A stretch of 64,000 bases of DNA from Candidatus Latescibacterota bacterium (GCA_965221775.1 CBDCSU010000006.1:1088001-1152000), one strand, 5' to 3'. Counted from the first letter of the stretch, positions 1 to 64,000 are shown. Translations and numbers: made by a program. Notes: a model not told the origin generated them from the sequence alone.

Positions 1-371
1 TGCTGGTAGTGGTAGCCGTAGTCCTGGTGATACTGCCAGCCCCCGGTGCGGGGGTCCTTCAGCATCTGAAGCTGATAGTAGTAGCGCACGCGATCGCCGA
101 ACAACTGCTCCAGGGGCTCGACGATGCGGCGGCTGCGGGCCAGGGCGCTGTAGGCGTCTTCGCCGAGGGCCGGGCGGTAGGCCAGGCGGGTGTCGAGTCC
201 CTCGCCCTCGTAGTTCTGGTTGCCCTTGGCGTCGGCGGAGAGCTGCGGGTCCCGGCGGGCGATCTCCAGGACCCGCGCCACGAGTCGGGGGTCGAGTTGG
301 TCCTCCAGGATGAGGTAGCCGTCGTCCTCGAACCGGCGGATCCGTGCGGCGCTCAGGGTGGAAACGCTCAT
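1..371 (-). CDS. Phytanoyl-CoA dioxygenase (PhyH) family protein, 3' end runs off window
   Basis: Own translation from ATG at 371: MSVSTLSAARIRRFEDDGYLILED...MLKDPRTGGWQYHQDYGY; FxxDGY and HxD motifs. Confidence 0.8.
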   Translation of the reverse strand, partial: MSVSTLSAARIRRFEDDGYLILEDQLDPRLVARVLEIARRDPQLSADAKGNQNYEGEGLDTRLAYRPALGEDAYSALARSRRIVEPLEQLFGDRVRYYYQLQMLKDPRTGGWQYHQDYGYHYQ

Positions 372-392
372 GCTTTCCTCGGAAATTATGGA

Positions 393-430
393 TTGACAAC
401 TGATGAAATTTACGTTAATTCGTTCAGTTA
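393..430 (+). promoter_or_regulatory. Putative sigma70 promoter with imperfect inverted repeat upstream of ATPase gene
   Basis: TTGACA at 393-398 in an AT-rich patch; AACTGA...TCAGTT dyad; -10 is weak. Confidence 0.4.
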
Positions 431-1579
431 ATGAACGGATATTCCTATATACCCCAGGCGCAGATGGCACGCCTCAAAGGTCTGGTCGCTCCCGGAAAGG
501 TCGTGGTGGTCTACGGCCCCAGGAGGGTCGGGAAGACCACCCTCATCCGGCGCTATGCTCAACAGTACGACCCGGAGGCCCTGGTGGTGACCGGCGAGGA
601 CATCTCGGTGCGCGAGTACCTGGAGAGCCAGTCCCTGTCCAGGCTGAAGGCTTTTGTCGGCCGGCGGCGCACACTGATCGTGGACGAGGCCCAGTACGTG
701 CGGCACGTGGGGTTGAATCTGAAGCTCCTGGCCGATCACGTGGAGGATCTCCGCATCATCGCCACGGGCTCGTCGTCCTTCGATCTCGCCCAGCAGACCG
801 GCGAGCCCCTGACGGGCCGCAAGTACACCCTGCTGCTCCTGCCCCTCGCGCAGATGGAGCTCCAGGGAGTGGAGGAAGCCCATGAGACGAAGGCCCAGCT
901 CGAGCTGCGGCTGATCTACGGATCGTATCCCGAGGTCGTCCTCATGGAATCGAACGAAGACCGCGAGCTCTACATCAAGGAGCTTGTCGCTTCCTATCTC
1001 CTCAAAGACATCCTCCAGCTCGAAGGCGTCCGGCATGCCGCCAAGCTGCAGCGCCTGCTGCAGCTGCTGGCCTTCCAGGTCGGCCGGGAAGTCTCGGTGC
1101 CGGAACTGGGGACCCACCTCGGCATGACCCGGAACACGGTCGATCGCTATCTCGACCTGCTGGAGAAGGCCTATGTCGTCTACAGCCGGCACGGCTTCAG
1201 CCGCAATCTCCGCAAGGAGATCAGCAAGAGCCGCCGCTACTACTTCTACGACAACGGCCTCCGCAACGGACTGATCAGCAACTTCAACCCCCTGTCCCTG
1301 CGGCAGGACACGGGCGCCCTGTGGGAGAACTACATCCTCGCCGAGCGGCTGAAACACAACCTGTACACGGGGCGCCTGGCCGAGAGCCGCTTCTGGCGCA
1401 CCTACGACCAGCAGGAGATCGACCTGGTCGAGGAGTGGGGCGGACGCCTCGAGGCGGCGGAGATGAAGTGGTCCACCCGGGCCGGGGTCCGCGCCCCCGG
1501 CGGTTGGCGAAAAGCCTATCCCGACGGCTCCTTCCAGGTGGTTCACCCGGGGAACTACCTCGACTTCATCACCGGCTGA
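431..1579 (+). CDS. AAA_14 ATPase with DUF4143 and C-terminal PD-(D/E)XK-like domain
   Basis: Walker A GPRRVGKTT, Walker B LIVDEAQ, ATGSSS, GSYPE, YFYDNG, EIDLV...AEMK. Confidence 0.85.
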   Translation: MNGYSYIPQAQMARLKGLVAPGKVVVVYGPRRVGKTTLIRRYAQQYDPEALVVTGEDISVREYLESQSLSRLKAFVGRRRTLIVDEAQYVRHVGLNLKLLADHVEDLRIIATGSSSFDLAQQTGEPLTGRKYTLLLLPLAQMELQGVEEAHETKAQLELRLIYGSYPEVVLMESNEDRELYIKELVASYLLKDILQLEGVRHAAKLQRLLQLLAFQVGREVSVPELGTHLGMTRNTVDRYLDLLEKAYVVYSRHGFSRNLRKEISKSRRYYFYDNGLRNGLISNFNPLSLRQDTGALWENYILAERLKHNLYTGRLAESRFWRTYDQQEIDLVEEWGGRLEAAEMKWSTRAGVRAPGGWRKAYPDGSFQVVHPGNYLDFITG

Positions 1580-3185
1580 GTCGAGCCCAGTCGTTGCCCC
1601 AGAAGCCCCAGTCCAGGACCTCGCCCTCCGAGTAGACGAGGTAGTCGGGCAGCAGCTGCATGTCGAGGTGACTCCCCCAGCAGATGGCGTCGGGCGCCGT
1701 GCCGCCGTGAACCGCCACGTAGCGCCGCGGGTTGCGGGGGTGGGGGAAGAGGGCGAAGAGAGCGGTGCGCTCGCCGCGGTAGAGCTTGCCGGCCAGGTGC
1801 AGGGCGCCGTCCTCGAAGGCCAGGGGCAGGTGCCTGGCCAGCAGCCCGAGCACCGCGTTGCTGGAGGGGGTTCCGTAGAGCAGCAGGTTGTGGCCGTTGC
1901 GGTCCTCGTCGCTCAGGTCCTCGTCCCGGACGATGGGGAGATCGACCGTGTTCTGGCCCATGATGCCGCCGCGGTGAACGCCGCCGTTGCGGCTGCGGAA
2001 GTACGCCGCGGCGTGGCCGGCCATCCAGTTGTTGAAGAAGCTCTCCTCCTCCGAGCCGGAGGTCCCGGGGACCAGCAGCAGGCCGTCGAAGAACAGGTCG
2101 CCCATGGGGCCGGAGCACCCGTGCCGCTTCTGGCTCAGCGGCTCGGCCCCCCTCTCCCAGGCGCCGTCCGGGCGGCGGCGGAAGGACTGGCGGCGCCCCG
2201 GGTCGAGGCCGCCAAGATCCTGGCCGTCGACGACCAGTTCCAGGGCAGCTCCCGCCTCCAGGGGCCCCAGGGACAGGGCGCGGACCCCCTCCGTGCTCAC
2301 CGTCAGGCGATCCCCGGACCGGCGGGCGTCCACCTCGCCGGGCGACTCGCAGCCGGCGAGCTGATCGATCTCCACCCAGTGGCAGCGGTTGTGGCGCAGG
2401 GTGTGGGCGACCAGGGAGACGTGGGCGGGAGACTCCGGCTTGCGCTGGTCCAGCAGCCACGGGATCACCCGCTTCCAGATCTCCGGCGTGCGGCAGTCGT
2501 GGCCGGTGGCGGGCACCTCGGTGTAGGTGTGGGGAAACCCTCGCTCCGCCAGCAGCTCCGCCATCTGGCGCGAGTGCGCCACGGGCACGCCGCCGCCCAC
2601 GGCCCGGTCCCACTCCCCGTGGACGATCCACAGCGGCGTGTGCCGCAGGTTGTCCACCAGGAAGGCCGCCGAGCGCGACTGCCACGACGCCTCCTCCCAC
2701 GGCTGCATGGGGAAGGCGAGGCCCCCGGGCTTCTCCCAGAGGCGATAGTCGCAGTAGCCGCAGAACGGCGCCGCCGCCGCGAAGAGGCCGGGATAGTGGG
2801 AGACCAGGTACCAGACGGCGGCCCCTCCCATGGAGGCGCCGGTGATGCTGATGCGCGCCCGGTCGATGGCGTGGTGGGCGGCGACATGCTCGATCGCCTC
2901 GAGGACGTCGACCTCGCCGTAGTTCTGGTAGACGGAGCCGGGGCCGCGTCCCGTGGGCCGCAGGACGACGCAGGACCGTCCCGCCCCGGCGGCGATGGCG
3001 GTCATCTCCTCGGTGAGGGCCACGGCCCCGGGCAGGTCGCTCATGGCGCCGGGGCTGACCTCGATGAGCAGCGGCTTGGGCTGCGGACCCGTATCGGTGG
3101 CGCAGACGGCGCAGGGGTGGAGCCGGCCGTCGACGGGGGAGCGGAAGTACTGGAGTTGGCCGGCGGGGGATCTCATGGGCGCCAT
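1569..3185 (-). CDS. Alpha/beta-hydrolase (prolyl oligopeptidase-like esterase/peptidase)
   Basis: Nucleophile elbow GASMGG, HGEWD, GH; GC-typical codon usage. Confidence 0.75.
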   Translation of the reverse strand: MAPMRSPAGQLQYFRSPVDGRLHPCAVCATDTGPQPKPLLIEVSPGAMSDLPGAVALTEEMTAIAAGAGRSCVVLRPTGRGPGSVYQNYGEVDVLEAIEHVAAHHAIDRARISITGASMGGAAVWYLVSHYPGLFAAAAPFCGYCDYRLWEKPGGLAFPMQPWEEASWQSRSAAFLVDNLRHTPLWIVHGEWDRAVGGGVPVAHSRQMAELLAERGFPHTYTEVPATGHDCRTPEIWKRVIPWLLDQRKPESPAHVSLVAHTLRHNRCHWVEIDQLAGCESPGEVDARRSGDRLTVSTEGVRALSLGPLEAGAALELVVDGQDLGGLDPGRRQSFRRRPDGAWERGAEPLSQKRHGCSGPMGDLFFDGLLLVPGTSGSEEESFFNNWMAGHAAAYFRSRNGGVHRGGIMGQNTVDLPIVRDEDLSDEDRNGHNLLLYGTPSSNAVLGLLARHLPLAFEDGALHLAGKLYRGERTALFALFPHPRNPRRYVAVHGGTAPDAICWGSHLDMQLLPDYLVYSEGEVLDWGFWGNDWARLSR

Positions 3186-3781
3186 CCTTGCTTCGTCACG
3201 ATCTGCGTGAGGTCACGCAGCGAAGAGTAGTCTGCAATCGTCTGGGCCAGCCGATGGACGGCCTGATCCATCCGGAATCTCTTCTGTCGCCTCCCGGGAA
3301 GGCCATTGGCCGCCCTGAGCAGATCATGCAGAGTCTTCTTGGAATCGGGCAGTCCTTCCAGTTGCTGTAACGCCGGCATCGAGAGTGGGACGGATCCACG
3401 TGGATTCCCCGCGGCGCTCCGCAGCGCGGCCTCGTCGATCAGCAACCACGCCTCTGTCATGCGCTCCGGCACCACGGCCACGGTGCGATTTCGATCCCAG
3501 GTCTCCACCGCGGCCACCGCATTCTCGATCTCCGCCAGGCGCCGTTCCTGCGGCTCGGACTCCGCATCACGGTGCACGAAAAGCAGATCGCACGGAAACA
3601 GCCTGACGGCCTGGGCCACTCGAGCCGCCAACGGCCTGGGAGGGGGACTCAAGCGTCTGAGGTCGGCCCAGTCGATGTTGACCGCAGAGGGAACCTGCTG
3701 CCGCAGAACCCACTGCAGGACCGGGATCAGGGCCCGGTCGCTCGGGCCATCGGTCAGGAGCGTACAGCGGAGTTCCTTCAA
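3173..3781 (-). CDS. DUF4276-like (TOPRIM-like) protein
   Basis: LLTDGPSD, LFVHRDAE, PERMTEAWLLID motifs; 4-nt overlap with upstream ATPase. Confidence 0.65.
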   Translation of the reverse strand: MKELRCTLLTDGPSDRALIPVLQWVLRQQVPSAVNIDWADLRRLSPPPRPLAARVAQAVRLFPCDLLFVHRDAESEPQERRLAEIENAVAAVETWDRNRTVAVVPERMTEAWLLIDEAALRSAAGNPRGSVPLSMPALQQLEGLPDSKKTLHDLLRAANGLPGRRQKRFRMDQAVHRLAQTIADYSSLRDLTQIVTKQGWRP

Positions 3782-5265
3782 CCCGCGTGCCCGTCGAAGG
3801 GCAGTAGCGTCTGCACGTCGTGGCGGTCTACTACCCTGGGCGATCCCCCCGGCCCGTCACCTGCGTGCGCTGCCTTCGAGAGCACCGGATTCAGGTAGGA
3901 CAGCAGCTTTCCGAGCGAGACCTCTCCCCCACCGTCTTCCCCGGCTCTCCAGGTGCCGGGAAGGCAGGAGCAAGAGAGTCTGTCGAACCGCGCTCCGCCT
4001 TTGGCCATCTCCTTGGACTCGGCCACCAGAAGGCTGTCTTCGGGGACCTGGGACACGACGGCCGGTGAATGGGTGTTGACGATCACCTGCCGCAGCGGGT
4101 TGTCGTCGCCCACCGGCTCATTCGTGTCCGTGGCGATGTCCTGAAGCAGGGACAGCATCGCTGGAATCCGCTCGGGGTGAATCCCGTTCTCCGGCTCCTC
4201 CAGGCAGAGCACTCCCCGGCATTGCGGGTCCACCTCCAGCACCGACAGCGCCAGGAAGCGCAGGGTGCCGTCCGACAGGGCCCGGGCCGGATGCTCGGTC
4301 CCGTCCCGCATGCGCACGCTGACCGTGAGCAGCTCCCGCCGTTCGTCCCGGTCGACCCGCAACTCGGCCACGTCCTCGACCAACTCCGAGAGCCGGTTGG
4401 CGACCTGGCCGTGGACCCTGGCTTCCCTCTCCTCGCGGCCGTTCCCACGCTCCAGGCTCTCTTCCCGGCCGAGTCTGTAGAGCGTCGCCGCGAGATGAGA
4501 CCCGTCCGAACCCAGTTCGTCCGGGTCGTTGAAGGAGTCGGGCTTTCGCATCGCCGAAGGCTCGAGCTGCAGGAGCCGCCAGGACTCCATCTCCCGGCGC
4601 GCGACAAGGGCCGTGGGACTCTCGGCCGTAGTCGACGACAGCACGGTTCTCGGCAGACTGGCTGCCGGGAAAGGGACCTGCCTGCCCCGGCTGCCGCCGT
4701 CTTGGTGCAGGCGGATGACCGGCTGTCCTCCGCGACTCTCCGTGGAGATGAAGGGTGGCTGCCGCTTGCCGTGCAGCACACTGTCCCTCCACTTCGACTT
4801 GCTGTGGGGGAAGGACAGTTGTCTGGGGGCGGTCCCCTTGCGGATGTGTGTCAGCTCCTCATGCCGAATCTCCAGTTCCCGGCCACCGGCTCGACCGGAG
4901 TCCTGCCGAAGTCCCAAGACCAGCCTATAGCGCGCGAAGGTCATGGTCGCGAGGGCCTTCTGGCCCAGGTCGTCCATCGCTTCCCTGGGCAGCAGCATCT
5001 CCGCTTCCAGGGACATTTCCACGGCGTACCGCCCCAGGGTGCGATGAAAGAGGCTGCGCACGTCCGTCGACCTGGCGTCCTCGTCGCGCACCGACAGGGC
5101 GGCCTCGGCCAGGGTCATCGTCGAGAGATTGCTCAGAAACCGGATCGCGTCGAAGAGATTGGACTTGCCCACGCCATTGGGACCGGCCACGCACGTGAAG
5201 GGGCCGAAACGGACGTCCAGGTCCACCAGGTTCTTGAAACCGGAAACCTTGAATCTCGTCAGCAT
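3778..5265 (-). CDS. ABC-type (AAA_21) ATPase
   Basis: Start MLTRFKVSGFKN at 5265; Walker A GPNGVGKSN, signature LSDGTLR, Walker B LEEPENGIHP, H-loop NTHSP. Confidence 0.9.
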   Translation of the reverse strand: MLTRFKVSGFKNLVDLDVRFGPFTCVAGPNGVGKSNLFDAIRFLSNLSTMTLAEAALSVRDEDARSTDVRSLFHRTLGRYAVEMSLEAEMLLPREAMDDLGQKALATMTFARYRLVLGLRQDSGRAGGRELEIRHEELTHIRKGTAPRQLSFPHSKSKWRDSVLHGKRQPPFISTESRGGQPVIRLHQDGGSRGRQVPFPAASLPRTVLSSTTAESPTALVARREMESWRLLQLEPSAMRKPDSFNDPDELGSDGSHLAATLYRLGREESLERGNGREEREARVHGQVANRLSELVEDVAELRVDRDERRELLTVSVRMRDGTEHPARALSDGTLRFLALSVLEVDPQCRGVLCLEEPENGIHPERIPAMLSLLQDIATDTNEPVGDDNPLRQVIVNTHSPAVVSQVPEDSLLVAESKEMAKGGARFDRLSCSCLPGTWRAGEDGGGEVSLGKLLSYLNPVLSKAAHAGDGPGGSPRVVDRHDVQTLLPFDGHAG

Positions 5266-5376
5266 GTCAGCAGCTCCCTCGGCCCTCGCCGAATCTAGCC
5301 GACCCCTCCCACATCGGCAAAGCACCGCCGCCCTCCGCGTTGCCGGCCTTCCGCACCCGCCGTTACCTTCCGCCCC

Positions 5377-7191
5377 ATGACCAACCTCGGACAGTTCCTG
5401 GACCTGCTGCGGCGCGCGAAGGAGATCGTCGACGTGGAGGCGCCGGTCTCCTCCGACCTCGAGATCGCCGAGATCCACCGCCGGGTGATCGCCGCCGGGG
5501 GGCCGGCGCTGTTGTTCCGCAACGTCGAGGGGGCCGACTTCCCTTGCGTGACCAACCTCTTCGGCACGCCGCGCCGGGTGGAGCTGGCTTTCGGCCCGCG
5601 CCCGGGGCGGTTCCTGCGCGAGCTGGTCAGCCTCGCCCAGGACCTGCCCGACCTGTCGCCGGGCAAGCTGTGGTCCCGGCGGGAGCTGGCCCGGGAGGCG
5701 CTGCGGGTGGGCCTGAAGTCGGTGCGCTCCGCCCCCGTCACCGAGCGCCGCCAGGCGGAGCCCGACCTGACGCGGCTGCCCCTGCTCAAGACCTGGCCCG
5801 AGGACGGCGGCCACTTCGTCACCCTCCCCCTGGTCTACACCGAGCACCCCGGGACCGGCCACCACAACCTCGGCATGTACCGCATGCAGCGGTACGACGA
5901 GCGCACCCTCGGCGTGCACTGGCAGATACAGAAGGGGGGCGGCTTCCACTACCACGCCGCCGAGGGGGAGGGCCGGCCCCTGCCCCTCACCCTGCTGGTG
6001 GGCGGCCCCCCGGCGCTGATCCTGGCGGCGATCGGTCCGCTGCCCGAGAACGTGCCCGAGCTGGTGCTGGCCTCGCTGCTGCAGGGAGGCAAGGTCCGCC
6101 GCGCCCGCGTCGACGGCCACCCGCACCCGCTCCTGGCCGAGGCCGAGTTCGCCGTGCAGGGACACGTCCCGCCCCACGAGCGGCGGCCGGAGGGCCCCTT
6201 CGGCGACCACTTCGGCTACTACTCGCTGCGCCACGACTACCCCGTCCTGCGGGTGGAGCGCCTCTTCCACCGCCGCGACGCCGTCTTCCCCGCCACGGTG
6301 GTGGGCAAGCCGCCCCAGGAGGACCTGTGGCTCGGCAACTACATCCAGGAGCTGATGACGCCGCTGACCCGCCTCGTCATGCCTTCCATCCACTCCGTGT
6401 GGAGCTATGGCGAGACCGGCTACCACTGCCTGACCTCGATCGTGGTGGAGGAACGCTACAAGCGCGAGGCGATGAAGTTCGCCTTCCGCATCCTCGGCGA
6501 GGACGGCGGCCAGCTGGCGCTGACCAAGTTCCTCGTCGTCTACGACGGCCCGGGCGTCGACCAGACCGACTTCCGGCAGGTCCTGGCCCACGTGCTGGCC
6601 CGCTGCCGCTTCGAGACCGACCTCTTCGTCATCGCCAACCTCGCCATGGACACCCTCGACTACTCGGGTCCCGCCGTGAACGAGGGCAGCAAGGGGATCC
6701 TCCTCGGCATCGGCGATCCGGTGCGCGAGCTGCCGGGCGAGTTCAGCGGCGAGCTGCCCGCCGGCGCCCGCCAGGCGGCCGTCTACTGTCCCGGCGCCCT
6801 CGCCGTGGCCGGCCCCTCCTACGCCGAGGACCGGGACTACCCGCAACGCCTGGCGCGGGACCCGCGCGTTGCCTCATGGCCGCTGGTGTTCCTGGTCGAG
6901 GACACCGCCGTGGTCGAGCGCAACGTCGCCTTCCTGTGGAGCGCCTTCACCCGCTTCGAGCCGGCCGCCGACGTCCACGCCGCCGGCTCGCGGGTCCACC
7001 GCCACCACGAGGTCCTCACCCCGCCGGTGGTCTTCGACTGCCGCCTCAAGCCCGGCTTCCCGGAGGAGCTGTTCGTTGACGAGGAGACGCTGACGCGGGT
7101 GACGCGCCGCTGGCCGGAGTACTTCCCCGCCGGGAACGTGGAGGGCGAGGAGGACCGGCAGGGCTACGGCGGGTTCACGAGGATGGGGTGA
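5377..7191 (+). CDS. UbiD-family prFMN-dependent decarboxylase (likely menaquinone pathway type)
   Basis: NLGMYRMQ, EGPFGDHFGYY, GKPPQED, DTLDY motifs. Confidence 0.9.
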   Translation: MTNLGQFLDLLRRAKEIVDVEAPVSSDLEIAEIHRRVIAAGGPALLFRNVEGADFPCVTNLFGTPRRVELAFGPRPGRFLRELVSLAQDLPDLSPGKLWSRRELAREALRVGLKSVRSAPVTERRQAEPDLTRLPLLKTWPEDGGHFVTLPLVYTEHPGTGHHNLGMYRMQRYDERTLGVHWQIQKGGGFHYHAAEGEGRPLPLTLLVGGPPALILAAIGPLPENVPELVLASLLQGGKVRRARVDGHPHPLLAEAEFAVQGHVPPHERRPEGPFGDHFGYYSLRHDYPVLRVERLFHRRDAVFPATVVGKPPQEDLWLGNYIQELMTPLTRLVMPSIHSVWSYGETGYHCLTSIVVEERYKREAMKFAFRILGEDGGQLALTKFLVVYDGPGVDQTDFRQVLAHVLARCRFETDLFVIANLAMDTLDYSGPAVNEGSKGILLGIGDPVRELPGEFSGELPAGARQAAVYCPGALAVAGPSYAEDRDYPQRLARDPRVASWPLVFLVEDTAVVERNVAFLWSAFTRFEPAADVHAAGSRVHRHHEVLTPPVVFDCRLKPGFPEELFVDEETLTRVTRRWPEYFPAGNVEGEEDRQGYGGFTRMG

Positions 7192-7296
7192 TCGGAATTG
7201 ACATGTGCCCTGCAATCTTTCCGACTAGTTGGGTCGAGATTTGACCTAACTTGCATACGAGATGTGCGTCCGTAGATGCCAGCACTGGAAAACGCC

Positions 7297-7517
7297 TTGC
7301 AGACCACGATCCGAGACATTCCGGAGGACTTGGAGCAACGCGCTTCGACAACGGGCGCGCAGGTCGGGCGAGAGCCGCGGAAGCCGTGGGCCTGAACCCG
7401 CCCCCCAAGAAGAGGGACCTTTCCGCGCTGGCCGGCACCTGGAGCCAGGAGGAAGCGGACGAGTTCGATCGCCAGGTCCGCTGGTCTGAGCAGATCGATG
7501 CGGAGCCATGGCGATGA
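7297..7517 (+). pseudogene. Degraded FitA-like ribbon-helix-helix antitoxin
   Basis: LQTTIRDIPEDLE / NALRQRARRSGES / RDLSALAGTWSQEEADEFD...IDAEPWR lie in three different frames. Confidence 0.55.
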
Positions 7518-7559
7518 TCCCGTGCCGGCGCCCCGGTTGACCGCCATGGAGGAGATATC

Positions 7560-8561
7560 ATGTCCACACCCCTGAACGCCGCCGTCATCGGCTGCGGCGG
7601 CCACGCCCAGGGCCACTTCAGCATGATCGCCGAGGAGCCGCGCCTGCGGCTGGCCGGGGTCTGCGACCTCGACCCGGAGAGGCTGGCCCGGGCGGTGGAG
7701 GAGCACGGGCCGGTGCCCGGCTTCCAGGACTACCGCCAACTCCTGGACGAGGTCGAGCTCGATGTGGTCCACGTGGTTACCATGCCCGGCCACCTGTTGC
7801 CCATCGTCCTGGATGTGCTCGGCCGCGGCCTGCACGTCTCGGTGGAGAAGTCGCCGGGCATGACCTCGGAGGAGACGCGGCAGATGGCCGAGGCGGCGGC
7901 GGCTTCGGAGGGCAAGGCGATCGTCTCCCTCAACCGCCGCTACTACCCCGAGGTGCTGGCCGTGCGCCGGCTGGTGCAGGAGCGGGGCGGGGCCGTGCAC
8001 GTGGCCGCCACCTACAACAAGCCCCTGATCCGCATCGGCACGCCGGACGTGCCGGGGAGCCCGGACCCGCTGATCTGCGACGCCATCCACCACGTCGACC
8101 TGATCCGCTGGCTCGCCGGCGAGGGGATGACCGCGGCCCGGCCGGTCGCCGTCCACGGGGAGGTCGCCGACGGCGGGCGCACCACCGACCACCGCCACAA
8201 CGCCGTGGTCCGCTTCGACACCGGCGCCATCGGCGTGCTCATGAGCCACTACGGCGTCGGCTTTCGCATCCAGCGCGCCGAGGTCCACGCCGACGACCTG
8301 TCCGCCTACCTGGAGCTGACCCGGGGCCGGCAGGTGGAGCTGTACACGGCCGCCGACGCGGGCGACGGCACGACCCGCGGAGGGCCGGCCGCGGACGAGC
8401 TGGACCTGGAGCCGGTGGGCGGCCCCGACTTCAACGAGGTGAGCCACTTCACCGACTGCATCCTCGAGGACCGCCAGCCCTGGTCCACCCTCGACGACGC
8501 GGTCCTCACCATGCGCCTGTGCGAGGCGATCCGCGCCGGCCACCGGGGGCCGCTGCCTTGA
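7560..8561 (+). CDS. Gfo/Idh/MocA family oxidoreductase
   Basis: VIGCGG Rossmann motif, VEKSP, LNRRY, DAIHHVD; RBS GGAGGAG. Confidence 0.9.
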   Translation: MSTPLNAAVIGCGGHAQGHFSMIAEEPRLRLAGVCDLDPERLARAVEEHGPVPGFQDYRQLLDEVELDVVHVVTMPGHLLPIVLDVLGRGLHVSVEKSPGMTSEETRQMAEAAAASEGKAIVSLNRRYYPEVLAVRRLVQERGGAVHVAATYNKPLIRIGTPDVPGSPDPLICDAIHHVDLIRWLAGEGMTAARPVAVHGEVADGGRTTDHRHNAVVRFDTGAIGVLMSHYGVGFRIQRAEVHADDLSAYLELTRGRQVELYTAADAGDGTTRGGPAADELDLEPVGGPDFNEVSHFTDCILEDRQPWSTLDDAVLTMRLCEAIRAGHRGPLP

Positions 8562-9394
8562 AGCTCTCCCTGTCGACGCGGGTGGCCGAGAGCTTCTCCG
8601 ACAAGCGGCAGGCGGCGATGCCGCTGGCAGAGCTGGCCGGACTCGCCGCCGGTGAGGGCTACCAGGCGGTCTGCATGCGCGCCTCCCAGGTCGGGATCGA
8701 CTCCTCCCGCGAGGAGGTGGAGACGGCGCGGGAGCTGCTGGCCTCCCGCGGTCTCGGCGTCTCCATGGTCACCGGCGACTTCCCCATCCCCGAGAACTCC
8801 GACGAGGGCCCCGGATCGCTGCGCAACATCACCCCCTATCTGGACCTGGCCGACGGCCTCGACTGCGACCTGCTGCGGGTCTGCATGAAGACGGCCGACG
8901 ACATCGAGTGGGCCCGCCGCGCCGCCGACGAGTCCCGCGAGCGCGGCCTGCGGCTGGCCCACCAGTGCCACACCCGTTCCCTCTTCGAGACCGTCGACGA
9001 GTCGGTGCGGGTGCTGCGCGCCGTCGACCGGACCAACTTCGGCGTCACCTACGAGCCGGCGAACCTCGAGCTGTGCGGCCAGGACTACGGCGCGGCGACA
9101 CTCCAGGCCCTGGCACCCTGGATCTTCAACGTCTACCTGCAGAACCATCGCCTTCACGACGGCGGCGCCGACCGCATCGAGACCTGGTGCCGCGGCCCGG
9201 TCCCCTTCGACCAGATCCCGCTGTGGGAGGACGGCGGCATCGACTTCCCCCGGATCTTCGGGCAGCTCGCGGCCCTCGGCTACGACGGCTGGGTCACCGT
9301 CCACCAGGCCTCGGCCGCCCTCGGCGGCGCCGGGGAGGCCGCCCGCCGCAGCGCCGCCTACCTGCGCTCCATCGGCTCCTTCGACGCGGGCTGA
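8558..9394 (+). CDS. Sugar phosphate isomerase/epimerase (TIM barrel) family
   Basis: TTG start in TTGA overlap with upstream stop; GVTYEPAN, GGIDF, GYDGWVTV. Confidence 0.7.
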   Translation: MKLSLSTRVAESFSDKRQAAMPLAELAGLAAGEGYQAVCMRASQVGIDSSREEVETARELLASRGLGVSMVTGDFPIPENSDEGPGSLRNITPYLDLADGLDCDLLRVCMKTADDIEWARRAADESRERGLRLAHQCHTRSLFETVDESVRVLRAVDRTNFGVTYEPANLELCGQDYGAATLQALAPWIFNVYLQNHRLHDGGADRIETWCRGPVPFDQIPLWEDGGIDFPRIFGQLAALGYDGWVTVHQASAALGGAGEAARRSAAYLRSIGSFDAG

Positions 9395-9397
9395 CCC

Positions 9398-10825
9398 GTG
9401 GACGACCGGCTTCCCTTCGCGCCCCTGCACGAGCAGGCCTCCCTCATCGCCCACGGCGAGGTGCGCGCCGTGGAGCTGGCCGAGCTCTACCTGGACCGCA
9501 TCGAGCGCTACGACGGCATCCTGAACGCCTATACGGTGGTCACCGCCGAGCGCGCCCTGGCCATGGCCCGCGCCGCCGACGAGTGGACGGACGCCGGCGT
9601 GAGCCGCGGCCCCCTGCACGGCCTGCCGCTGGCCCTCAAGGACCTGATCGACGTGGCCGGGCTGCCCACGGCGGCCGGCTCCCTCATCCTGCGGGACAAC
9701 GTGGCCGCCGGCGACGCCACGGTGGCGCGGCGGCTCTTCGAGGCCGGCGCCGTGCTCCTCGGCAAGACCCACACGGTGGAGTTCGCCTTCGGCGGGGCCG
9801 GCATCAACCACCACTACGGCACCCCCTGGAACCCCTGGGACGCCGAGGTGCAGCGCCTGCCCGGCGGCTCCAGCAGCGGCTCGGCCGTGGCCGCCGCCGC
9901 GGGGCTGGCCGCCGCCGCCATCGGCAGCGACACGGGCGGCTCGGTGCGCATCCCGGCCTCGTTCTGCGGGATCGTCGGGCTCAAGCCGACCTTCGGCCGC
10001 GTCAGCAGCGCCGGCGTCCTGCCCCTGGATCCGCGTCTCGACTCGGTGGGCCCCATGGCCCGCTGCGTCGCCGACGTGGCCCTGCTCTACAGCCTCCTCG
10101 CCGGACCCGACCCCGCCGACCCCGACACCCTGGCGCAGCCCGCCCTCACCGACGACGACTTCGAGGGCGAGGCCGGGGGCACCCGCCTGTGCATTCCGAG
10201 GGAGTACTTCTGGGAGGACGTCGATCCCGAGGTGGAGGGCGCGGTGCGGGCCTCGGCGCAGGTCTTCGCCGACCTCGGCGTCCACGTGGACGAGATCTCC
10301 ATGGAGGAGCTGGACCAGCTGACGGAGCTGCGGGCCCGCAAGAGCCTGATCGCCGTGCAGACCTACGCTACCTACCGCGAGTGGATCGAGGAGCGCGCCG
10401 ATGAGTTCGACCCCATCGTCCACGAGCGCATGCTCGACGGCCGCGACGTGAGCGCCCACGAATACGTGGAGATCAGCCGCGCCTGGGATGCCCTGCGCCG
10501 CCGCACCGCCGAGGCCCTGCGCAACGTCGACGCCCTGCTGGCGCCAGCCACCCCCTTCCCGGCGCTGCCGCTGCAGGAATGCGACGACCGCGGCGAGACC
10601 TACCGCCGCGTTAACGCCCTCTGCCTGCGCAACACCGCCGCCGCCAACCAGCTCGGCCTGTGCTCGATCTCCCTGCCCTGCGGCTTCACCCGCGGCGGCC
10701 TGCCCGTGGGACTGATGCTGATCGGCCGGCCCTTCGAGGAGGCCGGCCTCCTGCGCCTGGCGCGGGCCTACGAATCGGCCGCCGGGTGGAGCGGCCGTCA
10801 CCCCGATCTGGGCGGCTTCGGCTGA
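9398..10825 (+). CDS. Amidase signature family protein
   Basis: GLPLALKD, PGGSSSGSA, IGSDTGGSVRIPA. Confidence 0.95.
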   Translation: MDDRLPFAPLHEQASLIAHGEVRAVELAELYLDRIERYDGILNAYTVVTAERALAMARAADEWTDAGVSRGPLHGLPLALKDLIDVAGLPTAAGSLILRDNVAAGDATVARRLFEAGAVLLGKTHTVEFAFGGAGINHHYGTPWNPWDAEVQRLPGGSSSGSAVAAAAGLAAAAIGSDTGGSVRIPASFCGIVGLKPTFGRVSSAGVLPLDPRLDSVGPMARCVADVALLYSLLAGPDPADPDTLAQPALTDDDFEGEAGGTRLCIPREYFWEDVDPEVEGAVRASAQVFADLGVHVDEISMEELDQLTELRARKSLIAVQTYATYREWIEERADEFDPIVHERMLDGRDVSAHEYVEISRAWDALRRRTAEALRNVDALLAPATPFPALPLQECDDRGETYRRVNALCLRNTAAANQLGLCSISLPCGFTRGGLPVGLMLIGRPFEEAGLLRLARAYESAAGWSGRHPDLGGFG

Positions 10826-10902
10826 GTCCTTCCATCTTGCGAATGTTGGGGGGTGCCCATAGTTTCGAGCGCCTCCGCAGCACCCGCGTCAGTTCCCGCG
10901 TC

Positions 10903-10977
10903 GCTCCCATCGTCTAACGGTCAGGACTCCAGATTTTCAATCTGGCAACCGGGGTTCGACTCCCCGTGGGAGCACCA
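10903..10977 (+). tRNA. tRNA-Glu(TTC)
   Basis: GCTCCCA/TGGGAGC acceptor stem, CCAGA-TTTTCAA-TCTGG anticodon arm, GGTTCGACTCC T-arm, encoded CCA. Confidence 0.97.
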
Positions 10978-11002
10978 AACTACCTATTTCGTGCTGTTCC
11001 AC

Positions 11003-11764
11003 GTGGACAAGATCGGGCGCGAGGACGTGCTGGCCGTCCTGACGCCGATTTGGACCGACAAGCCTGAAACGGCTCGCCGGGTGCGCCGGAGCATCAAGGA
11101 CACACTCGCTTGGGCGCAGGCACACGGCTTCATCGAGCACAACGTGGCGGGAGAGGCCATTGACGGTGCGTTGCCATCCCTGACCAGCGTCAAGAAGCAC
11201 CTTCGAGCCCTGCCCTATCAGGAAGTCGCCGGGGCCTTGGAGACCGCGCAGGCGTCCAATGCCTCGCTGTCGGTCAAGCTCTGCATCCGCTTTCTCGTGC
11301 TGACGGCTTCACGTAGCGGGGAGGCTCGGGGAGCCAGGTGGAGCGAAATCGACTTGGAAGCCCGTGAATGGCGCATCTCCGCTAGCCGGATGAAGGCCGG
11401 CGCCGAGCACCGCGTACCTCTGTGTGACGCCGCCCTCTCAGTGCTTGAACAGGCCCGGGATCTCGATGATGGGAGTGGGTTGGTCTTCCCCTCTCCCTCT
11501 CGCCAAGGGAAGCCCTTGAGCGATATGGCCTTGACCAAATTGCTCCGGGACAACGGCCTTGCCGAACGCACCACGGTCCACGGGTTCCGATCCGCGTTCA
11601 GGACCTGGGCGGACGAGGCTACGGATGCCGACCATGCAATCAAGGAGTTGTCCCTCGCCCATGCCGTGGGCTCACAAGTTGAGCGCGCCTATGCCCGGTC
11701 GGATCTGCTGTCCAAGTGCCGTGAGCTGATGAGCCAGTGGGGAGATTTCGTCACCGGCAGCTGA
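11003..11764 (+). pseudogene. P4-like tyrosine integrase, N-terminally truncated
   Basis: Catalytic R (SRSGEARG), K (MKAG), HGFR, LAH, Y (RAYARS) present; arm-binding N-terminus absent. Confidence 0.85.
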
Positions 11765-12128
11765 CGCCGCCCTCAGGGCGAACATAGGCCGCCTTCACTG
11801 GCGGGCTTCTACTTGCCGTCAAATCTGCTCCTTGATCCTGGCGGCCCAGCCTGTTCAGGAACAGCTCCTTCCCCCGTCGTACCCTGAGCCTCACTGGCCG
11901 TGGCCCTCTGACGGTTCGCAGGCGCCGGAGGTACTCGTCCACCTGGAAGCCTTCAGCCAGCTCGCTCACGTAGGTTGCGAGGATCGAGATCGCTTGCTCG
12001 GCCCCCCCGGGCCCTAGGCCAACAGCCTTCACGTCCTCCGACTGGGTGACTACCTCCCCCAGCCCGCCAACCTGCTTTTCTAGCTGGGCAATCCGCTGCT
12101 CCAGCTCGTTAACTCGATCTGCGGTCAT
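11751..12128 (-). CDS. Small hypothetical coiled-coil protein
   Basis: GGAGGT RBS before ATG; heptad stretch VNELEQRIAQLEKQV. Confidence 0.45.
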   Translation of the reverse strand: MTADRVNELEQRIAQLEKQVGGLGEVVTQSEDVKAVGLGPGGAEQAISILATYVSELAEGFQVDEYLRRLRTVRGPRPVRLRVRRGKELFLNRLGRQDQGADLTASRSPPVKAAYVRPEGGVSCR

Positions 12129-12820
12129 GTCTGGACCTCCGAAGGGTAAACCGCCGGGGAAACTCGGCGCCTGTGGCGCCTTCTCGCCGTCCGACTAGCA
12201 AAGGCGGGGCCAATCCCTGCACCTTCTGTCCGTCACCGATCCAGGCGGCCCGTACCTTCCCCTGGGAATAGATTGGGTCGCTCCCCGTCACCCCCCTCTG
12301 GCTGGCTCGGAGGCCGGTGACGGTCCACCACCGGCCGGTACCGGATCGACAGTTGGAAGTGCTATTCTGAGCACCTACATTCCGACATGGTTTCGCCTCC
12401 CTCGCACACCCCAAGGGGAGAAATCCATTGACAGAGCGACGGGAAGCGAAGGAGCTTCTATTCCTTCGGCATCTTTGCCGCGCCCTCTCCAGGGTCCAGG
12501 AGGCCCGCTGGCAGATGTACCATGCCCTCGACCTGGAACCCCGGAAACAGGTGAGGACGCAGAGATCGAGCATCTTGCAGCCCTGATCCGAGAGACGGCT
12601 CCTCTCGGACCCCGATGCCGCCGGGGAGCGGCTGAGAGCGGGGCTTGAGCGGGGGGACTTGACTCGCCCGCAACTCACTACTAGGAAGGACGCAAGGGAG
12701 TGGGCCAGCCATATTGCTCCCATTTCAAAGCGGCTCCTACTGACCATGCTCACGTGGCCCCGGCTGAGCTTGGGCCACAGAGATTAGGAGAGCGCCCCCT
12801 CGGGGCCTAGCTATTTTCAG

Positions 12821-14144
12821 ATGGCGTCAAAGTCCCAAGTTCTAGAGGAGTTTTCTCTTTTCTCAGTCCCGACAGGGGGTATCGGCAGTTGGTTGACGAA
12901 GGATACTCATGACGATGTCTTCGCCCGCCTCGCAAAGATCAGTGAGCATCCGCTGCCTGCTGGGCAACTGAACCAACTGTTGGTCCTTGCACATGAAGCA
13001 CCCGTTAGCGACGGATTCTTTGAGTACTACTGGCTCAAGGCGCCCGAACAGCACTGCTACGACGTGCGAGATCTCCCCGGCTATTCCGAAGACTTCCTTG
13101 CTTCAGGGAGTTTCATTACCTCTCTATCTCATCTGAAGTGGGGGCTCTACCGCCTGTATGTCGATGGCCTTCTGTTCTTCGGGAACATCCGCTCCGCGTT
13201 TCACGGCCTTCGTGATCTGAGAGTGTGCGACCTAGAAGCGTTCTTCCGCGCTGAACGACTGGACACAGAGGCTATGAGGCAACGGGGTCCAACTCTGCCT
13301 TTGAAGTTGATTCCGAAGGACAGTCGGTATCTCATTTCGGAAATGGCATGCAAGTCTTACGGGGATACGCCTGGAGTAGAGGGTGATCTCGGAGAGTTCC
13401 TTCTCGAAGCCTATCGAAGACATGCTGCAGCGGGGAATCCCTCGCCAACGATTCGGCAGCTGTTGCATGAGGACGTTCCTGATGCGCGAGGTGGCCCTCT
13501 ACAACACGCAACAGTACCTCTCCGTGCTAAGTGAACTCGATGTCTATGTTGCCACTAGTATGAGGACGCGAGAAGACTTCCGGAAAATGGCCGATACTTG
13601 CCAGACGATTTTCTCTAGTCCCGAACTGAAGAAGATGCATCTTCGCCACTTCGATCCGACGCTCAGTGCCGCCGCGGGACACGAAGACAAAGGACTGATC
13701 GAGTGTCTGATGGTGAAGTGCGCCAAGGTCCTTGTATATTGCGCTGGAGAGAAGGAGAGCTACGGAAAAGACGCAGAGGCGGCGATGGCACTGAGTCTTG
13801 GAAAGCCAGTGATCTTCTACTCCGACCAAGAGCAGCGAAGCAGATTTTATCGCGATGTGCATCCGCTGAGTCGTCTCATTGAGTTTGAAACTGGTGTGGC
13901 GGTTGGAGCAATGGTAACGGACAGTCCTGAGGAGGTCTCGCAGCTTCTTTGCAGGATTTTCCAGAACCGGATGGAGTATCGCCTTGAACAGCCGAAGCGC
14001 GGCTTTCTACGCCTCAAGGAGAAGCTAACTGACTCGGTTGTTCGTCTCCAGACGGATGACCAGCTTCTTAGCGAAGCATTCTGGAATCACTATCACAGAG
14101 AAGAGAAGAGGGCTAAGAGAGGTGTGGGAGGAAACTACGGGTGA
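12821..14144 (+). pseudogene. Frameshifted gene with C-terminal nucleoside 2-deoxyribosyltransferase (NDT)-like domain
   Basis: ORFs 12821-13534 and 13383-14144 appear to join near 13480-13490; DVYVATS...FDP...SYGKDAEAAMALSLGKPVIFY resembles NDT fold. Confidence 0.6.
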
Positions 14145-14604
14145 TGGGTCTCTTTAGCGGCAACGGCCAGATTTGGCTGGGTAGAGGGGGCGAAAGGTGT
14201 CGGATACCCCTTGGGGGCCCGCGGACGCCCTGCGCTACGCCTACATGCAGGACGGCAATGGGGTCGCACGGGAGGGAGCATCGGGGAGTCTGCTGACATG
14301 CTCCCTTGGAAGGAAACGCGTCCTGCTGGAGAACGTGGCCCCCGGAACGGGCGCGGTGGCGGGAGAAGATTCGAGCGAAGGCTCGTACACCGTGACATGG
14401 CGAGAAGTGATGCTCCGAGAGTGCAGCGGCTGAGGAGTGAGTTCTCGGCGCTTCTGAATCCTCACGAGTGCGAGGACAAAGAGCTGGTGGCGTGCAGCAG
14501 CAACTGGGTGTTATGCCGATGAGGAGCGGAACAAGCCTATGGAGGAGATCGACCTGCGCACCACGCAAGGGGCAAGTGGCCGGTAGAGGCCTTGGGCCTC
14601 CAAG

Positions 14605-15123
14605 ATGACAGATCGATCTCTTACAGACTGCAAGCGACGGCTGCTCGTTCTGTCTTGCTCGCGCCGGAAACGGGTGTCCGAGCGACCCATGCCGGCGATC
14701 GAGCGATACAATGGACCGCTATTCTTGACCTTGCGTCGCTTCCTGCGTATCTGTCCAGAGGGAGCGGGGCCGCTAGACATTTACGTCTTGTCGGCCGCCC
14801 ATGGGCTTATCCCCGGAGGGAAGCCAATCAAGTGGTATGATCGGAGAATGGACTTGAGAAGAGCGATTGAGTTGCAGCCCTCGGTCAAGAGAGCATTCTC
14901 AGAACTCCTACGGAACAACAGCTATTGCTCAATGTGCTTGGCACTCGGAAGGCTGTACTCTAGGGCGCTTGATGACTGGCAAGAGCTGATTCCATCAGAT
15001 GCGGAATGCACAATCGCTAAGGGTCCCTTAGGAGCAAAGGCCCGCGAGCTGAAGAGGTGGCTAAACGGCCCAGAAATAGAGCCACTGCAACAATTGCAGG
15101 AGCAACCAAATGGTCCGCATTGA
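14605..15123 (+). CDS. DUF6884 / YaaA-like protein
   Basis: LLVLSCSRRK, PAIERYNGPLF, IYVLSAAHGLI, YDRRM, LGRLY. Confidence 0.75.
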   Translation: MTDRSLTDCKRRLLVLSCSRRKRVSERPMPAIERYNGPLFLTLRRFLRICPEGAGPLDIYVLSAAHGLIPGGKPIKWYDRRMDLRRAIELQPSVKRAFSELLRNNSYCSMCLALGRLYSRALDDWQELIPSDAECTIAKGPLGAKARELKRWLNGPEIEPLQQLQEQPNGPH

Positions 15124-15457
15124 AATATTGGAGATAGGACCGGGAGAAGATGAAGCAAAGACGAAGAGAAGAATCGAAATAGACGCAATTGACCCATCGC
15201 AAATACCTCCGGTAAACCAAAGAGCCGGCAGTCTGATCGCGATGCCCGAAATTGAGGGAATCATCGACGAAATCACTCCGATGGATCAGGGGGAGGATCA
15301 GGAGCTGTATTATGCGAGAAACGTGCCCGTTCTCGAAGATGGGAATCTGGCGCGGACTCCGCTAGATCTCCCACACCATACAGGCCTACGAGTTGTGCTA
15401 GAGAGTATTCTTAGGGAATATGGTACGCCGGATAACCTCCAGATACGCCTTAGCTGA
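15110..15457 (+). CDS. Small acidic hypothetical protein
   Basis: AGGAG RBS; overlaps upstream gene and ends 11 nt before next. Confidence 0.65.
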   Translation: MVRIEILEIGPGEDEAKTKRRIEIDAIDPSQIPPVNQRAGSLIAMPEIEGIIDEITPMDQGEDQELYYARNVPVLEDGNLARTPLDLPHHTGLRVVLESILREYGTPDNLQIRLS

Positions 15458-15468
15458 AGGGGGCTTGT

Positions 15469-16575
15469 ATGGCGCAGATTCTATCTCTTGGGGAATTCAA
15501 GACAGCCGCCGGCAGACATCTGTGCAAAGGCACTTGGACTCTAGAATATCACGACCGAACGCATCTGCCAAGGGGTGCTTTCGTTGCTCTTGCAAGCATC
15601 GAGATCGAAGATGGAGGACCAGGTGGCAACTGGTTTTTTCGCTTCGAGCCCAAGTCGCACACTGGTCTCGCGAAGGGTTTCGAAGCCGCTGAGAAGCTCT
15701 TCAGCAAGGGAATGGAAGCGACGAAGGCGGCTAAGGTTAGCCTGGATCAAATCAGGGAGTCGTTGGTTCGAGTGGGTCTCCTACAGCCGCGCTTTGAAAT
15801 AGAGGGTTCTCACTCTCTGGAGTGTAGTCGGTTTGCGATTGTCATATTGGATACCAACGCGCTGCGAAGTGGCTCGGCCTACCATCTACAGGAGCAATTC
15901 CCCGATACTCGGATTTGGATGGTCGTTCCAAGTGTCACATTGATGGAAATTGGGGAGAGGCTTGCTAGTGTGGCAAGCAGAGATAGAGGGGGATGTAAGC
16001 CTCAGAACAGTGCTCTCCTCAGGACGCGGCCCCAGGTTACAATTGCGCCTGGGGAGATAATGAGGATAAGGGAGCAGTTCCCTGCAGAGACGTTAGAACT
16101 AGCTCCGGAGTTGCTCCGCGTCTTTCGGGGCTACGAGACGAGACATGGGGACAAGGAGCCTGATCGAGTCTCCATCAACGACCGGCTGATTCTGGAGAGC
16201 ATTAAGGATCTTCAGCGGCAGCGCAATGTGTCCTCGGGCGTGTACTTGATGTCCGGAGACAAGGATATTTCCCGGTTGGCTCATCTTGAAGGGATTCAGA
16301 CGATTTTTCCGGAAGTGCCAGACCTGGAAACGACGGGCATCTACTCAGTGCGGTACTCGTTAGAGTCTCGCGCACATGTGGTGTGCTCCATCTTCCGACT
16401 GCTGTGGGACTTGGCCCATGTCTTCAGTTGTATCCGGATGAGCAGAGATGGAGCGCCGGGCGGGGAGAGCGACTTGGCACTGTCCTACTACTACGAGTCA
16501 AAGCTGGTGAAGGATTGGGCAGACGACAAACTGGAGGTGCAAGTTGGACCCGGTTGTCCCAGCGACGCTGTTTAG
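15469..16575 (+). CDS. PIN-domain nuclease with N- and C-terminal extensions
   Basis: ILDTNAL, VPSVTLMEI, INDRLIL, LMSGDKD acidic active-site pattern. Confidence 0.8.
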   Translation: MAQILSLGEFKTAAGRHLCKGTWTLEYHDRTHLPRGAFVALASIEIEDGGPGGNWFFRFEPKSHTGLAKGFEAAEKLFSKGMEATKAAKVSLDQIRESLVRVGLLQPRFEIEGSHSLECSRFAIVILDTNALRSGSAYHLQEQFPDTRIWMVVPSVTLMEIGERLASVASRDRGGCKPQNSALLRTRPQVTIAPGEIMRIREQFPAETLELAPELLRVFRGYETRHGDKEPDRVSINDRLILESIKDLQRQRNVSSGVYLMSGDKDISRLAHLEGIQTIFPEVPDLETTGIYSVRYSLESRAHVVCSIFRLLWDLAHVFSCIRMSRDGAPGGESDLALSYYYESKLVKDWADDKLEVQVGPGCPSDAV

Positions 16576-17383
16576 CGTCTTGGACAGGTTGGCAACAAGG
16601 ATGGGGCCTGTCCGAATAGCCGATCTGGAATCTACGCGCCGGTTCTCCAATCGGCGCTTCGCTGAAATTGGGAGAGTAATCGAGGGCCTCGGCCTTGCGC
16701 AGCGGGTAGGCCAAACGCTAGTACCGACTGGAGCGTTGGGACCCTTTGTTTCCTATTGGGAGCAAGGAGATCTTGATGGGATTAGCGGTTTCTTTCAACG
16801 ATATGTCCCGTACGACGCTTTCCGTGGATACCTGCAAGCGGAGAGATGCATTGCTCTGCCGCGGAAGGGCGAGCGAGGGGCACGGCGCAGGATGGGCAAA
16901 GAGTTGAGGTCCGGCGGCACCGGACTGACCTTCGTAGCTATTGATACCTTCAAGTGGTGGGGGATGGCGGTCGGGGAGGTGTATCTGTCGCCCTTCGGAG
17001 AGAGAGAGATCTACTGGGGTGGGGAGCGGCCCGCATTGGATGAGTTCGAAGCAATACTACAAGTTGAGTATGCGGAGATCCGGCCATTGGATGGGTTCGC
17101 GAACGTTGGGAGGCTGGCGGACCGTGTCTGCCGGCAGCTTTGCATTTCATTTCCGTGCTTTGAGAGGCTCTTCCTGGGACTGTGGCAGCGCCGGAGGTTT
17201 GCCACGGGGACATCCTTACAGCGCGGCCACCGAGGAAGAGGGGCGATACAGATCCTTCGGCCTCGGTCAGAAGCAAAGAGGCGCGGACTCCCGGTTGAGT
17301 GGACGGCTAAGCGTTTTGTGGAGGACGGTTTGGTGATCCATGGCCGGAGCGTTAAGGTGGTCAAACTTAGGCCAGGGCCTTAG
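16544..17383 (+). CDS. Hypothetical basic protein, possibly tandem winged-helix DNA-binding
   Basis: Fills operon between PIN and ATPase; wHTH-like segments by eye (GLGLAQRVGQTLVPT; RLADRVCRQLCIS); start uncertain. Confidence 0.6.
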   Translation: MDPVVPATLFSVLDRLATRMGPVRIADLESTRRFSNRRFAEIGRVIEGLGLAQRVGQTLVPTGALGPFVSYWEQGDLDGISGFFQRYVPYDAFRGYLQAERCIALPRKGERGARRRMGKELRSGGTGLTFVAIDTFKWWGMAVGEVYLSPFGEREIYWGGERPALDEFEAILQVEYAEIRPLDGFANVGRLADRVCRQLCISFPCFERLFLGLWQRRRFATGTSLQRGHRGRGAIQILRPRSEAKRRGLPVEWTAKRFVEDGLVIHGRSVKVVKLRPGP

Positions 17384-17391
17384 GGACCCAA

Positions 17392-18624
17392 ATGGCAAGG
17401 AGGGCGATGCTTGTGGCTCGTTCAATTGGTGATCCAGATCTGGAGCAAATCCGGAGCGAGTTCAGTCAGGAGGTTCCTCGTAATCCGTACGAGGACTTCT
17501 TTCTGCTGGCGAATCCGTTTCCAGACCTTGGACAGTTCTGCGGGCTCTGCGTGAACCAAGAGTCGGTAAAGGCAGAATTCACCCGTGTACTTAGGGAACT
17601 GTACGGGGGATCGCAGTCCCGAGTGATGACCATACTGGGTAGCACAGGAGCGGGGAAGACGAATCTTCTACGGTTTCTCGAAGGGACACTGAAAGGCTGG
17701 AGAGAACCCGGTCCGGAGAGAAGAGCCATTACCGATCTGTTTACCGTGTTTGTTGAGCAGCCGCAGGGGAGCTACTTAGAAATGCACCGGCAGATCGTTG
17801 GTCAGTTGGGAGAGGTTTTCTTTAGCGAGTTCTTCACCAGAGTGCGTCGGGGCGAAGTTGACTTGGGGGAGCTATCTGAGGCATTGGGTGATGTGAACCC
17901 AGAATTGCTGCAAGCACTTCGGTACATTGCGGGGGCGGAGTCGGGACAACTGCCCTTGGGCGAACCGCGTTCGTACCGGCTGTTGGGCGACTGGTTGCAG
18001 GGCGGAAGGGTGGGGGTTGCGGAGAGGAGGAGACTGGGAAGCGTCTCCGCAGAGGTCGGAAGATCGGGTACCGTCGCCATTAGGTTTCTGTCAGACTTTG
18101 TTCGGGTCCTGTTGGAGGCGAAGCTTCTTAGGGGGTTAGTGATATTCGTCGATGAATTTGAGGAAGTGTTTTCCGGAGTGTCAGCGGCAAAGCAGGCGCA
18201 GTATGCTCAAGACTTGAGGAATTTGATCGATAGCCACCCGAAGGGAGTGGTCTTTGTCATCGGTACGGCACCGCTTGGTGAGCAACTGCAGAGTGTCTCG
18301 CCTCCCCTGCAGCGGCGTCTAGGAAGAGGGGTGGAGGTGGAGCCGATCGCGGATGAGAAGACTGCTCTGGAATACGCACAGGCGTACGTTGGGTGGGGTA
18401 GGGAGAGATTTGTGGAGGAGAGGCAAGTCCCGGTGTGTGTGCCAGAAGAGTGTGAGGAGAGAGACCAACCGTACTACCCGTTGTGTGAGGAGAGCGTGAA
18501 GGGAGTGTTCAGAGACCTGCAGGGGGAATTGGGATCCCAGGAGGTTGTGCCTGGTGACTTTCTTCCGGGGCTGAATTTTCTACTCTACAAGCGGGTCTAT
18601 GGAGAGGGGCGATGCGAGAGGTGA
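17392..18624 (+). CDS. AAA+ P-loop ATPase (BrxD/DUF2791-like)
   Basis: YEDFFLLANPF, Walker A GSTGAGKT, WLQG, Walker B GLVIFVDEFEE, putative Arg finger PLQRRL. Confidence 0.8.
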   Translation: MARRAMLVARSIGDPDLEQIRSEFSQEVPRNPYEDFFLLANPFPDLGQFCGLCVNQESVKAEFTRVLRELYGGSQSRVMTILGSTGAGKTNLLRFLEGTLKGWREPGPERRAITDLFTVFVEQPQGSYLEMHRQIVGQLGEVFFSEFFTRVRRGEVDLGELSEALGDVNPELLQALRYIAGAESGQLPLGEPRSYRLLGDWLQGGRVGVAERRRLGSVSAEVGRSGTVAIRFLSDFVRVLLEAKLLRGLVIFVDEFEEVFSGVSAAKQAQYAQDLRNLIDSHPKGVVFVIGTAPLGEQLQSVSPPLQRRLGRGVEVEPIADEKTALEYAQAYVGWGRERFVEERQVPVCVPEECEERDQPYYPLCEESVKGVFRDLQGELGSQEVVPGDFLPGLNFLLYKRVYGEGRCER

Positions 18625-18645
18625 GGGGGGAGGGGGGAGGGGGGG
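18625..18645 (+). repeat. G6-A-G6-A-G7 homopolymer tract
   Basis: GGGGGGAGGGGGGAGGGGGGG directly after ATPase stop codon. Confidence 0.9.
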
Positions 18646-18762
18646 AGAGTTCGCCCAAGGATGGAGAGTTGAGTTGGTGGAATCGTGGCTTCATGTGTTC
18701 CGGCCCCGGCGGCTGGGAAGGAACGAGAAGTTGGCGTGGCTAGATTCTAGTGGCGATAGGGG

Positions 18763-19968
18763 ATGACCAAGGCTCTTCTATCGACCTTCGACGTGCCTGG
18801 GCTATTTGCTAGCTATCGGATCGGGGACTATCCGAGTGCTGGGCTACGTTGCCACCCGTGGAGGTTGACCCAGACGAAAGGGATATTGCTCAATGCGTTT
18901 GACCTACTGGCGAATAGGCGAACCCGGAAGTCTGTAGCCGAGATGCGAAGTGGCGGGGGGCACTTGCACGAGTACGTTGAATTTGATGGTCCCCTGATCC
19001 TTGACTCAGGAGCGTTTAATTTCCTGCGGCGGGAGGAACTGACCATATCGGCTAGTGAGGTCCTATCGATTGGGATTGAACTGGGTGCGGATGTGTCGGT
19101 TGTACTGGACCACCCATTCACGCCCACGACAGATAGTGATGAAGTTGAGAGGCGCTGGGCGAACACTGTGAGGAACACCCGGGAGATGTTTCGTGCGCTG
19201 GAGGGGGTCAACCCTTCTCTTCTTTCGGAGGGCTTTAGGCTGATACCAGTTGTCCACGGCCATAATGAAGAGAGTCTTTCGAAGGGCATAGAGGACATTA
19301 GGGAGATTCTGGGACGGGAGCCGGAGATCCTTGGAATCGGGAGCCTAGCACCGCTTGCGCTGAATGGCAGCAAACGTACGGTTGTAGAGGTCATTACGGA
19401 GACGAGGAGGCTATTGCCGAGTACGCACCTGCATTGTTTCTCGCTTGGTTCCGCGCTACTGATGCTCCTGGCCTTTTACTGCGGGGCAGACAGCGTTGAT
19501 TCGCAAACCTGGATGATGAGTGCTGCGTTCAAGCAAGTGCAATTGCCGGGCTTGCACCTGACCCGTTTCTCACGCCGTGAGGCTGAGAGGAATCCTGAAA
19601 GGTATGGACGGGATCGTGGGGTATTCGCCGACCACCTTGTCCGGCTTATTGGAGAGGAGAGTTTCTGCCCGAAGGATTGGGACACGGGAGAGGCTTGGCC
19701 AATCAGGGATGAGCGAGATGCGTTGGCATACATTGAGTATCTGGAAGATGGTCCGGGAGAGAACCATGTTCATCGACGCGCATGTCACAATTTGCATGTG
19801 TTCAACTTTGAGGCTGGCCGCGTTCGAAGGGAGATGAGTGTAGGCTCCCTCGATAGCTTCGTGGAAAGGCGTATCGAGGGAACGGTGTATCGAAGAGTGT
19901 GGGAATATGCACGTGAGAGGAAGGTGAGGAAGGGCACCCTAGGCGATTGCTATAGCGGGATTTCCTGA
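18763..19968 (+). CDS. Divergent tRNA-guanine transglycosylase (TGT/DpdA-like) family protein
   Basis: LILDSGAF, VLDHP, IPVVHG, GIGSL, HLHCFSLG, GADSVDS, CHNL; no CxCxxC zinc motif. Confidence 0.85.
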   Translation: MTKALLSTFDVPGLFASYRIGDYPSAGLRCHPWRLTQTKGILLNAFDLLANRRTRKSVAEMRSGGGHLHEYVEFDGPLILDSGAFNFLRREELTISASEVLSIGIELGADVSVVLDHPFTPTTDSDEVERRWANTVRNTREMFRALEGVNPSLLSEGFRLIPVVHGHNEESLSKGIEDIREILGREPEILGIGSLAPLALNGSKRTVVEVITETRRLLPSTHLHCFSLGSALLMLLAFYCGADSVDSQTWMMSAAFKQVQLPGLHLTRFSRREAERNPERYGRDRGVFADHLVRLIGEESFCPKDWDTGEAWPIRDERDALAYIEYLEDGPGENHVHRRACHNLHVFNFEAGRVRREMSVGSLDSFVERRIEGTVYRRVWEYARERKVRKGTLGDCYSGIS

Positions 19969-19983
19969 CGTGTATGTGTATTT

Positions 19984-20353
19984 TGTACAGTGACGGTAAT
20001 GACCTGACACTGCCCCTGCTCGGGGATGAGGGTAGCGGCGATTTTCTGCATGGCAGCCTCCTTGGCTCGGGGCTTGGTTGGGACCCCCTTCTTGAAAGCC
20101 TGCAGCGGCGTCAGGCCGTTCATGTTGCGGCCCTGGTGGGGGCGCTTCTCGTTGTACTGGACCAGGTAAGCATCCAGATCCTTCTGCATCGGGTCAATCG
20201 ACTCATACCAGGTCTTGCGGGCCCACGACGCGGAAGTGCCCGTCGAGAATGGTCCGGTGCAGTCGCTCCAAGAAGCCGTTGGTCTGGGGACTCTTCATCT
20301 TGGTGGTGCGGTGCTCGATCCCTTCCAGCTGCAGGAAGAACTCATAGGGATGC
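19984..20353 (-). mobile_element. IS481-family remnant (transposase 3' part plus terminal repeat)
   Basis: GIEHRTTK..PQTNGFLERLHRT, frameshift, YNEKRPHQG; end sequence TGTACAGTGACGGTAATGACCTGACAC. Confidence 0.8.
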
Positions 20354-20380
20354 CGAATTCGCGCAGTTAGGGAACACGTA

Positions 20381-20820
20381 GGTACAAACCGGGTTGATGG
20401 TAACACTTCTGACCGGTTTGATGCGTGACACTCCCCGGTATCTTGGACCGACCCCCAAGCAGGAGGTTGGTCGATGCCGTGGATGGAGACCGCACCCGTG
20501 GAGCAGAGAGAGCGATTCATCGCTGATCATCGACCCGGTCACTTGACGATGACGGAGCTGTGCCGACGATACGGCATCAACCGCAGACGGGCTACAAGTG
20601 GCTTCGACGACACGCCGACGAGGGGCGGCCGGGCCTGCAGGACCGCAGCCATGCGCCGCACCACTGCCCCCACCGCCTGGAGCCGGAGATCGCCGGGCTG
20701 ATCCTCCGGGCGCGGCGACGGCATCCCGACTGGGGGCCTCGGAAACTGCTGACCTGGCTGACGTCCCGTCACCCGAGGATCTCGTCGTGGCCAGCGGTCA
20801 GCACGGCGGGCGATCCGAGA
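20381..20820 (+). mobile_element. Second IS481-family remnant (left end plus transposase 5' part, frameshifted)
   Basis: MPWMETAPVEQRERFI...ELCRRYGI / QTGYKWLRR...LQDRSHAP...HPDWGPRKL; end has repeated ACCGGxTTGATG..ACACT boxes. Confidence 0.8.
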
Positions 20821-21799
20821 CCGGCACAGGACCCTGAATGACCGTATCGAGACGACATTCTTCGGCCAATCTCTGGACTTGGGAGCGTCTGGTATGGGCT
20901 ACACGCTCAACAATGACGGCGGGGGGCTGGGCAAGTTCAACGTCGGTGGATCGTTCGTGAATGGCGAGCCAGTGCTCGACGGGGAGTTTGAGTTGGCCCG
21001 CCGGCAGAAGATTGATGTCAGGCTCTCCAACCTCCAAGTGGCCTACTTGGTGAAGTATGGAGCGATCGCGGTCGGGTACATCCCCAAGCAGTGAGCACGT
21101 TAGGAGGAAGCAGTGGCCTGCGGCATTTCGGCGCCAGAACAGTAATCATGCGGCGGCTAGCGGAGTTGCCTGGAACCTGATGAACTCTCCATCCAAGACG
21201 AGTACGCAGAGCGTCGCGGAACGGCAAGCGAAGTACAATCGCAAGGACGACCAGGAGTAGATCGGCCTTTGGACAAGAAAACTCTTTGAGAAAGGAAGTG
21301 CCTGATCGCAGAGCCTGTTGTCATGAACGAGCAGCCCGTCCTCTCCATAGGAGACGCAGAACGTATCGTCTACATGGACAAAGAGGAAGGGTGGGCGGTT
21401 GTGGCTTTAGGCAAAGAGACCCGTAACCGTCTTGGGATTCGATGGTTCAAGTCACGAAGTGGATGCCGGGGACTTTCCAAGCCATTCTTTCAGGCGTCAC
21501 GGAGCATTTAGCCACATCCACTCAAGGGTTCCTTGAAGCGGAGTAAAGTGTTTCTGAGCAGTATCCTTCGTAGGAAGGTGTTGTCACGGTAGAGCCGGTA
21601 GATTGGCCGGAGGCATGGGAAGCTCTCGACGAGCTTCCCGCACAAGCCAGGGCGCATCTTGTTTGGTATCCCGGCGTGTCCTGGATGGATTGATGGGGAG
21701 TAGGGTGGCGGCACCATTTACGCCCCGGCGTCATCCACAACACCGACGGGACAGTCCGGTTGTGAGAAGTGAGCCAGCTGCGCCCATTCTGGACTACGG

Positions 21800-22598
21800 C
21801 ACATACCGCGGATACCGCGTGCCGGTCGCTGCCGCCCGGGACCTGTGTGAACGTGAAGGTCTGCCTCGACCACGCCGCCTGAAGCGGATCATGCGCGGCG
21901 AGGTGAATGCGTCGTCCCGTCTCGACTTTGACGATGCAGCTCCGCTGATACTCAAGGTCTGGGTCCGAACGTCGGACCCGGAGCGAATGCGGCATGCAGA
22001 GTCTGTCGCTCGCCAACTCCGGCAACTGACTGGTGTACCGACGCCTTCATGGAAGACTGCGGGCTCGTCTTGAGAGAGATGCACGAGTCCGGCATCGATG
22101 TCCCAGGTCCCGCGGACGCGCAGGCATGGGCCGATGAAGACCTCACCCGATTCGCCCACTCCGTTGAGCAGCTCAATGACCAGGCCTGGATCCAGAGCCA
22201 TGCTCGATCGAGCTGTGCGCTTGTGGAAGGGAAACTCGAGTCTGCTTCAGGAGGCAGGGGGACTGTCTTTCGTCCACTATGACTTCCAGCCACACAACCT
22301 CCGAGTCGAGCCTGTCTCCGGTCGAATCGTCTCGGTCCTCGATCTGGATAACAGTACGCGCGGCCCGGCGTTCTCGGATATCAGAGATCTCCTGCTGACG
22401 GTCTTCGTCCCGGATCCCGGTTCGGCAGAACCGTTCTGGCGGGCGTATGGCCCTGTGGATGAGCAGAGGAGACTGGTCTTGCGCCTGCACTCACTCGCTC
22501 GAGTGCTCGATGTCCTCCGGGCCTACGCAGGCCCCGCTCCAGGAGGATGGAACCACACCACAGTGGCGACCTTGCTTGAGGACATAGAGACGGCCTAG
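21800..22598 (+). pseudogene. APH/choline-kinase-like phosphotransferase, frameshifted
   Basis: GEVN..LILKV N-lobe in one frame, middle in another, VHYDFQPHNL...VLDLD in third; start approximate. Confidence 0.65.
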
Positions 22599-22602
22599 TT
22601 CC

Positions 22603-24135
22603 TCAGAACGGCGTCCAGTTCGGATGCATGTCGTCGTGCGGATCCTCGGTCACCCGCACCTCCTCCCCGCCCTCGACGGGGATGATCCAGATGTCGTAGC
22701 GGATGTCCTGCTCCGACTGCCGCGCGAAGGCGATGCGGGTGCCGTCGGGGGACCAGGTGGGGTTGCTGTCCCAGGTCTCGGCGAAGGTCAGCTGCCGGGC
22801 GTTGGTGCCGTCGGCGGTCATGACATAGACGTGGCTGAACTCGTTGGCGGTGTCCGACAAGGTGTAGGCGATCCAGGCTCCGTCGGGCGACCACGAAGGA
22901 TGCCTCCCGCGCTGGCCTTCCGGCAGCGGCGAGAGGATTCCGCTGTCCGGGTCCAGGAGATGGATCCCCCAGGCCTCCTCCGGACCGGAGACACAGGCGA
23001 TGGACGAGCCGTCGGGGGACCACGCCGGCGAGTAGGCCCAAGGGGCGGCGGGCTCGGAGGTGAGCTGCTCCACGCCGCTGCCGTCGGCGTTCATGACGAA
23101 GATGTGGTCCGTCCCGGCCCGTTTCGACTCGAAGGCGATGCGCCGGCCGTCGGGGGACCAGGCGGGACTTGAGTCCCAGGCCTCGTGGCGGGTGAGGTTC
23201 ACCGGATCTCCGCCGTCGGCGTCCATGACGTAGATCTCCATGTTGCCGTCCCGGCGCGAGGTCAGGGCCACTCTCGTCCCGTCCGGCGACCGCGCCGGCT
23301 CCTCGCCGTTGCGCGTCTGGTAGTGTTGCTCCAGGGAGTCGGGCTCGGAGCCGTCGGAACGGGGGACGGCGGCCAGGACCGAACACAGGTTCACGACCTC
23401 GCCCGTCTCCAGGTCCAGAGAGTGCACCTCGAGACCGGACAGGTATCCACTCATCAGGCGGCGGTTCGAGGAGAACAGGAGCAGCGAGCTTCCCAGGGGA
23501 GGGCCGGGCCCCTCGGGCGGGACCACCTCCACGCTGTCCTCCGGCTCGGGCGCGGTGAACTCCACGGTCACGCCGCGCTCCCCCAGGGCCGCGAGCTGGG
23601 CCCGAGCCGCCTCGCTCAGCGGGTTGCCGGTGAGATCCACGCTCTGCAGGCTGTCGAGACCCGCGAGGTCCGACACCTCCGTCACCCCGTTGTCGGCCAG
23701 CAGCAGCACCCGCAGGCCCTTCAGCGACGCCAGGGCCGACACCTCCTCGACCCGGTTGGCCCCCAGGTCGAGGTAGCGCAACCGCCTCAGCCCGGCCAGC
23801 GGCGACAGATCCCGGATCTCGTTGCCGTACAGGTCCAGGACCTCCAGTCGCGTCAGCTGCTCGATGCCGCCCAGGTCGGCGATCCCCCGGTCCTTGGCCG
23901 TCAGCGAGACCAGTCCCGCCGCGTCGCCGGTCCCGCCCGCGGCCTGCTCCACCGCCGCCTGCAGGGCCGAGTCCGCGAAGGCCGGGGACGTGCCGACGCC
24001 GCCGGTGCCCCCGGGGTCGGGGTCCGGTCCGCTGGGGCCCTCCGGACCCGACCCGCAGGCGGCCAGGGCCAACACCGCCAGCATCGTGCCGCCGAGGATC
24101 TCCGCCGCCGTCCTGCCTGCCTTCGAAGGGTCCAT
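22603..24135 (-). CDS. Lipoprotein with internalin-like LRRs and TolB-like PD40 beta-propeller
   Basis: Lipobox LAACG; LxxLxLxxNxIxDLxxL repeats; multiple PAWSPDG repeats. Confidence 0.85.
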   Translation of the reverse strand: MDPSKAGRTAAEILGGTMLAVLALAACGSGPEGPSGPDPDPGGTGGVGTSPAFADSALQAAVEQAAGGTGDAAGLVSLTAKDRGIADLGGIEQLTRLEVLDLYGNEIRDLSPLAGLRRLRYLDLGANRVEEVSALASLKGLRVLLLADNGVTEVSDLAGLDSLQSVDLTGNPLSEAARAQLAALGERGVTVEFTAPEPEDSVEVVPPEGPGPPLGSSLLLFSSNRRLMSGYLSGLEVHSLDLETGEVVNLCSVLAAVPRSDGSEPDSLEQHYQTRNGEEPARSPDGTRVALTSRRDGNMEIYVMDADGGDPVNLTRHEAWDSSPAWSPDGRRIAFESKRAGTDHIFVMNADGSGVEQLTSEPAAPWAYSPAWSPDGSSIACVSGPEEAWGIHLLDPDSGILSPLPEGQRGRHPSWSPDGAWIAYTLSDTANEFSHVYVMTADGTNARQLTFAETWDSNPTWSPDGTRIAFARQSEQDIRYDIWIIPVEGGEEVRVTEDPHDDMHPNWTPF

Positions 24136-24241
24136 GAATCACCGTCCTTTGAGGAGTCCTCGTGAGCTATTGGCAAACGTGGACCTGGTCAAGCTCGGCG
24201 CTCCTTGACCCCGCCCCACGGCCGCGCCTGCTTGTGCCGCC

Positions 24242-25888
24242 ATGAGCTGGCCTCCGCGCATCATCCACAACACCGACGGGCACTGGATCATCAACTACCA
24301 GGACCGCCGCGAGCCCGGGGACATCGTCCGGCTGATACCCGTCCTCGCCGAGGCCGGGGTGGACGCCCTCTCGGTGCTGGCCGGCATCGACGACGACATC
24401 TCCTGGCGGGGCAGCCCGCACGCCCAGCTCTACGGCGACCACATCACCGAGTGGCAGCCGGACCCGGTTCCCCGGGACATCCACGGTCACCCGCTCAAAG
24501 CAGAGCAGGCGCCCCACATCCACGGGCGGCCGATCAAGGAGGTCGGGGGCCGCCGGCCGGCCGACGCCCACGAGTTCCTGCACCTGCTCCTCGACCAGGT
24601 GATCGCCGACGGCCACGAGCTGATGCAGATCTACATCGACGGCGCCCGCCGCAGCGGCCTGCCGATCTACGCCGGCTTCCGCATGAACGACGCCCACGCC
24701 TGCGACGAGGCCAGGGGCTGGTACGGGCGCTCGCGGCAGAAACAGGAGCGCCGCCACCTCCTCATCGGCTCGCCGGTGCCCTTCGGCTGCCGCCACGGCG
24801 CCGACTGGTCGTTCTCGTGGGTGTGGAACTACGCCGAGGAGGAGGTGAGGGAGCGCTTTCTCGGGCTCTTCGACGAGACCCTGGAGCGCTACGACTTCGA
24901 CGGACTGGAGCTGGACTTCAGCCGGGCGCCGCCGTTCTTCCGGACCGGCGAGAAGTTCGCCAACATCCCGGTCATGACCCGCTTCATGGGGCAGGCCCGG
25001 CAGCTGGTGGACCGCCGCGGCGCGGAGGCGGGGCGGGAACTCCGCCTGATCGCGCGGGTGCCCGCCGGCCTCGGTGAGTCGCTGGAAGAGGGGCTGGACG
25101 TGGAGACCTGGATCCGCGAAGGGCTGGCCGACGCGGTGGTGCTCGGCTCGCCGGGCTACTGCGTGCACGAGATCGACGTCGGCCCGGCGGCGGCCCTGGC
25201 CCGGGAGAGCGGCGTGGCGGTCTACACCGGGTTCGACACCAAGACCTACACGGCCTCACCCCAGGAGGGCTACGAGGAGAGCCCCGCCAGCGTGCTGCGG
25301 GCGGCGGCCCTCAACGGCTACCGGGACGGCGCCGCAGGCGTCCACCTCTTCAACTTCGGCTACCCCTCCCACCGCGCCGCGCCGGCCGCCAGCGGCGACT
25401 TCAACGACTTCGACGACTACCACCTGCGCATGGTGGCCGAGCTGCGCGACCCGGCGGTCCTGGAGCGGCGCAACCGCTGCTACTACCTGCCCGCGGCGGC
25501 CGGCCCCGACCACCGGCCGCAACTGCCGCGCAAGCTGGCCCTCGCCGGCCGCGGCGCCGGGCCGGAGCACGCCCTGCGGATCCGCGTCGACGACGACATC
25601 GAGGCGGGACTCGCCGAGGGGCGGATCGCCCGGTGCGAGCTGCGCCTGTGCCTGGAGGACTGCGAGGGGGCGGAGGGCCGCCTTCACCTAACCGTCAACG
25701 GCACGCGGCTGGACCCGTCTGCCGATCGAATCGTGGAGAGCAGCCGCGGCCGGCGCTGGAGGGTCTTCGACGGACCGCCCCTGCGCCGGGGGATCAACAC
25801 CGTGCTCGTCATCCTCGACGGCAGCCGTACGCCCTCGCCGTGGCCGCGCCTGGAGAGCTGCGAGATCCTGCTGCTGGCCCCCGACTGA
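24242..25888 (+). CDS. Glycoside hydrolase-like 10 (DUF187-like) TIM-barrel protein
   Basis: FRMNDAH, WNYAEEEVR, YDFDGLELDFSR, GVHLFNF. Confidence 0.7.
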   Translation: MSWPPRIIHNTDGHWIINYQDRREPGDIVRLIPVLAEAGVDALSVLAGIDDDISWRGSPHAQLYGDHITEWQPDPVPRDIHGHPLKAEQAPHIHGRPIKEVGGRRPADAHEFLHLLLDQVIADGHELMQIYIDGARRSGLPIYAGFRMNDAHACDEARGWYGRSRQKQERRHLLIGSPVPFGCRHGADWSFSWVWNYAEEEVRERFLGLFDETLERYDFDGLELDFSRAPPFFRTGEKFANIPVMTRFMGQARQLVDRRGAEAGRELRLIARVPAGLGESLEEGLDVETWIREGLADAVVLGSPGYCVHEIDVGPAAALARESGVAVYTGFDTKTYTASPQEGYEESPASVLRAAALNGYRDGAAGVHLFNFGYPSHRAAPAASGDFNDFDDYHLRMVAELRDPAVLERRNRCYYLPAAAGPDHRPQLPRKLALAGRGAGPEHALRIRVDDDIEAGLAEGRIARCELRLCLEDCEGAEGRLHLTVNGTRLDPSADRIVESSRGRRWRVFDGPPLRRGINTVLVILDGSRTPSPWPRLESCEILLLAPD

Positions 25889-25891
25889 GCA

Positions 25892-26335
25892 ATGCACGAG
25901 CTGAGTTGGGAGTTCTGCTGCGTCATCGACGCGCCGGTGGACGAGGTCTTCACGGCGATCACGGACAAGGACGCCATCAGCACCTTCTTCACCGACGCCT
26001 CGAGCGCTTCCCTCGAAGCCGGGCGCACCGTCCTGTGGCGGTTCGGCGATCTCGAGATCGACGTCCACGTCGAGGAGGTCGTCCCCGGCGAGCGGATCGT
26101 CTGCAACTGGCCCGCCTGCAACGACGTGGGCTATCGGACGCGCTTCACATTCGCCTTCGAGGCGCTGGGTGAGGGCACGAAGGTCGTCGTGAGCGAGTCC
26201 GGCTGGCGCGCCGATGGCGAGGGGACCGCCAGCGCCTTCGAGCAGTGTTCGGGTTGGACCCACTTCTTCGCCAGCCTCAAGGCCCGTCTCGAGCACGGCG
26301 TCGACCTGAAGCGCTTCTACTGCGACGGCGGCTGA
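25892..26335 (+). CDS. SRPBCC/AHSA1 domain protein
   Basis: IDAPVDEVFTAITD, GWTHFFASLKARLE. Confidence 0.85.
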   Translation: MHELSWEFCCVIDAPVDEVFTAITDKDAISTFFTDASSASLEAGRTVLWRFGDLEIDVHVEEVVPGERIVCNWPACNDVGYRTRFTFAFEALGEGTKVVVSESGWRADGEGTASAFEQCSGWTHFFASLKARLEHGVDLKRFYCDGG

Positions 26336-26341
26336 GGCGGG

Positions 26342-26722
26342 TCAGCCCTCCGTCAGGATGGCGTACGCCTCGATCTCGACCCGCAGTTGGGGCCTCCCCA
26401 GGGCCGCCACCTGCACCAGCGTCGACGCCGGCTTGACGTCGGCGAAGCGCTCGTGGTGGGCCCGGGCGACCTCCTTCATGTCCGAGATGTCGGTCACGTA
26501 GACCACCGTCCTCACCACGTCCTCGATGCGCGCCCCCGCCTCGGCCAGGGCCGCGGCGATGATGTCGAGTGCGGCAACCGACTGCTCGTAGGTGCCTCCC
26601 TCGTCGTGGGGCGGGCGGGCGCAGGTGCCGGCCACGTGGACGTGGTCGCCGACGCGCACCGCCCGCGAGTAGCCGTACTCCTCCTCGAAGGGGTTGTTGC
26701 TCGATATGTTCCGCCGTTCCAT
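26342..26722 (-). CDS. RidA/YjgF family protein
   Basis: GYSRAVRVG, PASTLVQV, VEIEA. Confidence 0.9.
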   Translation of the reverse strand: MERRNISSNNPFEEEYGYSRAVRVGDHVHVAGTCARPPHDEGGTYEQSVAALDIIAAALAEAGARIEDVVRTVVYVTDISDMKEVARAHHERFADVKPASTLVQVAALGRPQLRVEIEAYAILTEG

Positions 26723-26734
26723 GGATCTCCTCTT

Positions 26735-29161
26735 CTACTTCATCAGCATCATCTTGCGCATCGCCGCGTGGCCGGGCTGCACCAGGCGATACAGGTAGAC
26801 GCCCGTTCCCACGGCGCGGCCGTCGTCGTCGGTGCCGTCCCAGGAGTATACGTGGTCCCCGGGGACGAGGCCTTCCCACGCCTCGACGAGCACCCGCCGC
26901 CCGGTCAGGTCGTAGATCTCCAGGCGCACCGGCTGCGGGCCGAATCCGCCGGCGACGGTGATGCGGATGGTGGTCTCCGCGTTGAAGGGGTTCGGCGTGT
27001 TCTGGTGCAGCACCGCGGTCTCCGGCAGGGCCGGCCCCCGCAGCCGCCAGGCCTGTCCCTCGGCGACGACGATCATCTCCTTCTGGAGGGAGGCGAAGCT
27101 CTCGAGCTCAGCCGGCGCGGCCAGCGCGGTGGCGTGCTCCATCACCGGATCGCCGGGGGTGTACTCGGAGTCGATCCACACGCCATCGCTCAGGTGGAAG
27201 TCTCTGTCGAACCAGGAGGCGGTGGCAAGCACCTCCTCGATCCCGGTGGTGGCATAGCCACCGCCGCCGCCCACCGCCTCGTCGGAGACCCCCTGGGGCA
27301 GGGGCACGGGCTGCCCCACGCTGACCACCTCGGTGCCGTCGTTGCGCACCACCCGGTCGACGGCGACGAAGGAGGTGTAGGCGGTGAGCAGGTTGTAGGT
27401 CAGGCCCAACTCCAGGATGTGGCTCTTCACCCTGTCCTCCAACCCCAATCCCGCGTAGTCGCCCAGGGTGGCGATGAGCCGGCGCGCCCAGAGATAGCGC
27501 AGGGCCGAGTTGGACTCCTCGGGCGTCACCTCGGAGACGTCGATGTCGATGCCGTACTCGCCCTGTCCCGTATGCCCTCGCAGCGACACCGTGCCCTGGC
27601 GATCGCCCCGCCACTTCCCGTAGACCAGGACCGGGCGCTCCGCCAGCAGGTCCGGGATGGAGACCGGCTCCACCTCGTAGATATCGAAGCCCTCGGCGGA
27701 GAAGGTCGTCCCCGAGAGGACCGGCGTGCGGATGTACTCCCGGAACCGGTTCGCGGTCTCCTGCGCCTCGGACTCCTCGGTGACGACGAAGGGCTCGCCC
27801 GAACCCATGCGGGCCATGCCCTCGATGAGGAAGCGGTTGACGCCGGAGCCGATGCCGAAGGCGAAGACGTTGGCATCGCCGAGGTTTTCCCGGATCAGGT
27901 CGAAGACCCGCGCCTCCACCGTGATGTACCCGTCGGTGGCGATCACGATGGAACGGGATGTCGTCTCGCCTGGCCGGGGCAGATCGATGGCCCGACGGAG
28001 GGCCTGCGAGAGCCGGGTCCCGCCCCCGCCTTGCTGGCCATCGATGACTTCGAGAGCCCGCTCCACGTTCTCGCTCGACGCGGGGAGGGACTCCGGGGAG
28101 AGCACGCTGGAACCGTAGGCGAAGAGCAGCACGTTGAAGTGATCGGTGGGGCGGAGCGGCTCGATCAGGTCTCTCAGCAGCGCCTTCGACACGTCCAGTG
28201 GATAGCCGTGCATCGAGCCGGAGACGTCGACGACGAAGATGTACTCCCTCGGGGGGATCTCGTCCTCGAGGACGCGCTCGGGCGGCTGACCCATGAAGAG
28301 GAAGAAGCTCTCCTCCTCGCCCTCCCCCTCGTAGAGCAGCAGGCCCGACTTGATCTGGTCGCCCGCCAGCCGGTAGCGCAGGATGTAGTCCCGGTTGCCC
28401 CCGGTCCCGCCCGGATCGGACAGCTCGACCACGGCCCGGTTGGGCTCGGGATAGGTGACCTCGATGTCGTGGGAGATCGAAGAGAGGGACTGGATCGGCA
28501 CCCCCGTCCTCAGCTCCACGTCGATGTCGAAACCGTAGATCGCCGGCTCCCCCTCGCGGGTGTACGGCGACGCCACGAACAGGTCCCTGTGGTCGACCTC
28601 GGCCAAGGGGATCTCGGAGTACCGCGGCCCGACGACGGTGGGATAGACGAACTCGTACTCGCCCTTCGTGGGCACCAGGGTCTCGGTGTATCTCAACTCG
28701 ACGAGGATCCGGTCCCCCGGCAGGATGTTACCCAACGTCATCTGGAAGACGTTGGGCCTCTGCTGCTCCAGGAGCGAGGCCGTGTAGCCCTCTTCGATCG
28801 CCTCCTCGTACTCCTGCCGCGCCTCCTCCCGTTCCCGGATCTCGGCGGTGACGACCCGCTCGCCGATGGTCATCTCCATCCCGTACACGGCCGCCTGCGT
28901 GGAGGCGGGGAAGACGTAGGTCGCCTCCAGGGGCTTGCCGCCTTCGTTGGCGTACTCCTGGCGGATCACCACGTCGGCGATGACCCCGGCGATCCGGACG
29001 CTGGCCGAGATCGACTTCATCGGCAGCTGATCCAGCTCCGGATCGTCGGTCTCGACGAAGAAGAAGGGGGAGAGGGTTTGCTCCGGCTCCGGGAACTCGT
29101 CCCCCGAGCTGTGGGAGATGAACAACGCGGGCAATAGCAGGCAGAGAATGCGGATCAGCAT
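26735..29161 (-). CDS. Secreted VIT + vWA domain protein with FlgD-Ig/T9SS-like C-terminal sorting domain
   Basis: Signal peptide; LEATYVFP (VIT); VVDVSGSM, GGT, ATDG (MIDAS); QNTPNPFN...WDGTD...GVYLYRL. Confidence 0.9.
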   Translation of the reverse strand: MLIRILCLLLPALFISHSSGDEFPEPEQTLSPFFFVETDDPELDQLPMKSISASVRIAGVIADVVIRQEYANEGGKPLEATYVFPASTQAAVYGMEMTIGERVVTAEIREREEARQEYEEAIEEGYTASLLEQQRPNVFQMTLGNILPGDRILVELRYTETLVPTKGEYEFVYPTVVGPRYSEIPLAEVDHRDLFVASPYTREGEPAIYGFDIDVELRTGVPIQSLSSISHDIEVTYPEPNRAVVELSDPGGTGGNRDYILRYRLAGDQIKSGLLLYEGEGEEESFFLFMGQPPERVLEDEIPPREYIFVVDVSGSMHGYPLDVSKALLRDLIEPLRPTDHFNVLLFAYGSSVLSPESLPASSENVERALEVIDGQQGGGGTRLSQALRRAIDLPRPGETTSRSIVIATDGYITVEARVFDLIRENLGDANVFAFGIGSGVNRFLIEGMARMGSGEPFVVTEESEAQETANRFREYIRTPVLSGTTFSAEGFDIYEVEPVSIPDLLAERPVLVYGKWRGDRQGTVSLRGHTGQGEYGIDIDVSEVTPEESNSALRYLWARRLIATLGDYAGLGLEDRVKSHILELGLTYNLLTAYTSFVAVDRVVRNDGTEVVSVGQPVPLPQGVSDEAVGGGGGYATTGIEEVLATASWFDRDFHLSDGVWIDSEYTPGDPVMEHATALAAPAELESFASLQKEMIVVAEGQAWRLRGPALPETAVLHQNTPNPFNAETTIRITVAGGFGPQPVRLEIYDLTGRRVLVEAWEGLVPGDHVYSWDGTDDDGRAVGTGVYLYRLVQPGHAAMRKMMLMK

Positions 29162-29413
29162 GGTGTGCCTCCCAGGCAGTCGCGGAGACGGCTGTGACCG
29201 TGCCGCATGTGGCGGGCTGGCATAGCCCCGATACCTGCCTGGGAAGGGAACGCAAGAAGCGTGCCCTCAGGTTCTCACCGCGTCATCTCTCGACTGGCCC
29301 TTCCAGTTTCCTGGACAACCAGTCCCTTACAGGCCGGACTCGTCCGGTTTCCCGGACAGGTACGGCGCGAGCGCGCACGAACCGGAGGCCCGAGGCGCCC
29401 GAAGACTGGTGAT

Positions 29414-29797
29414 CTACTCCTGGGACGCGGCACCAGGGTCCCTCTGGAACATGCCCATCACGTTGCCCTCCGTGTCCCGGAAGTCGGCGAACCAGCCCAC
29501 CCCGGGGATGGCGGTGCGGGGGGTGACGATCTCACAGCCGGCCGCGGTGACCTTGGCCAGGTAGGCGTCGAGGTCGTCCACGCCGATGACGACGTGGGTG
29601 CCGCCCCCGGTGGCCATTCTCTCCCTGGGCGCCAGGGCCCCGCCGATGCCGGGCTCCTCCTGCGGTCCGGTCTCCTGCAGGTAGTACTCGTGCGGGCCCT
29701 CCCACTTGTGGGACTCCCAGCCGAAGACCTCGGCGTAGAACCGGTTGGCGCGGTCGGCGTCGTCGAAGGGCAATTCGAAGTGCACGATCTTGGGCAT
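29414..29797 (-). CDS. VOC/glyoxalase family protein
   Basis: MPKIVHFEL...FYAEVFGW...IPGVGWFADFRDTEGN; AGGAGG RBS. Confidence 0.9.
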   Translation of the reverse strand: MPKIVHFELPFDDADRANRFYAEVFGWESHKWEGPHEYYLQETGPQEEPGIGGALAPRERMATGGGTHVVIGVDDLDAYLAKVTAAGCEIVTPRTAIPGVGWFADFRDTEGNVMGMFQRDPGAASQE

Positions 29798-29805
29798 GGT
29801 TCCTC

Positions 29806-30435
29806 CTAGAAGTAGACGATGGCGGTCACCTTGGACGCGAAGGCCCTGAGGTGCAGGTCCCGATCGTAGGACGGGTGCGCTGTCGACACACCGCTGCCGC
29901 TTGTGACCCATCTTCTGGAGTCACCGAAGCTGTAGCTCAGGGAAAGCCCGGTCCTGCCGCCGACGCTGATGCGCTTCAATGGAAACCAGTCGACGCCCAG
30001 TCCCAGCCCGACCCCCAGATCGATCATGGATGTGGAGGACTCCCTGTGATCTGCCCTGGAGCCCGAGAAGCCGCCGAGGCCCTGGCCGTAGACATAGGCA
30101 GCGATCCCGTCGCGCAGAGGCCGATAGCGCTTCAAGGTGGGACGAAACTCCAGACTCAGGCGTTGGTAGCGCAGGTCGCTCCGGCCCGGACTCTCGTAAT
30201 CGCTCTCGAGCCGGCTCCAGTAGAGGCTCGCCTCCAGGCCCAGGGCGGTGTAAGGGGAGTGCACCTTCCACACGCTGAAGCTGCCGCCTTCGCCGTTGTG
30301 CAGGTCAAAGCCCAGGGCCCGGGTCCCCCGCTCGGCCAGGGGACCCTGGGGAGAGGGGTGGGCCGCAACGCCGGTGGCGCCGGCCAGCAGGGCGATGGCG
30401 CCGAGGCGGAAATGGCGGCAGGTCAGCAGTCTCAT
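29806..30435 (-). CDS. Outer-membrane beta-barrel protein
   Basis: Signal peptide, alternating beta strands, C-terminal YF. Confidence 0.65.
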   Translation of the reverse strand: MRLLTCRHFRLGAIALLAGATGVAAHPSPQGPLAERGTRALGFDLHNGEGGSFSVWKVHSPYTALGLEASLYWSRLESDYESPGRSDLRYQRLSLEFRPTLKRYRPLRDGIAAYVYGQGLGGFSGSRADHRESSTSMIDLGVGLGLGVDWFPLKRISVGGRTGLSLSYSFGDSRRWVTSGSGVSTAHPSYDRDLHLRAFASKVTAIVYF

Positions 30436-30594
30436 GATGGGCTCCGTCGAGGTTGGCCGGCGCGCCCTCCCCGGAGGAGGCGAAGCGGCCCCCTGCAGCT
30501 TCAGGGAATGAAGCCTCTCCCTCCCTGTCGGTAGAGGCAGAGTGGGAATATACTCGTCGAGGCCCGAAGGCGTTTCCGCCACCCGGACAGGCAG

Positions 30595-31272
30595 ATGAGC
30601 CACTCCGTACGGCGCCACCTGCGCGTCGAGATCGAAGCCTACGACCGCACCATCCGCGCCTTCATCCCCGCGTACGAGGAGATGCTGGAGAGGGCTGCCG
30701 GCGCCGTTGCGGAATCGCGCCCGGCAAGGGTGATCGACCTCGGCGCCGGCACCGGCGCCCTGGCGCAGGCCGTCCTGCAGCGGTGCGAGGAAGCCTCCGT
30801 CGAGCTCATCGACGCCGACGCCGAGATGCTCGACCAGGCCCGCGAGAGGCTCGCGCCCTTCGCATCGCGGGTCAGCTATTCGGTCCGCCCCTTCCAGGGG
30901 CCGCTGCCGGCGTGCGACGCGGTGGTCGCCTCCCTGGCCCTGCACCACGTGCCCACCCTGGCCGGGAAACGGGAGATCTTCGCCGCCATCCACGCCGCCC
31001 TGCCCACCGGCGGGGTGTTCGTCAACGCCGACGCCACCATGCCCGCCGACCCCGCCGCCCGGCAGGCCGACTACGAGACCTGGGCCGCCCACCTCGTCTC
31101 CTGCGGCATCGAGGAGGAGCAGGCGTGGCGCCACTTCCAGGAGTGGTCGGGCGAGGACACCTACTTCCCGCTGGAGGAGGAGCTGGCCGCCCTCGAGGAG
31201 GCCGGCTTCGACGCGGACTGCCTGTGGCGGGCGGTGCCGCAGGCGGTGGTGAGGGCCGTCAAGCGGCTGTAA
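30595..31272 (+). CDS. Class I SAM-dependent methyltransferase
   Basis: VIDLGAGTG, ASLALHH, GGVFVNAD. Confidence 0.9.
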   Translation: MSHSVRRHLRVEIEAYDRTIRAFIPAYEEMLERAAGAVAESRPARVIDLGAGTGALAQAVLQRCEEASVELIDADAEMLDQARERLAPFASRVSYSVRPFQGPLPACDAVVASLALHHVPTLAGKREIFAAIHAALPTGGVFVNADATMPADPAARQADYETWAAHLVSCGIEEEQAWRHFQEWSGEDTYFPLEEELAALEEAGFDADCLWRAVPQAVVRAVKRL

Positions 31273-31362
31273 GGTCCGGCAGGACCACCACCTTGACCCT
31301 GGCGCCGGCGAGGCGCTTCTATCTCCCGCCGCATCTCCCCCAACCCAGGAGGATCGATCATC

Positions 31363-31728
31363 ATGGCCATGTCCCTTCACAAGTCGGCGGAGTGGAAGAC
31401 CGGCCTGCGCACCTACTTCGAGTACCGCGACCTCGGCGCCGTCGAGGCGACCAAGGGCCAACTGCTCGTCCACGTCATCCGCGCCACCGAACCTTGCAGC
31501 GGTCCGGGCGGCTATCACTCCCACGATCTCGAGTTCCAGATGAACTACGTGCTGCGCGGCTGGACCCGGGTCGAGTTCCAGGACATCGGCGAGGTGCGCT
31601 TCGAGGCCGGCGACAGCTGGCACCAGGACCCCGGGGTCCCGCACGAGGTGCTGGAGTTCTCCGAAGACTTCGAGGTCATCGAGATCTGCATGCCGGCGGA
31701 ATTCCCCACCAAGGACGAGCAACGCTGA
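31363..31728 (+). CDS. Cupin domain protein
   Basis: HSHDLEFQMNYVLRG...GDSWHQDPGVPHE. Confidence 0.85.
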   Translation: MAMSLHKSAEWKTGLRTYFEYRDLGAVEATKGQLLVHVIRATEPCSGPGGYHSHDLEFQMNYVLRGWTRVEFQDIGEVRFEAGDSWHQDPGVPHEVLEFSEDFEVIEICMPAEFPTKDEQR

Positions 31729-32552
31729 CCCCGGGAAGAAGACTGGACGGCCAGGTCGCGGCCGTCACCGGCGGTGCGTCCGGCATCGGCGAAGCCGCGG
31801 TGCGGCGCTTCGTGGAGGAGGGCGCGCGGGTGGCCTTTGCCGACCGGGACGGCCCCCGCGGCGCGTGCGTCGCCGGAGAGATCGAGGCCGGCGGCGGGGA
31901 GGCGCTGTTCGTGGAGGCCCGCATGGACCGCGAAGCCGAGGCCGCCGCCTTCATCCGGCGAGCGGCGGATCACTTCGGTCGGCTCGACATCCTCGTGAAC
32001 AACGCCGCCATCCGTTCCTACAACACCGTGGCCGAAGCCAGCGAGGAGAGCTGGGACACCATCTGGGCGGTGAACGTCAAGGGCTACGCCTTCTGCGCCA
32101 GGGCCGCGATCCCCTTCCTGCGCCGGAGCGGCAAGGGCAGCATCGTCAACATCGCCTCCAACAGCGCCGTGATCGCGAGCCGCAACGCGGTGCAGTACGA
32201 CACCACCAAGGCGGCGGTCACGGGCCTGACCCGCGCCATGGCCCTGGACCATGCCGAAGATGGGATCCGGGTCAACGCCCTCTGCCCGGGACCGACCTTC
32301 ACCCCCTTCCATGAGCGGCGAGCCGCCGCGGCCGGGATGACCCCCGGCTCGTTCAAGGAAGAGGTCGGACGCGCCACCATGCTCGGCCGGCCGGCCCGGC
32401 CCGAGGAGATCGCCGCCTGCGTCCTGTTCCTCGCTTCCGACGACGCCTCCTTCGTCACCGGCACCTGCCTCTTCGCCGACGGCGGCGAGACCTCCATGGG
32501 CAGCAACCGAGCACTGGGTTCCCCGGAGCGGGACCGCCGGGACGACGGCTGA
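31725..32552 (+). CDS. SDR family oxidoreductase
   Basis: TGGASGIG, VNNAA, YDTTK, IRVNALCPG; start (CTG overlapping cupin stop) uncertain. Confidence 0.9.
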   Translation: MTPGRRLDGQVAAVTGGASGIGEAAVRRFVEEGARVAFADRDGPRGACVAGEIEAGGGEALFVEARMDREAEAAAFIRRAADHFGRLDILVNNAAIRSYNTVAEASEESWDTIWAVNVKGYAFCARAAIPFLRRSGKGSIVNIASNSAVIASRNAVQYDTTKAAVTGLTRAMALDHAEDGIRVNALCPGPTFTPFHERRAAAAGMTPGSFKEEVGRATMLGRPARPEEIAACVLFLASDDASFVTGTCLFADGGETSMGSNRALGSPERDRRDDG

Positions 32553-32648
32553 TCCGGCCCAGAAACAGTGGCCGCCCAGGAGGAGGCTGGCGTCGAGGTC
32601 GCCTACTCTGGAGAGGACGGTGCCGCAGGCGATGGTGGGCCCTCAGGT

Positions 32649-32686
32649 GTTGACAGGGTTGTCAACGCTCGCTATCTCTGCTGACT
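32649..32686 (+). promoter_or_regulatory. Promoter with operator-like inverted repeat upstream of HTH-methyltransferase
   Basis: GTTGACA-gggt-TGTCAAC dyad (32649-32666) containing TTGACA; TATCTC 17 nt later; no RBS before GTG. Confidence 0.6.
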
Positions 32687-35164
32687 GTGACTCTGGGCCC
32701 TTACATACGAGAGCTTCGCCAGCGCAGCCGATTGAGCCTGCGACAGTTGGCGCGCCGGTCCGGTGTAGATGTTGCTCACCTGTCCAGAGTGGAGGCAGGA
32801 GTCTCCCCGGCATCCGATCAACTCTTGAGGTCCCTCGAGAGGATTCTCTCCACGCCGGAGGGGGAACTGACACTTCTGGCGGGAAAGGCTCCTTCTGCCT
32901 TGAGACGTCTGGCAGAACGAGATCCGCGCAAGGCGAGTCTGGCGGTCGCAGAAACGATTGGGGCTCTCGTCAGCGAACAGTCCGTGGAATACACCCCCGG
33001 CGCTCCGCCCTCCCGAAGGCTGATCGAGGACGGTTTCCCCTTCGATGCGGTGAGCGAAGTCGCCGAAATGGAGAGTTGGCGCAAAGAGATCAACCGGCCG
33101 ATATACCACATGCACAAGTGGTGGGCCCAACGTCTCGGGTCCGTTTTCCGCGCAGCCGTGATAGGCGGAGTGCTGCCCGCTGGAGCTGGCAGTGTCGATC
33201 TCCTGTACGCCCCGTTCAGGTTTCCCGGGATAACTGTGTACGACCCCTTCATGGGCAGCGGCACAACCATCGGCGAAGCACACAAGCTCGGATGCAAAGT
33301 CATCGGGCGCGACATCAATCCGGTCGCCGTGCGCACCGTCGGGGCAGCACTTGGGAAGGCCTCCAGGAACGGTGTCCTTGACTTGTACAATCAACTGGAG
33401 AGCATTGTCGGGCAGCGTATCCGCAATCTCTACAGGAGACCTGAACCCAGAGGGAGTTCCCACGAGGTTCTGTATTTCTTCTGGGTAAAGTACCTGGCGT
33501 GCCCAGGATGCGGCCACGACGTCGATCTCTTCTCGACCTACACCTTTGCAGGTCATGCATATCCGAAGAGGAACCCGAGGACCCATTCTCTCTGCCCGTA
33601 CTGCGGAGAAGTGAATGAGGGCAGTTACGACTCCAAATCGGTCTTGTGCCGCGCCTGTGGAAGAGGCATGGATCCAAGTCAGGGTCCGGTACACAGAGAC
33701 AAGGCAACCTGCCCGGCCTGCCATACCTCTTTCCGGATCGCCCCCACCGCGCGTCAGCAGGGTCACCCGCCCAAGCATCGTCTGTACGCGAAGCTCGTTC
33801 TCTCCGAAGATGGAGAAAAGCGCTATCTGCGAGCGGACGAGGCAGAAACGGATCACTACCGGGCGGCCCAAGGCGAGCTTGCCGACAGCGGGGAGGTCCC
33901 ATCGTTCGGCGAGATAGAGGCCGGATACAACACCAACCAAGTCCTCAACTACGGCTATTGCGAGTGGTCGCAGTTCTTCAATGACAGGCAGTTGCTGGCC
34001 CTGTGCACGCTGGCCCGGGGGATCATGTCACTGCCACAAGGCCCCGAGCGCGAAGTACTGGAGATCCTGTTCTCGGGGACATTGGAGTTCAACAACATGT
34101 TCGCGTCCTACAAGGGTGAGGGCACAGGCGCGGTCCGGCACATGTTCGCCCACCACGTCCTCAAACCAGAGCGCACGCCATTGGAAGCGAATGTATGGGG
34201 GACCTCCAGGAGTTCGGGCTCATTCTCGACCCTGTTCAAGTCCAGGGTATTGCGGGCTTTCGAGTACAAGGAGAATCCCTTCGAGGTCGCCGTAGAGGCT
34301 GGAGAGCCCCGCAGAAGGGGCCGCAAGGTCTTTGGAATCAGCCCTCCCATGGGCGGCAGGGTTCACAAGCGCTATCCGAGGAAGGGACTCCCGGACGGCG
34401 GCATCTACATCTCCTGTGGGGACTCCGCAAGGACCGACCTGCCCGATGGCAGCGTTGATCTGGTGGTCACGGATCCGCCCTTCTTCGACAATGTCCACTA
34501 CTCCGAACTCGCGGATTTCTTCCATGTGTGGCAACAAGCATACTTTCCCGGAAGCGGTCGAAGCAGGCAATTGACCACGCGCAGTGTCAAGGAAGTTCAG
34601 GACACTGACGCCGTAGAGTTTTGCACGAAACTTGCCGGGGTATTTTCGGAGTGCAACAGAGTTCTCAAGGACACCGGCCTCTTGATCTTCAGCTATCACC
34701 ATTCGCGGAATGACGGTTGGATGGCGGTCGCCGAGGCGGTAAAACGGGGTGGTTTCTCGATCGTCAGCGCACAGCCCGTGAAGGCCGAGATGGCTGTGGC
34801 GATGCCCAAGAATCAGGCCAGGAGTCCCATCAACATCGACGTCCTGCTGACGTGCAAGAAAGAGGCCTTCGACAACCGCAGCATCGTGGATGACCGGAGG
34901 GCCTTCAGACAGGCTATCGAGAGTTGCGAACTGAAAGTGAATCGATTCAATGCTTCCGGCAGGCTTCTGTCGTACAACGACATACGGGTCGTGCTCTTCA
35001 GTGAACTCATGGTTGCCCTGTCGTGCGGCCGTGGTCCGTCGGAACTCGCCACACGCCTCTCCGATCTACCAAGTCCGGACTCGGTCATCGAACGGATCTG
35101 GACCCGTCAAACGCAGGTGGAGAGCTCCACCGAAGAAGAAACCACACAGCTTGAGCTACTTTGA
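32687..35164 (+). CDS. XRE-HTH fused amino-DNA methyltransferase with Zn ribbons (DUF1156/COG1743-like)
   Basis: LSLRQLARRSGVDVAHLSRVE HTH; HKWWAQR; YDPFMGSGTT; four CxxC; VTDPPF. Confidence 0.9.
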   Translation: MTLGPYIRELRQRSRLSLRQLARRSGVDVAHLSRVEAGVSPASDQLLRSLERILSTPEGELTLLAGKAPSALRRLAERDPRKASLAVAETIGALVSEQSVEYTPGAPPSRRLIEDGFPFDAVSEVAEMESWRKEINRPIYHMHKWWAQRLGSVFRAAVIGGVLPAGAGSVDLLYAPFRFPGITVYDPFMGSGTTIGEAHKLGCKVIGRDINPVAVRTVGAALGKASRNGVLDLYNQLESIVGQRIRNLYRRPEPRGSSHEVLYFFWVKYLACPGCGHDVDLFSTYTFAGHAYPKRNPRTHSLCPYCGEVNEGSYDSKSVLCRACGRGMDPSQGPVHRDKATCPACHTSFRIAPTARQQGHPPKHRLYAKLVLSEDGEKRYLRADEAETDHYRAAQGELADSGEVPSFGEIEAGYNTNQVLNYGYCEWSQFFNDRQLLALCTLARGIMSLPQGPEREVLEILFSGTLEFNNMFASYKGEGTGAVRHMFAHHVLKPERTPLEANVWGTSRSSGSFSTLFKSRVLRAFEYKENPFEVAVEAGEPRRRGRKVFGISPPMGGRVHKRYPRKGLPDGGIYISCGDSARTDLPDGSVDLVVTDPPFFDNVHYSELADFFHVWQQAYFPGSGRSRQLTTRSVKEVQDTDAVEFCTKLAGVFSECNRVLKDTGLLIFSYHHSRNDGWMAVAEAVKRGGFSIVSAQPVKAEMAVAMPKNQARSPINIDVLLTCKKEAFDNRSIVDDRRAFRQAIESCELKVNRFNASGRLLSYNDIRVVLFSELMVALSCGRGPSELATRLSDLPSPDSVIERIWTRQTQVESSTEEETTQLELL

Positions 35165-36046
35165 TGCTACCTGAAAGGGCAACACAAACCGACCCCGAGG
35201 CCGCGTCCTCTCGTCCCGTTCGGGAGTCGGGAAGGGATCGACCAGTAGTTCGCATTCCGGATCACCCGGAGTGTCTTGAGGGAATCGGTAGCAACTGAAG
35301 GCTTCTGCAAGGCCGGCCTTCGCCGTGCGCCTGATTTCGTACACCTTCCGGAGATCCTCGGTCTCGTATTCAAGCAAGGGGGATCGATGGATGAGGCTGA
35401 CGCAGCGATCCAGCTCGGGCGCCCCCAATGGGTTGGCGAAGATGAGCATCGGGCGTTGCCTGTCAGCTCCGTCACCATAGGTTCCCAACCCAATGGCCTT
35501 CTGTCGTTCCCCTACGATCCGCAGATAGAGTTCGAAGTCAGCGTTGAGCAGATCGCCGTCAGCCAAGGCCAGGGAAGTCAGCTTGGACGTGCCTTCACCG
35601 TCCCCATCCTCCAGACAGACAAACAGGTAGAAGCCCCGAATATCTACCGGCTGGTGGGCCGCGTCGTAGACCCTGACTTTCCCACACGGCGGAGTTGTGT
35701 TGTAATCGAGGCCCGACGGCCGGGCGACGGACCCTCCGCGTGTGCGCTCAAGCTTCTTTACCTCGATACCTACTATCGTGGATGAGTCGAGGATTTCCGC
35801 TTCGCCCGGCTTGCCCTTGAGGCGGCTCGGGCGATAGGCGACCATGTCGGGCGTTGTAAGCGGGCCGGGTGCTTCCACCACGGTCAACCCCGGTATGAGG
35901 GTTAGTACATCGCGGGCGATGAATCGATCCAGCGGATCATCCTGGCTATTGCCCTTGGGCGGCAACTCGAAGGATAGGGGGCTGCCATCGTGGCCAAAGA
36001 AGGCGCGACGGAGTGATCGAAATGCCTCAACGGCAATACAAGACAT
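35156..36046 (-). CDS. Putative PD-(D/E)XK restriction endonuclease
   Basis: TPDMV...GIEVKK motif; convergent with and overlapping the MTase 3' end. Confidence 0.65.
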   Translation of the reverse strand: MSCIAVEAFRSLRRAFFGHDGSPLSFELPPKGNSQDDPLDRFIARDVLTLIPGLTVVEAPGPLTTPDMVAYRPSRLKGKPGEAEILDSSTIVGIEVKKLERTRGGSVARPSGLDYNTTPPCGKVRVYDAAHQPVDIRGFYLFVCLEDGDGEGTSKLTSLALADGDLLNADFELYLRIVGERQKAIGLGTYGDGADRQRPMLIFANPLGAPELDRCVSLIHRSPLLEYETEDLRKVYEIRRTAKAGLAEAFSCYRFPQDTPGDPECELLVDPFPTPERDERTRPRGRFVLPFQVASK

Positions 36047-36243
36047 CAGTTGGCTTCCTGCCTCTTCCCGGGAGACACCGGATTGTGCTTCGGTCTCCGA
36101 GGCGGAAAGCTCACCAGCCTCTTCCCTTTCATGCTCTGGCGCCTCTGGACATCGTCGAATATGGCATCCCGATCGTGACCGAACTTCGCCGCGTACTCCT
36201 CCCGCAGCTTCCTCGTCTCCTCGACGATTGGATCTCGCTTCAC
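36046..36243 (-). CDS. Small hypothetical protein of a type often adjacent to PIN toxins
   Basis: GTG start with GGGAGGAG RBS; DPIVEETRKLREEYAAKFGHDRDAIFDD. Confidence 0.6.
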   Translation of the reverse strand: MKRDPIVEETRKLREEYAAKFGHDRDAIFDDVQRRQSMKGKRLVSFPPRRPKHNPVSPGKRQEAN

Positions 36244-36302
36244 CTCGCTCCTCCCTTGTCTTGAGTTTTTCGTTGATTTTCCGCTCAAGCAATCCTCCGC
36301 CG

Positions 36303-37274
36303 TCACTCCCGCGGCACCACCACGAAGCCCACCGAATCGGCGGACGCCGAGCCGAAGAGCCCCAGCCCTCCCTCCACCGAGAACAGGGGCCGTTCGAAGT
36401 TGTCCCCCGCCAGTCCGCCGGCATTCCCCCCCTGCTGCTGCTGGTCGGCGTTGGTGCGGGCGTAGTCGAACCAGTTCTGGTCCAGGGCGTAGACCTTCAC
36501 GATGGAGCGCCCGGTGTAGTAGACGGCGAACCACGGCCAGCGCACGACCCCCTCGGTGACCGCCAGGGGCGGCGACTCGTTCCTGCTCGGGTCCTCGTCG
36601 TCATCGTAGAACTCGTCCAGGTCCTCGTTGACCTTCTCCGGGCTCTCGTCCAGGGAGAAGATCCCCGCCTGGTAGCCCGCCGCCTCCGCCGCCTCCAGGT
36701 GGATCTCGAGCACCCCCTCCAGGTAGAGGAGCTGGTTCTCTGGCGCCTCGAAGACCCCGTCGCCGGCCTCGGCAAAGGACTTGAGGGTGCGCATGACCTC
36801 GCCGGTCTCCCAGTCGATGAGCACCGCCTGCCGCACCCGCAGCCGGTCCGGCGTGGTCGTGCGCCCCCACAGGCGCCGCCCCTCCACCTCGACCTCGAGC
36901 TGATACTCGGTCCGGGGCTCGACCCGGGGCGGGTCCGGGGGCGGCAGGTAGCGGCCGGGTTCCTCCGCATCGGCGGCGTACTCGAAGACCCGGTCCCCCT
37001 GGAGGATGCGGACCCGGGCGTCGGCCACGCCCGTCGCTCCGCGGTCGTAGGCGATGTCGGCAGCCAGGCTGCGCCGCACGTACAGCTCGGGCAGGGGCTG
37101 GTCGACCAGCAGCAGGGCGTCGACCACCAGGTCGCTGTCCTCCTCCACCGAGCCGAAGAGACTCCCCGGCTGGCGGTCGGCGGAGCATGCCGCCAGGCAC
37201 AGCAGGAGCAGAAGGCAGAGCCCGGTGAGCGGAATCAACCCGCCGAGCCGTGACGCGAAGGATTGGGGGGTCAT
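36303..37274 (-). CDS. DUF4249-like lipoprotein
   Basis: Lipobox LAACS; C-terminal SVEGGLGLFGS; downstream of TonB receptor. Confidence 0.75.
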   Translation of the reverse strand: MTPQSFASRLGGLIPLTGLCLLLLLCLAACSADRQPGSLFGSVEEDSDLVVDALLLVDQPLPELYVRRSLAADIAYDRGATGVADARVRILQGDRVFEYAADAEEPGRYLPPPDPPRVEPRTEYQLEVEVEGRRLWGRTTTPDRLRVRQAVLIDWETGEVMRTLKSFAEAGDGVFEAPENQLLYLEGVLEIHLEAAEAAGYQAGIFSLDESPEKVNEDLDEFYDDDEDPSRNESPPLAVTEGVVRWPWFAVYYTGRSIVKVYALDQNWFDYARTNADQQQQGGNAGGLAGDNFERPLFSVEGGLGLFGSASADSVGFVVVPRE

Positions 37275-37287
37275 CGGTCGACCTGCC

Positions 37288-39579
37288 TTAGAAGACGAAG
37301 TTGAGGCCCAGCGTAGGCACGACGGGCAGCTGCTGGATCACCTCCGCCCGGGTCTCGGCTTCGTCCGTGGAGTACTGGATGAACCATTCGTTGCGCCGGC
37401 TGTAGAGGTTGAAGACCTGCAGGAAGATCTCGGATTCGAGGCCCCAGAGCGTCAGGTCGCGGGTGACGCTGGCGTCGAGGCGGTGGTAGGGCAGCAGGCG
37501 GGCGCTGTTGCGCCGCGACGGCAGCACGTAGTCCTGGACCACGCCGGTGGTCGGCTCGCGCAGCGAGTAGCGCACCGAGGCCGGGGTGAAGGCCTGGCCC
37601 GTGGCGTACACGAGGTTGGAGCCCAGGCGCCACCTCCCGACTTGGTAGGAGACGACGAAGGAGAGGTCGTGGCGGCGGTCGTACTTGGGGGGGAAGGCGC
37701 GCCCCTGGTTCAGCTCTGCGAAGGTGCGCCGCGTCCAGCCCAGGGTGTAGCCCACCCAGCCGGTGAGAGGGCCCGAACGCCGTTGCAGGAACAGCTCGAG
37801 GCCGCGGGCCCAGCCGGTGCCGCCGCTGACGAAGATCTCCTCGGAGTTGCCGGCTTCGCTGTCGGCGGCCACGGCGGTGTCGAGGACCACGAGGTTCGCC
37901 AGGTCCGTGTAGTATCCCTCCACCGTGAACTGCCAGGTCCGCGACGGGTTCCACTCGGCGCCGGCCACTCCCTGCCAGGAGCGCCCCGGCTCGACGCTGT
38001 CGTCCAGGGGCACCCAGCTGTCGCCGCCGGTGAAGCCCTCGGTGGTGATCAGCTGCAGGTACTGGCGGTACATCCCCCCGGCGAACTTGACGCGCACCTT
38101 CTCGGTGAGGGCCCGGCTGAGGGAGAGGCGCGGGGTGAAGTGCAGGCGGCTGCCTTCGCTGAACCAGGCGGCCCGCCCCCCGAGGCGCAGCCGCGTGACC
38201 GGGTCGGGCTCCCACTCGTCCTGCGCGTAGGCCGAGATCAGCACCGAGCCCTGGCGCAGGTCGTCCTGCTCCTCGCCGTTGAAGCTCTGGGCGAAGTGGA
38301 ACCTGTAGAGGGTGGCCAGGAAGCCGAGGGTGAGGGTGTGGTCCCGGTGGGCGAAGTAGTCGAGGTCGCCCTTGAGCGACAGGTCGCGGATGCTGTTGAC
38401 GACGGTGATGGGAGTGTTGAAGACGCTGAAGTCGAGGACGCTCCTGTAGTACGAGCCGGCCGCCATGAAGTGGCCGAAGAGATCGGGCGAGAACACCCGC
38501 GTCCAGCGCGCCGTCACGGCGCGGTTGCCCCAGCGCAGGTCGGCGAAGGACGCCTCCACCTCTTCCTGGTCCGTAGTCACCGTGTCGGCGCTGGACTCCC
38601 CTCCCTCTTCGTCACCGAAGAGGTCGATCCGCAGGTCGTCCTGGCCCATGTAGGTGCTCAGGGTGAAGGTGTCATCGCCGCGGCGCTGGTTGATCTTGCC
38701 GTTGAAGTCGTAGAAGTAGTAGCTGAGAGGGATGTCGACGTCGAAGGCGCGGACGGCGCCGAAGACGGGCTCCAGGTAGGTGCGGCGGCCGGCCGCCATC
38801 CACGAGCCGCCATCCACCGGCCCCTCGGCCAGCAGGCGGCTGGAGATGAGGCTGATGCCGCCGCGGCCGCTGAAGCGCTGCCGGTTGCCCTCGCGGTTGG
38901 CCACGTCGAGGACGGCCCCGAGGGTGCGCCCGTACTTCGCCGGGTAGGCCCCCTTGTAGAGCTGCACGTCCTTGATGGCGTCGGGGTTGAAGGTGGAGAA
39001 GAACCCGAAGAGGTGGGAGGGGTTGTAGAGAGGGATGTGGTCGAGGAGGATGGCCGTCTGGTCCGGACCGCCGCCGCGCACGTAGAGACCGCTGGTGAGG
39101 TCGGAGGCGGACTGGATGCCGGGCAGCAGCTGCAGGCTGCGCAGCAGGTCGGCCTCACCCATGGCCGGCATCTGCTGAAGGGGCTCCACCTGGAGCGCGA
39201 TGAAGCTGCTCTGGGTGGCCTGTTCCTCCTCCTCCTCGCGCTCGGCCTCGACGACGACCGCCTCCTCGCGGATCGGCTGCCAGGTCAGGGACCAGTCCCG
39301 GCGGATGTCGACCCCGGCCTCGAAGCGCAGCGTGTCCCGGAGGGTCTCGTATCCGATGTAGGAGGCGGTGACCACGTACTCGCCGTCCGGCACCTGCTTG
39401 ACGGCGTAGTAGCCGCTGCTGTTGCTGGTCGCCCCCATGCGGACCCCCTCCAGGACCACCGCCGCCAAGGGCAGGGCCTCGCCGTTGTCGGCGTCGGCCA
39501 CGAATCCGCTCAGGGTGCCCGCCCGGGCGGCGCCGGCGGCCAGCAGCCAGAGCGCGGGTATGCTTGCGATCGCTCTCAA
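37288..39579 (-). CDS. TonB-dependent receptor
   Basis: CarboxypepD-like N-terminus, plug LQLLPGI..VRGG..YNPSHLFG, YHRLD, FNLYSR, terminal F. Confidence 0.92.
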   Translation of the reverse strand: MRAIASIPALWLLAAGAARAGTLSGFVADADNGEALPLAAVVLEGVRMGATSNSSGYYAVKQVPDGEYVVTASYIGYETLRDTLRFEAGVDIRRDWSLTWQPIREEAVVVEAEREEEEEQATQSSFIALQVEPLQQMPAMGEADLLRSLQLLPGIQSASDLTSGLYVRGGGPDQTAILLDHIPLYNPSHLFGFFSTFNPDAIKDVQLYKGAYPAKYGRTLGAVLDVANREGNRQRFSGRGGISLISSRLLAEGPVDGGSWMAAGRRTYLEPVFGAVRAFDVDIPLSYYFYDFNGKINQRRGDDTFTLSTYMGQDDLRIDLFGDEEGGESSADTVTTDQEEVEASFADLRWGNRAVTARWTRVFSPDLFGHFMAAGSYYRSVLDFSVFNTPITVVNSIRDLSLKGDLDYFAHRDHTLTLGFLATLYRFHFAQSFNGEEQDDLRQGSVLISAYAQDEWEPDPVTRLRLGGRAAWFSEGSRLHFTPRLSLSRALTEKVRVKFAGGMYRQYLQLITTEGFTGGDSWVPLDDSVEPGRSWQGVAGAEWNPSRTWQFTVEGYYTDLANLVVLDTAVAADSEAGNSEEIFVSGGTGWARGLELFLQRRSGPLTGWVGYTLGWTRRTFAELNQGRAFPPKYDRRHDLSFVVSYQVGRWRLGSNLVYATGQAFTPASVRYSLREPTTGVVQDYVLPSRRNSARLLPYHRLDASVTRDLTLWGLESEIFLQVFNLYSRRNEWFIQYSTDEAETRAEVIQQLPVVPTLGLNFVF

Positions 39580-39639
39580 TCCATCTCCGGAAGCAGTGGC
39601 CCGGACAGGGCCAGGGGCGGTGGGTTCCTCCGCCGGGAC

Positions 39640-39960
39640 CTACTCGGAAGCCAGGGCTTCCTCGATCCAGGTGAAGCAGGCCACGGCCGCGGGCATGCCG
39701 ATGGTGCCGGCCGCCAGGGCCACCACCTGCTCCACCTCCTCCCGGGAGATGCCCATGTCCGCGGCCTTGCGGACCCCCGAGCGCACGGCGCCGGTGCGCA
39801 TGGCGCCCATGGCGATGCCGAGCTTGACCAGTCGGCAGGTGCGGGCGTCCAGGGGGCCCTCCTGGCCGGCCTCGCCGATCAGGTCCCAGGCCTTGCCCAG
39901 CTTGGGGTAGCGGCCGACGAAATCGCGGTAGGTCTTGGGAGGTCTGCTGGCGTTGGACAC
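39640..39960 (-). CDS. Carboxymuconolactone decarboxylase family protein
   Basis: GPLDARTCRLVKLGIAMG...GISREEVEQV...TIGMP. Confidence 0.85.
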   Translation of the reverse strand: MSNASRPPKTYRDFVGRYPKLGKAWDLIGEAGQEGPLDARTCRLVKLGIAMGAMRTGAVRSGVRKAADMGISREEVEQVVALAAGTIGMPAAVACFTWIEEALASE

Positions 39961-40056
39961 GGGATCATCCTCGTTCGGGGGGAACCCAACAAAGCACGGT
40001 CTCGGCTTGATTCCGGTCCAGGCCCGGAACCTCCCGGGCGGGCGGCCTTCGAGGCC

Positions 40057-41142
40057 CTACCGGGCGCCGATCTTCTCCAGGTACTCGACCTGCTTCCTGC
40101 GCTTCTGCTCGCGGCCCACGGCCAGCGCCGTGCGGCCGGCGCGGTCCCTGGCGTTCACCTCGACTCCGTAGTCGACGAGCATCTTCAGCATCTCTACGCG
40201 GCACCCGTAGCGCACGGCCGCGTGCAGGGCCGTCTCGCCGTCGGCGCTGCCGATGTCGTTGGGGTCGACCCCGTTCTCCAGGAACCAGCGCGCGCCGTGG
40301 AGGCTGCGGCCGTGCATGCAGCAGCCCAGGGGCGTGTAGCCGCCGTGATGCTCGGTCCCGCGCTGATCGTTGAGGTCGACGCCGCGCTCGACGAGCAGGT
40401 CGAGGACGTCCCAGGCCCGGTCCTGGGCGGCGTGGTTGAGGGTGTCGCCGTCCCGAATCTCCCCGCCGGCGTCGAGCAGGTAGCGGACCAGCTCCAGGTT
40501 CTTCGAGTGGATCGCCGGATCGACCCCGTCGTCGAGCGGCGCCCCTGCCTCGACCAGGGCCCGCGCCACGGCCACGTAGCTCCGCGGCCCGGCGCCGGAG
40601 CCTGCGGGCCGGGACTCGGCGCAGTAGCGCAGGGGCGTCCAGCCGTTGGCCTCGTCGGCGGCGGTGGCCAGGGCGGGGTCCTTCTTCAGCAGGGTCCCGA
40701 CCCGCCGCGTGTCGGCCATGACGCAGGCGTTGTAGATGTCGTTGGTGGTGCGCCCTTTCAGCAGCGGCACGAACTGGGCCTCGCCGCCGCGCACGGCCAG
40801 CGCCAGGGGCGTCAGCTGCCAGTGGGACCCGCGCCCGTCGGGGTCGGCGCCGTGCTCCAGCAGAAGCTCCGCCAGCTCCACGTGGCGGGGTCCGCGGGGC
40901 TCCGACTGCTTGTGCTCCACCGTGCGGTGCAGGGGCCGGTAGTGGTGGGCGGACTTCGACTTGATGTTCGGGTCGGCGCCGTGCTCCAGCAGCCAGGCCA
41001 CCACCTCCACCTGGGCCAGGTAGCAGGCGTCCATGATCGGCTGCCAGTCCCGCGCCAGGGGCGGGTCGGCCTCGACCATGGCCCTCACCTTCTTCAGGTC
41101 GCCGGCGGCGGCCGCCAGGGCCAGCTTTTTTGCGGGTCTCAT
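40057..41142 (-). CDS. Ankyrin repeat protein
   Basis: Repeated TPL/TALH...LLEHGADPN units. Confidence 0.9.
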   Translation of the reverse strand: MRPAKKLALAAAAGDLKKVRAMVEADPPLARDWQPIMDACYLAQVEVVAWLLEHGADPNIKSKSAHHYRPLHRTVEHKQSEPRGPRHVELAELLLEHGADPDGRGSHWQLTPLALAVRGGEAQFVPLLKGRTTNDIYNACVMADTRRVGTLLKKDPALATAADEANGWTPLRYCAESRPAGSGAGPRSYVAVARALVEAGAPLDDGVDPAIHSKNLELVRYLLDAGGEIRDGDTLNHAAQDRAWDVLDLLVERGVDLNDQRGTEHHGGYTPLGCCMHGRSLHGARWFLENGVDPNDIGSADGETALHAAVRYGCRVEMLKMLVDYGVEVNARDRAGRTALAVGREQKRRKQVEYLEKIGAR

Positions 41143-41378
41143 GTGTGCCGTTCCTCCATGCCTCCGTGAGCTTCAGCCACCGGGGCTCCTTCCCCCTCGC
41201 CGTCCAGGCCGGCGCCTAAGGTTGCCACCGACCCGCCGGCGTGCAACATTCCGGGCCCCATGACTCGCACCCTCGGCTGCCGGCCCACCACCCCGACCGG
41301 CCCCTGGACGGCCCGCCGCGGGGAGGTCGTTCTCCGCGGCGAGACCCCGCGGAATCCGTGCCGGCGGAGGTTTCTGCC

Positions 41379-42206
41379 GTGAGCGGCTGGCACCCCGTCG
41401 AGGCGGACGACGTCGAGGAGGCCCTGGGCGCCGGGCGGGATCCCCTGCGCCGCCTCGTGGAGGCCGACATCCCCGCCATCATCCTGCGGGGCGCCTATCC
41501 GGCGGCGGACTGCGCCGGCCTCGTGAGCCGCTTCATCGAGCGCGGCCTCATGCGGGACACGCGGCAGCCGGCGCCGCCCGACGCCCCGCTGCGCATCGAC
41601 ATCGGTACCAGCCTCGGCAACCTCGGCCAAGATCAGCCGGCCTTCTTCGCCCACGCCCGCGAGAGCCGCGAGCTGTTCACCACCCTCTTCGACGGCTTCC
41701 CCGATCCGGTGGACCGGCTCTACGGCGTCCTGCGGCGGCTGGCCGGCGACAAGCAGGTGGTCACCGCCCGCGAGCCGGACGGCCGCCTCTACGGTCCCGC
41801 CATCTTCCGCATCCACTACGACAGTCAGTTCTACGCCCCCCACATCGATCACGTGGTGCTGCGGGAGAAGCGCTTCAACTACGCCGTGAGCCGCTATCCG
41901 GTGCAGCTCGCCGGCGTGCTCTGCCTGCAGAACGCGGCCAGCTCCGCCACCACCCAGGCCATCCTGCACCACTGCCCGTGGTCGGAGGAGGTGCAGCCCC
42001 ACCTGGCGGCCAACACCTATCACGAGTACGCGCGGGGCCACGGCCTGGGGCACTGCCAGGTGGACCTGGAGCCGGGGGACCTCTACTTCTTCAACACCGG
42101 CCTCGTCCACGAGGTGCCCGCCGTCGTCGGCGACTCGCCCAGGATCGTGCTCGCCGTCTTCATCGGCTACGACCCCGGCCACCCGGAGGTCTTCGTCTGG
42201 TCGTGA
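41379..42206 (+). CDS. 2OG-Fe(II) oxygenase-like protein
   Basis: GGAGG RBS before GTG 41379; PHID, PGDLYFFN..VHEV, RIVL. Confidence 0.75.
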   Translation: MSGWHPVEADDVEEALGAGRDPLRRLVEADIPAIILRGAYPAADCAGLVSRFIERGLMRDTRQPAPPDAPLRIDIGTSLGNLGQDQPAFFAHARESRELFTTLFDGFPDPVDRLYGVLRRLAGDKQVVTAREPDGRLYGPAIFRIHYDSQFYAPHIDHVVLREKRFNYAVSRYPVQLAGVLCLQNAASSATTQAILHHCPWSEEVQPHLAANTYHEYARGHGLGHCQVDLEPGDLYFFNTGLVHEVPAVVGDSPRIVLAVFIGYDPGHPEVFVWS

Positions 42207-42289
42207 AGCCCTCTTGTCGCTCTCGCGGCCTCCCCCTATCTTCTTCCAACTCAACGAGTTTTCGAACCCTTCGAGGAGCCTCCCCCGTC

Positions 42290-42532
42290 ATGGTGAACTT
42301 CAGCGTCGAGCTCTCCGACGACGAGCCTTTCGAGCGCGCCCTGCGCCGCTTCACCTCCAAGACCAAGCGCACGGGCCTGATGCGCGACCTCAAGCGCAAG
42401 CGCTTCTACACGAAGCCGTCGGTGCAGAAGAAGCTCGACCTGCAGAAGAGCATCCGCCGCCGCAAGAAGGCGGAGCGCATCGCCCGGCTGGCCGAGATGG
42501 GTCTCGACCGCCGCGGCCGCAAGCGCCGCTAG
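42290..42532 (+). CDS. rpsU: 30S ribosomal protein bS21
   Basis: EPFERALRRF...RFYTKPSV; GAGGAG RBS. Confidence 0.92.
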   Translation: MVNFSVELSDDEPFERALRRFTSKTKRTGLMRDLKRKRFYTKPSVQKKLDLQKSIRRRKKAERIARLAEMGLDRRGRKRR

Positions 42533-42563
42533 GCCAGCACAGCTTTCGAAGGATCCCTCGGAT

Positions 42564-42600
42564 CGCGGTGCCGGAGTCTCTCCCGGCACCGCGGTTTTTC
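42564..42600 (+). terminator. Rho-independent terminator after rpsU
   Basis: CGCGGTGCCGG / CCGGCACCGCG stem followed by GTTTTT. Confidence 0.85.
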
Positions 42601-42620
42601 GTTCTGGGTCCGGGTGCCGC

Positions 42621-43802
42621 TCAGGGCCGGTGGAACTCGGCGGCCACTTCCTCCCCCGCCAGCAGCCATCGCCAGCCGCCGGCCAGGCGATTGCGCCCCG
42701 CCTCCTTCTCCGGGCCTTCCCGCACCAGCGAGCGGACCTCGCCCCGCGTCGCCACCAGCGCCGCGTCGATGCCCCGCGCCGAGGCGCGCTCCTTGACGCG
42801 CTCCGAAGCCGCCCGGGAGCGCATCTCCACTTCGCGGCCGTGGCGGATCCGGGGAGGCCCGGAAGGCCAGTCCCCCGGCTCCAGGTCGAGCCCGGCCCGC
42901 ACCGCCTGCAGGAGGGCCTCGCCGCGGGTGCGGAGGTGCCGCCGCAGGCTCCGGATCTCGCGCAGGTCCTCCATCTCCACCGGCTGACGCTGCGCCAGGA
43001 GCAGCAGCAGCTTGTCCGACGCCACCTGGCCCCGCGGCCGGTCGAGGTCCCGCGCCGCCTCCTCCCGCCAGGCCGCCAACTCGCGCAGCACCGCCAGTTG
43101 CCGGCGGTCGAGCTTGCCGTAGCCCTTGACCCGGCGGAAGGCCTCGCGCGGGTCCCGCTCCTCGTAGAGGGCCGAATCGTCGAGGCCGGCCATCTCCTCC
43201 TGCAGCCAGTCCTCGACGCCGGCGGCGCGAGCCCGGCGGAGAAGCTCCTCGCGGGCCTCCACGAGGTAGCGCACGTCGTCCTCGGCATAGCCGGTCTGCG
43301 TGGGGCTGAGGGGCCGGCGCAGCCAGTCGGTGCGCGTCTCCGTCTTCTCCAGCTCCACCCCGAAGAGCTCCCGGAGCAGGTCGCGCAGGGAGATGGTGTG
43401 GGCCAGGCCCGCGAAACCAGCGGCGATGCGGGTGTCGAAGATGGAGCGCGGCGAGGCGCCGGTGGCCATCCGCAGGACGGTCAGGTCCTGCAGCGCGTCG
43501 TGGAGGATCTTCACCGCGGGGCCGGAGAGCAGCTCGGCGAGAGGCTCGAGGCGTCCCTCGAGAGCGACGGCGTCCACGAGGTGGCAGGCATCGCGCGAGA
43601 AGCCGAGCTGGATGACGCCCAGGGCGGGGTAGAAGGTGCGCTCCCAGACCATCTCCACGTCGATGGCCGTGCGCCCGAGGGTGCGAGCCTCCCCGAGGCG
43701 CTCGGCCAGGCCCTGCTCGCTGTCGATCAAGAGTGGCTTCTCCTCCTGTTGGCCGGTTCCTCTTCGGAGCAAGAATAGCACCGATGGGTCAAGGAAAGCC
43801 AT
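42621..43802 (-). CDS. rnd: Ribonuclease D (DEDD exonuclease + HRDC)
   Basis: AIDVE, KILHDALQDL, FDTRIA, TDWLRRPLS, YAEDDV, WREEAARDLDRP; start uncertain. Confidence 0.88.
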   Translation of the reverse strand: MAFLDPSVLFLLRRGTGQQEEKPLLIDSEQGLAERLGEARTLGRTAIDVEMVWERTFYPALGVIQLGFSRDACHLVDAVALEGRLEPLAELLSGPAVKILHDALQDLTVLRMATGASPRSIFDTRIAAGFAGLAHTISLRDLLRELFGVELEKTETRTDWLRRPLSPTQTGYAEDDVRYLVEAREELLRRARAAGVEDWLQEEMAGLDDSALYEERDPREAFRRVKGYGKLDRRQLAVLRELAAWREEAARDLDRPRGQVASDKLLLLLAQRQPVEMEDLREIRSLRRHLRTRGEALLQAVRAGLDLEPGDWPSGPPRIRHGREVEMRSRAASERVKERASARGIDAALVATRGEVRSLVREGPEKEAGRNRLAGGWRWLLAGEEVAAEFHRP

Positions 43803-43820
43803 CCGCCCATCCGGCGCGGC

Positions 43821-43852
43821 ATCGGCGAGTCACTACATCGGCGAGTCACTAC
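43821..43852. repeat. Perfect 16-bp tandem duplication
   Basis: ATCGGCGAGTCACTAC at 43821-43836 and 43837-43852. Confidence 0.9.
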
Positions 43853-43869
43853 TTGTCTAGTTACGACTC

Positions 43870-43916
43870 GTCAAGTTCAGACTTGACAGGATGCCCGGGG
43901 GCCATACCTTCGCGGC
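43870..43916 (+). promoter_or_regulatory. Putative leaderless promoter with inverted repeat over -35
   Basis: GTCAAGT-tcag-ACTTGAC dyad; TTGACA 43883-88, TACCTT 43905-10, ATG 6 nt later. Confidence 0.55.
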
Positions 43917-45296
43917 ATGTTCATCGGCCGCCAGGCGGAGTTGCAGGTGCTGGAGAGGGCCTACCGGTCCAGGCGCACCGAGTTCATCCCCGTCTACGGG
44001 CGCCGCCGGGTGGGCAAGAGCGAGCTCATCCTTCATTTCATCCGCCACAAGCCGGCTCTCTACTTCCTCGGCAAGAAGGCGCCCCCCCAATTCCAGATTC
44101 GCGCCTTCATGGAGACGGCCGCCCGGGCCTTGGGGCAGCCTCTTCTCGCATCCGTGTCGGCCGCTGACTGGGGGACGGCCCTCGGCACCGTTCTCAGCCA
44201 GAAGAGCGGCACCGCCAAGCTCGTGCTGGCCTTCGACGAGTTTCAGTGGACGGCCGAGGCGAGTCCCGAGCTTCCATCGATCCTGCAGGAGCAGCTGGAC
44301 AGGTCGTGGAAGAAGCGGGGCGATGTCCTGCTGATCCTCTGCGGCTCCTACATCGGGTTCATGGAGAGGGACGTCCTCGGCGAGGAGAGTCCCCTCTTCG
44401 GGCGGCGCACGGCGCAGATTCTCCTCAAGCCCTTCCCGTTCCGCGAGGCGGCCCTGTTCCATCCCGGCTGGTCCGCGGCCGACCGGGCGCAGGCGTATTT
44501 CGTCTGCGGCGGCGTTCCCCTCTACCTGCGCTTCTTCTCGCCGGCCGACTCCATCCGCGCCAACATCGAGAACAACCTCCTGGGCGAGTTCGCGCCGCTG
44601 TACCGCGAGCCCGACTTCCTCCTGCGCGAGGAGCTCCGGGAAGTCGCGAACTACCACGCCATCCTCGTCGCCCTCTCTTCGGGGTCACGCGCCTCCGCCG
44701 CCATCGCCCGGCAGACCGGCCTCCCCGAGAGGAACCTGCACTACTATCTGCAGCAGTTGACCGAGCTCGGGTACGTCTCCCGCCGCTATCCGGTGACGGG
44801 GCGCCGGCCCGTGGCCAGGAACGTGCGCTTCGCCCTCGACGATCCGCTGCTCCGGTTCTGGTTCCGCTTCGTCTACCCGCACCTCGGATTCATCGCCCAG
44901 ATGGGACCCCGGCGTTCGTTCCAGGAGTTGATCAAGCCCGATCTCGAGAGCTACTTCGGCGCCTGCTTCGAGCGCCTCTGCCGCGAGGCCCTCCCTCTCC
45001 TCTACGAGCGGGAGGGCGTGGGCGCCGCGTACGAGATCGGCGAATACTGGGACAAGCAGACACAGATCGACATCGTCGGCCTGCGGCAGGACAACCGCAC
45101 CGACATCGGAGAGTGCAAGTGGGGGGCCGTGCGCTCCCCGCGAGCCCTGGCCGACGAGCTGCAGAAGAAGATCGACTCGTACCCCAACCAGCGCGGAGCG
45201 ACGATCCAGGGACGGCTGTTCACGCGCCGAAAGCTGAAGAGGCGCACCGCGCCCGCGCCGGTGAGCTTCCACGCCCTGGAAGAGCTCTATGCGTGA
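43917..45296 (+). CDS. Archaeal-type ATPase (ATPase_2) with wHTH and DUF234 PD-(D/E)XK-like domain
   Basis: MFIGRQAEL, YGRRRVGKS, FDEFQ, LCGS, GGVPLY, FWFRFVYP, QIDIV..GECKW. Confidence 0.9.
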   Translation: MFIGRQAELQVLERAYRSRRTEFIPVYGRRRVGKSELILHFIRHKPALYFLGKKAPPQFQIRAFMETAARALGQPLLASVSAADWGTALGTVLSQKSGTAKLVLAFDEFQWTAEASPELPSILQEQLDRSWKKRGDVLLILCGSYIGFMERDVLGEESPLFGRRTAQILLKPFPFREAALFHPGWSAADRAQAYFVCGGVPLYLRFFSPADSIRANIENNLLGEFAPLYREPDFLLREELREVANYHAILVALSSGSRASAAIARQTGLPERNLHYYLQQLTELGYVSRRYPVTGRRPVARNVRFALDDPLLRFWFRFVYPHLGFIAQMGPRRSFQELIKPDLESYFGACFERLCREALPLLYEREGVGAAYEIGEYWDKQTQIDIVGLRQDNRTDIGECKWGAVRSPRALADELQKKIDSYPNQRGATIQGRLFTRRKLKRRTAPAPVSFHALEELYA

Positions 45297-45334
45297 CCCG
45301 CGGCTCGAACCCTGAACCCCCGGAGAATTCCGCC

Positions 45335-46324
45335 ATGGAACCCCGACCCGACTGGCTCGCCCAGGTGCAGGAAGAGATCCTCGATCCGGAGCTGCCCATC
45401 GTCGACCCCCACCACCACTTCTGGGTGGAGAGCGGCTTCGGCCGCTACCTGCTCGACGACCTGTGGGCCGACACCGGCGCCGGGCACCGGGTGGAGCGCA
45501 CCGTCTTCCTGGAATGCCGCGCCGAGTACCTGCAGGAGGGGCCGCGGGCGCTGCGGCCCGTGGGCGAGACCCGCTTCGTCGCCGGCCTGGCCGCCGAGAC
45601 CGCCGCCGGCCCCGAGGGCGCGGCCCGGGTGGGGGCCATCGTCGGCCACGCCGACCTGCTGCGGGGCGCCGCCGCCGAGGAGGTCCTCCACGCCCACCTG
45701 GAGGCCAGCCCCCTCTTCCGGGGCATCCGCCACGCGGCCAGCTGGGACCGGGGGCTGAGCCGCTCCGAGCAGGGGGGCGGCCGCTACCTGGACCCCGCCT
45801 TCCGCGAGGGCTTCGCCAAACTCGGACCGCTCGGGTTGAGCTTCGACGCCTGGATCTACCACTCCCAGATCCCCGACCTGGAGGACTTGGCCCGCGCCTT
45901 CCCCGGCATCACCATCGTCCTCGACCATCTCGGCGGCCCCCTGGGGACCGGCCCCTACGAGGGCCGCCGCCAGGAGGTCTTCGAGGTCTGGCGCGGCCAC
46001 ATGGAGAGCCTGAGCCGCTGTCCCAACGTGAACGTCAAGGTCGGCGGCATCGCCATGCCGCTGAACGGCTTCGGCTGGCACGAGCGCGACCGGCCGCCGG
46101 GCTCGGAGGAGCTGGCCGAGGCCGACCGGCCCTGGTGCCTGCACGCCATCGACACCTTCGGCCCGGAGCGCTGCATGTTCGAGAGCAACTTCCCCGTGGA
46201 CAAGGTCTCGGTCTCCTACCCGGTGCTCTGGAACGCCTTCAAGCGCATCGCCGCCGGATTCTCCGCCGCCGACAAGGATGCCCTCTTCCGGGGGACCGCC
46301 TCGAGGGTCTACCGGCTCGATTAG
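45335..46324 (+). CDS. Amidohydrolase_2 family protein
   Basis: IVDPHHH, FRGIRH, VLDHLGGP, MFESNFPVDK. Confidence 0.9.
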   Translation: MEPRPDWLAQVQEEILDPELPIVDPHHHFWVESGFGRYLLDDLWADTGAGHRVERTVFLECRAEYLQEGPRALRPVGETRFVAGLAAETAAGPEGAARVGAIVGHADLLRGAAAEEVLHAHLEASPLFRGIRHAASWDRGLSRSEQGGGRYLDPAFREGFAKLGPLGLSFDAWIYHSQIPDLEDLARAFPGITIVLDHLGGPLGTGPYEGRRQEVFEVWRGHMESLSRCPNVNVKVGGIAMPLNGFGWHERDRPPGSEELAEADRPWCLHAIDTFGPERCMFESNFPVDKVSVSYPVLWNAFKRIAAGFSAADKDALFRGTASRVYRLD

Positions 46325-46391
46325 CGCCTGCGGGTGCGGGTTCGCCCTCGACGGAGGGCACCGAGGCCGGGCTGGCCGGCTCGCCCGGAGA

Positions 46392-47528
46392 CTAGAACCG
46401 GTCCGGCCACCACATGTGGGCCACCCGCAGCGGGAAGAGTCCGCGAGCCACCTGCAGGGCCGCCCCGGAGCCGCGCAGCAGGCCCGCTGCCGCGGCGGCG
46501 TCGGCGCTTCGATACCCCAGTGCGAGCTGGAAGAGCACCGCCTGATCGGGGATCCGCAGACGGGGCGCGCCCGCGGGTGATCCCCCCACCTCCAGCCGCC
46601 CGTCGCGGCGCCGGCGCAGGGCCACGCCCCCCAGGTCCGTGTGCAGGGCGATCCCGTCCGAGCCGTCCGCCGGCCACCTGCGCTCCCACTCCGGCACCAT
46701 GGCCGAGGCGAACCGCGGCAGGTCGATGATGCGGCCCATGGGGCCGGCGTTGCGCGGGTACACGGTCTCGTCCCGGGCGCCGATTCCGCGGCAGTAGAGG
46801 GCGAAGGGGTGGTCCACCGGCACGCTGGCGGTGATCCGCTCGAGCCGCAGGGCGGCGGCCCTCCGCGCCATGAACCCGAGCACGGCGGCGTGCACCTCGG
46901 CGCCCCGTCCGGCGACCTCGGCGAGACGACAGCGGTCGGGCTTGTCGTCGTAGTCGGACTTGTCGTCGTAGAGGAAGTAGCCGAACAGGCGCCGGGGGGA
47001 TGCGGCCCGATGCACTACGCGGGCCACCCCTGCCACTCCGAATCCCGAGCCCATGGGGAACTCCCGCCACCCACGGCCGCGCACCACGGAGGCGGTGCGC
47101 CCGGCGTTGGCCGCCGCGTACAGCCGGCGCACCGCGGGCAGGTCCCCCGGGCCCATGGGCCGCGTCTTCAGCGGCGAGACGGCGCGCCGGGCGTCGGCCG
47201 CGGCCAGGGAGAGGCCGTGCTCCGGCATGCAGGTGGCGAATCCGACGCGGTGGTAGAAGTCCTCGATGCCGAAGAGGAGGGAGGTCTCATGGCCTTCGTC
47301 CGCCATCAACTGCAGCGACCGCTGCAGGACGCGGACCGCCAGGCCGCGGCGGCGATGGGCGGGGTCGGTGCCGACACCGGCGATCCCGCCGACGCGGACC
47401 ACGGCGGCGCCGATACGCATGCGCCGGTCCGTGATCCACAGCCGCGAGACCGACTTGCCGCGCTGGAGGATCTCCACCTTCCAGCCGGTCGCGCCGTCCC
47501 GCTCCACCCGGGGCTCGGCGTAGCTCAC
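46392..47528 (-). CDS. Eis-like GNAT acetyltransferase
   Basis: GGIAGVGTDPAHRRRGLA, LFGIEDFYHRVGF; GTG start. Confidence 0.8.
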   Translation of the reverse strand: MSYAEPRVERDGATGWKVEILQRGKSVSRLWITDRRMRIGAAVVRVGGIAGVGTDPAHRRRGLAVRVLQRSLQLMADEGHETSLLFGIEDFYHRVGFATCMPEHGLSLAAADARRAVSPLKTRPMGPGDLPAVRRLYAAANAGRTASVVRGRGWREFPMGSGFGVAGVARVVHRAASPRRLFGYFLYDDKSDYDDKPDRCRLAEVAGRGAEVHAAVLGFMARRAAALRLERITASVPVDHPFALYCRGIGARDETVYPRNAGPMGRIIDLPRFASAMVPEWERRWPADGSDGIALHTDLGGVALRRRRDGRLEVGGSPAGAPRLRIPDQAVLFQLALGYRSADAAAAAGLLRGSGAALQVARGLFPLRVAHMWWPDRF

Positions 47529-47536
47529 CCCCCGGG

Positions 47537-49063
47537 TCAAGGGGCGTACAGGCTGCGCGACTTGTACTGGAAGAAGATGGCGCGGCGGTCCTGCTCCCCC
47601 GTCCACGGGTAGGCGCCGTGGGTCTGGGCCGAGGCCAGGAAGAGCACGACGTCCCCCGCCTTGGCCTCCACGTGGCGCACCAGCCCCAGCTCCTCCTCGC
47701 AGGTGAGCACGCAATCGGGGGCCCGGTAGCGGGTCTTGTGGCTGCCGGGGATGCAGACGAAGCCGCCGTCGGCGGCGGTCACGTCGCGCAGCTGCCAGGC
47801 GACGTTGAGGAACTCGGCGTAGACGCGGCCGTTCTGCTGCCGGTAGTGGGCGCCCACCCGCGGCGGCCCCCCGCCGGCGTGCAGCAGGTGCCCGGAGGAC
47901 CCCTTGCCGAAGAGGAAGCTGGTGCACAGAGTGGCCTCGTAGCCGCTGCCCATCATCCAGTTGAGCCGCTGCACCAGGGCGGGGTCGGCGATCATGCGCT
48001 GGAAGGGCTCCCCGTGGGGGGCCGGCAGCTTCCAGGGATTGCCCAGGGACGACCGGTGGCCGCCGGTCCCGGCCAGCCGCTTCGAGTGCCCGGCCGCCGA
48101 ACCGCCCTTCCCCGGATTGGGGTTGGCATGGGCGTCGACCGCCTCGTTGGCGGCGGCCAGCCACTCGGCGTCCATCACCCCGGGCAGCACGAGGTGGCCG
48201 CACAGGTCCCAGTAGTAGAACTCCTTCTCGTCGATGCCGCAGTCCGCGTCGCGGGTGTAGATCGAGGGATGGTGGACGCCGCCCTCCTCCTCGAGCCAGG
48301 CGCGCTCGCCGTCGGACATGACCACCGGCGGCGGGTACGGCCGGTTCGGGTTGTGGACCACCGCCCGCTGCTCCGGAGTCAGGCTCGCCCGCCACTCCTC
48401 GTCGCCGTCGTCCTCGCCGCGGATCTCCGACCCGGCCGAGGGCCGCACGTTGGTGCTCACGTAGCCGCAGGAGAGCAGCCGCTGTGGTCCCCGCCCCCGC
48501 CAAGGCCGCAGGCCGGTCAGCAGCGACGCGGCGTGGATCATCAGGTCGCCGGCCCGCAGCGCCGGCTGTCTCACGAGGCCCATGTCGTCCGTGCCGTTCA
48601 CCAGGTCCCGCGGCGGCTCCACGGTGCTGGTGTGGCTGGCGGGCACGACCACCAGGCCGCCGTCGCCCTCGGCGGCGTCGGCCAAGGCCCAGACGACGCG
48701 CACGGCGCGGCTGAAGGACTCCTGCCGCTCGCCGTAGGCCCGCGACCAGTCGAGGGGCTCGCCGCCGCCGGTCAGGGCGGTGCCGGCCTCGGCGCCCGCC
48801 CCCAACAGGCGCGGGGACTCGTCGATGCGGAACTTGCCGCAGATCGGCTCCAGGTAGCTGGTGAGCACCGGGTGGTGGCGCAGGGCCAGCAGCGGCGCGC
48901 CGGCCGGCGCCGACCAGCGCAGCGGCCCCTCCACGGCCCCCAGTCGGTCCAGGGCCCGGTTGCAGGCGCTCAACTCCGCCGAGGTCAGCACCCCGCGCAG
49001 GATCAGGTATCCGCCCACCTCGAGCTGGTAGCGCTCTTCCTCCGTCAGCTTCCGTTCCTCCAT
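47537..49063 (-). CDS. Tandem two-domain PhyH-family dioxygenase
   Basis: Two copies of GYLILRGVL/GHLVLPGVM ... DGG.V..P.SH ... AGD units. Confidence 0.85.
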   Translation of the reverse strand: MEERKLTEEERYQLEVGGYLILRGVLTSAELSACNRALDRLGAVEGPLRWSAPAGAPLLALRHHPVLTSYLEPICGKFRIDESPRLLGAGAEAGTALTGGGEPLDWSRAYGERQESFSRAVRVVWALADAAEGDGGLVVVPASHTSTVEPPRDLVNGTDDMGLVRQPALRAGDLMIHAASLLTGLRPWRGRGPQRLLSCGYVSTNVRPSAGSEIRGEDDGDEEWRASLTPEQRAVVHNPNRPYPPPVVMSDGERAWLEEEGGVHHPSIYTRDADCGIDEKEFYYWDLCGHLVLPGVMDAEWLAAANEAVDAHANPNPGKGGSAAGHSKRLAGTGGHRSSLGNPWKLPAPHGEPFQRMIADPALVQRLNWMMGSGYEATLCTSFLFGKGSSGHLLHAGGGPPRVGAHYRQQNGRVYAEFLNVAWQLRDVTAADGGFVCIPGSHKTRYRAPDCVLTCEEELGLVRHVEAKAGDVVLFLASAQTHGAYPWTGEQDRRAIFFQYKSRSLYAP

Positions 49064-49140
49064 CGGGTCCCTCCTCTCCTCAAGGGCGCCCTCCGCCTAC
49101 TCTGGCGGAGCCGCTTCCTGTACGCGAGACTTGGTAATCT

Positions 49141-49398
49141 ATGTCTGATTTCGACCTCGGACTCCAGCGCATCGCCGACGGCCAGGGCCTGCCCATCGCC
49201 CTGGCGGGCATGATCATCGTCTTCACGGCGCTCCTCCTCATCAGCCTCTTCATCACCGTGTTGCCCCGCATCCTGGCGGCGGTGGCCAGGCGGTTCCCGG
49301 AAACGGTGCACCACGCGCCCCGCCGGGTCGAGCCGCCGCCCGAGGATCTGGCCGCCGTCGCCGCCGCGGCCTGGGCCTACACCCGGACCCGGGCCTGA
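49141..49398 (+). CDS. oadG: Na+-translocating decarboxylase gamma subunit
   Basis: GMIIVFTALLLI TM, C-terminal LAAVAAAA; context. Confidence 0.8.
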   Translation: MSDFDLGLQRIADGQGLPIALAGMIIVFTALLLISLFITVLPRILAAVARRFPETVHHAPRRVEPPPEDLAAVAAAAWAYTRTRA

Positions 49399-49408
49399 CG
49401 CCGGCGCC

Positions 49409-50536
49409 ATGAGCGTCCTCTTCGAGTTCCTCGGCACCACGGGGTTCGCCACCATGACCTGGGGCAACGTCCTCATGGTCGTGATCGGCCTGATCTTCAT
49501 CACCCTGGCCATCACCAAGGACTACGAGCCCCTGCTGCTGCTGCCGATCGGCTTCGGCGCCATCGTCGGCAACATCGCCGCGATCCCGAGCATGGCCGTC
49601 GGTGTCTACGACGAGGGCAGCGTTCTCTACTACCTCTACTTCGGCGTCAGCCACGGCGTCTACCCGCCGCTGATCTTCCTCGGCATCGGCGCCATGACCG
49701 ACTTCTCCACCATGCTCTCCAACCCGCGCCTGGTCATGCTCGGCGCCGCCGCCCAGGTGGGCATCTTCCTCACCCTCATCGGCGCCCTCTACCTGGGCTT
49801 CACCCCCGAGGAAGCCGGCGCCATCGGCATCATCGGCGGCGCCGACGGCCCCACGGCGATCTTCCTCTCCGCCAAGCTCGCGCCGCACCTGATCAGCGCC
49901 ATCGCCATCGCCGCCTACTCCTACATGGCCCTGGTGCCGGTCATCCAGCCGCCGGTCATGCGCCTGCTGACGACGCGCAAGGAGCGCCTCATCCGCATGC
50001 CGACGCCGCGCCAGGTGTCGCGCCGGGAGCGCATCGTCTTCCCCATCGCCGCCTTCCTCATCGCCGCCGTCATCGCCCCCGGCTCGCTGGCCCTGGTGGG
50101 CATGCTCATGTTCGGCAACCTCCTCAAGGAGAGCGGCGTCACCGAGCGCCTGGCGGAGACGGCGCGCCACGCCTTCGTGGACACCGTCACCATCCTGCTG
50201 GGGTTCTCGGTGGGGGCCAGCACCCAGGCCCAGGTCTTCCTCACGCCCCAGTCGGTGCTGATCTTCGGCCTCGGCGCCCTCTCCTTCGCCATGGCCACCG
50301 CCGGCGGCGTGCTCTTCGCCAAGTTCCTCAACCTGTTCACCCAGAACAAGATCAACCCCCTCGTCGGCGCCGCGGGCGTGTCGGCCGTTCCCGACTCGGC
50401 GCGCGTGGTGCAGATGCTGGGCCACCAGGAGGATCCCCACAACCACCTGCTGATGCACGCCATGGCCCCGAACGTGGCCGGCGTCATCGGCTCTGCCATC
50501 TGCGCCGGCATTTTGTGGTCGGTCATGGTGAAGTGA
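49409..50536 (+). CDS. oadB: Na+-translocating decarboxylase beta subunit
   Basis: EPLLLLPIGFG, IGIIGGADGPT, AYSYMALVP, NVAGVIGS. Confidence 0.95.
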   Translation: MSVLFEFLGTTGFATMTWGNVLMVVIGLIFITLAITKDYEPLLLLPIGFGAIVGNIAAIPSMAVGVYDEGSVLYYLYFGVSHGVYPPLIFLGIGAMTDFSTMLSNPRLVMLGAAAQVGIFLTLIGALYLGFTPEEAGAIGIIGGADGPTAIFLSAKLAPHLISAIAIAAYSYMALVPVIQPPVMRLLTTRKERLIRMPTPRQVSRRERIVFPIAAFLIAAVIAPGSLALVGMLMFGNLLKESGVTERLAETARHAFVDTVTILLGFSVGASTQAQVFLTPQSVLIFGLGALSFAMATAGGVLFAKFLNLFTQNKINPLVGAAGVSAVPDSARVVQMLGHQEDPHNHLLMHAMAPNVAGVIGSAICAGILWSVMVK

Positions 50537-50537
50537 T

Positions 50538-52481
50538 ATGACGAAGAAGGTCAAGTTCATGTGCACCGCCTTCCGCGACGGCTTCCAGTCCGTGTACGGA
50601 GCGCGGGTGCTCACGCCCGATTTCCTCCCCGCCCTGGAGGCCGCCCGCGAGGCCGGCATCGACTACTTCGAGGCCGGCGGCGGGGCCCGCTTCCAGTCCC
50701 TCTACTTCTACTGCAACGAGGACGCCTTCGACATGATGGACGCCTTCCGCGAGACGGCGGGCCCGGAGGCGAACCTGCAGACCTTGTCGCGGGGCGTAAA
50801 CGTCGTCGGACTCGACTCGCAGCCGAGCGACATCATCAAGCTCCACGCCGACCTCTTCGCCCGCCACGGCATGACGACGATCCGCAACTTCGACGCCCTC
50901 AACGACGTGGACAATCTCGTCCACTCGGGGCGCTGCATCGTCGAGGCGGGTCTCAAGCACCAGGTCTGCGTCACCATGATGGCCCTGCCGCCGGGGTGCC
51001 GCGGCGCCCACGACCCGGCTTTCTACACCGAGACCCTGCGCAAGATCCTCGACGCCGAGATCCCCTTCGACTCGGTCTGCTTCAAGGACGCCTCCGGCAC
51101 GGCGGTGCCGGCCACCGTCTTCGAGACCATCGTGCAGGCCCGGCGCCTGCTGCCGGAGGGCACCTTCATCCACTTCCACACCCACGAGACCGCCGGCATC
51201 TCGGTGCAGGCCTACAACGCCGCCCTCGACGCCGGCGCGGACGCCATCGACCTGTCGCTGGCGCCGGTCTCGGGCGGCACCTGCCAGCCCGACGTGCTGG
51301 TCATGTGGCACGCCCTGCGCGCCACCGAGTACGACCTCGACATCGACGTCGACAAGGTCCGCGAGGCGGAAGAGGTCTTCAAGGAGTGCATGCGCGACTA
51401 CTACCTGCCGCCCGAGGCGGTGGCGGTGGAGCCCATGATCCCCTGGAGCCCCATGCCCGGAGGCGCGCTCACCGCCAACACCCAGATGCTGCGCGACAAC
51501 GGCATCATGGACCGCTACCCGGAGATGATCCGCGCCATGGGCGACGTCGTCGAGCGCGGCGGCTTCGGCACCTCGGTGACGCCGGTGTCGCAGTTCTATT
51601 TCCAGCAGGCCTTCAACAACGTCATGCTCGGCCCGTGGGAGCGCATCGCCGACGACTACGGGCGCATGGTCCTCGGGTACTTCGGCAAGACCCCGGTGCC
51701 GCCCGATCCCGAGGTCGTGGCCCGGGCCAGCGAGCAGCTCGGTCTGAAGCCGACCGACCGGCCTCCCCTGGAGCTGAACGACGCCGACCCGAAGAAGGGT
51801 GCCGGCCCGGCCCGCGAGCGCCTCAAGGCGGAGGGCCTGGAGACCACCGACGAGAGCATCTTCATCGCCGCCGCCTGCGGCGACAAGGGCATCGCCTTCC
51901 TCAAGGGCGAGGCCGAGCTGGGGGTCCGAAAGACCGGCGACGAGGTGCCCGCGAAACCGGCGCCCGCGCCACCGGCCCCGCAACCGACGACACCCGCTCC
52001 TGCTGAGCCGCCGCCGCCCGCACCCGTCCCCGAAGGTCCGGCGTCCTACTCGGTCAAGGTGGAGGGCCGCTCCTACACCGTCGTCGTCGAAGGCGACAAG
52101 GTGAGGGTTGGCGACAAGACCTACGACGTGAGCGCCGACGAAGGCGGCCAGCCCGCTGCCGCCGAGAGCGCCCCCGCGGCGCCGGCCGCCGCCCCGGCGG
52201 AGAGCGCGGCGCCTCCCGCCGCGCCCAGCGCCCCCGGCCCCGCAACCGAGGCCGCGGGCGGCACGGTGCCCGTGGAGTCGCACATGCCCGGCAAGGTGGT
52301 GCGCATCGTCGCCGAGCCGGGAACCGCCGTCAGCGACGGCGACGCGGTGATCATGATCGAGGCGATGAAGATGGAAGTGCCCGTGCCCTCCCCCGTGAGC
52401 GGCACCGTCGTCTCGGTGGCGGTCTCGGCGGGCGACCAGGTCGGCGAGTCGCAGGTGCTCGCGGCGGTGCGGCCGGACTGA
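50538..52481 (+). CDS. oadA: Oxaloacetate decarboxylase alpha / carboxyltransferase with biotinyl domain
   Basis: FRDGFQS, FKDASG, HTH metal motif, PGG, VTPVSQ, Pro/Ala linker, EAMKME. Confidence 0.88.
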   Translation: MTKKVKFMCTAFRDGFQSVYGARVLTPDFLPALEAAREAGIDYFEAGGGARFQSLYFYCNEDAFDMMDAFRETAGPEANLQTLSRGVNVVGLDSQPSDIIKLHADLFARHGMTTIRNFDALNDVDNLVHSGRCIVEAGLKHQVCVTMMALPPGCRGAHDPAFYTETLRKILDAEIPFDSVCFKDASGTAVPATVFETIVQARRLLPEGTFIHFHTHETAGISVQAYNAALDAGADAIDLSLAPVSGGTCQPDVLVMWHALRATEYDLDIDVDKVREAEEVFKECMRDYYLPPEAVAVEPMIPWSPMPGGALTANTQMLRDNGIMDRYPEMIRAMGDVVERGGFGTSVTPVSQFYFQQAFNNVMLGPWERIADDYGRMVLGYFGKTPVPPDPEVVARASEQLGLKPTDRPPLELNDADPKKGAGPARERLKAEGLETTDESIFIAAACGDKGIAFLKGEAELGVRKTGDEVPAKPAPAPPAPQPTTPAPAEPPPPAPVPEGPASYSVKVEGRSYTVVVEGDKVRVGDKTYDVSADEGGQPAAAESAPAAPAAAPAESAAPPAAPSAPGPATEAAGGTVPVESHMPGKVVRIVAEPGTAVSDGDAVIMIEAMKMEVPVPSPVSGTVVSVAVSAGDQVGESQVLAAVRPD

Positions 52482-52534
52482 TCCACCCAACCCCTCCAGA
52501 ACAAGCCACAGTCACGAATGAGGGAAACCCCCCC

Positions 52535-53977
52535 GTGAATGCAAACGATTGGACCACCGTACCTGGCTGGGATGCGGCGAAGCACGAGTACGTCGAACTC
52601 GACTGCGAACGCTGGATCAGGGAAAACAAGATCCGTGAGGCTGGACGCGACAACGGGAGGCAGAACTTCCCGCCCTCGGAAGCGGTCCAACCTGACGAGA
52701 TGTACATGAAAATTCTGGCTTGGGTGAACCAGCGAGGCAAAGGGTGCTACGCGGCGGTCGGCGATTACCTCGTCCAGCAACGTGAGGCCCTCGAACGCGA
52801 AGTGAAGGAGGGAATGGCCCCCATCCGGAACCGGGTAGAAGGGATGAGGGACGAGGGCATCCAGGCCCTGACCGACCAGGCCACGGAGGATCACACAAAC
52901 CTGCAGCAGAAGAAGCACGAAGCCCGCGAGGCTTGGACGGCGTTGGAGAGAACAAAGGCAGAAGCAAACCTCAAACGGGTGGCGGAGTACGACGGAAGAG
53001 ACTCTTGGTACGGGTGGTTGATCGGGATCGTCATTGTGGAAGTGGTGTTCAACGCCGGGATGCTCGCGGCAGTGCACGAACACGGCCTGCTGGGCGCCGT
53101 AGGGACCATGGCTTTCATCGCAATCGTGAACGCTGTCTTCCTGGCCGGGATGATCGGTGAGGGATGGCGGCTCAAGAACTCGCACGATCTGTTACCAAAG
53201 TCCGCCGGCTGGCTCCTGATAGCCGTGGGGGCATCGGGAACGCTGGTCTTCAACCTCCTCGTGGGTCACTTCCGGGATAGCATGCAGGCGGTGACTGCAA
53301 GGGCCACCGCAAGTACCCTGAGCGAACTGTTGGCCGACGACACCTTTGAGAGGTTCGCAAACAACCCCTTCGGGCTTGAGGGAATGCTCTCAGGGCTCCT
53401 CGTAGCCATCGGGACCGGGTGCTGCTTCTTTGCCGCCACCAAGTGGCTGAAACGAGACGACGTCTATCCCGGGTATGGAGCGCGGCATCGTGCGGCAACC
53501 CAACACAACGGCGAATTCCTGCGGGAACTTGAGGCCCGCCGGGAGAAACTCAACAGCATCCACAAGGAGTACATCGAGAAGATCAGAGACCAACGGCTCC
53601 AAGTGGAAAACAGGACTGGGGTCGAAACACAGATCACCGAGACAGCCAAGTCGATCGTGGACCAATTCTCCATGCAACTTGGCCAGTACCAGCACCACTT
53701 GGATTTCATCCTCGCTGCGTACAGATCCGAGAACGAGAAAGCCCGCACCACGGCGCCTCCTGGATTCTTCGCTGAGCCATTCTCGATCGATCCCGAGATG
53801 CTGAAACCACCGTCTTTCAGGGGGGTCCGCACTCCCAATCCTCTGGATTCCAGTTGGGAGGGGTTTCAACAAGCCGAGAAGGCGATCCGCACAGCATACC
53901 AGGAGGCGCAGAAGGGCTACCCAACCCTGGAGGCGTGGATGGGAGACCGCACGGGGGAGCCCGAGAATGAACAGTGA
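52535..53977 (+). CDS. Hypothetical 4-TM membrane protein with flanking coiled coils
   Basis: Four hydrophobic segments, DDVYPGYG after TM4, AYRSENEKAR near C-terminus. Confidence 0.8.
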   Translation: MNANDWTTVPGWDAAKHEYVELDCERWIRENKIREAGRDNGRQNFPPSEAVQPDEMYMKILAWVNQRGKGCYAAVGDYLVQQREALEREVKEGMAPIRNRVEGMRDEGIQALTDQATEDHTNLQQKKHEAREAWTALERTKAEANLKRVAEYDGRDSWYGWLIGIVIVEVVFNAGMLAAVHEHGLLGAVGTMAFIAIVNAVFLAGMIGEGWRLKNSHDLLPKSAGWLLIAVGASGTLVFNLLVGHFRDSMQAVTARATASTLSELLADDTFERFANNPFGLEGMLSGLLVAIGTGCCFFAATKWLKRDDVYPGYGARHRAATQHNGEFLRELEARREKLNSIHKEYIEKIRDQRLQVENRTGVETQITETAKSIVDQFSMQLGQYQHHLDFILAAYRSENEKARTTAPPGFFAEPFSIDPEMLKPPSFRGVRTPNPLDSSWEGFQQAEKAIRTAYQEAQKGYPTLEAWMGDRTGEPENEQ

Positions 53978-54794
53978 GTCCCGCGGCCAGCGCCAAGCCA
54001 AGCACCGACGCCGAACGAGGCTTTTCGTCTTTATCGTTGTGCCTCTGGTGGCCTGCCTGTGGGTCTACCTCTCGACAAAAGAGGCCGAACCCCTCGACGA
54101 CCAAGGGTGCCCAAGAGAGACCGGCCCAACCCGCGAGGTGCTCTTGCTGGTCGACACCTCCGACCCCCTGACCGACAAGCACAAGGAAGAGCTGGGCCGG
54201 ATCCTGCGCGAGATGACGAGTCCGGCCTCAACCGGCCGCCACGACGAGATGGCCGTGAGAAAGGGCGAACGAGTGACGCTCTACGGGCTGGAGGGCGCCG
54301 AGATTCCACGGAAGCCCCTCGCCCAGATCTGCCACCCCGGGGGGAATCCCGAAGAGCGGGAGCGATTCAGCGAACTAACAAGAGGCTCGGTGATCACCCA
54401 ATGGCACTGGGAGAACTTCAAGAAGGTGATTGAGGGAATGTTCCCGAGGGATACGTCCGAGGCGCAGCCCTCGTCTCCAATCCTCGAAGCCCTCGCGGTC
54501 ATCACCCCCCGCCACTCACACAGCCGCCGCGCGGCCGAGGACGCAAGACCCACCCACCTGATCATCATATCCGACCTGCTCCAGAACACGCCGATTCTCT
54601 CTCATTACACGTCGTATCCGCCCCCTCAAGAGATACCGCGTGAACTGCGGACGGATCTCTCCCGTGTGGAGGTCAGCCTCTTCCGATTGGAGAGGCACAA
54701 GTACGAGATCTATCAGACGCCGGAACACTACTACTGGTGGACTGACTTGATCGAGGAGTTGGGAGGAAAGGTGGTATGGCAACAGGCACTGTAG
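53967..54794 (+). CDS. Membrane-anchored vWA-like protein
   Basis: Basic N-terminus + TM; LLVDTSD, SSPILEAL, LIIISDLLQN resemble degenerate MIDAS. Confidence 0.7.
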   Translation: MNSESRGQRQAKHRRRTRLFVFIVVPLVACLWVYLSTKEAEPLDDQGCPRETGPTREVLLLVDTSDPLTDKHKEELGRILREMTSPASTGRHDEMAVRKGERVTLYGLEGAEIPRKPLAQICHPGGNPEERERFSELTRGSVITQWHWENFKKVIEGMFPRDTSEAQPSSPILEALAVITPRHSHSRRAAEDARPTHLIIISDLLQNTPILSHYTSYPPPQEIPRELRTDLSRVEVSLFRLERHKYEIYQTPEHYYWWTDLIEELGGKVVWQQAL

Positions 54795-56203
54795 AAAAGG
54801 GCCGGCGCCGCCTGTTTCAAACAGAGAGAGCCTTCCAGCGGGCCTTTTGGGTCGGATTTCTCCTGATTCCGGTGGTGAAACTGGTCGCCCAAGGGGCGCC
54901 GATCATTGGCGGGTTCGTTGCGGCCGCACTCGGGATCCTCATCATGGGGTTCTACAGATCCGAGCAAACCCAGGTCCGTCCACCGCATGAACACCCTCGC
55001 CTGGGTGATGAGGTCTATTACCTCGGGTTGCTGTATACGCTCACCTCTCTCTGTGCGGCCCTCGTCACTCTGTTTCTACTGCAGGGGACAGAGCAGACCC
55101 TGGAGAGGCGCACCGACGAGATGATCGGCAGCTTCGGGATTGCGCTTCTCACAACCATGGCCGGGATCGTCCTGCGCATGGACCTGCAGGGCCACGCGCC
55201 CGAGGATCAAGACGTAGACGTCAGCCGCGACCTGGAGCGCTATGCTCGTGAGCTCCGCAGGCAACTCGAGAGCTCCGCCAACGCCTTCGCATCCCACGCC
55301 AACAAGACGATCCTGCAGGCAAAGACCACTCATGCCCACATGGATGAATTGATGCAGACCTTCCATCGGGGGCTGGAAGAGAAGGCGAAGGCCGAGCTGG
55401 CCCGCCTGCAGGCGCTCCACGAATCCGCCGCCGACAGCGCCGAGCAGGCACTCCGCCGGACAGAGGCCCAGCAGGAAGGGATCCACACCGCCCTGCAGGG
55501 CTTCCAGGCGCAAGTGACCGCCATGGACGAGAGCATCGAACGCATCCGAGTTGGAAGCGAGGCGACGGCCACGCACCTGGGTACGATCGGCGCACTGGCG
55601 GAGCAGAGCGTCAAGGTGGGGCACGACTGGGTAACCATCCAGCACCAGGCGAACGGGGCCATGGGCGAAATGCAGCAGACCACCCGGGAACTGGCCACGC
55701 TTGGCCACGAGGCACAACGCACGAGCGCCGAGCTGGCTGCTTTGCCCGATGGGCTCCGAACAGCCACGGCTGAGGTGGAGAAACTCACCGAGGCCACAAC
55801 CGCCAGCAAGGCGATGGCAGACCTGGAGGTCAACGCCACGGCGGTGGCCCGGAACCTCGCTGCCATTGCCGATGCCGGCCAGTTGCACCACGAGGCCATC
55901 GGCGCCGCCGTGGAGAAGCTCCAGGCCCTTGCGGAGACGGCAAGCCAGGACTTCGCGGCCCAAGGCCAGCTGAAGGAGGCGATCGTCCAACTCGCCGAGG
56001 TGGCGGCGACCGCGGCCAGTTACACGCAGAGTTTGAAAAGCACGTTGCGGGAGGTGCAGGGCATCAATTCAGAGCTGAAGAGCGTGCAAACTGCGCTGCG
56101 CGACGAAGGGACAGATCTCGCCACGCAGCTGCGGGCGGCCATCGCTGCGTTGGAGGAAGCAAGGCGTAGTGACAGCGCATGGAAGCGCTTTTTTGGAGGC
56201 TAG
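54776..56203 (+). CDS. MotA/TolQ/ExbB (ZorA-like) membrane protein with long helical tail
   Basis: YYLGLLYTLTSL and FGIALLTTMAGI resemble MotA/ExbB channel helices; long Ala/Gln/Glu-rich tail. Confidence 0.7.
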   Translation: MATGTVEKGRRRLFQTERAFQRAFWVGFLLIPVVKLVAQGAPIIGGFVAAALGILIMGFYRSEQTQVRPPHEHPRLGDEVYYLGLLYTLTSLCAALVTLFLLQGTEQTLERRTDEMIGSFGIALLTTMAGIVLRMDLQGHAPEDQDVDVSRDLERYARELRRQLESSANAFASHANKTILQAKTTHAHMDELMQTFHRGLEEKAKAELARLQALHESAADSAEQALRRTEAQQEGIHTALQGFQAQVTAMDESIERIRVGSEATATHLGTIGALAEQSVKVGHDWVTIQHQANGAMGEMQQTTRELATLGHEAQRTSAELAALPDGLRTATAEVEKLTEATTASKAMADLEVNATAVARNLAAIADAGQLHHEAIGAAVEKLQALAETASQDFAAQGQLKEAIVQLAEVAATAASYTQSLKSTLREVQGINSELKSVQTALRDEGTDLATQLRAAIAALEEARRSDSAWKRFFGG

Positions 56204-56212
56204 CTCGACACC

Positions 56213-57631
56213 ATGGAGATGGAGGAAGGATATCGGCGAGGCGCAGTCCTGGGCCTGACGATTGCCGAGATATTCATCCTCCTGGTCTTCCTCATGCTGC
56301 TCGCTCTCATGGGGGTAAACCGCTACTGGGGCGGTAAGCTGGACCCTTGGAAGTCCATCATTGACCAGCACACCCCGGAGGAGGTCGGCGCGGCTCTGAA
56401 GCACCCGGACCAGCAGGGGCGTGAAATCGCAAGGCTTACCCGCCAGATTGAAGATCTGACAAGGCAGAAGGAACGGCTTCAGGAGCGAATCCGAACGCTG
56501 GAGGACAGAGAGGGGACAGCCGGAGAGTTGCTTGATGAGGCCGAAGAGGAGCTACGGGAGCTCGGTAACACACTGGCCGAGCAAGAACAAGCCCTCGCGC
56601 AGGCCAACGACAAGATTCGCATCATCGGCAAGGGAATCACCCCGCCCTGCTGGTACCAACGCGTCCAGGAGACCAACCCCATCACCCAGGCCAACTGGCG
56701 GGAGAAGCCGTACTACCTGTTCGACATCGCCCTCCGTGAGGACCACATGGAGGTTCAGAGGCTTCCGGTCCCGGAGGGATCTGCGGAGGACGACAACGGG
56801 CGCCCCTACGCCGCTGAAGCGAAGGACCTTCCGCTGGACGAAATCCCCTACGGGGAGCGGCTTACGGACGTTGAGATGCGCCGCGCCATGAGTCCGCTAT
56901 ACGAGAGAGCCAAGGCATCCCAAGTCAGGACCTATTCTTGCATTTTCTATGTACGCGTCTGGGACGAGACTCCCTCAGGCGCAAAAGACCGATGGAAACA
57001 GGCTCATGATGGAGTGCTGGAGCAACTCTTCGGTACGCATCAAGTCCGTGGAACATCATGGGAAGACCGGGGCCAGGAGCCCGTGAACGTTCGAGTGGAT
57101 CAGGGGGGCCGGGAGCCCGTGAACGTCGGAGGGAATCTGGATTTGCGGGACTTGGAGATCGCGCCGGAGACCAGGTGTTCCGAGTATGACAGGGAGCGGG
57201 ACTATCCTTATTCCCAGTCTCTCGAACGTCAAATTCTGCAAGAGTTGGGAGCGATCCGCTGCATGTACACTGACAGGGTCTTCGATTCTCTTCACGATAC
57301 GGAGATCGAGCACATCGTTGCGTTGAGCGAAGCCCATGATTCCGGCTTGTGCAGCGCGGATGCGGAGACCCGGCGAGAGTTCAGCAGCGACTTGCTGAAT
57401 CTGACATTGGCTGATCCCCAGGTGAACCGGCAGAAGGGCGACAAGGACCCTGGCGAGTGGCTTCCGCAGGTCAACCGTCTTTGGTACGCCCGCCGGGTCC
57501 TTGCAGTAAAGCGCAAGTATGGTCTGACAATCGACCGGAGGGAACAGGAAGCCTTGCAGGAAGTCCTGCTGAATCTCGAGACCGCTGCCAAGTCAGCTCC
57601 AGCAGGTTCTAGCGCGGACTCGCTGCAGTGA
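56213..57631 (+). CDS. MotB-like single-TM coiled-coil protein fused to DUF1524-type HNH nuclease
   Basis: GLTIAEIFILLVFLMLL TM; coiled coil; EIEHIVALSEAH...NLTLADPQVNRQKGDKDPGEWLP...VKRKYGLTID. Confidence 0.75.
   Translation: MEMEEGYRRGAVLGLTIAEIFILLVFLMLLALMGVNRYWGGKLDPWKSIIDQHTPEEVGAALKHPDQQGREIARLTRQIEDLTRQKERLQERIRTLEDREGTAGELLDEAEEELRELGNTLAEQEQALAQANDKIRIIGKGITPPCWYQRVQETNPITQANWREKPYYLFDIALREDHMEVQRLPVPEGSAEDDNGRPYAAEAKDLPLDEIPYGERLTDVEMRRAMSPLYERAKASQVRTYSCIFYVRVWDETPSGAKDRWKQAHDGVLEQLFGTHQVRGTSWEDRGQEPVNVRVDQGGREPVNVGGNLDLRDLEIAPETRCSEYDRERDYPYSQSLERQILQELGAIRCMYTDRVFDSLHDTEIEHIVALSEAHDSGLCSADAETRREFSSDLLNLTLADPQVNRQKGDKDPGEWLPQVNRLWYARRVLAVKRKYGLTIDRREQEALQEVLLNLETAAKSAPAGSSADSLQ
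57069..57126 (+). repeat. 22-bp direct repeat at domain junction
   Basis: GGGGCC(A/G)GGAGCCCGTGAACGT at 57069-57090 and 57105-57126, one mismatch. Confidence 0.85.
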
Positions 57632-57692
57632 CACTCACCTGATGGGGCCGGGGCGCCGAGCCTCCCTGCCCCACCCGCACTCCGATCCCGCC

Positions 57693-58490
57693 ATGCCCGC
57701 TACCCGGTCAGACCCACCCCCACTGCCGGTGACAGTGGCCCGAATCAGTCGAGGCGGCAGCGTCCGACCCGTCTGGCAGAATGCGCTTGGAGGCACCACC
57801 TACGAGCTGACCGCCGGCGCCTCCCGGTCCTTTCTGAAGTGGGCACCCGCCGAGAGCCCCATCGACCTGTCCGAGGAGCGCCACCGCCTTGAATGGGCCG
57901 TACGCTATGCGAGCGTACCGATGGTGCTTGACCATGGCGCCGAGTTCGATGGGTCCTGGCTCCTCACACGAGGGTTGCCCGGCGAGAGTGCCGTCTCTTC
58001 CCGTTGGCTCAGTGATCCGCAAGCTGCTGTCCGAGCCATAGGCGCAGGGCTCCGCGCACTCCATGACGATCTCCCTGCCACCGAATGCCCGTTCAGCTGG
58101 TCGCTCATGGACCGCCGTAGTGACATTCACCGACGAGCACGTGCAGGACTCCTCGACCCCGACACGTGGCATGCGGACCATCGCGCCCTCACGATCGACC
58201 AGGCCCTGGCCCGCCTGCAGCGCAGTCCGCCCGAGGACGACCTCGTCGTGTGTCACGGCGATACCTGCGCTCCAAACACCATCATTGGTTCGCAGGGACA
58301 GTGCACTGGCCATGTAGACCTCGGCTCTCTGGGCGTGGCGGATCGTTGGGCAGACATCGCCATAGCGACATGGAGCACGACATGGAACTACGGCCACGGC
58401 TGGGAATCCACGCTTCTGGATGCATATGGCATGGACCCTGAGCCGAGCCGCATCGCCTACTACCGCCTGCTCTACGATCTCGGACCCTGA
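57693..58490 (+). CDS. Aminoglycoside 3'-phosphotransferase-like protein
   Basis: FLKW, CPFSW, VVCHGDTCAPN, HVDLGSLGVADRWADIA, RIAYYRLL. Confidence 0.85.
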   Translation: MPATRSDPPPLPVTVARISRGGSVRPVWQNALGGTTYELTAGASRSFLKWAPAESPIDLSEERHRLEWAVRYASVPMVLDHGAEFDGSWLLTRGLPGESAVSSRWLSDPQAAVRAIGAGLRALHDDLPATECPFSWSLMDRRSDIHRRARAGLLDPDTWHADHRALTIDQALARLQRSPPEDDLVVCHGDTCAPNTIIGSQGQCTGHVDLGSLGVADRWADIAIATWSTTWNYGHGWESTLLDAYGMDPEPSRIAYYRLLYDLGP

Positions 58491-58512
58491 GGGCGAGGAT
58501 ATGTGAGAGCAT

Positions 58513-59004
58513 ATGATCGTTCGAATATCAGCCAAGCTCGGCAAGAAGATCGGTCTGAGCCCGGACAGGGTTCTTCCCGCCGACCCCAGTCCATTCGCCG
58601 ACTGGTCGGCCCACTTGTTCACGGCCGAGCGAACTCAATACATCCTGATCTCGAACACGGCATCCCTCTACTCCATGGTGATGTTTGGCAGAGGCATCAC
58701 CGATGATTGTCGCTTCCTGGATCGGATGACGAGCTACATGCGGGAATTCCTTCGAGCAGATCGCCACGGGTTCATCTTCGAGCGGTTGATCATGCCGCGG
58801 CTGGATCGGGTGAACTTTTCCAAGGCACTCAACCGATCCGTAATCGGTTCGATGAACGATCTCGTCTTCCAGGCTCAGCTTCATCTCATCGAAGGCGCCA
58901 TGCCGCCGGTTGATGTATCGTTTCGCTTGAATGAAGTGCCAATGTCGTATCTGGAGCATTTCACTCCACGAGCGTCCTTTCAGCACCTTGCTCCCGCTAC
59001 CTGA
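58513..59004 (+). CDS. DUF6933-like hypothetical protein
   Basis: FADWSAHLF, SKALNRSVIGSMND, LNEVPM. Confidence 0.65.
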   Translation: MIVRISAKLGKKIGLSPDRVLPADPSPFADWSAHLFTAERTQYILISNTASLYSMVMFGRGITDDCRFLDRMTSYMREFLRADRHGFIFERLIMPRLDRVNFSKALNRSVIGSMNDLVFQAQLHLIEGAMPPVDVSFRLNEVPMSYLEHFTPRASFQHLAPAT

Positions 59005-59066
59005 GCTGGCCGGCCGCCAGCGGCTGGCTCGGCCGGCGAGGCAGGTGGGCCATCCCTCCTTTTTCC

Positions 59067-59096
59067 TTGACATTGTAAAGCGGCCAATGCTGTACT
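59067..59096 (+). promoter_or_regulatory. Putative sigma70 promoter
   Basis: TTGACA 59067-72, 18-nt spacer, TGnTGTACT. Confidence 0.45.
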
Positions 59097-59166
59097 GAGA
59101 AAGCCGCTTCGCCCTCGGGAGACTCCTCCAATCTCCTCTCGGACGGGATAGGTCAGGAGGACCACC

Positions 59167-61629
59167 ATGCATCGATCTGCCGCGGCGCTGGCCTTCGCTC
59201 TCCTCCTAGCCGAGACGGGGGCCGATGAAGCCGGTGATGCGCGGATGCAGCACTGGATGGTCCACCCCCAGCGCACCGCCGTCGCGGTGCGCACGGACAC
59301 ACCGCCCCGCCTCGACGGCGTCGTCGACGACGAGGTCTGGCAGCGCGCCCCCCTGAACGAAGGCTTCACCCAGAGCGACCCGGACGACGGCGAGCCCGCG
59401 TCGCTGCGCACCACTTTCCAGGTGGCCTACGACGACGACGCTCTCTACATCGCCGCCGTCTGCTACGACGATCCCGACAGCGTCACCGTGGCCCTTGCGA
59501 GACGGGACGAATCGCGCGAGCGCGACTTCGTGGAGATCAACCTCGATCCCCACCACGACCACCAGACCGGCGTCTGGTTCAACGTCGGCCCCTCGGGCTG
59601 GATCGGGGACGGGATCATCTACAACGACGACGACTTCGACAACGGCTGGGACAGTGTGGCCGAGGCCGCCGCGGCGATGCGGCCGGACGGCTGGAGCGTG
59701 GAGCTGAAGATCCCCTACCACGCCCTGCGCTTCGGCGGTAACGAGACCTGGGGGATCAACGTCTACCGCAAGATCAGCCGCCGGGCCGAGTGGGCGGGAT
59801 GGAGCCACACGCCCCGGGGCGTCACCGGCTACGCCTCGCGCTTCGGCCACCTCGAGGGGATCGAGGGGATCGAGCCGCGGCGCAGTCTCGAGATCCTGCC
59901 CTTCACCTTGGGCCGCAGCATCCTGCCCGTGGGAGACGCCGGCGGCGGGCACGATCTGTCCTCCTCGGCCGGCGTCGACCTGCGCTACGGCCTGTCCTCC
60001 AACATCTCCCTCAATGCCACCGTCAACCCGGACTTCGGCCAGGTCGAGGGCGACCCGGCGGTGCTCAACCTGACCGTCTTCGAGACCTTCTACCGCGAGC
60101 GCCGGCCCTTCTTCCTGGAGGGCATCCAGATCTTCCAGTCCCCCCGCCCGAGCATCACCGGCGTCACCGGGCAGGCGCGCCTCTTCCACTCGCGGCGCAT
60201 CGGCCGGCCGCCCTCGCGGTTCCCCCTTCCCGCCGGCAGCCGGGAGCTGGAGCGTCCCGACCACACCACGATCCTCGGCGCCCTCAAGCTCTCGGGAAAG
60301 ACCGGGGGACGCACGGCCTTCGGTCTCCTCAACGCCGTCACCGGCCGCGAGGAGGTGCTCGTCGAGCAGGCCGACACGGTGCGCCGCCGCGTCGAGGTCG
60401 AGCCGGTCACCAACTACCTCGTCGGCCGCGTGCAGCAGGACCTGCTGACCAACTCCACCGCCGGCGCCGAGATCACGGCGGTCAACGGCCGCGGCTTCGA
60501 CCCGGCCTATGTCGGGGCCGGCGACCTGCACCTCAAGTGGCGGGACAACGCCTACCGGCTCTACACCCGTCTGGCCGTGAGCCGCGCCCGACAGGGGCCC
60601 GAGCGCGGCACCGGCTGGGAGGGTCTCCTCAACCTCGGAAAGTCGGGAGGCGCCTTCGGCGGCCAGGTCCACGTGGACGCGCGGTCCCCCGCCTTCCAGG
60701 TCAACGACCTGGGATGGATGAAGCCCCGCGACCGCATCCAGACGGGCCTGCGCCTCTATCACCAGAAGCTCCACCCGTACTGGTTCGCCCGCCGCTCCGG
60801 GTATGAGCTCGACTTCTTTGCCCGCTGGAACTACGCCCGCCAGCGGCTATACCGGGGGATGGCCCTCAACAACTGGCACCAGCTGCACAACTACTGGGGT
60901 TTCTGGACCCAAGTGATCCGCAACTTCGAGGGCTTTGACGAGGTGGTCACCCGCGGCGGACCGATCATGGTCGCACCGTCCGACAACAGGATCAGGCTGA
61001 GTGTGTGGAGCGATGACCGCAAGCTCGTCACCGGCCGGTTCGGGGGGAACCTCACATGGAGCCGGGGAGGCGACAACCTGCAATCGGGGGTCTGGGCGGG
61101 TCTCGAGTTGCGGCCCATGTCCCAACTCAGGGTGACGATCGACCCGGGCTACAGCTTCCAGCGCAACTTCGCCCAGTGGCTGCGGAACACGGACGACGAC
61201 GGCGACGGCGAGGACGACCGCTTCATCTTCGGCGAGCTCGAGAGCCGCGTCCTGGATATCAGCGTGCGCGGCGACTGGACCTTCACGCCCACCCTGAGCC
61301 TGCAGCTCTACGCCCAGCCCTTCGTGACCACCGGCGACTACGGCGCCATCAAGGAGCTGGCGCGCCCGCGGTCCTACGAGTTCCTCCCCTACGCCGGCTT
61401 CGAGGGGAACCCCGACTTCCACTTCCGCTCCTTCCACTCCAACCTGGTCCTGCGCTGGGAGTTCCGCCCCGGCAGCACCCTCTTCGTCGTCTGGCAGCAG
61501 AGCCGGGACCGCGGCTTCGGCGACACCCTCGACCCCCGGTTCCAACCCGCCGGGGACCTCGGCGGCGCCCTCCTCGACCCGGGGCACAGCATTCTGCTGA
61601 TCAAGGGCAACTGGTGGCTGGGGCTGTGA
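59167..61629 (+). CDS. CBM9-like + DUF5916 outer-membrane protein
   Basis: PRLDGVVDDEVW, GWSVELKIP, NPDFGQVE, ERRPFFLEG, LFHSRRIG; AGGAGG RBS. Confidence 0.85.
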   Translation: MHRSAAALAFALLLAETGADEAGDARMQHWMVHPQRTAVAVRTDTPPRLDGVVDDEVWQRAPLNEGFTQSDPDDGEPASLRTTFQVAYDDDALYIAAVCYDDPDSVTVALARRDESRERDFVEINLDPHHDHQTGVWFNVGPSGWIGDGIIYNDDDFDNGWDSVAEAAAAMRPDGWSVELKIPYHALRFGGNETWGINVYRKISRRAEWAGWSHTPRGVTGYASRFGHLEGIEGIEPRRSLEILPFTLGRSILPVGDAGGGHDLSSSAGVDLRYGLSSNISLNATVNPDFGQVEGDPAVLNLTVFETFYRERRPFFLEGIQIFQSPRPSITGVTGQARLFHSRRIGRPPSRFPLPAGSRELERPDHTTILGALKLSGKTGGRTAFGLLNAVTGREEVLVEQADTVRRRVEVEPVTNYLVGRVQQDLLTNSTAGAEITAVNGRGFDPAYVGAGDLHLKWRDNAYRLYTRLAVSRARQGPERGTGWEGLLNLGKSGGAFGGQVHVDARSPAFQVNDLGWMKPRDRIQTGLRLYHQKLHPYWFARRSGYELDFFARWNYARQRLYRGMALNNWHQLHNYWGFWTQVIRNFEGFDEVVTRGGPIMVAPSDNRIRLSVWSDDRKLVTGRFGGNLTWSRGGDNLQSGVWAGLELRPMSQLRVTIDPGYSFQRNFAQWLRNTDDDGDGEDDRFIFGELESRVLDISVRGDWTFTPTLSLQLYAQPFVTTGDYGAIKELARPRSYEFLPYAGFEGNPDFHFRSFHSNLVLRWEFRPGSTLFVVWQQSRDRGFGDTLDPRFQPAGDLGGALLDPGHSILLIKGNWWLGL

Positions 61630-63080
61630 ACCTCATCCATCCCCACCGGCACAAGCAGCTCTTCCTGGACGACGGCGCCATCGAGGCCGTGTCCGGCCTC
61701 CAGCGGGTGCTGCACCGGCCCGAGCGCTGCGGACCCGTCCTGCGAACCAACCGCTCGCGGGACGAGAAGCACGTGCAGAGCGCCAGCGTGCCCCAGTGGA
61801 ATCCGGAAGAGTCTCTCTGGGAGTGGTGGTACAGGGGCTATCCTGCCTACGCCGAGGACGCCCTCTGCCTCTACGCCAAGTCGACGGACGGCCGGCACTG
61901 GGAACAGCCCGACCTCGGGCTGTACGAGTGGGACGGCTCCGCGGCCAACAACATCGCCTACCGGTCGCCGGAGCGCTCCCTGTATCACGTCATCCGCGAC
62001 GAGAGCGACGACGATCCCCGGCGCCGCTACAAGGCCTTCTTCAGCAACGACGACCACATGAACCGTTGTCCCGGTGTGTCACCCGACGGCTTTCAGTGGA
62101 CCTTCCCCGATGCGCCCCCCATCCCCAGTCAGGATACCTCCCAGCTCATCCGCGACGACCTCGGCCAACGCTACCTGGCCACGGTGAAGCACCGCACCGA
62201 GTGGGGCCGCTCGGCCTGGCTGACGACCAGCCCCGACTTCGTCCACTGGACCGACCCGGTGCTCATCCTCCACACCGACGAGATCGACCAGGAGAACCGA
62301 GAGCGCCGCATCCAGGAGGTCGTCGACGACCCGGCGTACCTCTCTCCGCCCGCCGTCGACGGCAGGGAGTACATCGCCCAGCTCTACATGTTGCCGGTCA
62401 TGACCTACGAGGGTCTGTACATCGGCTTCCCCCTTCTCTTCAATCCCTCCGGCGCCGATCCGGAGCATACCAATCACACCGGCCTCAACCAGGTGGAACT
62501 GGCCGTGTCGAGAGACGCCTGTCACTGGCACCGGGTGGCAGACCGCGCCGTCTTCGTCGGGGTGGAACCCTGGGAGGGCGGCGCCAACTTCGGCAATGCC
62601 CAGGTAGCCCTGTGCGGCCCCCCCATCGTGCGCGGGCCAGAGATCTGGATCTACTACAACGCCTATCGATTCCGCGGACACCGGGAGCTGTTCGCCGGTC
62701 TCGATCCCCGCATCTACAACGATGCCTTCTGGGAGGAGAGCGGGGCCATCTGTCTGGCCAGACTGCGGCTGGACGGCTTCGTCTCCCTCGACGCATCCGC
62801 CGAGGGCGAGCTGCTCACCGCTCCTTTCCTGTGGAGCGGTCAGAGACTGTACGTGAACGCCGATACCGGCGACGGCGAGATGGCCGCGGAGATGGTGGAC
62901 GCGGAGAGCCACGCCCCCTTGCCCGGCCGGTCGGCCGGTGAGTGCCGGCTGCTGCAAGGAGACCACCTGCGCGGAGCCGTCACGTGGGGGGAAGAGACGG
63001 AGGCTGGATCTGCCGGAATCCCCGTGCGCCTGCGCTTCCACCTGCGGAAGGCGCGGCTCTACGGCTTCTGGCTGGAGTGA
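61626..63080 (+). CDS. Five-bladed beta-propeller glycoside hydrolase-like protein
   Basis: GTGA overlap start; QLFLDD, STDGRHW, SPDGFQW, SPDFVHW, LRLDGFVSL. Confidence 0.7.
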   Translation: MNLIHPHRHKQLFLDDGAIEAVSGLQRVLHRPERCGPVLRTNRSRDEKHVQSASVPQWNPEESLWEWWYRGYPAYAEDALCLYAKSTDGRHWEQPDLGLYEWDGSAANNIAYRSPERSLYHVIRDESDDDPRRRYKAFFSNDDHMNRCPGVSPDGFQWTFPDAPPIPSQDTSQLIRDDLGQRYLATVKHRTEWGRSAWLTTSPDFVHWTDPVLILHTDEIDQENRERRIQEVVDDPAYLSPPAVDGREYIAQLYMLPVMTYEGLYIGFPLLFNPSGADPEHTNHTGLNQVELAVSRDACHWHRVADRAVFVGVEPWEGGANFGNAQVALCGPPIVRGPEIWIYYNAYRFRGHRELFAGLDPRIYNDAFWEESGAICLARLRLDGFVSLDASAEGELLTAPFLWSGQRLYVNADTGDGEMAAEMVDAESHAPLPGRSAGECRLLQGDHLRGAVTWGEETEAGSAGIPVRLRFHLRKARLYGFWLE

Positions 63081-63084
63081 GGGA

Positions 63085-63618
63085 TCAGGCCGGGCGTTCC
63101 AGCAGGTGAGGACAGTGTTGCCGCGCCAGGTCCAGACGCTCGCCCAGCTCGGCCAGCCACAAGGTGCGGGCGCTGCACAGCTGGGCGATCTCCAGGTTCC
63201 GCGCCTTCTGCAGGAGGGTGCTGCTCAGATTGGCGCCGGACAGGTCCGTTCCGTCGAGGTCGGCCCCTACCAGTAGCGCGCTGCGCAAGTCCACGCCCCC
63301 CAGATCGGCCCCCCGCAGGTCCGCCCGGCTGAGATTCGTGCCGCGGCCGTCGGCGCCCGGCAGATCGGCGCGAGCCAGGACGGCCTCCGTCAGGTTGGCG
63401 CTGCTGATGTCGGCTTGCCGCAGATTCGCCCCGGTGAAGTCGGCGCCGTCGAGGATGGCCACCGAGAGCAGGGCTCCCGACAGGTCCATGCCGGTGCCGT
63501 CGAGGCCCTTCAGGTCGGCCGAGTAGAGGTCGGGCCGCACCCCGGGATTGTCCCGCCGCCACTGGTTCCAGACTTTCGTCCCCCTCTTGACGAGGGAGAC
63601 GTGCTCTTCCCGTGCCAC
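63085..63618 (-). CDS. Pentapeptide repeat protein
   Basis: WNQWR..PDL then A(D/N)Lxx repeats; start uncertain. Confidence 0.85.
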   Translation of the reverse strand: MAREEHVSLVKRGTKVWNQWRRDNPGVRPDLYSADLKGLDGTGMDLSGALLSVAILDGADFTGANLRQADISSANLTEAVLARADLPGADGRGTNLSRADLRGADLGGVDLRSALLVGADLDGTDLSGANLSSTLLQKARNLEIAQLCSARTLWLAELGERLDLARQHCPHLLERPA

Positions 63619-63653
63619 GCGTCTCAATATAGCCGGGAACTGGAGACCGCCCG

Positions 63654-64000
63654 ATGGCCAAGCTCGATCTGACCGATCCCACCGTCGTCGTGGTGCCCGA
63701 CGGCTGGCAGGAGATGCCCACGGCGCAACGGCTGGCCGACGCCTGCCGCGCCCCGCTCCTCCCTCACCGCGGCTTCGACGAGGCCCTGTTCCGCGACCAC
63801 CACGTCATCGCCTGCGGGCACATGGCGAACAACGCCGCCGTGACCCGGCTCTACAACGCCCGGCGCTGCTTCGCCGACACGCTGTTCCCCGGCGGCGACC
63901 ACTTTCTCCTGACCTCGGTCCGCGATCCCCTCGGCCACGGCCCCGGGGCCGTCGTCGCCGGCGCCAGCGGCGAGGCGGGGCGGGGCGCCGCCGTCGAAGA
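63654..64000 (+). CDS. Hypothetical protein, runs off window
   Basis: GGAG RBS, ATG 63654, open GC3-rich frame to window end (HVIACGHMANN...FPGG). Confidence 0.65.
   Translation, partial: MAKLDLTDPTVVVVPDGWQEMPTAQRLADACRAPLLPHRGFDEALFRDHHVIACGHMANNAAVTRLYNARRCFADTLFPGGDHFLLTSVRDPLGHGPGAVVAGASGEAGRGAAVE

Follow-up and report, generated by a model that had tools for sequence, protein, structure and literature searches.

The question raised by this locus is what kind of system is encoded by six tightly spaced genes, among them a TGT-family transglycosylase and a predicted PIN-domain nuclease, which were analysed in a window of 64,000 nucleotides (the whole stretch of DNA considered) from a Candidatus Latescibacterota bacterium. 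The answer to which we give somewhat better than even chances is that the cassette represents a Dpd-like 7-deazaguanine defence system, in which a DNA-marking pair supplied with host preQ0 is combined with a new effector module. The six genes at positions 14605-19968 are all located co-oriented on the plus strand, intact and with zero internal stops, whereby g1 (14605..15123, 172 aa) encodes a DUF6884 (YaaA-like, DpdC-like) protein, g2 (15110..15457, 115 aa), overlapping g1 by 14 nt, a small acidic protein, g3 (15469..16575, 368 aa), after a gap of 11 nt, the predicted PIN-domain nuclease, g4 (16544..17383, 279 aa from a TTG start), overlapping g3 by 32 nt, a tandem winged-helix protein, g5 (17392..18624, 410 aa), after a gap of 8 nt, a P-loop ATPase of the AAA_22/AAA_16/BrxD-like kind and g6 (18763..19968, 401 aa), after a gap of 138 nt, the TGT-family transglycosylase. 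This layout corresponds exactly to the six co-oriented intact genes with tight spacing described in an earlier note on this DNA, and its further claim of a tRNA-linked island with broken integrase, IS and kinase genes equally holds. A tRNA-Glu(ttc) gene (10903..10977, plus strand; ARAGORN, Rfam tRNA 64.7 bits) forms the left edge of a low-G+C, cassette-bearing island of approximately 11-23 kb in the G+C profile (52-64% vs about 70% in the surroundings); the start of a truncated tyrosine-integrase ORF (10853..11764, plus strand), with the central and catalytic domains (Phage_int_M and Phage_integrase) only, overlaps the tRNA; domain matches to IS481-type HTH and rve fragments are found at 20203-20838; and the match of a kinase fragment (22098-22595) is confined to positions 165-237 of a 239-position profile. 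The cassette rides on a horizontally acquired island.

Conservation of the cassette was assessed in 25 related loci (sets of 6 and 19), 17 of which possess at least 4.5 kb of DNA upstream of the TGT gene. In 14 of these 17 loci the full set of six genes is colinear, and this recurrence of the same order places the gene arrangement far beyond chance, although kinship among many of the loci is so close that the counts overstate independence; after collapsing near-identical loci, approximately 10 distinct cassettes remain. In six of seven shorter contigs with some upstream DNA, g5 is found directly before the TGT gene. Co-occurrence of the genes elsewhere, on which the earlier note had made its proposal depend, is therewith established, and the presumed novelty of the locus stands as well, as the six-gene architecture matches no system in PADLOC and no description in the literature searched. 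The cassette is conserved but apparently undescribed. The TGT clade is present in six of 168 genomes of the phylum, this genome included, and in none of nine genomes of the same genus, and this sporadic, island-borne distribution is counted in favour of the Dpd-like reading. Counting against a Dpd-like defence system are decaying sister copies, namely L001, which is interrupted by an IS element and has lost one acidic residue of the PIN protein, and L020/L021, where g3 contains an in-frame stop. Furthermore, the identity of the TGT among relatives, 57-67%, is far above that of its cassette partners (between the two subtypes about 31-34% for g3-g5 and about 50% for g1), and such conservation could point to a universal substrate, for example tRNA, rather than DNA.

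The TGT-family enzyme g6 passes PF01702 (TGT) with 68.4 bits at a cut-off of 26.3 and displays the motifs DSGAF at residues 81-85 and GADSVDS at 241-247. D81, D116 and D246 do not vary across 20 aligned members, the LDSG, LDHP and VDSQ motifs with the three catalytic Asp are kept in 120 of 120 clade members and g6 retains H342, the His of the HN motif; the CxCxxC zinc motif is absent from g6 and from each of the 120 family members. The earlier observation of preserved catalytic motifs and a lost zinc site can thereby be extended to the entire clade. A structural Zn site, CxCx2Cx22H, is reported to be conserved across the DpdA family (Gedara et al., PMC10164549), and its lack in g6 counts against the Dpd-like reading. 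In the phylogenetic tree, the g6 clade is tight (support 100/100) and excludes the host Tgt, which scores 543.6 bits to PF01702 and carries CGCPTC; the grouping with ordinary tRNA TGTs that the earlier note had named as a possible refutation is not observed with the host enzyme. All curated assignments were rejected, as g6 reaches 28.8 bits against an equivalog cut-off of 200 for DpdA (NF041059), 74 bits against 350 for the archaeosine TGT (TIGR00432) and 26.3 bits against 306.75 for the bacterial tRNA Tgt (TIGR00430); the PADLOC DpdA match amounts to 22 bits (E 1.5e-5). By profile score, archaeal tRNA TgtA is consequently the nearest curated model, ahead of DpdA, and the ArcTGT 1iq8 is the nearest solved relative by sequence (phmmer), with two aligned stretches inside residues 73-337 of the 582-residue chain and no counterpart in g6 of the C-terminal tRNA-binding half of ArcTGT in this comparison. 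g6 belongs to a TGT clade that lacks CxCxxC and is employed in DpdA-like contexts.

The presumed partner of the transglycosylase, g1, remains with 29.9 bits 0.1 bit short of the gathering cut-off of 30 for PF21818 (DUF6884). The motifs CxxxK (C18..K22) and LSAxxG (residues 62-67), which the authors of the Pfam family have named as DUF6884 motifs (PMC11701544), are present, 12 orthologues share SCSxxK and LSAxxG without exception, and orthologues from L026 (48.4 bits), L028 (40.9 bits) and L020 (38.9 bits) exceed the cut-off. The protein consists of the core domain only, without the C-terminal extension of approximately 85 aa found in several sister loci. It matches PADLOC PDC-M57A (2.3e-6) and none of the PADLOC DpdC models at E<=1; the L028 orthologue matches four DpdC models, the best at 3e-11. 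The sub-threshold DUF6884 score and the missing DpdC match of g1 itself count against the Dpd-like reading. Pfam DUF6884 is stated to match DpdC (GATOR-GC preprint), proteins of the DpdC/YaaA kind are described as DNA-binding and one reported binder of abasic lesions is a DUF6884 member (PMC11701544). Moreover, DUF6884-DpdA fusions occur in five plasmid records.

Genomic context links the TGT clade to 7-deazaguanines. A putative queuosine-precursor transporter gene is located directly upstream of g1 in nine of the 25 loci (about five distinct ones), and the three of these nine genes that were checked score 124-128 bits against TIGR00697 at a cut-off of 50.95. Such a transporter is absent from the cassette copy in the window and was not found in the genome, which is 96.8% complete, and this absence counts against the Dpd-like reading. 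In the sister locus L028, genes for QueC, QueE and QueD, all above equivalog cut-offs, are followed by DUF6884 and a TGT of the g6 clade and preceded by a DpdJ-like helicase (228 bits) and a PLD protein, which, together with the DpdC-matching DUF6884 protein of this locus and the plasmid-borne fusions, upholds the proposed DpdA/DpdC-like pairing. On haloarchaeal plasmids, DUF6884-TGT clusters consisting of a 968-aa TGT-like and DUF6884 protein, a TGT, a g4-like protein and a BrxD-like ATPase lie beside queE/queD (L012) or queC/folE/queE/queD (L014), and in all nine haloarchaeal plasmids matched by both queries DUF6884 and the TGT share a strand and are 0.4-6 kb apart. The host genome codes for two QueC proteins on a contig different from that of the cassette, a QueD-type PTPS, QueF and Tgt, so that the host can, to judge by its gene content, make preQ0; with this inventory and the importer of sister cassettes, the suggestion that the inserted base comes from the host gains ground. 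The TGT and DUF6884 pair is also found with alternative partners that work on DNA, which counts for the Dpd-like reading: a DruE-like helicase and a PLD protein in L019, HerA in L026 and the DpdJ-like helicase and PLD protein in L028, and a DUF1156 methyltransferase and a GIY-YIG gene are positioned tightly upstream in L002, L003, L006 and L017. The stated lack of DpdB is correct for the window, as DndB/DGQHR (DpdB) has no match among the six genes or the scanned flanking ORFs, but does not extend to all relatives, since in L004, the only such locus, a DGQHR/DndB-like gene directly follows the TGT gene.

The remaining genes suggest an effector. For g3, the score to PF13638 PIN_4 of 21.4 bits falls just short of the gathering cut-off of 21.9; the AF2 model (pLDDT 74.8, pTM 0.81) displays an N-terminal domain (approximately 1-120), a PIN domain (approximately 122-285) and a subsequent C-terminal beta-rich domain. 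The best structural match is 9jxw_A (SiRe_0806; Z 12.6, rmsd 5.0, 227 aligned), with further PIN domains such as 5f4h_A (Z 9.8) and 3i8o_A (Z 9.5) next in rank, and D128, E160, D238, D264 and D266 do not vary among 12 sequences; predicted fold and conserved acidic residues confirm PIN membership despite the sub-cut-off score. The closest PIN folds, SMG6, Nmd4, Utp24 and VapC, are mostly RNases, a point against the Dpd-like reading, as it suits an RNA-cleaving effector better than DNA restriction. The acidic g2 (pI 4.5; 4.3-5.2 in 12 orthologues) has no family match in profile searches; its position is occupied in every full cassette and N- and C-terminal motifs are conserved. Complex prediction designates g2 as a partner subunit of the PIN protein, with an ipSAE of 0.83, 0.83 and 0.82 in three runs vs 0.03 for the best control, at least 97% of contacts shared between the runs and a partner pLDDT of at least 83; the ipSAE mark is reached by 58 of 80 solved complexes vs two of 110 mismatched pairs, counts that hold only roughly as own alignments were used for the g2-g3 prediction. 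A natural g3-g4 fusion (P0263) links the PIN protein to g4, a tandem winged-helix protein whose small family no Pfam model describes: none of its 116 homologues carries a Pfam domain, out of 1.84 billion cluster representatives its profile recovers just 74, its AF2 model (pLDDT 86.5, pTM 0.85) has an N-terminal MarR-like wHTH (Z 7.8, rmsd 2.7, 79 aligned) and hhalign relates it to the 293-aa neighbour of a haloarchaeal TGT (probability 81.9%, E 1.1e-5).

The ATPase g5 has invariant Walker A (GxGAGKT, residues 83-90) and Walker B (DEFE, 254-257) motifs in 13 orthologues, with every score to AAA_22, AAA_16 and BrxC_BrxD below cut-off. It shares 23% identity (BLASTP E 1e-16) with an ATPase from haloarchaea whose 61 bits exceed the PF10923 cut-off, and resembles the P-loop ATPase BrxD of BREX in residues of about 164-321; its own scores, however, lie far below the family cut-offs and cover the profiles partially (PF10923, 18.3 bits vs 22.2; NF033438, 28.5 vs 350). 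PglX, PglZ, BrxC and BrxA were not found among the island ORFs scanned. From the BREX-like ATPase/wHTH module put forward previously, the winged-helix part can be retained with g4 as a tandem winged-helix protein that is at most putatively BrxA-like, and the BREX label on g5 consists of sub-threshold partial matches.

How does the cassette relate to known systems? With Dpd (DpdA-DpdB-DpdC and DpdD-K; Salmonella Montevideo and others), it shares the coupling of a TGT-family enzyme to a protein of the DUF6884/YaaA type (DpdC), the dependence on preQ0 from the queuosine pathway, as far as this is proposed for the cassette, and, through L028, the DpdJ-like helicase and PLD protein; que genes or a YhhQ-type transporter are reported to border Dpd islands in many cases (GATOR-GC preprint). 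Differences are the failure of g6 in the DpdA model with its missing zinc ligands, the failure of g1 in DpdC models, the lack of DpdB in the window and the replacement of the DpdD-K helicases by the PIN nuclease, its acidic partner, the tandem winged-helix protein and the BrxD-like ATPase. In BRC (BREX-Related Capture), a TGT homologue is described together with ATPases of the ORC/Cdc6 or STAND type and a DNA-binding protein of several domains, and its authors likewise propose an ATPase as substitute for DpdB and dPreQ0 as the mark of self DNA (PMC12839542). Despite this resemblance, the cassette differs by possessing a PIN nuclease as well as a DpdC-like gene; the defining components of BRC are HerA/FtsK (universal), PglZ and DUF6079, a DpdC homologue was not found there by its authors (PMC12839542), and assignment to BRC was rejected, as HerA/FtsK, PglZ and DUF6079 have no match in the six genes or their flanks. 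The haloarchaeal clusters (for example Haloarcula pHsi139 and a Halorientalis plasmid), for which the literature searched holds no description, share DUF6884, TGT, the g4-like protein, the BrxD-like ATPase and adjacent que genes, but differ in gene order, in the fusion of DUF6884 with a second, degenerate TGT domain in the 968-aa protein, in a TGT that retains CxCxxC and falls outside the g6 clade and in the lack of a PIN and a small acidic gene. Type IV CBASS, where Cap9/Cap10 are reported to perform protein deazaguanylation (10.1101/2025.04.06.647259), likewise unites a TGT-fold protein with retained catalytic Asp, Cap10, with anti-phage defence and 7-deazaguanine metabolism; however, Cap10 is partnered by QueC-like Cap9 and a CD-NTase, in contrast to the DpdC-like partner here, and type IV CBASS was dismissed as the cassette contains no CD-NTase or QueC-like Cap9 domain.

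According to the Dpd-like reading, g6 would exchange guanine in the DNA of its own cell for preQ0 from the host queuosine pathway by the double displacement typical of TGT-family enzymes, in which D81 would serve as acid/base, D116 in base recognition and D246 as nucleophile. Subsequently g1, by its conserved Cys/Lys pair, may act on the newly placed base, perhaps at the nitrile group. As effector and sensor, g3 complexed with g2 would work together with g4, g5 would supply ATP-dependent engagement of nucleic acid, and g2-g5 together would recognise and attack nucleic acid without the mark; g4 and g5 may in addition replace DpdB in helping the TGT to reach DNA. We infer DNA as the substrate, the chemistry of the mark, restriction of unmarked DNA and an anti-phage function. 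The intact catalytic motifs of all cassette enzymes speak for this reading.

The readings that compete with the Dpd-like system differ foremost in the substrate. TGT and DUF6884 might mark RNA, most plausibly tRNA, by a 7-deazaguanine derivative, with the PIN complex as an RNase that leaves marked RNA alone and cuts unmarked RNA or simply shuts down translation upon infection (abortive infection), or, with a shade less probability, they might place such a derivative on tRNA or other RNA of their own cell so that an RNase of PIN, acidic, winged-helix and ATPase components reads the mark and degrades RNA without it, be this phage-encoded or newly made. Either version we regard as unlikely. The RNA-processing PIN domains that follow SiRe_0806 among the best fold matches of g3, the proximity of g6 to archaeal tRNA TgtA and ArcTGT and the very high TGT conservation, which fits a universal substrate, argue for RNA, whereas the missing tRNA-binding half, the pairing of the TGT clade with DpdJ-like, DruE-like plus PLD, HerA and DNA methyltransferase with GIY-YIG modules and the constant partner of a kind described as DNA-binding argue against it. 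Just as unlikely as the second RNA version is a cassette confined to or centred on modification and without a restriction arm, all six proteins of which install the mark, with g4/g5 DpdB-like and the PIN complex processing or proofreading; its purpose would be epigenetic control or the shielding of element or host DNA from foreign nucleases. DpdA has been reported to require the ATPase DpdB for preQ0 insertion (PMC10164549), Dpd islands without a restriction operon are reported (GATOR-GC preprint) and in haloarchaeal clusters the g4-like protein and the ATPase accompany the TGT without a PIN gene. Base exchange, however, needs no nuclease with all acidic residues conserved, and the occurrence of the TGT and DUF6884 pair without g2-g5 beside other nuclease and helicase modules in L019, L026 and L028 is the pattern of swappable restriction arms.

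Clearly less probable is regulatory deazaguanine transfer, in the manner of Cap10 of type IV CBASS or of the proposed TIM-B systems, whereby the TGT would handle a protein-linked base or make a soluble product that holds the PIN effector inactive as long as no infection occurs. For enzymes of the TGT family such a role has been demonstrated or put forward (10.1101/2025.04.06.647259; 10.64898/2026.10.19.760177), and the cassette does have an effector with a tightly predicted small partner; the lack of a QueC-like conjugating enzyme and a CD-NTase, PADLOC Cap10 models that never outscored DpdA for g6, and a DpdC-like partner and the Dpd-type context of L028, which point to DNA, stand against it. 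Least probable of all is restriction of modified invaders, where a glycosylase-like TGT would remove 7-deazaguanines from phage DNA, DUF6884 would bind the lesion and the PIN complex would finish. Glycosylases attacking 7-deazaguanine phage DNA are described as a known defence theme (10.1101/2025.10.29.685425), and the abasic-lesion binding reported for a DUF6884 member would fit, but linked importer and free-base biosynthesis genes make sense for insertion, not removal.

If the Dpd-like reading is true, the cassette widens the known kinds of base-swapping defence systems. If RNA turned out to be marked instead, restriction-modification logic would be seen to work at the RNA level.

The island carrying the cassette lies at approximately 11-23 kb of the window and has a G+C content of 52-64%, with the surrounding genome at about 70%, and a tRNA-Glu gene (10903-10977) is located directly before this low G+C stretch. 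A listing of open reading frames confirmed the six plus-strand genes g1-g6 across 14605-19968, the first five of which overlap or are spaced by less than 12 nt as had been stated in the earlier note. Equally, the mobility genes of the island had been described as broken, and a domain search found all of them to be partial: the integrase remnant (10853-11764) has retained the central and catalytic domains only, the IS481-type element is reduced to remnants of its HTH and rve parts (20203-20838) and the kinase to a fragment (22098-22595). A direct repeat of the tRNA end (att) was looked for at the far island edge and not found; promoter and terminator sites were no commoner than in shuffled sequences, and an Rfam-type search of the window from 10 to 24 kb and of nine sister loci revealed neither a preQ1 riboswitch nor another relevant RNA family. 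Directly upstream of the cassette, at 12821-14144 (+), two overlapping open reading frames of 237 and 253 aa are located in different frames. Neither matches Pfam or PADLOC and no tblastn counterpart occurs across the 25 sister loci, while in the protein atlas the second one scores 0.96 with an unnamed cluster, 0.92 with a cluster of 450-aa proteins and 0.90 with the nucleoside 2-deoxyribosyltransferase family; the pair may constitute one frameshifted defence-type gene of approximately 450 aa.

Two scans with the TGT yielded 25 sister loci, six of them in species genomes and 19 in metagenomes, and all six proteins were mapped on them by tblastn with the open reading frames of the loci listed. 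Upstream DNA of 4.5 kb or more before the TGT is available in 17 loci, of which 14 display g1-g6 in the order of the window, the exceptions being L001, L026 and L028, so that the gene order is found to recur elsewhere. On the shorter contigs with some upstream DNA, g5 directly precedes the TGT in six of seven cases and g1 takes this place in L019; the contig of L034 has no upstream DNA. Because several loci are near-identical (L020 equals L021, L024 and L027 are almost identical, as are L031 and L033, and L024 shares 97% identity with L023), the number of distinct full cassettes besides the window amounts to approximately ten. Two cassette subtypes can be distinguished, with TGTs about 65% identical and g3-g5 only 31-34%. 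The distribution is sporadic: the TGT clade occurs in six of 168 genomes of the host phylum, the window's genome included, and in none of nine genomes of the host genus, and named records together with source names place members of it in Latescibacterota, Poribacteria and Anaerolineae, among others. Decay is seen in some of the sister cassettes. L001 (4700-7400) has an IS-type transposase gene in place of g1-g2, a clipped g3 and RDKA instead of the PIN motif GDKD, and L020 and L021 possess one in-frame stop in g3 and an insertion of approximately 75 aa in g4. In four loci of one subtype (L002, L003, L006 and L017), a DUF1156 DNA methyltransferase of approximately 940 aa and a GIY-YIG protein of 122-124 aa are encoded in a stretch of approximately 3.3 kb upstream of g1, 18-36 nt before it and in the same orientation, arranged as if co-transcribed with g1; an HNH_2 gene replaces this pair in L004 of the same subtype and in L025 of the window's subtype.

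The 401-aa g6 is a member of the TGT family (68.4 bits), which remains below every curated model (74 versus 350 for ArcTGT, 28.8 versus 200 for DpdA and 26.3 versus 306.75 for bacterial Tgt), with the archaeal tRNA TgtA as the nearest curated profile. At least 376 homologues are found at E<=1e-10, and the best 120 of these are 57-67% identical to g6, nearly all with a length of 384-418 aa and three of 357-358 aa. The combination of retained catalytic aspartates with a missing CxCxxC zinc motif, noticed initially in the single window protein, extends to these homologues: LDSG, LDHP and VDSQ, which hold the three active-site aspartates, are kept in 120/120 and CxCxxC is present in 0/120. The zinc motif does occur in the host Tgt, in cyanobacterial DpdA fusions, in the haloarchaeal plasmid TGTs and in the Aulosira TGT, and DpdA is described to conserve the zinc site together with the three aspartates (Gedara et al., PMC10164549). 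In a phylogenetic tree of 22 rows, the clade of the window (14 rows) has a support of 100/100 on a long stem, with the TGT of L028 as the first branch inside and the host Tgt outside; thus, the window TGT does not group with the ordinary tRNA Tgt of its host. This tree was built without ArcTGT, Salmonella-type DpdA, phage DpdA1-4 and Cap10, and the deeper forks among the TGT groups remain open. Long fused forms of the g6-type TGT were absent at E<=1e-10, which constitutes weak evidence. Among phage records only five weak matches to g6 were obtained, two of them RefSeq duplicates and all from Sulfolobus spindle viruses, with no close phage DpdA.

The partner g1 (172 aa) reaches 29.9 bits for DUF6884 against a cut-off of 30, i.e. 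0.1 bit short, and does not match the DpdC models. It possesses both motifs named by the authors of the Pfam family, CxxxK and LSAxxG (PMC11701544), which are invariant across 12 orthologues; as stated in the GATOR-GC preprint, the Pfam DUF6884 matches DpdC. The DUF6884 proteins of L020, L023, L024, L026, L030 and L031 carry an extra well-conserved C-terminal domain of approximately 85 aa, with the consensus ...WYVEVDD.RVAPKWL...LTGLPVS.FT..EAR.VL..LG..., which is absent from the g1 of the window. In five plasmid records, DUF6884 is fused to proteins annotated as DpdA or Tgt. Enterobacterial plasmids (L038 from Citrobacter and many from Enterobacter and Citrobacter) harbour stand-alone DUF6884 genes, one of them annotated as 'tgtA5 cluster protein 2', and in the one plasmid region examined no TGT is located within 9 kb; the DUF6884 family therefore also has a role away from TGT contexts.

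Several sister loci connect the TGT with 7-deazaguanine metabolism. A Vut_1/YhhQ-type gene is situated directly upstream of g1 in nine of the 25 loci, about five of them distinct (L019, L020, L021, L023, L024, L027, L030, L031 and L033), and all three of these genes that were checked pass the cut-off of TIGR00697, 'queuosine precursor transporter'. L030 also has a match to the Rfam family DUF3800-III RNA at 1792-1914 (-), with 65.4 bits versus a gathering threshold of 43.8, at a distance of approximately 1.9 kb on the upstream side of its transporter gene. In L028 a DpdJ-like helicase (228 bits), a PLD protein and a 748-aa protein are followed by QueC, QueE, QueD, DUF6884 and the TGT; the three Que proteins all exceed their equivalog cut-offs and the DUF6884 protein matches four PADLOC DpdC models, the best at 3e-11. 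In L019 transporter, DUF6884 and TGT adjoin a DruE-like helicase of 1840 aa that contains a PLD domain; in L026, two unknown genes and then HerA come after DUF6884 and TGT. The host itself encodes two QueC genes, a QueD-type PTPS, QueF and Tgt, while no Vut_1 gene was found in its genome (96.8% complete). At G000 contig C5:390741-391361 (L009) it was noticed that one QueC-type gene of the host occupies an open frame of 364 aa, which exceeds the usual QueC length, and that the second is located about 1.8 kb from QueF.

Haloarchaeal plasmids, reached through weak tblastn matches, harbour related clusters, with queE and queD in L012 (Haloarcula pHsi139) and queC, folE, queE and queD in L014 (a Halorientalis plasmid). 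These que genes adjoin a 968-aa protein which combines a degenerate TGT domain with a DUF6884 domain, and the clusters further hold a 344-aa TGT, a 293-aa protein and an ATPase which passes PF10923 at 61 bits and matches g5 at E 1e-16. The 293-aa protein is not significantly similar to g4 by BLASTP; with the g4 profile, hhalign gives a probability of 81.9% at E 1.1e-5 over 205 columns. In these clusters the TGT is accompanied by proteins resembling g4 and g5, and the PIN gene of the window cassette is absent. Close to the cluster of L012, genes for an EVE-domain protein and for a PD-(D/E)XK nuclease are present. No description of this cluster was found in the literature searched.

Concerning the remaining genes, g3 (368 aa) scores 21.4 bits for PIN_4 against a cut-off of 21.9, and its AF2 model (pLDDT 74.8, pTM 0.81) has SiRe_0806 (9jxw_A; Z 12.6, rmsd 5.0, 227 aligned) as the top structural match, followed by the PIN domains of an archaeal helicase, Nmd4, Utp24, SMG6 and VapC. 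It is a PIN protein, with the acidic residues D128, E160, D238, D264 and D266 invariant in 12 sequences. The small g2 (115 aa, pI 4.5) has no family match in domain and profile searches and protein atlas scores all <=0.81 gave no lead; its position is occupied by a gene in every full cassette and its termini are conserved. Binding of g2 to g3 is predicted by three complex predictions with ipSAE of 0.83, 0.83 and 0.82 versus 0.03 for the best control, with contacts agreeing to >=97% and a partner pLDDT >=83, and the predicted interface pairs residues 72-103 of g2 with residues 292-310 of g3; this ipSAE mark is reached by 58/80 solved complexes and 2/110 mismatched pairs, counts which are only rough as own alignments were used. 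The g4 protein (279 aa) belongs to no Pfam family, and its model (pLDDT 86.5, pTM 0.85) consists of winged-helix units in a row, beginning with a MarR-like one (Z 7.8, rmsd 2.7, 79 aligned). Its structural matches are single winged-helix domains with Z <8, a commonly reached level, and Foldseek against the PDB gave nothing at E<=0.001. The most cassette-specific protein is g4, for which a search across 1.84 billion cluster representatives retrieved no more than 74 at E<=0.001. A natural g3-g4 fusion exists (P0263, 641 aa), which matches g3 by BLASTP at 2e-35, the g4 profile at 1.5e-27 and PIN_4. Finally, g5 is a P-loop ATPase of 410 aa. Its Walker A and Walker B motifs do not vary among the orthologues, and its matches stay below the thresholds of AAA_22, AAA_16 and BrxD alike.

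Across the loci, TGT and DUF6884 are the constant pair. Their partners vary among nucleases, helicases and translocases, with the tightly linked DUF1156 methyltransferase and GIY-YIG gene in one subtype, a pattern that characterises a marking module whose restriction arms can be exchanged, and g6 and g1 are therefore read as a DpdA/DpdC-like pair. We infer that this pair would most likely place preQ0 or a derivative into DNA, and that g2-g5 would form an arm for sensing and cutting in defence. Because g4-like and g5-like proteins accompany the TGT in haloarchaea without a PIN gene, they may also assist the TGT in gaining access to DNA, in the way that DpdB assists DpdA. On the other hand, marking and cutting might act on RNA. 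Three findings keep this alternative alive: the PIN folds closest to g3 belong for the most part to RNases, conservation of the TGT greatly exceeds that of its partners, and the archaeal tRNA TgtA is the curated profile closest to g6. Furthermore, TGT-fold enzymes have been assigned other roles, with Cap10 reported to act on protein-linked bases (10.1101/2025.04.06.647259) and the enzymes of TIM-B proposed as regulators (10.64898/2026.10.19.760177); these roles, the score of g1 below the cut-off, its lack of a match to the DpdC models and the decaying sister cassettes count against DNA marking by a Dpd-like pair.

With this reading, the cassette has been filed as a variant of the Dpd kind with a new effector module: the marking side is Dpd-like, while the TGT does not belong to the DpdA family as curated. 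The proposal of a new system agrees with the comparison with PADLOC and the literature, where no described system matches the cassette architecture. PADLOC recognised only fragments (DpdA 1.5e-5, BrxD 1.1e-6, mad8 and PDC-M57A 2.3e-6), and neither 'SiRe_0806' nor 'PDC-M57' was found mentioned in the literature searched. The BRC system equally combines a TGT with BREX-like ATPases; it is defined, however, by HerA, PglZ and DUF6079, without DpdC (PMC12839542). A description of the cassette was not found in the literature searched, although the supplementary locus lists of PMC12839542 and the GATOR-GC preprint may include related loci. Equally, the module of PIN protein, acidic partner, tandem winged-helix protein and ATPase has nowhere been described in PADLOC and the literature searched.

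With six genes in about 5.4 kb, the cassette would, under the DNA-marking reading, be a compact test case for the access of a TGT to duplex DNA without DpdB, offer a candidate reader of the deazaguanine mark and connect bacterial and haloarchaeal TGT-ATPase clusters. Furthermore, the zinc-motif-free TGT scaffold is of interest for enzymology and site-specific nucleic-acid labelling. If the DNA-marking reading is true, 7-deazaguanine DNA marking would extend beyond the canonical Dpd island and phages, and a distinct TGT clade, strongly conserved and devoid of CxCxxC, would mark DNA in uncultured bacteria of several phyla, coupled to interchangeable effector modules.
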